Shown here: positions 1-31,926 of the stretch, piece by piece
How the letters are laid out: the number at the start of each line of letters is the position of its first letter
Position numbering within the stretch: position 1 is the first letter of the stretch
Source: Candidatus Methanolliviera sp. GoM_asphalt
GTDB taxonomy: Archaea; Halobacteriota; Methanoliparia; Methanoliparales; Methanoliparaceae
NCBI GenBank assembly: GCA_902158745.1
Contig: CABGHH010000001.1
Coordinates: 1-31,926, forward strand
Reading direction: 5' to 3'
Length of the DNA stretch: 31,926 nt
Notes under the pieces: model-generated
What the model saw: only the letters and a program-made list of their open reading frames with translations
What the model was told of the DNA's origin: nothing
Database searches by the model: none
Translations under genes and position numbers: made by a program

Positions 1-382
1 ATAAGATACAGGTTTCGTCTTCTAATTCGAACCTCGTTTTTTTTATTCCGTACTCCTGCGCTAAGTCCTGTAGTATCTTTACATTGGGACACCGAGCCAT
101 CAATAACTCGATGATCATCTTACGAACTTTGATAACCTCAGGGGATTTTGTATTTACCACCAGTCCCTCTTCGACAGGATAGATACAGGAGGCGACAATA
201 TTCTTCCTGCCCCGTCTTTCTATCTCAACGGAGCATAAACGGCAGGCGCCGAAGGGTGAAACCAACGGATGATAACATAGTGTGGGTATATCGATATCTA
301 TACCTTTTGCGGCTTCTAATATTGTCGATCCTTTCTCAACCTTTATCTCTTTACCATCGATCTCCAAAGTAACTTCGTTCAT
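1..382 (-). CDS. NuoG/HoxU/HydA N-terminal-like [2Fe-2S] iron-sulfur subunit, partial (runs off window start)
   Basis: Not in ORF track; manual translation from ATG at 382 (ATGA overlap with the NuoF-like stop, GGAGGT RBS): MNEVTLEIDGKEIKVEKGSTILEAAKGIDIDIPTLCYHPLVSPFGACRLCSVE...VASCIYPV...EDETCIL. The PTLCYH/GACRLC/SC motif is typical of this [2Fe-2S] domain. Confidence 0.9.
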   Translation of the reverse strand, partial: MNEVTLEIDGKEIKVEKGSTILEAAKGIDIDIPTLCYHPLVSPFGACRLCSVEIERRGRKNIVASCIYPVEEGLVVNTKSPEVIKVRKMIIELLMARCPNVKILQDLAQEYGIKKTRFELEDETCIL

Positions 383-2319
383 TTTTTACCTCCCTTTGCT
401 TTTTTATCTTTTACTAAAACCCTCTTCTCTTCTGGAATGGGTGGCGGAACGGGCGCGCCAGATATCTTTTTCACCGCGCTAAACTTGGGAGGACACACGT
501 CAAAACAGGTTCCACACTTAATGCACTTGGATTGATCGATTATATGAATTAGTTTTTTCTCACCATCTATCGCATCCGCCGGGCAATTCTTAAGACATAG
601 TCGGCATGCATTGCATCTCTCTGGATCGATATAATATGAGATCAGATCCTTACATACCAGAGCCGGACAGCGTTTCTCCTCGATGTGAGCATCGTATTCG
701 TCTCTAAAATAGCGAATAGTGCTTAATATAGGATTTGCGGCAGTTTTTCCCAATGCACAAAGAGAAGCTTTGCTCATCACGTTGCCGATCTCCTCAAGAA
801 GTTCAATATCTCCTTCTTTCCCTTCTCCCGCGACGATACCATTCAATATCTTGCGAACGCGCTTTAACCCCTCACGACAGGGTACACATTTACCACACGA
901 TTCATCACAGAGGAAATCGACGAAGTAACGAGCTACATCTACCATACAGGTATCTTCATCCATTACGATCATTCCGCCAGAGCCCATTATCGATCCAAGC
1001 TTGGCAAGTTCGTCAAAATCCACAGGAGTATCAAGATATTCCTCGGAGATGCAACCGCCAGAAGGACCGCCGGTCTGTAATGCCTTGAATTTTTTTCCTC
1101 CGGGGATTCCTCCACCTATCTTATAGATGATCTCTCTAATTGTGGTTCCCATCGGCACTTCCACCAAACCGGTATTGTTCACCTTACCTACCAGAGAGAA
1201 GATCTTCGTTCCCTTGCTCCTCTCAGTACCGATCGAGGTAAACCATTCTGACCCTTTATTGATGATCAGAGGAATGTTTGCCCATGTCTCCACATTATTC
1301 AAATCACTTGGCTTATCCCAAACGCCACTCTCGGAAGTATGAATATATTTTGGCCTAGGCTCTCCCACTTTTCCTTCTATTGCCGTCATTAAAGCGCTGG
1401 ACTCACCAGAAACGAAGGCTCCAGCACCTCGATGCACTTTTACCGTAAAATCAAATCCTGAACCGAGGATGTTATTACCGAGTAAACCATATCCCTCCGC
1501 CCGTTTGATGGCAATGTTAACGTTTTCCACCGCTAATGGATATTCCTGTCGCACATAGATGAGCCCTTCATGAGAGCCGATAGCATACGCTCCTATGATC
1601 AGCCCTTCAATGACGCTGTGAAAATTTCCCTCCATTAACGACCTATCCATATATGCTCCCGGATCTCCCTCATCACAGTTAACGATCACATATTTTGGCT
1701 CACCGGGGGCATTTCGCGTGGTCTCCCATTTTCTGCCTGTTGGAAACCCACCGCCGCCACGGCCTCTGAGATTTGATCTCTTTACCTCTTCTAATACCTG
1801 CTCCGGGGTCATATCGAAGAGAGCCTTGGATAAGGCACTATATCCGCCGATAGCAATATAGTCATCAATACTTTTAGGATCGATATTTTTGTTGGGACCA
1901 AAGACGATCCGTGTCTGCTCTTTGTAGAATGGTATCTCGTACTCATAGACTACCTTTTCACCTGTGTTGGGATCGGTGTAAAGCAGACGATCGATGATCT
2001 TCTTCTCCTTTATCGTCTCGGAGATAATTTCAGAGACATCTTCTGGGGTTACATTAAGATAACATATCTCCTCGGGATAAATAACTACAATAGGACCCCT
2101 CTCGCAAAAACCATGGCAGCCCGTCCTTCTGACGTCTACATCGTCCTTCAAACTTTGTTTTTCTAATTCTTTCTCAATGGCAACAGCAACTTTCTCGCTA
2201 CCTGTAGCGTGACAAGCTGTTCCAGAGCACAACGTAATACAGGGCTTATTTGGATCTCTTTTGGACAATATCTCGCGCCTGAGATCCTCCAGTTCGGTGG
2301 GTGAATTTATCTTCGGCAT
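379..2319 (-). CDS. NuoF/HydB-like NAD(P)H- and FMN-binding subunit with N-terminal thioredoxin-like [2Fe-2S] and C-terminal 2x[4Fe-4S] domains
   Basis: Motifs CSGTAC/TGCHGFC, LRGRGGGGFPTG, NCDEGDPGAYMD, GGPSGG, CGKCVPC...C, CNACRLCLKNCP/CIKCGTCFDVCP. Start moved from ORF-track 2340 to ATG 2319, which follows a GGAGGT RBS. Confidence 0.93.
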   Translation of the reverse strand: MPKINSPTELEDLRREILSKRDPNKPCITLCSGTACHATGSEKVAVAIEKELEKQSLKDDVDVRRTGCHGFCERGPIVVIYPEEICYLNVTPEDVSEIISETIKEKKIIDRLLYTDPNTGEKVVYEYEIPFYKEQTRIVFGPNKNIDPKSIDDYIAIGGYSALSKALFDMTPEQVLEEVKRSNLRGRGGGGFPTGRKWETTRNAPGEPKYVIVNCDEGDPGAYMDRSLMEGNFHSVIEGLIIGAYAIGSHEGLIYVRQEYPLAVENVNIAIKRAEGYGLLGNNILGSGFDFTVKVHRGAGAFVSGESSALMTAIEGKVGEPRPKYIHTSESGVWDKPSDLNNVETWANIPLIINKGSEWFTSIGTERSKGTKIFSLVGKVNNTGLVEVPMGTTIREIIYKIGGGIPGGKKFKALQTGGPSGGCISEEYLDTPVDFDELAKLGSIMGSGGMIVMDEDTCMVDVARYFVDFLCDESCGKCVPCREGLKRVRKILNGIVAGEGKEGDIELLEEIGNVMSKASLCALGKTAANPILSTIRYFRDEYDAHIEEKRCPALVCKDLISYYIDPERCNACRLCLKNCPADAIDGEKKLIHIIDQSKCIKCGTCFDVCPPKFSAVKKISGAPVPPPIPEEKRVLVKDKKAKGGKK

Positions 2320-2332
2320 TATTTTAACCTCC

Positions 2333-2785
2333 CTATTCATAGCGTTCTAAAATTCCGTTGACATCTGATGTCTTCATCTTACCGTGATAATCCTCGTCAA
2401 CTACCATCACCGGACCCATCGCACAGCAACCGAGACAATTAACCGTTCTCAAGGTAAAGATCATATCTTCTGTCGTCTCACCGGCTTTAATCTTCAGCGT
2501 GTTCTCTACCTTATTCAAAATCTTCGGTGCACCACGCACATGACAAGCTGTGCCTAAGCATACCTGAACTAAATGGCGACCCATTGGCGTCAAACTCATC
2601 GCCGTGTAAAAACTGGCAACCCGATATATCTGACTTATCGGAATTTGCAACCGTCTGCTCATCTCCATAATCGCTTCCTTTGGAACCCAATTTAATTCAC
2701 GTTGTATATCCAATAGTATCTGAATTAAAACCCCTTCTTCATCCACATATCCATCTATAATCTCATCTATCTTTTCCACGTCCAT
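2333..2785 (-). CDS. NuoE/HydC-like [2Fe-2S] subunit
   Basis: VASFY, CLGTAC and CLGCC..GP motifs; ATG 2785 preceded by GGAGGG (ORF track start 2797). Confidence 0.93.
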   Translation of the reverse strand: MDVEKIDEIIDGYVDEEGVLIQILLDIQRELNWVPKEAIMEMSRRLQIPISQIYRVASFYTAMSLTPMGRHLVQVCLGTACHVRGAPKILNKVENTLKIKAGETTEDMIFTLRTVNCLGCCAMGPVMVVDEDYHGKMKTSDVNGILERYE

Positions 2786-2841
2786 TTTTCCCTCCATTAG
2801 ATCACGTATATCTACAATTACATCAATTTAATCAAACTTAT

Positions 2842-3816
2842 TTACTTTCCAATAATTTCTTCTCCGATCATCTTTATCGAATCTGCCATCTTTGGTCCTA
2901 CGGGGCTTCCGGCAACGATCTGCGTGACTCCTGTTTTGTATAGCGCCTCTATCTTATCCATACATTCGTCAGGAGAACCACATATCGAGAAAGCAGTGAG
3001 CATATCGTCATTGACCGCCTTCTTCAATGTACCAAAGTCAAACTTACCGAGCGCGTCTCTTATCTTATTGACACTTTCCAGGTCGATACCATGTCGCTCG
3101 AAGACCAGATCCGGACTTCCCGCGGCGATGAAACCTACAACGATCCTCGCGGCATTTTTTGCCTTCTCTGAGTCTTCATCGATGGAGAAACAGGTGTATG
3201 CAACGATATCAAACTTCTCCTTTCCAGCCTCTTTCATGCCCTCTTTGCACTTAGGTATCGAGAACTCAAAATCCTTTGGATTGGAAGCATTTATCAGAGC
3301 GCCATCTCCTATCATTCCTGCGGTCTTCAGCATGACGGGGCCCTGTGCACCTATATATACAGGAATGTCACCTGCCTTGAAGTCCATCTTTGCCCCGTCT
3401 ATCTTGAAGAAATCACCGTCATATTTTATGGGTTTTCCATTCCACATACTTCTTATGACCTCTATTGACTCTTTTAGACGTTTAACTGGCTTTTCCATCT
3501 CCAGTCCAAGCTTCTTGAGCGTGGTTTTATCTCCCGGTCCCATTCCAAGGGTCGCCCTTCCGTTTGAGATCTCGTTTATCGTAGCCACCGCGGAGGCAGT
3601 TACAGCAGGATGTATCTGATACGGATTCGTGACACCAGGACCAAGTTTTATCTTTTCAGTCTTTGACGCAGTCATCGCCAGCGTTGCATAGACATTTCTG
3701 TTGTTGTAGTGGTCGGTTACCCAAACGTTCTCAAATCCGTTCTCTTCTGCCATGCAGGCATAATCTACGATCTTACCCACTTCCATATTTGGTAGAAACT
3801 CTATTCCAAAACTCAT
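2842..3816 (-). CDS. mer: F420-dependent methylenetetrahydromethanopterin reductase
   Basis: TDHYNNRNVY, GPGVTNPY, GAQGP.ML..AG..GDGALINASNPKD, FIAAGSP..V.ERHG and GVTQIVAGSP.GP all match canonical Mer rather than generic LLM flavin enzymes; ATG 3816 lies 7 nt after a GGTGA RBS. Confidence 0.92.
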   Translation of the reverse strand: MSFGIEFLPNMEVGKIVDYACMAEENGFENVWVTDHYNNRNVYATLAMTASKTEKIKLGPGVTNPYQIHPAVTASAVATINEISNGRATLGMGPGDKTTLKKLGLEMEKPVKRLKESIEVIRSMWNGKPIKYDGDFFKIDGAKMDFKAGDIPVYIGAQGPVMLKTAGMIGDGALINASNPKDFEFSIPKCKEGMKEAGKEKFDIVAYTCFSIDEDSEKAKNAARIVVGFIAAGSPDLVFERHGIDLESVNKIRDALGKFDFGTLKKAVNDDMLTAFSICGSPDECMDKIEALYKTGVTQIVAGSPVGPKMADSIKMIGEEIIGK

Positions 3817-3948
3817 TCTCAATCACCTTTTTGTGTATACAAGTGCAAACATTTTGGATTAATATTTATTCTTTTCCCTTTTTATCTCGTCTCGCCAGGT
3901 AAGCTGTACATATACACCAAAACCCGAGATCTTTTGAAGAATGAACCA

Positions 3949-3965
3949 TATAAAAAATTTTTATA
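3949..3965. promoter_or_regulatory. Back-to-back TATA-like boxes (TATAAAAA-A-TTTTTATA) in the divergent mer/leuC intergenic region
   Basis: Palindrome with 8-bp arms giving TTTTTATA on both strands; the + strand box is about 28 nt upstream of the leuC ATG. Confidence 0.5.
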
Positions 3966-3992
3966 GATCTTATTACCATGGAGTAGATCCTT

Positions 3993-5240
3993 ATGGGAAA
4001 AATGGGAAGAACGATGGCAGAGAAGATATTATCTGAAAAGGTAGGAAGAGACGTTGTTCCAGGGGATATGATCGTTTCTCCTGTTGATCTAGCTTTTGGC
4101 CACGATGGGACATTACCGCTGGCGATAGAGAAGATGAAAACGTTGGGAAAAAGAAAGGTCTTCGACGATGAAAAAGTGGTTGCTATCTGTGATCATGCAT
4201 CTCCATCTCCGAGTGAGAGGGTATCAAACGTCCATATCTTGATGAGGGAGTTTGCACGGGATAATAATTTAAAAATTTATGAGAACGGGGATGGTATATG
4301 CCACCAGATTGTCCTTGAGAACTTTTCTGCTCCTTATAAGGTTATCGTAGGAGCTGATAGCCACACGTGTACGCATGGCGGTTTAGGGGCTTTCTCGACA
4401 GGGATGGGATCCACGGATATTGCGGCGGCGATGATCTATGGTAAGACATGGTTCAAAGTTCCAGAATCATTTAAGATCAAGATAGATGGATCTCTAAAGA
4501 ATAATGTCTTCTCAAAGGATCTTTTTTTAGATATAATTGGAAAAACTGGGGCGGACGGTGCGACGTATATGTCTATGGAGTTCTTGGGTTCGACGGTTAA
4601 AGAGATGAGTGTTGAATCGAGATTTACGCTCACAAACATGTCTATAGAGGCAGGTGCTAAGAACGGTATATGCGAGGCAGACGAGAAGACGAGGGAATTT
4701 TTGAGGAGATATGGCAGGGAAGAGGAGTTTAAGGCTTTGAAACCGGATAAAGATGCAGAATACAGAGACGAACTCCAAATAGAAGCAGAAGAGATAGAAC
4801 CGATGATAGCCTATCCGCACCGTGTTGATAACGTCGCTCCCGTCGTTGAATATGAAGGAACGGAGGTGGATCAGGTCTGCATAGGAAGCTGCACGAACGG
4901 AAGACTTGAGGATCTGAGAGTGGCGGCTAGGATATTAAAGGGTGAAAAGGCCAAATGCCGGCTTGTTGTATATCCGGCGAGCAGAGGGGTACTGATGGAT
5001 GCGATTAAAGAGGGACTTATAGAGATATTTGTTGAATCGGGTGCCGCTGTCTGTCCTCCAGGATGCGGATTCTGCATAGGAAGAACCATCGCGTTGGGGG
5101 ATGGCGAGGTCGCTTTATCGACGCAGAACAGAAATTTTAAGGGTAGGATGGGGAACAATAACGCCGAGATATATCTCTCTTCGCCTGCAACGGCGGCGAC
5201 GAGTGCTATTTATGGGAAGATCACGTATCCAGAGGTTTAA
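3993..5240 (+). CDS. leuC: 3-isopropylmalate dehydratase / homoaconitase large subunit (LeuC/HacA family)
   Basis: TMAEKILS, GADSHTCT, IGSCTNGR, PGCGFC, STQNRNFKGRMG. LeuC versus HacA cannot be distinguished from the large subunit alone. Confidence 0.88.
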   Translation: MGKMGRTMAEKILSEKVGRDVVPGDMIVSPVDLAFGHDGTLPLAIEKMKTLGKRKVFDDEKVVAICDHASPSPSERVSNVHILMREFARDNNLKIYENGDGICHQIVLENFSAPYKVIVGADSHTCTHGGLGAFSTGMGSTDIAAAMIYGKTWFKVPESFKIKIDGSLKNNVFSKDLFLDIIGKTGADGATYMSMEFLGSTVKEMSVESRFTLTNMSIEAGAKNGICEADEKTREFLRRYGREEEFKALKPDKDAEYRDELQIEAEEIEPMIAYPHRVDNVAPVVEYEGTEVDQVCIGSCTNGRLEDLRVAARILKGEKAKCRLVVYPASRGVLMDAIKEGLIEIFVESGAAVCPPGCGFCIGRTIALGDGEVALSTQNRNFKGRMGNNNAEIYLSSPATAATSAIYGKITYPEV

Positions 5241-5270
5241 TAAGGTCGTGTTTATAAGGATATACCGAGT

Positions 5271-7142
5271 GTGTGCATGAAAATGAGCGAATGCGAAAAA
5301 GTAACTAAATCTGCTAAAATTGACATAATAGACGGATTAAAGGAGAGGTTGCCTCAAATTTTTGAGGATGAGAAGGTTAATTTTGAGAAACTAAAAGCAT
5401 TGTTAACGGGTGAAATCGTAGAAAAAGAAGACGATAGATTCTATTTCAATTGGGCAGGTAAAAGCAAAATTTTTAGACTTATTCAGGAACCCGCCTATGG
5501 AACTTTGAAACCCGATAAGAATAGGTCTATTGATTTTGATGGCACAGAGAACATAGCTATCGTAGGGGAGAATTTAGAGACGCTTAAATTATTATTAAAA
5601 CCCTATTTTGGCAAGGTTAAGATGATTTATATTGATCCACCTTATAATACAGGCAAGGACTTTATTTATAGAGACAATTTCAAAGAGCCGTTGAAGGACT
5701 ATTTAGAAAAGACGGGGCAGATGGACGGCGAAGGAAATAAACTGACCACGAACACGGAGGCGAGTGGGAGATATCATTCAGATTGGCTCAATTTTATGTA
5801 TCCAAGATTATTTTTGGCGAAGAACTTATTGAGAGATGATGGAGTTATTTTTGTTTCTATTGATGATAATGAAGTTCATAATTTACGGAAGATGATGGAT
5901 GAAATTTTTGGGGAGGAAAATTTTGTGGCTATGCTTGTTTGGCGAAAAAGGGGAGGGGGAGGGAGCGATAGTGTATTTTTTTCGATAGAGCACGAATATC
6001 TAATTGTGTATGCTAAGAAATTGGGAGAAGCATATATTAAACGATTTCCTTCAAACATCAAGAACTACCCTCGCGAAGATGAAGTAGGTAGGTACACTAC
6101 AAAGCCACTGCATAACGATGGATTACAGGATAGTAGAGGTTTGCATTATGATATTGAGTGTCCTGATGGATCGATTCTTAGAGGAGATGAACACCAGTGG
6201 GTATATGCGAAGGATACATTTGAAAGAATGAAAGCGGAAGATAGGATAATTTTCAAGAAATCTAATAATAAATCAGATAAATGGACTGTGTATTACAAAT
6301 TATACATGCATGAATCAAAAGGGATGGTTCCTTTCTCTATTTTATACAAAACAGCCTTCAACAAAGACGGCAACAGCGATCTGGAGAAATTAGGGTTAAG
6401 AAAAGTTTACTCGTATCCAAAACCAATAAAGCTAATAAAATACCTTTTGGAAGTAGGTTCCAATGCTAATGATCTCATTCTTGACTTTTTCGCAGGTTCT
6501 GGCACAACAGGGCACGCCATCTGGGATTTAAATAGAGAAGACGGAGGAAATAGAAAGTTTATCCTCATTAATTTAGACGAGGAAGTGCAGGACGAAAATA
6601 TTAAAAAAGAATATCCGACAGTTGCAGATATCTGCATTGAAAGATTGAAGAGGGTATCAGAGAAATACCAAAAAGATGAACAACAAAAACTCATCAAAAG
6701 TAATCAAGATTTCGGCTTTAAGGTCTTTAATCTTGCCAAATCCAATTTTAATCTTAAAGATGAGTTTAAGATCTCTGGTTACGTTATAACCGATGAACTC
6801 AAGAAGAAATACTTAGACTGGCTCGGTCTTTGGGTTAATGAACCACTTGTAGGAGATTGGAAGTCTATTGATGTAGTATATGAACTAATCTTAAAAGAAG
6901 GTTTAGACCTAAACTCAAAAGTTGAGGAGATGAAGATAAAGAATAACAATTTTTATCATATTACAGATGAAAAGCAGGGATTGGAATTTTATATATCATT
7001 GGACGAGAAAATTACCGAGGAGACTGTTGAGGAAATAAGAACTCCCAATTATGGAGATAAGATGTTTGTATTTATGGATAAAGCCTTAACCGATAACCAA
7101 AAGATAAACTTGAAAGCCTTTGTAAGATTAAAGGTGATCTAA
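5271..7142 (+). CDS. mod: Type III restriction-modification methyltransferase (Mod subunit)
   Basis: IYIDPPYNTG (DPPY, amino-methyltransferase), RYHSDWLNFMYPRL, LDFFAGSGTT; adjacent to res. True start may be ATG 5277 or 5283. Confidence 0.92.
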   Translation: MCMKMSECEKVTKSAKIDIIDGLKERLPQIFEDEKVNFEKLKALLTGEIVEKEDDRFYFNWAGKSKIFRLIQEPAYGTLKPDKNRSIDFDGTENIAIVGENLETLKLLLKPYFGKVKMIYIDPPYNTGKDFIYRDNFKEPLKDYLEKTGQMDGEGNKLTTNTEASGRYHSDWLNFMYPRLFLAKNLLRDDGVIFVSIDDNEVHNLRKMMDEIFGEENFVAMLVWRKRGGGGSDSVFFSIEHEYLIVYAKKLGEAYIKRFPSNIKNYPREDEVGRYTTKPLHNDGLQDSRGLHYDIECPDGSILRGDEHQWVYAKDTFERMKAEDRIIFKKSNNKSDKWTVYYKLYMHESKGMVPFSILYKTAFNKDGNSDLEKLGLRKVYSYPKPIKLIKYLLEVGSNANDLILDFFAGSGTTGHAIWDLNREDGGNRKFILINLDEEVQDENIKKEYPTVADICIERLKRVSEKYQKDEQQKLIKSNQDFGFKVFNLAKSNFNLKDEFKISGYVITDELKKKYLDWLGLWVNEPLVGDWKSIDVVYELILKEGLDLNSKVEEMKIKNNNFYHITDEKQGLEFYISLDEKITEETVEEIRTPNYGDKMFVFMDKALTDNQKINLKAFVRLKVI

Positions 7143-7143
7143 G

Positions 7144-9789
7144 ATGATGAAGTTAAAGTTTGATCCTAAATTAGATTTTCAGATTGACGCCATTAATTCG
7201 GTAGTTGATTTATTCAAAGGACAAGTTAAACAACCTTTTGATTATACTTTTCAAGTTGTTCCGAATGTTTTAACTATATCAAAAGAAAAAATTTTTGAAA
7301 ACTTACAGAAGGTTCAGAAAAAGAATGAATTAACTATATCTGAAGATTTAGAATTCCCTAATGAGGAAAATTTAGAATCCACCTACAATTTCACCATCGA
7401 GATGGAGACAGGGACAGGTAAAACCTATATTTATTTACGAACTATTCTAGAATTGAATCAAAAATATGGTTTTACAAAATTTATCATAGTCGTTCCTTCT
7501 GTAGCTATCAAAGAGGGAGTTTTAAAGACACTAAAAATTACAAAAGAACATCTTAAAGGATTATATGAGAATTTACCTTACACGTATTTTGTCTATAAAT
7601 CCAAAAATTTAGTCCAAATAAGGATGTTTGCCCAGGATACCAATCTCGAGATTATGGTAATCACAAGAGACGCCTTCAATAAAGACATAAATATTATCCA
7701 CAATGTCCATGATAGAATGGGAGATAAGCCTATTCAACTCATAAAACAAACAAATCCTATCGTTATTTTGGATGAACCTCAAAAAATAGGTGGCGAAGCG
7801 TCGCTGTGGGGTATCTCTGAACTGAATCCTCTTTTTATTTTGCGATATTCGGCAACACATAAAGAAGTGTATAATCTGGTTTATAAATTAACTCCCTATG
7901 ATGCTTATAATCTGGGATTAGTAAAGAAAATAGAGGTTTTATCTATAACTGAAGAAGGGGACCCAAACAGTAAGAAAATAATTTTGGAAAGAATAGACTC
8001 TACTAAGTCAGGATTAAGAGCAAAAGTTAAGGTTTTTGTTAAGGAAAAAGATGGTATAAAATTTAAAACAATGACATTGAAGCAAGGGAACGATTTAGCA
8101 ATAAAAGCAAAAAATTCATACTATGAAGGATTTAAAATTACTGAGATAAACAAAGGGGCTGGCTATATATTATTTTCTAACGGAGTAAAAATATATGAAG
8201 GCAAATCTTCTGTAAATGAAGATGAAGTAATCAGGATTATGATAAAAGAGACAATAAGAGAGCATTTAGAAAGAAAGCATAGATTAAATCCAAGGGGTAT
8301 TAAGGTATTGAGTTTATTTTTCATAAACAGAGTGGACGACTATCTCCTAAAAGATGGATGGTTAAGAAAAATGTTTGAGAAAGAATTTAAAGAGTTGGTT
8401 GAGTTAAAATATCCAGAATTTTTAGATTTAGATGTTGAGAAAATCCATAAAGGTTATTTCTCTAAAATGAGACGGGCAAAAAGTATTGAAAGGGATGAAG
8501 AAGCATATAATTTAATAATGAAAGATAAAGAGAGACTACTATCATTAGACGAGCCTGTCGAATTTATATTTTCCCATTCTGCCTTAAGAGAGGGGTGGGA
8601 TAATCCCAATGTGTTCAATATCTGCACCTTATCTTATTCTACATCTGAGATAAAGAAGAGGCAAGAAATTGGAAGAGGATTGAGATTACCAGTTAATTTG
8701 GATGGAGAACGGATACAAGAGAGAGAAACAAATTTGTTAACCGTAGTTACTAATGAAAGTTATAGGGAATATGTAGAACAATTACAAACAGAATTTAGAG
8801 CAGAGGTCGGAGAAGAGCCACCACCTGTAGAAGATAAACGGATGCGTAAAAAGATAATAATAAAGAAAGATACTCTAAAAAGCGAGTTATTTGAGCATTT
8901 ATGGGAAAAAATATCCAAAAAAGCAAAGTATGTTATCAACATAGATATAGAAGAATTTGTTAATACATGTGTAAGAGAGATAAATAGAGAGATAAATGAA
9001 ATTGAAATAAAATCTCCTGAGATAACTATTCAGAAGATTAGAATAGATAAGATTGACCATAAAGAATTGAGAGAAGAGTTTATTAGAGAGCGTGCAGAAC
9101 GGATTAAATTAAGAAGTGTATTTAATGTTATCAGATACATTGAAGATGAAACGAATCTCACAAGATCAACAATTTTAGAGATACTCAAGAAAGCAAATAA
9201 TCTTCATCTCATTTTTAAAAATCCCCAAGGATATGCAGAACACCTTGTGAGAATTATTAACTATAACCTAAAAGAGAGTTCTGTGCGGAATATCAAATAC
9301 TTAGAACTGGATGAATATTTTAATGTCAACTTATTTAATGAGGAGATTCAAACTTATGATAAATACATTATATCGCTAAATAATAAGAAAACACTTTATA
9401 AAATAGAGGAAGAAAGTAAAGATGGAGTTATAATTGATACAGGCCCAAGTGAAGAAGGCATCAGTCGGATAGAAAGAGACTTTGCAGAAGAGTTAGACCG
9501 AGACTCAAGGGTCAAATTATTTATCAAATTACCTAATTGGTATGTTATAGAAACTCCTGCTGGAAAATACACTCCCGACTGGGCGATGATCGTTGAAAAA
9601 CGGGAGAATGGAATTAGAAGGGAGAAGATTTATTTTGTGGTAGAAACCAAAGGTACTACTGATATTCATCAATTATGGCCCACCGAACAAATTAAAATAA
9701 GAAGTGCTGAAAAAAGGTTTGAAATCGTAAAAGATGTAACGTTCAAAGCCCCTATTGATAATTTTGAAAATTTTACTCGGACGTGGTGA
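7144..9789 (+). CDS. res: Type III restriction endonuclease (Res subunit)
   Basis: IEMETGTGKT Walker A, ILDEPQ, SALREGWDNPNVF, QEIGRGLRL helicase motifs; C-terminal YTPDWA...VVETKG PD-(D/E)xK nuclease. Confidence 0.92.
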   Translation: MMKLKFDPKLDFQIDAINSVVDLFKGQVKQPFDYTFQVVPNVLTISKEKIFENLQKVQKKNELTISEDLEFPNEENLESTYNFTIEMETGTGKTYIYLRTILELNQKYGFTKFIIVVPSVAIKEGVLKTLKITKEHLKGLYENLPYTYFVYKSKNLVQIRMFAQDTNLEIMVITRDAFNKDINIIHNVHDRMGDKPIQLIKQTNPIVILDEPQKIGGEASLWGISELNPLFILRYSATHKEVYNLVYKLTPYDAYNLGLVKKIEVLSITEEGDPNSKKIILERIDSTKSGLRAKVKVFVKEKDGIKFKTMTLKQGNDLAIKAKNSYYEGFKITEINKGAGYILFSNGVKIYEGKSSVNEDEVIRIMIKETIREHLERKHRLNPRGIKVLSLFFINRVDDYLLKDGWLRKMFEKEFKELVELKYPEFLDLDVEKIHKGYFSKMRRAKSIERDEEAYNLIMKDKERLLSLDEPVEFIFSHSALREGWDNPNVFNICTLSYSTSEIKKRQEIGRGLRLPVNLDGERIQERETNLLTVVTNESYREYVEQLQTEFRAEVGEEPPPVEDKRMRKKIIIKKDTLKSELFEHLWEKISKKAKYVINIDIEEFVNTCVREINREINEIEIKSPEITIQKIRIDKIDHKELREEFIRERAERIKLRSVFNVIRYIEDETNLTRSTILEILKKANNLHLIFKNPQGYAEHLVRIINYNLKESSVRNIKYLELDEYFNVNLFNEEIQTYDKYIISLNNKKTLYKIEEESKDGVIIDTGPSEEGISRIERDFAEELDRDSRVKLFIKLPNWYVIETPAGKYTPDWAMIVEKRENGIRREKIYFVVETKGTTDIHQLWPTEQIKIRSAEKRFEIVKDVTFKAPIDNFENFTRTW

Positions 9790-9966
9790 AGAAATCGAAA
9801 GAGGCAAAGCACTAAGAGTATTTCCTCTGGACACAAACACGGACAAGATCGTCTCCAGCAAATACAGATACGACGAGCTGAATAATAGACTTATTGCGTA
9901 ATTACAGAAGACCCATACTCATGATTGATCCAACCCTCATTTGATTAGGCAACAAATCTCGTTATA

Positions 9967-9982
9967 GCAAAGCTTTTTATAA
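9967..9982 (+). promoter_or_regulatory. Probable BRE/TATA promoter of the ribosomal superoperon
   Basis: GCAAAGC-TTTTTATAA ending 29 nt upstream of the rpl3 ATG at 10011, spacing consistent with a short-leader archaeal transcript. Confidence 0.55.
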
Positions 9983-10010
9983 GATGGCAATCCTGCAAGT
10001 GAAGAGAAAA

Positions 10011-11057
10011 ATGCCAACAAAACATCGTCCAAGGCGTGGATCGCTCGCCTTTAGCCCGAGAAAAAGGGCAAAGAGTGAGATACCGAGATATGGAGCATGG
10101 TCATCGTCTGATAAAGTAAAATTACTCGGATTTTCCGGATACAAAGTTGGAATGACCCATGTTATTATAAAAGATGATCGAGAGTATAGTCCAACCAAGG
10201 ATGAGGAAATATTCGTTCCGGTGACTGTCATAGAGACTCCGAATATGAAGATAGCCGGTATACGTGCCTATAAAGATACAACTTATGGTCTAAAACCGAT
10301 TGGAGAGGTTTGGACAGTAAATTTGGATAAGGAACTAAAAAGACGGGTGTGTGCCGCAAAAAACCAAGAAAAAAGTGACGAAGAATCGTTTAGGCGATTG
10401 GAGGAGAGAACAGAGAGCATATCAAAGGTTAGGGCGATCGCCTACACAAGACCGAAGTCGGTCAGTGGAGTTTCAAAGAAGATTCCGGAGATCATGGAGA
10501 TTGAGATAGGAGGAGAAGAGATAGGAGAGATCCTCGAATATTCTAAAAGTCTTTTAGGAAGAGAGATAAAAGTTTCAGAAGTATTAGAAGAGGGAGAATT
10601 CGTTGATGTCTCTGCTATAACGAGGGGAAAGGGTTTTCAGGGTCCTGTGAAGAGGTGGGGCATCATGACGCAGAACGAAAAGCAGGGAAGAGGGGGCAAG
10701 AGGAGACATATTGGAAACTTGGGACCATGGTTTCCGTCCAGAACCAGGTGGACCGTTCCACAGGCAGGCCAGTTGGGCTATCAACAGAGGACGGAGTTTA
10801 ACAAGGAGATAATATCCATCGGGGAAGATGGGGGAGAGATAATACCGGATGGTGGATTCGTGCATTACGGCGTCGTCAAGAACCCTTATCTTCTCGTCAA
10901 AGGGAGCGTTCCCGGGCCTAAAAAGAGACTTATAAGGATGAGGGGGGCAATGAGGATGCAATCTGCACAGAAAATTTCCGATATTCACACGCCGGAGGTC
11001 GTTTCTGGTGTCCATAAAGTTGAATATATCAGTCTCAAATCACAGCAGGGTAGATGA
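10011..11057 (+). CDS. rpl3: 50S ribosomal protein uL3
   Basis: HRPRRGSLAFSPRKRA, GYKVGMTH, GKGFQGPVKRWG; start reassigned to 10011 (MPTKHRPRRGS). Confidence 0.97.
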   Translation: MPTKHRPRRGSLAFSPRKRAKSEIPRYGAWSSSDKVKLLGFSGYKVGMTHVIIKDDREYSPTKDEEIFVPVTVIETPNMKIAGIRAYKDTTYGLKPIGEVWTVNLDKELKRRVCAAKNQEKSDEESFRRLEERTESISKVRAIAYTRPKSVSGVSKKIPEIMEIEIGGEEIGEILEYSKSLLGREIKVSEVLEEGEFVDVSAITRGKGFQGPVKRWGIMTQNEKQGRGGKRRHIGNLGPWFPSRTRWTVPQAGQLGYQQRTEFNKEIISIGEDGGEIIPDGGFVHYGVVKNPYLLVKGSVPGPKKRLIRMRGAMRMQSAQKISDIHTPEVVSGVHKVEYISLKSQQGR

Positions 11058-11060
11058 TAT

Positions 11061-11825
11061 ATGAACGATGCAAAAAAAGCAAGAGTATTTAATACGTCCG
11101 GGGATGTAGTCGGAGAGATAGATCTGCCCGACACTTTTAGCGAGCCGTACAGGCCCGACATCATCAAAAAAGCCGTTCTCTCCATTCAGTCGAGGAGATA
11201 CCAGCCACACGGGGTGAAGCCCTATGCAGGTTATGACACGTCCGCAGAATCGTGGGGCGTGGGGAGAGGAGTATCGAGGATTGCAAGGATCAAAAATGGT
11301 AGAAGAGCCGCAAGATCTCCCGGGGCAGTTGGAGGAAGGAGAGCACATCCTCCAAAAGTGGAAAAGAATCTTCTCGAGAAGATAAATAAGAAAGAGATGA
11401 GAAAGGCACTCAGATCTGCAATAGCTGCCACGTCTGATAAGGATCTGGTTATGAGAAGGGGGCACATCTTTGAGGGAGAAGTTCCAATCATTCTAAAAGA
11501 CGAGATAGAGGAATTGAGCAAGACTAAAGAGGTTGACGAGCTTTTTAAGCGCGTTAGGGTTTGGGATGACGTAGAAAGGGCAAAAGAGAAGAAGATAAGG
11601 TCGGGTAAAGGTAAGATGCGGGGTAGAAGATACAAACGAAAGAGGAGTGCCCTCATCATAACGGCAGATGATAAAGGACTTAGGAAAGCATCCAAGAATC
11701 TGCCTGGGGTCGATTTTTCCCTTCTAAGTGACCTGAATGTAGAGTTACTTGCCCCGGGAACTCACGCCGGAAGATTGACTATCTGGTCAGAGTCGGCGGT
11801 AAAGATGTTGAGGAAATCTGAATGA
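11061..11825 (+). CDS. rpl4: 50S ribosomal protein uL4
   Basis: SAESWGVGRGVSRIAR, GGRRAHPPK, LAPGTHAGRLTIWS. Confidence 0.97.
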   Translation: MNDAKKARVFNTSGDVVGEIDLPDTFSEPYRPDIIKKAVLSIQSRRYQPHGVKPYAGYDTSAESWGVGRGVSRIARIKNGRRAARSPGAVGGRRAHPPKVEKNLLEKINKKEMRKALRSAIAATSDKDLVMRRGHIFEGEVPIILKDEIEELSKTKEVDELFKRVRVWDDVERAKEKKIRSGKGKMRGRRYKRKRSALIITADDKGLRKASKNLPGVDFSLLSDLNVELLAPGTHAGRLTIWSESAVKMLRKSE

Positions 11826-12079
11826 AGGTGAAGATGATCTTGAAGAGACCGGTAGCCTCGGAGAAGGCGGTACTTGAGATGGAGAAGAATGTAGTTTATT
11901 TTATCGTCGATAAGAATGCGAGAAAAGATGAGATAAAGGACGAATTTGAGGAGATATACGGCGTGAAAGTAGAAAAAGTTAATACGATATTAACATTTAA
12001 GGGTGAGAAGAAGGCGATGGTGAGACTTTCGGATAAATATAAAGCCGAAGACATCGCTACCAAGCTCGGGATAGTATAA
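11822..12079 (+). CDS. rpl23: 50S ribosomal protein uL23
   Basis: P...EKA, VEKVNT, GEKKA.VRL; operon position. Confidence 0.96.
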   Translation: MKVKMILKRPVASEKAVLEMEKNVVYFIVDKNARKDEIKDEFEEIYGVKVEKVNTILTFKGEKKAMVRLSDKYKAEDIATKLGIV

Positions 12080-12081
12080 AT

Positions 12082-12807
12082 ATGGGTAAGCGAATTATCT
12101 CTCAAAATAGGGGAAAGGGTACGCCGACATACAGGGCACCACCACACAGGCGTAAAGAGGAATTGATTCACCCCAGGCTCGATGATGGGAAGACTATGAA
12201 AGGAGAGATCGTAAAGATTGCTCATGACCCTGCGAGGAGTGCACCGATTGCCAGTGTGGTCTTTGAAGAGGAGAATAAAAGGGAAGAGAAGATGATTTTG
12301 GTTCCAGAAGGGGTCTTTGTCGGACAAAAGATTGCATACGGAGAGGGAGCACCTTTGGAGGTTGGAAATACCCTTCCCATTTTGAATATACCTGAGGGAA
12401 CCTTGATTTGTAATATAGAATCTAAATTGGGCGATGGTGGAAAATTTGCAAGAGCTTCTGGTGTTTATGGTGCGATCATATCTCACGAGAGAGGAAAGAC
12501 GATCGTTCGGTTACCGAGTGGTGGAACGAAGAAGCTTGATTCTAAGTGCAGGGCAACTATAGGGATCGTCGCTGGAGGGGGCAAGAGAGAGAAGCCATTT
12601 TTAAAGGCTGGAAAGAAACATAACGCCTTAAAAAGTAAGGCACAGAAATATCCGAAGGTCAGTGCCGTTAAGATGAACTCCGTCGATCATCCTTATGGGG
12701 GTGGAGGTCATAAGCATATCGGCAGACGGAAGTCGGTATCAAGGGGCACTCCGCCTGGTAGAAAGGTCGGGAGCATTAGTCCGAGAAGAACTGGAAGAGG
12801 GAGATGA
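12082..12807 (+). CDS. rpl2: 50S ribosomal protein uL2
   Basis: MGKRIISQNRGKG, HDPARSAP, GDGGKFARASG, VDHPYGGG. Confidence 0.97.
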   Translation: MGKRIISQNRGKGTPTYRAPPHRRKEELIHPRLDDGKTMKGEIVKIAHDPARSAPIASVVFEEENKREEKMILVPEGVFVGQKIAYGEGAPLEVGNTLPILNIPEGTLICNIESKLGDGGKFARASGVYGAIISHERGKTIVRLPSGGTKKLDSKCRATIGIVAGGGKREKPFLKAGKKHNALKSKAQKYPKVSAVKMNSVDHPYGGGGHKHIGRRKSVSRGTPPGRKVGSISPRRTGRGR

Positions 12808-12810
12808 AAG

Positions 12811-13215
12811 ATGGTCAAGAAAGATAGAAAAGTTCCAAAGAGGAAAGAATTTACATTTAGGGGTTATAAACAGGATGAATTACAGAAGATGAGCTTAGAG
12901 ACACTATCAGAGATTTTACCTTCTAGACAGAGAAGGAAGATAAAAAGAGGATTTAAAGAAGAGGAAGAGATATTTCTTAAAAAAATTAAGGGGAAAGAAA
13001 CCGTTAAGACACATTTAAGAAATATGATTGTGCTTCCATCGATGATCGGTAAGAGGGTGGGAATACATAATGGTAAGGGCTTCACCTTCGTCGAGATTCA
13101 GCCTGAGATGATCGGGCACTATCTGGGCGAGTTCGCATTGACAAGAAAAGAGGTGAAGCATGGAAGTGCCGGGCTTGGAGCAACGAAATCGAGCAAATTT
13201 ATACCGTTGAGATGA
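12811..13215 (+). CDS. rps19: 30S ribosomal protein uS19
   Basis: EFTFRGY, KTHLRNM, MIGHYLGEFALTRK.V.HG. Confidence 0.97.
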   Translation: MVKKDRKVPKRKEFTFRGYKQDELQKMSLETLSEILPSRQRRKIKRGFKEEEEIFLKKIKGKETVKTHLRNMIVLPSMIGKRVGIHNGKGFTFVEIQPEMIGHYLGEFALTRKEVKHGSAGLGATKSSKFIPLR

Positions 13216-13224
13216 GGGTAAAAG

Positions 13225-13686
13225 ATGCCAAGCAGACACAAATACTCTATCAATGCAGATCCGGTGCATGGCACGGCTTCTTACGGAAGGGAACTTCCGA
13301 TCTCCCAGAAACATTCTATGGAGATCTGCAGGGAGATTAAGGGAATGAATGTTGACACGGCAAAAAGCTATCTAAAAGATGTTATATCGCTTAAAAATCC
13401 TGTCCCTTTCAAAAAACACAACAAAAAGGTAGCGCATAGAAAGATGGAGGGGTGGGACGCCGGAAAATTTCCAGAGAAAGCTGCCTCTGGAATATTGAAA
13501 TTACTGGAGAACGCAGAAAAGAATGCAGAATATAAAGGGCTAAATTCCGATGAAATAGTGATAAAGCACATAACGGCAAGCAAGGGGCGGCAGATGAAGG
13601 GCTTTTATCCAAGGGCGATGGGTAGAACAACTCCAAAAAGGAAGATCACCACAAATATCGAGATGATATTGGAAGAGGTGCAGTGA
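13225..13686 (+). CDS. rpl22: 50S ribosomal protein uL22
   Basis: IS.KHSMEICREIKGM, VPFKKHN, NAE.NAEYKGL, PRAMGR. Confidence 0.97.
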   Translation: MPSRHKYSINADPVHGTASYGRELPISQKHSMEICREIKGMNVDTAKSYLKDVISLKNPVPFKKHNKKVAHRKMEGWDAGKFPEKAASGILKLLENAEKNAEYKGLNSDEIVIKHITASKGRQMKGFYPRAMGRTTPKRKITTNIEMILEEVQ

Positions 13687-13713
13687 TGTGGGCAAATCGG
13701 AGATTTTTGAATG
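13686..13713 (+). repeat. ATG-flanked short element, copy 4 (22-nt internal-deletion derivative) between rpl22 and rps3
   Basis: ATG-TGGGCAAATCGGAGATTTTTGA-ATG; identical to the copy at 18475-18524 minus 22 nt between two AAATCG hexamers. Confidence 0.85.
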
Positions 13714-14445
13714 CCAGTTGAGAAGAAATTCATCATGGAAGGACTCGAAAAATACAGGTTGAATGAGTTCCTCGCGAAATCTCTCATGACGGCGGGTTAT
13801 GGTGGAGCAGAATTGAACAGGACACCTCTCGGCATGCAGATAATTGTCTATGTTGAAAAACCGGGATTGGTGATAGGGAGAGGTGGCGAAAAGATAAGAA
13901 AAACCACCGAAGAGATCCGAAAGAAGTTTAATCTAGATAACCCACAGATAGAAGTGGTAGAATCTGAGAATGCACGATTAAATCCCCTAATAATGGCAAA
14001 TAGACTTGCGAATTTGTTGGAAAGAGGGTGGTATTTTAGAAGAGCAGGCCACAACATATTGAGAGAGATAATGAATGCGGGAGCGCTTGGATGCGAGATC
14101 GTGCTTGCGGGGAAGCTTACGGGGCCAAGAGCGAGGACGGAAAAATTTGTTAAAGGGTACATGATACATGCTGGAGAACCTGTAAATGATATCGTTAAAA
14201 GGGGATACACCATAGCCAAGAAGAAGCTCGGTGTGATAGGAGTTAATGTACGGATCATTCTTCCTTCCGCACGGTTGCCCGACAAATTCGAAGTTAAGGA
14301 GAAAGAAGAAGTGACGGTAGCAGTTAAGGATAAAGAAGAAGCTACGGTAGCAGTTAAGGATAAAGAAGAAGCTACGGTAGCAGTTAAGGATAAAGAAGAA
14401 GCTACGGTAGCAGTTAAGGATAAAGAAGAAGCGACAGAGGGATGA
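13711..14445 (+). CDS. rps3: 30S ribosomal protein uS3 with repeat-expanded C-terminal tail
   Basis: AGYGG..L.RTPLG, PGLVIGRGG, GCEIVLAGKLTG.RARTEKF, G.IGV.V.I. Confidence 0.97.
   Translation: MPVEKKFIMEGLEKYRLNEFLAKSLMTAGYGGAELNRTPLGMQIIVYVEKPGLVIGRGGEKIRKTTEEIRKKFNLDNPQIEVVESENARLNPLIMANRLANLLERGWYFRRAGHNILREIMNAGALGCEIVLAGKLTGPRARTEKFVKGYMIHAGEPVNDIVKRGYTIAKKKLGVIGVNVRIILPSARLPDKFEVKEKEEVTVAVKDKEEATVAVKDKEEATVAVKDKEEATVAVKDKEEATEG
14293..14435 (+). repeat. 30-bp tandem repeat x about 5 (GTTAAGGATAAAGAAGAAGCTACGGTAGCA) encoding VKDKEEATVA
   Basis: Units start at 14293, 14323, 14353, 14383 and 14413; the middle three are identical and the outer two are degenerate; no spacers. Confidence 0.97.
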
Positions 14446-14654
14446 AATTGGCACTGATGAGACCGAGTGAAATAAGAGAGATGAACGAATCTGAGAGAGA
14501 AAGAGCGTTAAAGAGGTTTCAATACGATCTTATAAAAGAGAGGGGCACTATTGCCGCCGGAGGGTCGCTAAAAAATCCTAGTAGGGTGCGGGCGATAAGA
14601 AAAGCCATAGCAAGAATAAAAACAATAAATAATGAGATAAGGAGAAATAGGTAA
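14442..14654 (+). CDS. rpl29: 50S ribosomal protein uL29
   Basis: RPSEIREM, NPSRVRAIRKAIARIKT. Confidence 0.96.
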   Translation: MKLALMRPSEIREMNESERERALKRFQYDLIKERGTIAAGGSLKNPSRVRAIRKAIARIKTINNEIRRNR

Positions 14655-14659
14655 AAGAG

Positions 14660-15001
14660 ATGAGGTTAAAACCGACGAACATATTGTATCACGAATTGAT
14701 AGGGCTTGATGTAACGGTTGAAGATAGCAAGAACCCGTATCAGGTTGGCATAAAGGGAAAAGTCACCGATGAGACGAAGAAGATGCTTATAATCTCTGAG
14801 AGGTCAAAAGAGAAGAAGATTGCAAAGAAAGATGCAAAATTCATATTTAAAAATCCTTTGAACGATGATTGCGAATCTTCGATTCGCAAACTTGAAAATG
14901 GAACATTTTCAAATGATACTTGGAAGAATGTCCTGATAGATGGAAGGCTGTTGGTCGGTAGGCCCGAGGAGAGAATTAAAAAGATGGGGGATGCATCATG
15001 A
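14660..15001 (+). CDS. rnp1: RNase P protein component Rpp29/Pop4, with a 16-aa insertion
   Basis: HELIGL.V.V, G+[22 protein letters not shown]; canonical position between rpl29 and rps17. Confidence 0.95.
14865..14916 (+). repeat. Double-hairpin element, copy 1, in frame inside rnp1
   Basis: ATGA-TTGCGAATC[TTC]GATTCGCAA-AC-TTGAAAATG[GAA]CATTTTCAA-ATGA: two perfect 9-bp stems with 3-nt loops, flanked by ATGA. Confidence 0.88.
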
Positions 15002-15312
15002 GAGATATTGGTCTAAACGTTAAACCGCCAGAAAGCAAATGCAGCGATATAAATTGTCCCTTTCATGGAAATCTCTCCGTTAGAGGACAGGTCTTTGTCG
15101 GCAAGGTGGTAAGCTCAGAGGGTAAAACCGTCGTTGTTAGGAGGGAGATGAACCGATTTGTGAAGAAGTACGAGAGATATGAGCGAAGAAGCTCTAATAT
15201 TCATGCTCATAATCCCCCTTGTATCAAAATTAGGGTGGGAGACCTGGTAAAAGTAGCGGAATGCAGGCCGATCAGCAAGACCAAATCCTTTGTCGTCGTT
15301 GAGAGGCTATAA
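14998..15312 (+). CDS. rps17: 30S ribosomal protein uS17
   Basis: RDIGL.VKPP...[35 protein letters not shown]. Confidence 0.97.
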
Positions 15313-15362
15313 TGATTGCAAATGTTCATTTGCAAACTTGAAAATCGGAGATTTTCAAATGA
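15312..15362 (+). repeat. Double-hairpin element, copy 2, between rps17 and rpl14
   Basis: ATGA-TTGCAAATG[TT]CATTTGCAA-AC-TTGAAAATC[GGA]GATTTTCAA-ATGA; same architecture as copy 1 with compensatory stem changes. Confidence 0.88.
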
Positions 15363-15757
15363 AAGCGATCAAATCTAATATAACAAAAGCGTTACAGACG
15401 CGTTCCAGACTTCTCTGTGCGGATAACAGCGGGGCAAAGATCCTGGAGATAATCAGTGTTAAAGGGTATAGGGGCGTTAAGAGAAGGTATCCGAAAGCCG
15501 GCATAGGGGATATAGTGGTGGTAACCGTAAAGAAGGGGGCACCTGAGATGAAAAAACAGATCTTAAATGCGGTGATAATCAGGCAAAAAAAAGAATTCAG
15601 AAGGTCAGACGGATCCAGGATTCAATTTGAAGATAATGCGGCCGTAATCATGGATGAAAGTGGTGGGTTGAAGGCTTCGGAGATAAAAGGCCCCGCCGCG
15701 AGAGAGGCGGTAGAGAGATTTTCTAAGATCGCTTCCCTGGCTTCTATGATCGTTTGA
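15359..15757 (+). CDS. rpl14: 50S ribosomal protein uL14
   Basis: CADNSGAK, A.+[17 protein letters not shown]+GP.AREA; true start 15359 (the ORF-track start at 15290 reads through rps17 and the inserted element). Confidence 0.96.
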
Positions 15758-15769
15758 GGGAGTAATAAG

Positions 15770-16159
15770 ATGATCAAAGATCGAAGATCTGCGACTGTGC
15801 ACAAGACGAGATCAAAACAACCGAGAAAACAGAGAAGAGCTCTCTATAACGCACCTCTTCATCTTAGACAGAAGCTCGTTAGAGCCCCATTGAGCACGGA
15901 TCTAAGGGGGGAGTATGGGAAGAGAAGCGTCCAGGTTAGAAAGGGAGATAGCGTTTTGATAATGATGGGAGATGACAGAGGAAAGGAAGGTAAGGTTCAA
16001 AGGGTGGATCTGAGAAGCGTAAAGATATGGGTGGAAGGGCTGGTCATTGCGAAGGCCGATGGAACGGAAGTTCCAAGAGCCATTCACCCGTCGAACGTTA
16101 CGGTAACCAAATTAAACTTGGATGACGAGGAGAGAATAAAGATCTTGGAGAGGAAGTAA
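15770..16159 (+). CDS. rpl24: 50S ribosomal protein uL24 (about 12-aa N-terminal extension)
   Basis: SKQPRKQRRALYNAPLH, VRKGD.V.+M.GD, IHPSNV.+TKL. Confidence 0.96.
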   Translation: MIKDRRSATVHKTRSKQPRKQRRALYNAPLHLRQKLVRAPLSTDLRGEYGKRSVQVRKGDSVLIMMGDDRGKEGKVQRVDLRSVKIWVEGLVIAKADGTEVPRAIHPSNVTVTKLNLDDEERIKILERK

Positions 16160-16858
16160 ATGAGTGGATACCAGAAGAGGATATCGTCCCCAAGGGCGTG
16201 GCCCATCGGGAGAAAAGAGCATAAGTGGATCGTTAAGCCGATACCAGGCACTCATTCCATAGAGCGGAGCATACCCTTGCTCGTGCTTCTCAGAGATGTA
16301 CTCGGAGTTGTGGATAACGGCCATGAGGCAAAATATGCTCTTAGAAAGGGCCGCGTCTTGGTGGATGGCATAGTCAGGAAGGCTTACCGGTTTCCGGTTG
16401 GTCTATTCGATCTGATAAGTATTCTCCCCGATGAGAAACACTACAGGGTTTTATTGAGTCATCGTGGAAAGATAACGGTTAGAGAGACGGATGAGCCAAA
16501 GGTAAAGTTATGTAAGATAGAGAAGAAGCAGGTGGTTAGAGGTGGAAAGATACAGATGGGGTTGCACGATGGGACAAACATCCTTACAAATAATGATTAC
16601 AGGAGAAAGGACTCGATCATGATATCGGTTCCAGAGAGGGAGATCTTGAAACATATAAAATACGAAGCCGGCAGAGTTGCTCTGGTGACAGGCGGAAAGC
16701 ATACAGGGGAGGTAGGGAAGATAAAGAAGATAGAGGTTAGAGAGGGTTCAAATCCCAACATAGTGACGATCGAGATGGATGATAAAATTTTTGAGACGAT
16801 CGAGGATTATGCCTTCATTGTAGGCGAAGAAAAGCCTCTTCTAAATTTGGAGATCTAA
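16160..16858 (+). CDS. rps4e: 30S ribosomal protein eS4
   Basis: QKRISSP..WPI.RKE, PG.HS, VLVDG.VRK...FPVGLFD, TGGKH.G.VG.I. Confidence 0.96.
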   Translation: MSGYQKRISSPRAWPIGRKEHKWIVKPIPGTHSIERSIPLLVLLRDVLGVVDNGHEAKYALRKGRVLVDGIVRKAYRFPVGLFDLISILPDEKHYRVLLSHRGKITVRETDEPKVKLCKIEKKQVVRGGKIQMGLHDGTNILTNNDYRRKDSIMISVPEREILKHIKYEAGRVALVTGGKHTGEVGKIKKIEVREGSNPNIVTIEMDDKIFETIEDYAFIVGEEKPLLNLEI

Positions 16859-16859
16859 T

Positions 16860-17372
16860 ATGAGTGAGAACCCCATGAGAAAACCACGGATAGAGAAAGT
16901 TTTAGTGCATATGGGGGTAGGGGAGAGTGGCAAACAGCTTATAAATGCGGAGAAAGTCCTTGCGACGATCACCGGGCAAAAAACCACGAGAACCTTCGCC
17001 AAGAAGACAAGACCGGCATTTGGAATCAAGAAAGGAGAGCCAATAGGTTGTAAGGTTACCCTCAGAAAAAAGATGGCAAAGAACTTTCTAAAAGACGCCT
17101 TGAATGTGCTAAATAATATCATCGATGAAGATTGTTTTGACGAGACAGGAAATTTTTCTTTCGGGATGGAAGAGCATTTGGCATTTCCAAATATGAAATA
17201 TGATCCAGAGACAGGAATATTTGGTATGGACGTCACGGTGGTACTCGAGAGACCAGGAAAGAGGATCGAAAAGAGGAAGATAAAGCGTGGGAAAGTCCCT
17301 AAGGTGCATAAAATTAATAAAGAAGAGGCGATAGAATTTACCAAGGAACACTTGGGAGTGAAGGTGGAGTGA
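16860..17372 (+). CDS. rpl5: 50S ribosomal protein uL5
   Basis: NPMRKPRIEKV.VHMGVGESG, PIGCKVTLR, GNFSFG, GIFGMDV.VVLERPG. Confidence 0.97.
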   Translation: MSENPMRKPRIEKVLVHMGVGESGKQLINAEKVLATITGQKTTRTFAKKTRPAFGIKKGEPIGCKVTLRKKMAKNFLKDALNVLNNIIDEDCFDETGNFSFGMEEHLAFPNMKYDPETGIFGMDVTVVLERPGKRIEKRKIKRGKVPKVHKINKEEAIEFTKEHLGVKVE

Positions 17373-17549
17373 ATGGGAAAAAAACAAATCCCAAAGCGAT
17401 CACGTTCAAAGAAGACGTTTGGCCGAGGGGCAAATGAGTGTAGAAGATGCGGAAGGAAACAGGGACTCATTCGGAGATACGACATCTATCTCTGTAGACA
17501 GTGTTTTAGAGAGGTTGCCAGCGAGATGGGGTTTAAAAAATATAGGTGA
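17373..17549 (+). CDS. rps14: 30S ribosomal protein uS14 (zinc-binding type, 58 aa)
   Basis: Below the ORF-track cutoff; manual translation [58 protein letters not shown] with CxxC...CxxC. Confidence 0.96.
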
Positions 17550-17554
17550 TTATT

Positions 17555-17944
17555 ATGTTACATGATCCACTTTCAGATGCCCTATCATCTATAAAAAATG
17601 CTGAGATGGGTGGAAAATTGGAAGGTGTTATAAAACCCTCTTCGAAGATTATAGGAAACGTTCTTAAGGTATTCCATGAGCGAGGTTTCATAGAGGAGTT
17701 CGAGTTCATCGAAGACGGGCATGGAGGTAAATTTGGGGTGAAGCTCCTTGGGAAGATAAATGATTGTGGGGTAATTAAACCGAGACACTCCGTCAAGAGG
17801 GGAGAATTTGAGAAGTGGGAGAAGAGATATCTGCCGGCAAAGAACGTTGGCAGTCTGATACTCTCGACCTCGAGAGGCATAATCTCTCACCAAGATGCCG
17901 AAGAAGAGAAGATCGGTGGGGTGCTTTTAGCATTCATATATTAG
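17555..17944 (+). CDS. rps8: 30S ribosomal protein uS8
   Basis: MLHDPLSDALS.IKNAE, EFIEDG.GG.F, GKINDCGVIKPR, EKRYLPA; ends AFIY-TAG. Confidence 0.96.
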   Translation: MLHDPLSDALSSIKNAEMGGKLEGVIKPSSKIIGNVLKVFHERGFIEEFEFIEDGHGGKFGVKLLGKINDCGVIKPRHSVKRGEFEKWEKRYLPAKNVGSLILSTSRGIISHQDAEEEKIGGVLLAFIY

Positions 17945-17953
17945 GTGCCTTTT

Positions 17954-18472
17954 ATGAGAAGAGAGCTAAATATACCAGGGGATGTTGAAATTACCATCGA
18001 TAAGGATGTAATAGAGGTGAAGGGGCCAAAAGGGGCGCTAAAAGAGAGATTATTCTATATTGGCGTTGAGATATTTAAAGAGGATACTAAAGTAATTGTA
18101 AGTACTCAAAAAAGCAAAAAAGAACACAGATCCATCATAGGCACGTTTGCATCCCACATAAACAACATGATGGTCGGAATTACGAGAGGATTCGAGTACA
18201 AACTTAAGGTGGTTTATGCACACTTTCCCATCCAACTTGAACTCAAAGATGATAAACTCGTCATAAATAATTTTTTGGGGGAGAAGAAATCGAGAGTGGC
18301 CAAGATCGTTGGGGATGCAGAGGTGAAGATAGATAAGGATATTATAACGGTTACTGGGGCGGCTAAGGAAGAGGTTGGACAGACCGCCGCTAATATGGAA
18401 CAAAGCACCAAGATCAGAAGAAGGGATCCAAGGGTCTTTCAAGATGGTATCTACCTCATAAGTAGGGGATAG
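17954..18472 (+). CDS. rpl6: 50S ribosomal protein uL6
   Basis: V.GPKG.L, GFEYKLKVVYAHFP, NFLGEK, DPRVFQDGIY; ATG 17954 follows an AGGTG RBS. Confidence 0.96.
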   Translation: MRRELNIPGDVEITIDKDVIEVKGPKGALKERLFYIGVEIFKEDTKVIVSTQKSKKEHRSIIGTFASHINNMMVGITRGFEYKLKVVYAHFPIQLELKDDKLVINNFLGEKKSRVAKIVGDAEVKIDKDIITVTGAAKEEVGQTAANMEQSTKIRRRDPRVFQDGIYLISRG

Positions 18473-18474
18473 TG

Positions 18475-18524
18475 ATGTGGGCAAATCGAAGATTTGCACA
18501 TCAAAAATCGGAGATTTTTGAATG
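18475..18524 (+). repeat. Double-hairpin element, copy 3, between rpl6 and rpl32e
   Basis: ATG-TGGGCAAATC[GAA]GATTTGCACA-TCAAAAATC[GGA]GATTTTTGA-ATG; 44 nt between the two ATGs. Confidence 0.88.
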
Positions 18525-18908
18525 GGAGAAGAGCAGAGATTATTGAGAGTTCGTAGCACACAAAAGCATAAAAAACCAAGCTTCTCCAGATATGGCTCTA
18601 AATATAAAAAAAGAGTTAAAGAAGCGTGGAGAAGACCAAGAGGGAGACAAAATAAACAGAGGCGTAGAAAAGTATCAAAACCGGCGGTTGTTAAGGTAGG
18701 ATATGGTTCTCCTGCACTTGTTAAAGGGTTACACCCTTCTGGGCTTGAAGACACGCTCGTAAGAAACATTAAAGAGCTGAAAAAAGTCGATCCCGAAAAA
18801 CAGTTGGTTAGAATCGCGAGAACCGTCGGCAGAAAAAAGAGATTGGAGATAGAAGAGAGAGCAGAAGAGATTGGGATAAAGATCATTAATATGGTGAAGG
18901 AACTATGA
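18522..18908 (+). CDS. rpl32e: 50S ribosomal protein eL32
   Basis: KP.F.R, WRRPRG..NKQRR, V.VGYGSP...+GLHPSG. Confidence 0.96.
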   Translation: MGEEQRLLRVRSTQKHKKPSFSRYGSKYKKRVKEAWRRPRGRQNKQRRRKVSKPAVVKVGYGSPALVKGLHPSGLEDTLVRNIKELKKVDPEKQLVRIARTVGRKKRLEIEERAEEIGIKIINMVKEL

Positions 18909-19354
18909 CAGATCTTTCCATGCAGAAAAATCTTGCGGCAAAAGTGATGAAGATTGGAAAAAATAGGGTTAGACTCGACCCGGAAAAGGGCGAGGATATC
19001 GCCGTTGCAATAACGAGAGATGATATAAGAGGGCTGATAGAGGATGGTGCTATCAAAAAAATTCAAAAGAAAGGGGTGAGTAGAGGAAGAGCAAGAGAAA
19101 GAGATGCAAAGAGGGCGTATGGCCACAGAAAAGGTCATGGAAAGAGAAAAGGCGCCAAAAATGCTCGTTCTTCTAAGAAAGGAAGATGGATGAAGACCGT
19201 GAGGGCACAGAGAAGGTATTTGAGAGGGCTAAGAGACGGAGAGGAGATAGACAGATCAGATTACAGGATGCTTTACAACAAATCTAAGGGCGGAGAATTT
19301 AGGAGTATCAGGCTCTTGGATACCTATATTAAGATGAATAATATTAGAAGGTGA
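18905..19354 (+). CDS. rpl19e: 50S ribosomal protein eL19
   Basis: L..QK.LAA.VMK.GKNRV.LDP, AITRDDIR.LI, G.GKRKG.K.AR, KGGEF. Confidence 0.97.
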   Translation: MTDLSMQKNLAAKVMKIGKNRVRLDPEKGEDIAVAITRDDIRGLIEDGAIKKIQKKGVSRGRARERDAKRAYGHRKGHGKRKGAKNARSSKKGRWMKTVRAQRRYLRGLRDGEEIDRSDYRMLYNKSKGGEFRSIRLLDTYIKMNNIRR

Positions 19355-19359
19355 CTTAT

Positions 19360-19875
19360 ATGGCAAAAGGCCCCAGATATAGGGTTCCCTTTAGGAGGAG
19401 AAGGGAAAATAAGACCAACTATCCAAAAAGATTGAAGTTATTGTCGTCAAAAAGACCGCGGATTGTTGTGAGAAAAACGAATAAAAATATGATCATCCAG
19501 CTCGTTGGATTGGGCAATAAAGGAGATATCACCTCGATCTCGGCCATTACGGGAGAGCTAATAAAGTATGGATATGATCTTCCCACAGGTAATATTCCCG
19601 CTGCTTACCTAACCGGGCTCCTCTTTGGTTTAAAAGCAAAAGCGAGATTGGAAGGAATGGATGGGGCTATATTAGACACCGGTTTAAATACATCGGTTAA
19701 AGGATCGAGGATATATGCCTCACTAAAAGGCATGCTTGATGCAGGAATGAGCATTCCGCATGATCCAAAAATTTTGCCTGACGAAAGAACAGTTGAAGGA
19801 GAACGGATGGGGGTTCAAGAGAAGATTGGAAAAGTGAAGGAGATCGTTATATCGTCTTTTGGGGAATATCAATGA
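19360..19875 (+). CDS. rpl18: 50S ribosomal protein uL18
   Basis: [43 protein letters not shown]. Confidence 0.96.
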
Positions 19876-20537
19876 AGAGAAGATCGTCGAAGAGAGATGG
19901 AAAGAAGCAAAAAAGATTTAGCCCGGTGCGGAAAGACTGGAATCCCAGAACGAGGCTTGGTCATCTTGTACATGAAAAAGAGATACGTGATATAGATGAG
20001 GCATTAACGATTGATTATCCCTTAAAAGAGGTGGAGATAGTCGATCTTCTACTTCCAGATCTGGAAGATGAGGTTCTCGACATAAATATGGTTCAGAGGA
20101 TGACGGATTCCGGTAGAAGAGTAAAATTCACTGCCACGATCGTCGTTGGGAATAGGAGAGGATATGTGGGCGTCGGTGTCGGAAAGGATGCCGAGGTTGG
20201 GAATGCAATACGAAAAGGTGTCAATGCGGCAAAACTCAATATAGTTAAAGTTATGCGGGGGTGCGGTTCATGGGAGTGCATGTGCGGAACCCCACACAGC
20301 GTTCCGTACAAGATTGAGGGTAAGTCTGGTAGTGTTAAAATAACGCTGATTCCTGCACCAAAAGGTCTCGGTTTAGCTTCTGGGGAAAAGGCGAAGAAGG
20401 TTTTGGAGTTGGCCGGAATAAAGGATGTCTGGACAAGAACGGAAGGTAGCACGAGAACAAGCATGAATTTTGCCAAGGCGACGTATAACGCCCTTAAAAA
20501 CTTATCAACGGTCAAAGGTGTAAAGGTGGAAGGGTAA
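19872..20537 (+). CDS. rps5: 30S ribosomal protein uS5
   Basis: [44 protein letters not shown]. Confidence 0.97.
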
Positions 20538-20540
20538 AAA

Positions 20541-21002
20541 ATGTACGCAGTAGTGAGACTTCGTGGGAGTGTAAACGTCAGAAGAGGAATAAAGGATACG
20601 TTGAAGATGCTGAGGCTTCATAAAGTGAACCACTGTATCTTTTTAGGCGAGGATAAATATTCTAATGGAATGCTCCAAAAAGTTAAGGATTATGTGGCAT
20701 GGGGTGAGATAGACAGAGACACCTTTAAATTGATTCTGGAGGAGAGGGGAAGAATGATAGGGGGAAAGAGGTTAAAAGAACACTCCTTCAAAGAAGACTC
20801 AGATTTTCACTCTTTGGACGAATTTGCAGATGCTCTCTTCACCGGTAAAATGAATCTAAAGGATGTTTCATATTTAAAACCGGTCTTTAGATTACATCCT
20901 CCCAGAAAAGGGCACAAGGGCATAAAAAAGAGTTTTAAGGAGGGGGGAGAGCTGGGTTACCACGGAGATCAAATAAATGAACTTCTTACTCAGATGAGGT
21001 GA
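20541..21002 (+). CDS. rpl30: 50S ribosomal protein uL30
   Basis: MYAVVRLRG, GMLQKVKDYVAWGE, PVFRLHPPRKG, GG.LGY.G..IN.LL..M. Confidence 0.97.
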   Translation: MYAVVRLRGSVNVRRGIKDTLKMLRLHKVNHCIFLGEDKYSNGMLQKVKDYVAWGEIDRDTFKLILEERGRMIGGKRLKEHSFKEDSDFHSLDEFADALFTGKMNLKDVSYLKPVFRLHPPRKGHKGIKKSFKEGGELGYHGDQINELLTQMR

Positions 21003-21010
21003 TCTAATCA

Positions 21011-21463
21011 ATGGTAAAAGATAAGACGAGTAAGTATAGAGGGTCCAGGACTTGCGGTGGAGGAAACGCCAAGAAACGTAGAGGGGGCGGGAGCAAAGGA
21101 GGAAGGGGGAATGCAGGGCCATTCAAACATCATTTTGTTAGAACTATACTTAAGGGAGTTAGAAGAGGGAAATATGGTTTTAAGAGGCCCCCTGCAGTTA
21201 TAGAAGAGAAAAATACCATCAATGTTGGAAAATTGGATGAAATAGCCCAAAATCTCGTCTTTAGGGGGCTGGCCACAGAAGAAGGCAGCTTCATAAAGGT
21301 GGATATGAAGAATCTTGGGATAGATAAAGTCCTCGGTTCTGGAAGCATTAGAAAGAATAGAAAGTTACGTATCACATCAAAGGCGTTCTCGGTGAAAGCC
21401 GTAGAAAAGATTGAGGAAAGCGGAGGAGAGGTCATCTTTGCCGAGGCAAATATGCCAGAATAG
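21011..21463 (+). CDS. rpl15: 50S ribosomal protein uL15
   Basis: YRGSRTCGGG..KKRRG.G..GGRG.AG, GKYGF.RP, KVLGSG, A.EKIE..GG. Confidence 0.97.
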   Translation: MVKDKTSKYRGSRTCGGGNAKKRRGGGSKGGRGNAGPFKHHFVRTILKGVRRGKYGFKRPPAVIEEKNTINVGKLDEIAQNLVFRGLATEEGSFIKVDMKNLGIDKVLGSGSIRKNRKLRITSKAFSVKAVEKIEESGGEVIFAEANMPE

Positions 21464-21473
21464 AGATTTTTAA

Positions 21474-22955
21474 ATGTCTGACACACAGCTAAGATACATC
21501 TTTGAGCCTCTTCTAAGAAAAATTCCGGCTGTGGAACGGCCATTTGGCCATGTTCACTTCAAGGTTAAGCTGGGGTGGACGCTTGGGATACTCGTCCTCT
21601 ACTTTGCGCTGATGGAGGTGCCACTCTTTGGGCTACAGCCAGAGTTAAGAGATTTCTTCGGAGATTTTAGGGCTATAATGGGCGGAGCTCAAGGGTCCAT
21701 CATACAACTCGGCATAGGGCCGATCGTGATGGCATCCATAATCTTACAGCTTTTGGTCGGGGCAAAAGTTATAGACCTCAACTTGGGTGACCCAAGAGAC
21801 CAGGCTATTTACCAGGGCACGCAAAAGCTTCTCGTCCTCGTCATGATCGTAGCGGAGAGCCTTCCACTAATATTGGGAGGAGCCATAAGACCAGATCTGC
21901 TTCTCGCATCTAACCTTGGAATTTCCCCCAATTTCCTGCTCTTCATAATATTCATACAGATGGCGATAGGTGGCATCCTGATAATGCTCATGGATGAGGT
22001 CGTATCCAAGTGGGGAATAGGTTCCGGTGTAGGTCTATTCATACTTGCAGGCGTCTCTCAATCTCTCGTAGTCGGAATGTTCAATCCGATAAATAGAGCG
22101 GGTGTTATATGGAGATGGGGCGAGATGGCAAAGGTTGGTACTTCCGCAATCCTTTCGAGAGAGATGCTCCTCGGGCAAGGACAAATTTTAGCCTTGATAA
22201 GCACGATAATCGTATTTTTGGTGGTGATATACGCGGAGGGTATGAGGGTGGAGATTCCGCTCTCTCACCATGCGGTCAGGGGTGCGAGAGGCAGATATCC
22301 CATAAAGCTCATCTATGCAAGCGTTCTCCCTATGATCCTCGTTAGGTCATTACAGGCCGTTGTGCAGATCTTTGGAACGCTCTTATGGAACTCTAAAATT
22401 CCTCTCATCGGGCATAACCCCTGGATAGGCGCTTACGCAGAGAACAACGTCCCTATCTCTGGATTGATGTACTATCTAAACCCAATCAAAGATCCTTATG
22501 ATTGGATACCATCCCTTGTGGTTCATAAATTCCAGCTGATGGGCGAGATTCCTCCACAGACATGGCAGATCATTCTGCACCTCTTTACAGATGCCACCGT
22601 TCTGATCGTTGGAGGAATCATATTCGCGATATTTTGGGTTGAGGTGAGCAATATGAATGCAGAAGCCGTGGCAAATCAGATCCATAGCTCTGGACTGCAA
22701 ATACCGGGTTTCAGGAGGAGTCCAACGATGCTCAAAAAGAGATTAGAAAATTATATACCACAGATCACCGTTTTAGGAGGAGCAACGATAGGTGCACTTA
22801 CCCTATTTGCGAGCTTATTTGGCCTAATTGGGGGGGTGACCGGAACTGGAATGCTCCTTGCCGTAGGCATAGCATATAAGCTGTATGAAGATATGGCATC
22901 TCAACAGATGATGGAGATGTATCCCATGATGAGGAGATTTTTGGGGACGGAGTGA
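21474..22955 (+). CDS. secY: Protein translocase subunit SecY
   Basis: LGIGPIVMASIILQLLVG, DEVVSKWGIGSGVGLFI, YPIKLIYAS..P, QIPGFR, GTG.LLAVGI.Y.LYE. Confidence 0.97.
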   Translation: MSDTQLRYIFEPLLRKIPAVERPFGHVHFKVKLGWTLGILVLYFALMEVPLFGLQPELRDFFGDFRAIMGGAQGSIIQLGIGPIVMASIILQLLVGAKVIDLNLGDPRDQAIYQGTQKLLVLVMIVAESLPLILGGAIRPDLLLASNLGISPNFLLFIIFIQMAIGGILIMLMDEVVSKWGIGSGVGLFILAGVSQSLVVGMFNPINRAGVIWRWGEMAKVGTSAILSREMLLGQGQILALISTIIVFLVVIYAEGMRVEIPLSHHAVRGARGRYPIKLIYASVLPMILVRSLQAVVQIFGTLLWNSKIPLIGHNPWIGAYAENNVPISGLMYYLNPIKDPYDWIPSLVVHKFQLMGEIPPQTWQIILHLFTDATVLIVGGIIFAIFWVEVSNMNAEAVANQIHSSGLQIPGFRRSPTMLKKRLENYIPQITVLGGATIGALTLFASLFGLIGGVTGTGMLLAVGIAYKLYEDMASQQMMEMYPMMRRFLGTE

Positions 22956-22960
22956 GTTTT

Positions 22961-23614
22961 ATGGATATAAAAGATTTGGCGGGAAAGATCGCTCTTGTGG
23001 TCGGTTTCGGTTTGATGTTCGGCATAATGATCGGGGGTCAGGGATTTAGAGATTCTGTAGGACTCTCTGTAAACTTCATCTTTCACCCATTGGCCGATAT
23101 TCTAACCGCGAGCAATCTACACATCTTAATCCTGATCCTTTCTGCTTTGACAGGTCTTTATACCGCATTGATCCAGAAGTATACGATGGACTGGGATCTC
23201 ATGAAGAGAGTCCAGACGAAGATGAAGAAGTTCCAGGTGGAATACAAGAAGGCTCAACTATCTGGAGATAAGGAAAGATTGATGAAGTTGAGTGAAGAGA
23301 GCAAAAAAACGATGGGGGAGAGCGTAGAGATGCAGAAGCAACAGCTTAAGCCTATGGGATACATATCCATACTGACCATTCCGCTCTTCATGTGGCTCTA
23401 CGTATATTTGAGTGAGGTGTACGGTGTCTATGGATGGGGTGCGGTGAGTACTTCTATCACCGGTCCAAGCTTTATCTTTCCCTTCTTCGGCAGTAAACTA
23501 CTCGTCGATACGGTATTTTGGGGCTTTCAGTGGTGGTTACTTTGGTATTTCGTCTGTTCCCTCTTCTTCGGGCAGATATTCATGAAGGCATTAAATACGG
23601 GTATGAGCACTTGA
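22961..23614 (+). CDS. DUF106 / EMC3-TMCO1 (Oxa1 superfamily) membrane protein
   Basis: Hydrophobic helices, coiled-coil (LMKRVQTKMKKFQ.EYKKAQ..GD...L.KL), KPM...I.TIP.F.W, W..WY..CS; usual position after secY. Start may be GTG 22952. Confidence 0.88.
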   Translation: MDIKDLAGKIALVVGFGLMFGIMIGGQGFRDSVGLSVNFIFHPLADILTASNLHILILILSALTGLYTALIQKYTMDWDLMKRVQTKMKKFQVEYKKAQLSGDKERLMKLSEESKKTMGESVEMQKQQLKPMGYISILTIPLFMWLYVYLSEVYGVYGWGAVSTSITGPSFIFPFFGSKLLVDTVFWGFQWWLLWYFVCSLFFGQIFMKALNTGMST

Positions 23615-23640
23615 GAACTATCCAACGGTGAGGTGAAAAG

Positions 23641-24018
23641 ATGGCAAACGATCTTCTCGGTTCTTTTAGAAAGGTAGGATTAGCAGCGCTTTATGATCTG
23701 GTCGTACCGGCAATTTTAGAAAAAATTGAGAGAGTAACTCCTCAAGATATCCGCGATTCTATAGACGAGTGGAAAGACCCGTGGGAGTATATTCCTGCCG
23801 AGATGAAAGAGATCCTATTTGAGATGGTCAGGAGATATAAACAGCTTATCAAGAAGTATATTAACACGATAACGCCGGAGATGATGATGGATCTGTTATT
23901 AAAAGCGAGAAGAGATTTGGCCGGAGCTATTATAGATCACAGAGACGGGGATAGGTGGTGGGAATGGTGGATAGGGCTGGCGAAAGAGAGGATATTGAAG
24001 GAGATATCAAAATCATGA
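23641..24018 (+). CDS. Hypothetical 125-aa helical protein
   Basis: GAGGTGA RBS, ATG start and ATGA overlap with the next gene; no family recognised. Confidence 0.8.
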   Translation: MANDLLGSFRKVGLAALYDLVVPAILEKIERVTPQDIRDSIDEWKDPWEYIPAEMKEILFEMVRRYKQLIKKYINTITPEMMMDLLLKARRDLAGAIIDHRDGDRWWEWWIGLAKERILKEISKS

Positions 24019-25883
24019 AGGATTTAAGCCCATTGTTCGACCCAAGATCGATTGCGGTGATCGGGGCAACGAACGACTTCAACAAATGGGGTTTTATCAC
24101 TTTTTTAAGTACCATAAGTGGATTTAGGGGAAAGGTCTATCCTGTGAATTGGAATGAAGAGAAAGTACTGGGTTACCCGGCATTTAAAAAGGTGACCGAT
24201 ATACCGGATCCGATTGATCTGGCAATATTCGTTATCCCTGCTCCTGCTGTTTCTAATGTTATGGAAGATTGTGTCGAGAAGGGCGTCAAATCTGCCGTCA
24301 TCATCTCCGCCGGATTTGCAGAAATCGGAGAAGAGGGGAAGAGATTAGAAGATGAACTCATCAGGGTGGCAAAGAAGGGAAAAATTCGCTTCGTCGGTCC
24401 AAATTGTATGGGATTCTGGAGCGCTTCTTCAAATTTGTCGGCACTCATGTATCCCACTCCTTTCAGAGACGGTCCATTTGCTCTTGTGACATAGGGGGGA
24501 AATCTGGGTGTTGCAATAGCAATGGACGCCTATAAGCGAGGAATAGGGTTTCACAGGTACGTGAGTTGCGGACGCGCCGTTGGTATACAGATCGAAGATT
24601 ATATCGAGTACTTTGGGAAAGACTCCGAGGTAAAGGTGATCCTAACTTATATAGAGGGTTTAGATGATGGGAGAAGATTCATCGATAAGGTCAGAGGGGT
24701 GACGAGAGAGAAACCGGTCGTCGTGCTTAAACCTGGGAAGAGCGAAGTTACGGAGAGGGCGATAATGTCTCATTCTGGGGCCCTCTCTGGCTCGTATCAG
24801 ATTTATGGAGAGGCATTCAAAAAGGCTGGAGCGATCAGGGTAGATAGCGCCGAGGAGCTTTTGGATGTAGGTATTGGATTACTATCCCAGCCGCTTCCAA
24901 AGGGGAGAAATGTTGCCGTCATCACCCCTGGGGGAAGCTACGGTGTTATGTGTGCCGATTGTTGTGCCCCTCTTGGCCTAAATGTGATCAAACTACCAAA
25001 AAATATTATCAATGAATTTGATAAAATGTTTCCTCCTCGATGGAGCCGCGGTAACCCCATAGATCCGGCGGGAGATCGAGATTTTGTCCCCTATCTGAAG
25101 GCGGTTGAGCGAGTGATGGAACTAAAAGAAGTGGATTCATTGATCTTTATGGGTTTTGGCAATCTTTCCAGCTTTTTTGAGATGGATTCGCCGCTATTCA
25201 GAGATATGATAAAATTTATGCCGGAGATCGTTCCGAATCTACTCTCCACGTTTGATCTTAGAAAGATCGATATTCAACAATTCTTACCTTTGCTCAATTC
25301 TCCATTCTTAAGCTCTTTTTTAGCCTTTTCGTATAAGGGGGTAAATGGAGATACAGACGAAAAAGAACTCTCCGAAAAAGTTACCTCATCGATCAATTCT
25401 GCCTTTGAGGGGAGTGGAAATATAAGAACCTTTAAAGGATTGATCGATTCCGTGATAGAAAAGATCGACCTCGTCGGATTGATATTACCTCTTTTACCTA
25501 TAATTGCCCCTATCATATCTGCCGGAGAAGAGATAGGCGAAAAAGAGTTTGTTCCGTTGATTGCCCCAATAATAGAATCCAGCAGATCAGATATAACATC
25601 TATAACGAAGAATATGATCTTGGGGATTCCATCTTTCCTTAACCCTGAAGGGATGGATATGAGCAAAATTTTGGAGGTATTTGATTCCATCATGGGAATG
25701 ATCGTCCTCTACTGGATCGAGGCATATAAAAAACCAATAATTGCAACCACCTTCTCCGGGGCGACAACTCCTCTAATAAATTTGAGCAGGGGACCCTACT
25801 TTGCATATCCTTCTCCCGAGCGGGCGGCAAAAGTTCTGACAAAATTGTTCGAATATAAGGAATATCTGGATTCTTCAAGATAG
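24015..25883 (+). pseudogene. NDP-forming acyl-CoA synthetase (ACD) alpha-type / CoA-binding protein interrupted by an in-frame TAG at 24492-24494 (nonsense allele or read-through)
   Basis: LFDPRSIAVIGA, VYPVN, ISAGFAE.G, VGPNCMG, then ALVT*GGNLG (consensus xSQSG), YVSCG, KPVVVLK.G.S, SHSG (phospho-His motif), GRNVAVIT.GG.GV, NP.D; the two ORF-track ORFs are in the same frame. Confidence 0.82.
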
Positions 25884-25925
25884 TATTGTAGATTAGGCAC
25901 TATCGATTTTTCTGGTGATTTTCAA

Positions 25926-26036
25926 CTATTCCTTATCTGCGGATCCTATCGCCTCCACAGGTTTTAGCCATCTAACCTCCACATCCTCTTCAGACATCCA
26001 TTTTAGTTCTTTCATCATATCAATTTTAATATCCAT
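25926..26036 (-). CDS. Possible 36-aa ORF or truncated gene remnant
   Basis: ATG overlaps the DUF364 stop (TGATG); MDIKIDMMKELKWMSEEDVEVRWLKPVEAIGSADKE*; no homology recognised. Confidence 0.3.
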   Translation of the reverse strand: MDIKIDMMKELKWMSEEDVEVRWLKPVEAIGSADKE

Positions 26037-26740
26037 CATCTCTCCATCACCAAAAATTCGAGCGAATCTTCAAATTGTTTAACCATACCTCCTCCCTGCA
26101 CGATCTTCTTCATCATCCTCTCATTATCAATTATCTTTATCCCCGCAATCATATCCACCCCATACTCGAATAAAACCGGTGACATAGGTGTAGAAGGTCC
26201 TAATACGATCGTATATCCATTGCTCAGCTCCAAAAGACGTTCGATGGACTTATTTATTATAGCAGAACTCGTTATAACGACGATGTCCGCGTCTGGAATT
26301 ATGTATTCACAAGCCGTATCCGGCAGATCGCCTGGTTTTTGATTTTTTTCTAAAACCCATAACTCCTCTGCCCTATCTCTCAGAGGAGAGACCTTTGGAA
26401 AATGCCCCACCATCGCGATCTTCTTTCCATCCGCATTTTCAAGTAAAAAATCGAGCACATTTATATTTTTACCTTTGGGCTCAATCAATGAATTTATCGC
26501 GGCTAAACCGATACCCGCTTCGATCATATTCCATGATTTAGCGTATTTCGCCAGTTCTATGGCCGTTTTTCCAGTAAGCTCACCCAAATCCTTAATACGG
26601 CTATCGTGCATTGTCCCATAATTCTTCGCAACTCCGCAGTTTTTGCTCAAAACTCCGATCCATGCATAACCGACGTGCACATCTCGGACTTCTGTATCTT
26701 TATCATTCAAATCCGAGATCAAATCTTCTATCAATTTCAT
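26036..26740 (-). CDS. DUF364 family protein (Rossmann-like, putative metal-chelate related)
   Basis: EA.IGLAA+NS, KK+AMVGHFP, ELWVLE, D+V.IT.SA+INKS+ERLL, +LGPSTP....LF.YG.D.+.G; typical neighbour of such ABC clusters. Confidence 0.8.
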   Translation of the reverse strand: MKLIEDLISDLNDKDTEVRDVHVGYAWIGVLSKNCGVAKNYGTMHDSRIKDLGELTGKTAIELAKYAKSWNMIEAGIGLAAINSLIEPKGKNINVLDFLLENADGKKIAMVGHFPKVSPLRDRAEELWVLEKNQKPGDLPDTACEYIIPDADIVVITSSAIINKSIERLLELSNGYTIVLGPSTPMSPVLFEYGVDMIAGIKIIDNERMMKKIVQGGGMVKQFEDSLEFLVMER

Positions 26741-26744
26741 TATA

Positions 26745-27539
26745 TCACCTATTCATCAGAGGGACACAAACCTTTCTTCCATTAGCCGCTCCATCGTTCA
26801 CATAAACGATCTTTGCATCTACACCGTAGGCTCGTTTAAGATTCTCTTCTGTTATCACGTCATCTGGAATTCCCATATCTATAAACCCTCCCCCATTCAT
26901 GACTGCCACCTTGCTTGAGACGAGAAATGCGTGGTCCGGGAAGTGTGAAGTCATTATAATGGATAATCCGGTGGAGGCAAATTTTTCTATTATCTCTAAT
27001 ATACGTATCTGATTTCCAAAATCCAGATGAGAAGTCGGTTCATCCAGAAGCAAAATAGATGGTTGCTGAGATAAAACCCTGGCGAAGAGGACAAGCTGTC
27101 TTTCACCGCCACTGATCTCCGTATAAGGCTTTTCTATCAGGTGAGAGATACCAAGCGTTCTAATGGCATCTTTTGCTATCTTGACATCTTTTTCTGTGGG
27201 GAAAGAGAATAGACTGAGGTAAGGGGCCCTTCCCATAAGTACTACATCCAGCACGGAGAAGGGAAAAGTTGGATTATGCATCTGGGGAATATAACCAATC
27301 TCTCTTGCCACATCAGTCTTCTTCAATGAATAAATATCCTCACCGTTCAGGATTACGCTTCCTTCTTTAAGCTTTAGCATATTATCTATACACTTGATTA
27401 GTGTGGACTTCCCCGTGCCGTTTGGTCCCAGGATGCAGAAGATATCCCCCTTCTTTATGGAGAAACTGATATTCTCAAATATATTATCTCTTCCATTGTA
27501 TGAGAATGCCGCATCTTTTACTTTTATTACTTCTTTCAT
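26745..27539 (-). CDS. Iron-chelate/cobalamin ABC transporter ATP-binding subunit (FepC/BtuD family)
   Basis: GPNGTGKST, ISGGERQ, LLLDEPTSHLD, SH.PDHA. Confidence 0.94.
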   Translation of the reverse strand: MKEVIKVKDAAFSYNGRDNIFENISFSIKKGDIFCILGPNGTGKSTLIKCIDNMLKLKEGSVILNGEDIYSLKKTDVAREIGYIPQMHNPTFPFSVLDVVLMGRAPYLSLFSFPTEKDVKIAKDAIRTLGISHLIEKPYTEISGGERQLVLFARVLSQQPSILLLDEPTSHLDFGNQIRILEIIEKFASTGLSIIMTSHFPDHAFLVSSKVAVMNGGGFIDMGIPDDVITEENLKRAYGVDAKIVYVNDGAANGRKVCVPLMNR

Positions 27540-28609
27540 GACCAACCCATCTCACTTTTTCTTAAAAGATATACAAAGAACGGTGCCCCGACTATTGCCG
27601 TAAGGATGCCAAGAGGAATCTCGGCAGTCGTTAATGTTCTTGCACAGTTATCCACCAGCAGAAGATAAAAAGCCCCGATAGAAACGCATGCCGGCAATAG
27701 TGCCTTATGATCTGGACCCACAAGCATCCTTCCAACGTGGGGTATAATAAGTCCTACCCATCCAATAATCCCACTGATGCATACCGAAGACGCCGTTATT
27801 ATTGTACAACATACAATGATGATTATCCTCAATTTTCTGGTATTCACTCCAAGTGCTGAAGCTTCCTCATCGCCCATCGAGAGAATATTAATCCTCCATC
27901 TGATGAGCAGAAGGATAGCCATGCCAATCAGTATCGGTGCAGATACCATGAGTATATCCCTGTTAGAGACCGATGATAGGCTGCCCATAAGCCAGAAGAC
28001 GATAGCAGGAAGTTTTTCATAAGGGTCTGCCACGTATTTCGTAAGTGAGATCAAGGCAGAGAAGAAAGCTCCAACGGCGATGCCTGCCAATACCAGAACT
28101 AATGTTGACGTGCCTCTAACCATCTTGCTTATCCCATAAGTCATACCCACAGCAATTAGACCGAAGAGCAAGGCAGAGACCTGTATCATGAATGGATTGC
28201 CCGAGAAAAGGATGGCCATGGCGGCACCGAAGCCTGCGCCGGAGGCAACACCCAGGATCTGAGGGGACACGAGCGGATTTCTAAAAAGCCCCTGAAAGGA
28301 TGCGCCGGATACGGATAGTCCTGACCCAACCAGCATGGCGGCCACTATCCTGGGCAATCTTATCCGGAAGACCACCGTATCTAATACAGCGGGCCATGTG
28401 TGCTCAATGGGTAAAAACTTTGATGCCAAGACTACAATAACCTCCGGTGGTGATATAGGGTATCTGCCGAGGAGAAAGGATGCAAAGAAGAGAGAAACTG
28501 GCAGTAAGACCAAGACGACATTTATAGAGACTCTCCTTGCAAGCCCCTTCTTTATAATAACTTCCTCATCGTTCGGATCGTGATAGGATTTTGAAGGATA
28601 CCCCTTCAT
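27536..28609 (-). CDS. Iron-chelate/cobalamin ABC transporter permease (FecCD/BtuC family)
   Basis: IRLPRI.AA.LVG.GL.+SGA.FQG+FRNPL.SP.ILG+..GA.FGA, GIIGWVGLIIPH.GR, EIPLGILTA.+GAPFF; start set at ATG 28609 (ATGA overlap). Confidence 0.94.
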   Translation of the reverse strand: MKGYPSKSYHDPNDEEVIIKKGLARRVSINVVLVLLPVSLFFASFLLGRYPISPPEVIVVLASKFLPIEHTWPAVLDTVVFRIRLPRIVAAMLVGSGLSVSGASFQGLFRNPLVSPQILGVASGAGFGAAMAILFSGNPFMIQVSALLFGLIAVGMTYGISKMVRGTSTLVLVLAGIAVGAFFSALISLTKYVADPYEKLPAIVFWLMGSLSSVSNRDILMVSAPILIGMAILLLIRWRINILSMGDEEASALGVNTRKLRIIIIVCCTIITASSVCISGIIGWVGLIIPHVGRMLVGPDHKALLPACVSIGAFYLLLVDNCARTLTTAEIPLGILTAIVGAPFFVYLLRKSEMGWS

Positions 28610-29415
28610 TTCTCCCACCAGATCAAAGCCCATCTCGACCTCTCGTTGGGGGCCTCTAATGTGCCTTCATCAGTCTCCACAAGATTCTCCACCAGATAGT
28701 CCTTCAGTATCTTCTCTTCTTCATCGCTCAAATCACTGATCTTCCATCGCCAATCATCAATTGTATCCTCAAGATCTCGATAACATATCCTGCTTTTACA
28801 TTCGATAAGTTCCACATTGGCATGTATTCCCATCTGATAGAGAATGTTGTATATGTAGATATATCCGGGATATTCGTGATATTCTCTTCCAAGCGTCTTA
28901 TAAACGCCACTATCGAATTTTCTCTCGCTCGCCTTCCAGGTTACATAAGCATACCTTTTAGCGATGCGATTCATCTTCGTTAATTCTTCTTTCAGGTCTA
29001 ACGTGACGCCCAATGAACGGGAGGCGATCACAAGATCATGCTCATCTATATCTTTATCTATACCAACATCCTGCCAGGATCTATTTAGGCATGTTATATT
29101 GGATAGATCCTCCTTCATCGCATTCTCTCTCAAAAATCTTAGCATCTCCTTTGAAACATCTAAAGCGGTAACATGCTTTACTTTCTTTGCCATTGGTATT
29201 GCAAGTGATCCAGTTCCACAACCTATATCCAGAACAGTCCAACTCTGATTAAGTTTAATCCTCTGCATCACTTTCTCTGAATAATCATCTCTCTTCATCC
29301 ATTCATCCATTCTTTTTGCAAGATCATCCCATTGTTTCACCTTTTCATGCTTTCCAGAGACTTTCTTCATCGCCTCCTTCCACATCTCGTTCCAGTCGAT
29401 TTGATTTAGTTCCAT
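28606..29415 (-). CDS. Class I SAM-dependent methyltransferase (copy 1, intact)
   Basis: VLDIGCGTGSL, VTALDVS..ML, HDLVIASRS; ends RWALIWWEK. Confidence 0.92.
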   Translation of the reverse strand: MELNQIDWNEMWKEAMKKVSGKHEKVKQWDDLAKRMDEWMKRDDYSEKVMQRIKLNQSWTVLDIGCGTGSLAIPMAKKVKHVTALDVSKEMLRFLRENAMKEDLSNITCLNRSWQDVGIDKDIDEHDLVIASRSLGVTLDLKEELTKMNRIAKRYAYVTWKASERKFDSGVYKTLGREYHEYPGYIYIYNILYQMGIHANVELIECKSRICYRDLEDTIDDWRWKISDLSDEEEKILKDYLVENLVETDEGTLEAPNERSRWALIWWEK

Positions 29416-29422
29416 TAAGATT

Positions 29423-30466
29423 TCACCTTAAAATTTGAGCGATCTCCTCTTCGGTGATGGTATAATTGTAGAACTTTGAATAGAATGTCTTCATCTCCTC
29501 TGCCATGTTGAAGTGAACTTCTTCGGGATACAATTTGTTGGATAACCACATCGTACCAAGAATCGACTCTGGAACAGGCATGTCCCATGCCTCAATATAT
29601 CTGGGTATCCTGTGCACTCTACGATTCTTGACTGCGTTTATCTGCTGCCATCTCGGATTAGATAAGATATCATCTACAGAATCACTGCAGTATGAAACCA
29701 CCACGATCACATCTGGATTCCACCTCAATATCTGCTCGATGGAGACCGTCTTCCAACCACCCATAATACTTCCGGCAACATTGATGCCTCCGGCATCTTC
29801 TATTAGGTAACTCTGATACCAGTCTCTTCCTGCTGTAGTCAATTTATCCGGTCCGGCCACATAGACCTTCATCTTCTCATCTTCTGGAATCTGGGTATTG
29901 CTCCGTATATACTCCATCTTCTTATCATAAAAAGATACGAAATCTTCTGCTTCTTTCTCTTTACCGAGAACGTCTCCAATAAGCTGCACACTCTCAATGA
30001 GTAATTCTGGACTTTCTGGATAGATACAGACAAGAGGAATGCCTGCTTCTTCCATCTTTTTATTGGATCCTGTCCATCTTGTCCCTGCCTTTGATAAAAC
30101 TACATCAGGTTTCAACGATAAAATTTCTTCTATGTTTATCCCTTCAGGACCCATTGGTGCCGGCATATTCTTTATTTTAGGATATATCTCCTCCATCTTT
30201 TTTCTACCCATCTTAAGAGTGATGCCTACCAATTTATCCTGTCCGTGAGCGACAAATACGGCTTGGGTTGCCATTGGGTTTACCGAAACAATCCTCTCCA
30301 CCGTTGCCGGTATCTCCACCGTTCTTCCAGCCATATCGGTGATCGTTCTCGTCTCTTTTGTGGTGGATTCTGTGTCCTGTTGACTCGTATAAACATAGGC
30401 ACCAATACCTGCCACAACCACAACGATTGCGACTAAAGCCAAAATCTTGAGTTTTTTATTCTTCAT
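29423..30466 (-). CDS. ABC substrate-binding protein, BtuF/FhuD class (SBP1), N-terminal membrane anchor
   Basis: TITDMAGRTV.IP..VERIV, IE.IL.LKPDVV, VS.EQIL.WNPDVI, W..INAVKN.RV..IP. Confidence 0.92.
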   Translation of the reverse strand: MKNKKLKILALVAIVVVVAGIGAYVYTSQQDTESTTKETRTITDMAGRTVEIPATVERIVSVNPMATQAVFVAHGQDKLVGITLKMGRKKMEEIYPKIKNMPAPMGPEGINIEEILSLKPDVVLSKAGTRWTGSNKKMEEAGIPLVCIYPESPELLIESVQLIGDVLGKEKEAEDFVSFYDKKMEYIRSNTQIPEDEKMKVYVAGPDKLTTAGRDWYQSYLIEDAGGINVAGSIMGGWKTVSIEQILRWNPDVIVVVSYCSDSVDDILSNPRWQQINAVKNRRVHRIPRYIEAWDMPVPESILGTMWLSNKLYPEEVHFNMAEEMKTFYSKFYNYTITEEEIAQILR

Positions 30467-30522
30467 TTAGTTTTCTTCCTTTCCCCACCAGATCAATACC
30501 CATCTCAATAGTTGGTCTCCAT
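30467..30522 (-). pseudogene. 56-nt scar of an internally deleted methyltransferase gene between the two SBPs
   Basis: ATG GAG ACC AAC... fused out of frame to TTG AGA TGG GTA TTG ATC TGG TGG GGA AAG GAA GAA AAC TAA (LRWVLIWWGKEEN*), matching the 3' ends of both methyltransferase paralogues. Confidence 0.8.
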
Positions 30523-31646
30523 TACTTGCCCCAACCTTGCAAGGCATGCTCCGCATCCTCAACGGAGAGATTGTAATCATAAAACTTTTTGAAGTACTCC
30601 TGCATCTCCTTAACCATGTCAACATCTTTGAACATGTCAGGGTGGAGCTGTTTTGCCAGCCACAGGTAATACACTGGTTTGCTACTTGCCTTGTCTAAGA
30701 AGAAGACGCCTGAAGGTATACGATATATCCTGTGATTTTTGACGGCGGGGATGGATGCCCAGTCGGGGTCATTTGAAATTGCCTTGATCATTTCGTTAGG
30801 TTTTCCGCCGTGATTATCGATGATTATCACATCTGGATGCCATGCTAATACCTGTTCTAAGGAGACCTCGGGGAACTTACCCCCCTTAATGTCAGCGCCA
30901 ACATCAACGCCGCCGCACAGTTCAACAACAAAGTCATGTCCACTCCCACTTCCCCATGTTGCTAGTGGATTAGTGCCCCAGCTGTTACCGATATAGACTC
31001 TGGGACGATTAGCCTCAGGGATATTCTCTGTCCGTGATCTTATAAACTGTACCTTTTCCTCATAATACCTGCACCATTCCTCCGCTTTTGCCGCTGAGGT
31101 TTTACCTCCCAAGAGATTAGCCACACGGCGGATCAGCTTTTCTTGTTCTGCAATCTCCTCATCCATTGTATGAGGACTAGCTTTAGACCATGAAACGAAA
31201 CAGGGGATGCCGGCGTTTTCAAACTGCTTGACCGTCTTCGGGATATAGTAGTAGATGACCACATCCAACTCAGCGTTGATGAATTCCTCTATTTTTATTA
31301 CTGATTTAGGCCCAGATGTAAGGGTTAAATCGGTAGAATAATTCTTCAAATCTGGATTGGTAAGATTGGCTAAGGGATAGGCATCGCGGTGGTCTTTACG
31401 CACCTCAACAATCTGATCCTTGCCGCATAGCATGAACACCACCTCGTAGGATGGCCCTGGCATACAGGCAATCCTCTTCACATTGAGCGGTACTTTGACC
31501 TGACGGTCGTACATATCTGTGATCGTTCTCGTCTCTGCCTTTGTAGTGGGTTCTTCACCCAGTTGACTTACATACCAAGCACCAACACTCACCACAACCA
31601 TAACGATTGCGACGAAAGCTATAACTTTGAGTTTTTTATTATTCAT
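30522..31646 (-). CDS. ABC substrate-binding protein, BtuF/FhuD class (SBP2), N-terminal membrane anchor
   Basis: TITDMYDRQV.VP..VKRIA, VSLEQVLAWHPDVIII, W..IPAVKN.RIY.IP.G.F. Confidence 0.92.
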   Translation of the reverse strand: MNNKKLKVIAFVAIVMVVVSVGAWYVSQLGEEPTTKAETRTITDMYDRQVKVPLNVKRIACMPGPSYEVVFMLCGKDQIVEVRKDHRDAYPLANLTNPDLKNYSTDLTLTSGPKSVIKIEEFINAELDVVIYYYIPKTVKQFENAGIPCFVSWSKASPHTMDEEIAEQEKLIRRVANLLGGKTSAAKAEEWCRYYEEKVQFIRSRTENIPEANRPRVYIGNSWGTNPLATWGSGSGHDFVVELCGGVDVGADIKGGKFPEVSLEQVLAWHPDVIIIDNHGGKPNEMIKAISNDPDWASIPAVKNHRIYRIPSGVFFLDKASSKPVYYLWLAKQLHPDMFKDVDMVKEMQEYFKKFYDYNLSVEDAEHALQGWGK

Positions 31647-31926
31647 TTATTCTTCCTCCTCATTTCCCCACCAGATCAAAACCTATCTTGACTTCTCATT
31701 TGGAGCCTCTAATGTACCTTCCTCTCTTTCCACGAGATTCTCCATTAAATATTTCTTCAGTTCCCTCTCTTCTTCATCGCTCAAATCCTCGATCTTCCAT
31801 CGCCAATCATCCATTGCATCATCCATGTTTAGATAACATATTCTGCTTTTACATTCGATGAATTCCACATTTGCATATATTCCCATCTGATAGAGGATGT
31901 TGTATATGTAAATATAACCGGGATAC
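31647..31926 (-). pseudogene. Class I SAM methyltransferase (copy 2), 3' part only in window, with an in-frame TAG at 31683-31685 eleven codons before the TAA
   Basis: YPGYIYIYNILYQMGIYANVEFIECKSRICY...EGTLEAPNEKSR*VLIWWGNEEEE*, closely similar to copy 1, which has RWALIWW at that position. Confidence 0.82.

Follow-up and report, generated by a model that had tools for sequence, protein, structure and literature searches.

The ribosomal protein operon of Candidatus Methanolliviera sp. GoM_asphalt (contig CABGHH010000001.1; the window is the whole 31,926-nt stretch analyzed) contains four short hairpin inserts, which raises the question of what they are and how they came to be there. The three junctions affected are tight in more than 70 related archaea, with gaps of -1 between L22 and S3, -4 between S17 and L14 and 5-9 between L6 and L32e. 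Hairpin repeats of the REP type are a textbook feature of bacteria. To our knowledge they are essentially undescribed in archaea, where we know of no RAYT transposases. Our analysis indicates that the inserts are probably part of a family of very short palindromic repeats in the DNA, and that these are likely selfish, non-autonomous elements spreading in trans.

The four inserts

All four inserts lie where the initial annotation had placed them (Table 1). Its description of two adjacent stems holds for copies 2, 3 and 4, which form two adjacent hairpins in both DNA and RNA folds, with DNA fold z-scores of -6.2, -4.6 and -5.9, respectively, and none of 200 shuffles folding as well. Copy 1 is instead a single 5-bp hairpin that alone is non-significant in folding (z -0.18). 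Stems of mostly 9 bp closed by triloops were too general a description, as hairpin A has only 7 bp in copy 4 and an 8-bp stem with a 4-nt loop in copy 3, the latter because of a 1-nt deletion. The suggested position at translational coupling junctions does not apply to copy 2, which lies in frame within a gene.

Table 1. Position of the inserts and of one empty target site on contig CABGHH010000001.1
Feature	Position	Strand	Description	Components
Copy 1	13686..13713	+	Single degenerate hairpin, rpl22/rps3 junction	Leftover ATG 13686-13688, overlapping rpl22 stop TGA 13684-13686; AAATC 13694-13698, loop GGA 13699-13701, GATTT 13702-13706; 3' of the hairpin, rps3 start ATG 13711-13713
Copy 2	14865..14916	+	48-nt-type doublet in frame inside the Rpp29 gene (ORF 14660-15001)	Hairpin A 14869-14889; linker AC; hairpin B 14892-14912; ATGAT direct repeats at both flanks
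Copy 3	15312..15361	+	Doublet at rps17/rpl14 junction	Leftover ATG 15312-15314, overlapping rps17 stop TAA; hairpin A 15316-15335; linker AC; hairpin B 15338-15358 (loop GGA); rpl14 start ATG 15359-15361
Copy 4	18475..18524	+	Doublet at rpl6/rpl32e junction	Leftover ATG 18475-18477; hairpin A core 18481-18497; hairpin B 18501-18521 (loop GGA); rpl32e start ATG 18522-18524
Empty target site	19655..19656	+	Inside the uL18 gene (ORF 19351-19875)	

Relatives show that such inserts come and go. Copy 3 is missing in both sister genomes, which have TAATGA at this site, and an empty allele (15311-15357 skipped, 47 nt) was found in contigs from runs X1, X2 and X4. Copy 4 is present in both sister genomes, and an empty allele (18475-18521 skipped) occurs in contigs from X8 and X1; in the sister genome locus L001, an extra 47-nt doublet is nested between its two hairpins. 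These natural empty alleles bear out the proposal that removing an insert restores the stop/start overlap. Copy 1, also found at L001, is a hybrid of the two copy 4 hairpins, as judged by its likeness to the 23-24-nt loop-to-loop deletions that make hybrid hairpins at other loci. Copy 2 is found in both sister genomes with a few substitutions and adds about 17 residues in a loop of Rpp29 (RNase P protein), residues that in a protein alignment are restricted to the three Methanolliviera genomes. Because copy 2 is in frame and free of stop codons, we dropped the possibilities of a translational bypass and of a bulge-helix-bulge intron; a BHB-like fold was also lacking.

A genome-wide family

Perfect hairpins with a 9-bp stem and a 3-nt loop occur 118 times in the genome, compared to 7 with 4-nt loops, and the core AAATS-NNN-SATTT defines 241 hairpins versus 10 for a control motif. 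This agrees with the earlier proposal of a small non-autonomous element repeated genome-wide. Stem positions that were not used in the selection pair in 82, 78, 71 and 50% of copies, against 46, 38, 37 and 36% after shuffling. The repeat unit is a 21-nt triloop hairpin with an 8-9-bp stem, a loop-proximal core AAAT(C/G)-NNN-(G/C)ATTT, a loop made up of purines only or pyrimidines only, and a T5 run in its 3' arm. Head-to-tail units, separated by linkers of 2-5 nt, make up doublets of 48 or 51 nt as well as longer arrays, and the 201 clusters each hold 1-4 hairpins with a loop-to-loop spacing of 23-26 nt. The hairpin feet are flanked by ATG (57/228), GCA, GGA or TCA. Most arrays are intergenic and 23 of 157 (~15%) lie within continuous coding frames; thus, the family is not tied to coupling junctions as first thought.

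The three Methanolliviera genomes, all fragmented MAGs, have 201, 231 and 265 core matches, and two genomes of the sister genus have 46 and 10 (controls 0-2 in all cases). Elsewhere in Halobacteriota, too, the core has expanded in a patchy manner, and this 13-nt sequence is also expanded in unrelated lineages, again patchily within one genus.

Turnover and behavior at the DNA level

Around 40 arrays can be compared per sister genome, and roughly half of them differ in length even though the genomes are 95-97% identical. The length differences (n=55) have a mode of 48 nt (13 cases), with 51, 24 and 27 nt also represented, and 36 of them are divisible by three (p about 1e-6). Whole blocks come and go as discrete units, both between these genomes and in natural populations, as had been predicted. 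They nest beside or inside other hairpins, and arrays are also found in the loop of an IS end hairpin. Recombination between the loops of adjacent hairpins yields single hybrids, e.g., copy 1, and loops flip as exact reverse complements. The loop-to-loop hybrids and the loop flips show that the palindrome acts at the DNA level.

The 41 orthologous hairpins include two exact 3-nt loop flips and no compensatory stem changes, and their stems drift at about the rate of the flanks (2.2% vs 3.6%). The covariation that had been noted is therefore real between copies but absent from orthologs, which points to different perfect-palindrome variants and not to selection on one RNA. Many junctions have microhomologies of 3-21 nt (AATGA, TCAT, ATGCA, one 10-nt and one 21-nt case). 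For inserts that are missing from sister genomes, the genome contains no identical donor at any other locus, and the closest copy agrees at 35-43 of 43-44 nt. Since a mobilizing enzyme was not found, we infer mobility from the presence/absence patterns.

ATG flanks and translation starts

The 48-nt doublet has ATG at both ends. Of 27 copies, 22 are preceded by NTGA and 24 are followed by ATG, and ATG is found in 7 of the 8 empty sites of this type, which supports the proposed preference for ATG(A). With ATG on both sides, this doublet seems to land on ATG(A), i.e., the usual stop/start overlap of archaeal operons. The 51-nt doublets insert cleanly, with no target motif and no target duplication, so the preference holds for the 48-nt subtype only. 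It could partly reflect survivorship instead of targeting. Three findings had been named beforehand as speaking against a mobile element, i.e., copies at the four sites only, relatives without empty sites and flanks without ATG bias, and the genomes show the opposite in each respect.

The 48-nt doublet brings a new ATG, and its loop 2 gives GGAG 8 nt upstream of it; Shine-Dalgarno sequences of this genome normally take just this position (GGAG, 5-8-nt spacer). Among the 27 copies, 23 have a purine and 4 a pyrimidine loop 2, while loop 1 is split 14:13. An ATG directly 3' of the hairpin opens an ORF of at least 80 codons for 27 of 228 hairpins (1.7 expected), and 19 of these 27 start-adjacent hairpins have the GGA loop in sense orientation. 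Judged from the sequence, the loop GGAG is probably a Shine-Dalgarno-like element for the downstream gene. At coupled junctions, the leftover ATG probably opens a mini-ORF or an N-terminal extension which carries ribosomes through the hairpins, and the GGAG supplied by the loop of hairpin B is probably a second route that keeps translation going. For pairing with the anti-Shine-Dalgarno sequence, a loop of only 3 nt would need the top of the stem to open.

Copies inside genes

The uL18 site that is empty here carries a 51-nt doublet in frame in the sister genome NM1b and in run X4, and the Pfam Ribosomal_L5e match of the NM1b ORF spans the insert. All ten tested NM1b insertions lie inside Pfam-confirmed genes which lack them in this genome. 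Hosts with a Pfam match across the insert include uL18, CobN, topoisomerase I, class I tRNA synthetase, fumarase, PmbA/TldD and M24 peptidase, among others. Most reading frames of the blocks are stop-free. Together with block lengths that are mostly multiples of three, this lets copies survive at start codons and in frame in essential genes. Annotation is affected as well, as start codons and protein lengths change and leftover ATGs give rise to mini-ORFs or 16-residue extensions.

Mode of spread and alternative explanations

The initial annotation had linked the inserts to a Y1 HUH transposase, as in REP or PATE elements. A REP/RAYT- or IS200/IS605-type enzyme would cut hairpin-bearing ssDNA by ATG and insert it 3' of ATG(A) without true duplication. 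Such a mechanism would fit elements that are hairpins without long terminal repeats, the clean 51-nt insertions lacking target duplication, the trinucleotide shared by target and element end in the 48-nt type, and insertion next to hairpin feet and into hairpin loops. This genome also has one element, on contig C36, in which an IS200-type tnpA (PF01797) is followed by tnpB, and sister G001 has two tnpA matches. However, we consider a Y1 enzyme unlikely. The tnpA on C36 is the sole PF01797 match here, and the left-end hairpin of this resident IS605 element is GC-rich with a GTGA loop and unrelated to the family; a Y1, RAYT or TnpA gene bordered by the same hairpins was thus not found. Y1 matches do not track hairpin abundance across 41 genomes: NM1b, the richest in hairpins (265), has none at 91% completeness, the sister genus has none, and several Y1-rich genomes lack the hairpins. 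Nor was a Y1 gene found in five further genomes of two genera, three of which are hairpin-rich (G236, G223 and G288, the last a closed single contig). The link was rejected for this genome, its 40 relatives and the five further genomes. The REP tags GTAG/CGTC are missing, and published surveys found only the IS200-type subclass of Y1 transposases in archaea and no RAYTs (PMC6006769). Spread could also proceed without a transposase, if replication stalls at the stable hairpins and microhomology (such as ATG/ATGA or the stem) lets the nascent strand move to another template, copy the block and return. The junction microhomologies, the hybrid hairpins, modular shuffling and exact loop flips, the nesting beside existing hairpins and the lack of a candidate enzyme that tracks the family are all in line with this. 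We nevertheless hold it to be somewhat doubtful, as block sizes are sharply quantized, full-length 51-nt insertions are clean with no target bases lost even at virgin in-gene sites without microhomology, and the patchy expansion of the 13-nt core within one genus and in unrelated lineages suggests a specific recognition factor.

Two further explanations concern what the hairpins are. They might be host-selected regulatory RNA or DNA motifs, e.g., initiation hairpins, regulator sites or T5-run attenuators, and not selfish DNA. The start-side bias (46 arrays vs 22 on the end side), the GGA loop that stays in sense 8 nt before ATG and the conservation of the core across lineages agree with such a role. 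We find it improbable, since presence varies at the same genes between near-identical genomes, both orientations occur, copies lie in frame in unrelated essential genes, the stems drift without compensatory changes, and Rfam 15 covariance models gave no match at E up to 1 in positions 13000-19500 or in the G034 loci. Exaptation of individual copies is possible. A classical MITE moved by a DDE transposase and producing a 3-bp target-site duplication (ATG), for which a partner with TTGCAAATC/TTGAAAATC termini would be expected, is highly improbable. The flanks do resemble an ATG/ATGA duplication, the two hairpins make the element ends inverted repeats of each other, and a multi-copy IS1-like DDE element is present. 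Yet the blocks of 24-51 nt are far below MITE size (~70-300 bp), no fixed duplication is seen (the 51-nt type has none), and no IS with matching ends was found; the terminal repeat of the IS1-like element differs, and that IS carries a doublet as a passenger. A multi-copy repeat at contig ends, considered as the autonomous element, proved to be the end of this IS1-like element carrying a 51-nt-type doublet.

Other searches for a partner gave no candidate. The only GIY-YIG match was a 519-residue UvrC-like ORF, and the genes with arrays on both sides, listed for a REPtron-like arrangement, included no recurrent candidate. In G031 and G034, mini-hairpins sit as passengers inside the loops of IS hairpins. 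The G034 hairpins were considered as IS605 ends, but this is unproven, and the IS copies of that genome are decayed.

Selfish palindromic repeats would likely spread in trans, as single-stranded hairpins extruded in cruciforms or at replication forks. We propose tentatively, as one possibility, that they form an undescribed class of archaeal selfish DNA built from 24-nt hairpin modules, which spread free of Y1 through either a hairpin-recognizing factor across Halobacteriota or template switching, and which are now translation-compatible cassettes. If so, lengths divisible by three, stop-free frames, an own ATG and a Shine-Dalgarno loop would allow them to colonize starts, coupled junctions and essential genes.

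Comparison with known repeats

Bacterial REP, BIME and REPIN sequences are mobilized by RAYT, a Y1 HUH transposase. The family resembles them in having more than 100 short imperfect palindromes per genome (~21 nt, high copy), often clustered in doublets and mosaic arrays, in stems that vary in sequence with pairing kept, in a short tag by the hairpin foot, and in being non-autonomous and lineage-specific. In contrast, its tags are ATG/CAT and GCA(T/C) and not GTAG/CGTC at one palindrome end, its stems are AT-rich, and neither a RAYT nor a REPtron with a single-copy RAYT flanked by the repeats accompanies it. It is also start-side biased with ~15% of arrays in frame inside genes, while most REPs are reported at a 3' location and no RAYTs have been reported from Archaea (PMC6006769; PMC3733652).

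The RPEs of Rickettsia are likewise selfish palindromes in frame in unrelated housekeeping genes that are kept intact, with the peptide in loops, a likeness that is functional and not one of homology. However, RPEs are bacterial and ~100-150 bp long (review PMC10969869), whereas the archaeal blocks are 48-51 nt (16-17 residues) and also sit on start codons with their own ATG and Shine-Dalgarno-like loop. Palindromic repeats with coding potential are described for Methanocaldococcus jannaschii (Suyama, Lathe and Bork 2005, as cited in PMC2229807). By that description, with which alone we compare, these too are an archaeal palindromic family with some copies fused into protein genes, but their lineage is Methanococci.

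The PATEs of haloarchaea, derived from IS200/IS605 elements, are likewise gene-less and hairpin-bearing, and they insert without target duplication, as the 51-nt type does. Reportedly (Dyall-Smith et al. 2011), PATEs are far longer and retain the terminal hairpins of an IS200/IS605 or IS1341-type element resident in the genome; the hairpins of the IS resident here are unrelated to the family. As regards insertion 3' of a fixed tetra- or pentanucleotide, the 48-nt type has ATG(A) at target and end, and the 51-nt type has neither a duplication nor a common target.

As these repeats show, tiny palindromic modules can be highly dynamic within the genome of an archaeon, inside its most conserved operon and in essential genes that stay unbroken. 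They offer a natural test case for the effect of a Shine-Dalgarno-loop hairpin on archaeal translation initiation and coupling, and the mobilizing factor can be searched for by comparing hairpin-rich and hairpin-free species of one genus. The blocks also mark strains naturally within the Methanoliparia populations of oil seeps, and the host, Ca. Methanolliviera, is itself an oil-degrading archaeon.

The ribosomal operon and its four inserts

The archaeal ribosomal protein operon of the window (rpl22, rps3, rpl29, the RNase P protein Rpp29, rps17, rpl14 ... rpl6, rpl32e, uL18) carries four short inserts at the positions claimed for them in the initial annotation, as we confirmed in the sequence (see table). 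They had been described as a family of double-hairpin elements at translational-coupling junctions, with two adjacent stems in the full copies. Two adjacent hairpins with stems of 7-9 bp are predicted, for DNA and RNA alike, in copies 2, 3 and 4, and an equal DNA fold was obtained in 0 of 200 shuffles, but copy 1 is a single 5-bp hairpin and is not significant alone. Likewise, copies 1, 3 and 4 do lie at coupling junctions, but copy 2 is in frame within the Rpp29 open reading frame.

Coordinates of the inserts and related features
Feature	Sequence	Position	Description
Copy 1	window	13686-13713	coupling junction; z -0.18
Copy 2	window	14865-14916	within Rpp29; z -6.2
Copy 3	window	15312-15361/15362	coupling junction; z -4.6
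Copy 4	window	18475-18524	coupling junction; z -5.9
Rpp29 reading frame	window	14660-15001	hosts copy 2
Copy 3 empty allele	window	15311-15357	segment skipped
Copy 4 empty allele	window	18475-18521	segment skipped
Arm with T run, before rps3	window	13702-13710	hairpin B, 3' arm
Arm with T run, before rpl32e	window	18513-18521	hairpin B, 3' arm
uS3 tail repeat	window	14292-14441	30-nt units
IS200/IS605 element	window's genome, contig C36	10453-11579	L081:1453-2573
IS1-like element	locus L153	3751-6107	complete, 2.4 kb
IS1-like terminus	window's genome, contig C33	1-247	also C58, C34, C105, C119, C168
Triloop array	genome G031, contig C1	~979440-979590	L156:1140-1290
Repeated doublets	sister genus G003, contig C3	79600-80400	L185, apparent minus-strand gene

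A genome-wide family of triloop hairpins

Perfect 9-bp stems closed by a 3-nt loop occur 118 times in the genome, compared with 7 for a 4-nt loop. When hairpins were defined by the five loop-proximal pairs only (AAATS-NNN-SATTT), 241 were found versus 10 with a control motif. The outermost four positions of the stem, which played no part in this selection, are paired in 82, 78, 71 and 50% of the copies (46, 38, 37 and 36% when shuffled), and each uses several pair types across copies. In about 93% of cases the loop consists of purines only or pyrimidines only (GAA/TTC, GGA/TCC, AAA/TTT, AGA/TCT). The hairpins are single or arranged in arrays of 2-4 with a loop-to-loop distance of 23-26 nt, and four-hairpin arrays reach up to ~96 nt. 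Two doublets recur: a 48-nt form consisting of ATG, A, a TTGCAAATC-type hairpin, AC and a TTGAAAATC- or TTAAAAATC-type hairpin before the next ATG, and a 51-nt form in which a TCAAAAATC-type hairpin is joined by a GATAC-like linker to a GCAAATC-type hairpin. No Rfam match was found in window positions 13000-19500.

Gain and loss between genomes and populations

An rpl14 protein search retrieved two genomes with L14 98% identical, one a Ca. Methanolliviera MAG recovered from Gulf of Mexico oil and the other Ca. M. hydrocarbonicum NM1b, and their operon DNA shares 95-97% identity with the window; the window's genome (1.75 Mb, 270 contigs, 43% G+C) is a third Methanolliviera member. The proposal that removal of an insert restores a stop/start overlap is borne out by natural empty alleles of copies 3 and 4: the site of copy 3 is empty in both sister genomes and reads TAATGA, and that of copy 4 is empty in metagenome contigs. 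Copy 4 is kept in both sisters, one of which has a further 47-nt doublet nested between its two hairpins, and the uL18 gene of NM1b contains a 51-nt doublet that is missing from the window's uL18. The expected presence/absence polymorphism was seen as several alleles in contigs of independent metagenomes: three runs carry copy 3 in its empty form, copy 4 is empty in one tar-pit run and, as a minor allele, in the sample from which the window probably derives, and one run has the uL18 insert.

Across ~0.7 Mb of NM1b and ~0.4 Mb of the other sister, roughly half of the arrays with both flanks locatable in the other genome differ in length. The 55 length differences, which include a few loci counted twice, show a sharp peak at 48 nt (n=13) and more peaks at 51, 27 and 24 nt, and 36 of the 55 are multiples of three (p ~1e-6). 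Deletions of 23-24 nt between neighbouring loops leave single hybrid hairpins that resemble copy 1.

Target site and compatibility with translation

Empty sites of the 48-nt doublet contain ATG in 7 of 8 cases, and exact gap placement gives shared ends of AATGA, TCAT, AATG or ATGCA. The flanks of 27 well-formed doublets from the three genomes agree with NTGA on the 5' side in 22 and ATG on the 3' side in 24. ATGA is the usual start/stop overlap in archaeal operons; rps17 and rpl14 overlap by exactly ATGA in 64 of 77 relatives, and a one-base overlap is present at the L22/S3 junction in 38 of 71. This overlap accounts for the occurrence of inserts at coupled junctions. For the 51-nt doublets, comparison of inserts with empty sites revealed no common target or duplication.

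An ATG directly 3' of the hairpin opens a reading frame of at least 80 codons for 27 of 228 hairpins (1.7 expected), and in 19 of these 27 a sense GGA loop places GGAG 8 nt 5' of the ATG; among 889 long reading frames of this genome, GGAG is commonest 5-8 nt 5' of ATG. In the 48-nt doublets, purine loops outnumber pyrimidine loops 23 to 4 at the ATG-proximal position, while the distal loop, serving as an internal control, divides 14 to 13. Loop orientation does flip between the sister genomes, so its retention next to the ATG points to selection. At the three window junctions, a short reading frame, out of frame with the downstream gene, begins at the leftover ATG and passes through the hairpins; it ends inside hairpin B, the second of the doublet, in copy 3 and just past the true start in copies 1 and 4. 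Together with the loop GGAG, this reading frame would maintain translation of the downstream gene.

Copies inside genes

The Rpp29 insert lengthens a turn between two strands by ~17 residues, which in an alignment of 14 archaea are present only in the three genomes of Methanolliviera. Of the 55 polymorphic blocks, 22 are flanked on both sides by at least 40 codons of open frame, and all 10 NM1b insertions examined lie within a gene whose Pfam match spans the insert (uL18, CobN, topoisomerase I, class I tRNA synthetase, fumarase, PmbA/TldD, M24 peptidase, an oxidoreductase, a DHOD-B type subunit and DUF7411). When 157 arrays were classified by codon-usage score, 23 fell inside uninterrupted coding frames (random intervals would give 43%), and 46 lay on the start side of genes versus 22 on the end side. 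In the sister genus, three doublets ~300 nt apart occupy one 800-nt stretch, which could represent one gene that has taken up several in-frame insertions.

DNA pairing and the search for a mobilising enzyme

The stem covariation reported in the initial annotation is real between copies, but the stem changes seen in 41 orthologous hairpins of the sister genomes were one-sided in 16 cases and compensatory in none. The covariation thus reflects different perfect-palindrome variants and not the upkeep of one RNA. Stems diverge by 2.2% versus 3.6% for flanks, and 2 of the 41 hairpins carry an exact three-base loop inversion. Such loop flips, like the hybrid hairpins, are expected products of intrastrand DNA pairing.

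Mobilisation by a Y1 (HUH) transposase, as first suggested, is weakened by the finding that Y1 matches do not follow hairpin numbers across 41 genomes: NM1b has 265 hairpins and zero Y1 matches, and some genomes with 3-7 matches are almost hairpin-free. Five further genomes (G236 and four species of its genus), of which three are rich in hairpins and one is closed, likewise yielded no Y1 gene. The one IS200/IS605 element in the genome (a 145-residue tnpA followed by a tnpB cut by the contig end) was rejected as the source, its left-end hairpin being GC-rich and unrelated. In two distant genomes, mini-hairpins are passengers within loops of IS605-type end hairpins. A multi-copy repeat at contig ends was likewise dismissed as an autonomous element; it is the ~245-bp terminus, found at the ends of at least 10 contigs, of an IS1-like DDE element (weak PF03400 match) that carries a 51-nt-type doublet as a passenger. 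No small GIY-YIG gene was found in the genome. No candidate enzyme tracks the hairpins. The blocks are most likely mobilised by a further factor that acts on the single-stranded hairpin. The spread of hairpin blocks by template switching is a serious rival.

In a survey of 301 Halobacteriota genomes, the 13-nt core is strongly expanded in a few scattered lineages (180, 105, 88, 86, 51 and 44 copies) and unevenly distributed among species of one genus (51 and 44 versus 4 and 0). An array of six triloop hairpins like those of the family lies inside the right-end hairpin loop of an IS200/IS605 element, immediately after tnpA, in the distant, GC-richer genome G031. The closed genome G288, from another family, has GCAAATC-AAA-GATTTGC hairpins within larger composite repeats (L195-L203), which also hold other triloop hairpins (e.g. 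GCAAGGC-TTT-GCCTTGC) and a common TCAGCTGAGG motif; two species of its genus have almost no such hairpins.

Relation to known palindromic repeats

REPs and RAYT transposases are bacterial, and in a phylogenomic survey only the IS200-type Y1 subclass was present in Archaea (PMC6006769). REPs have GTAG or CGTC tags and are found mainly downstream of genes, with some copies within genes (PMC3733652). In-frame palindromes are known in Rickettsia (review, PMC10969869), and a palindrome family with coding potential has been described in M. jannaschii (Suyama et al. 2005, cited in PMC2229807). Among palindromic repeats of this kind, the Methanolliviera family is distinguished by its very small, modular unit, by a cassette that is bounded by ATG and has a Shine-Dalgarno-like loop, by how often in-frame copies occur in essential genes, and by the absence of an associated Y1 transposase.

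Additional features of the operon

A five-T run lies in the 3' arm of hairpin B immediately 5' of the start codons of rps3 and rpl32e. Because oligo-T tracts signal termination in archaea, these two copies might additionally attenuate transcription inside the operon. The charged tail of uS3 is encoded by five tandem units, and offset BLAST alignments indicate ~2 extra units in the sister locus L001, so repeat copy number differs between close relatives.
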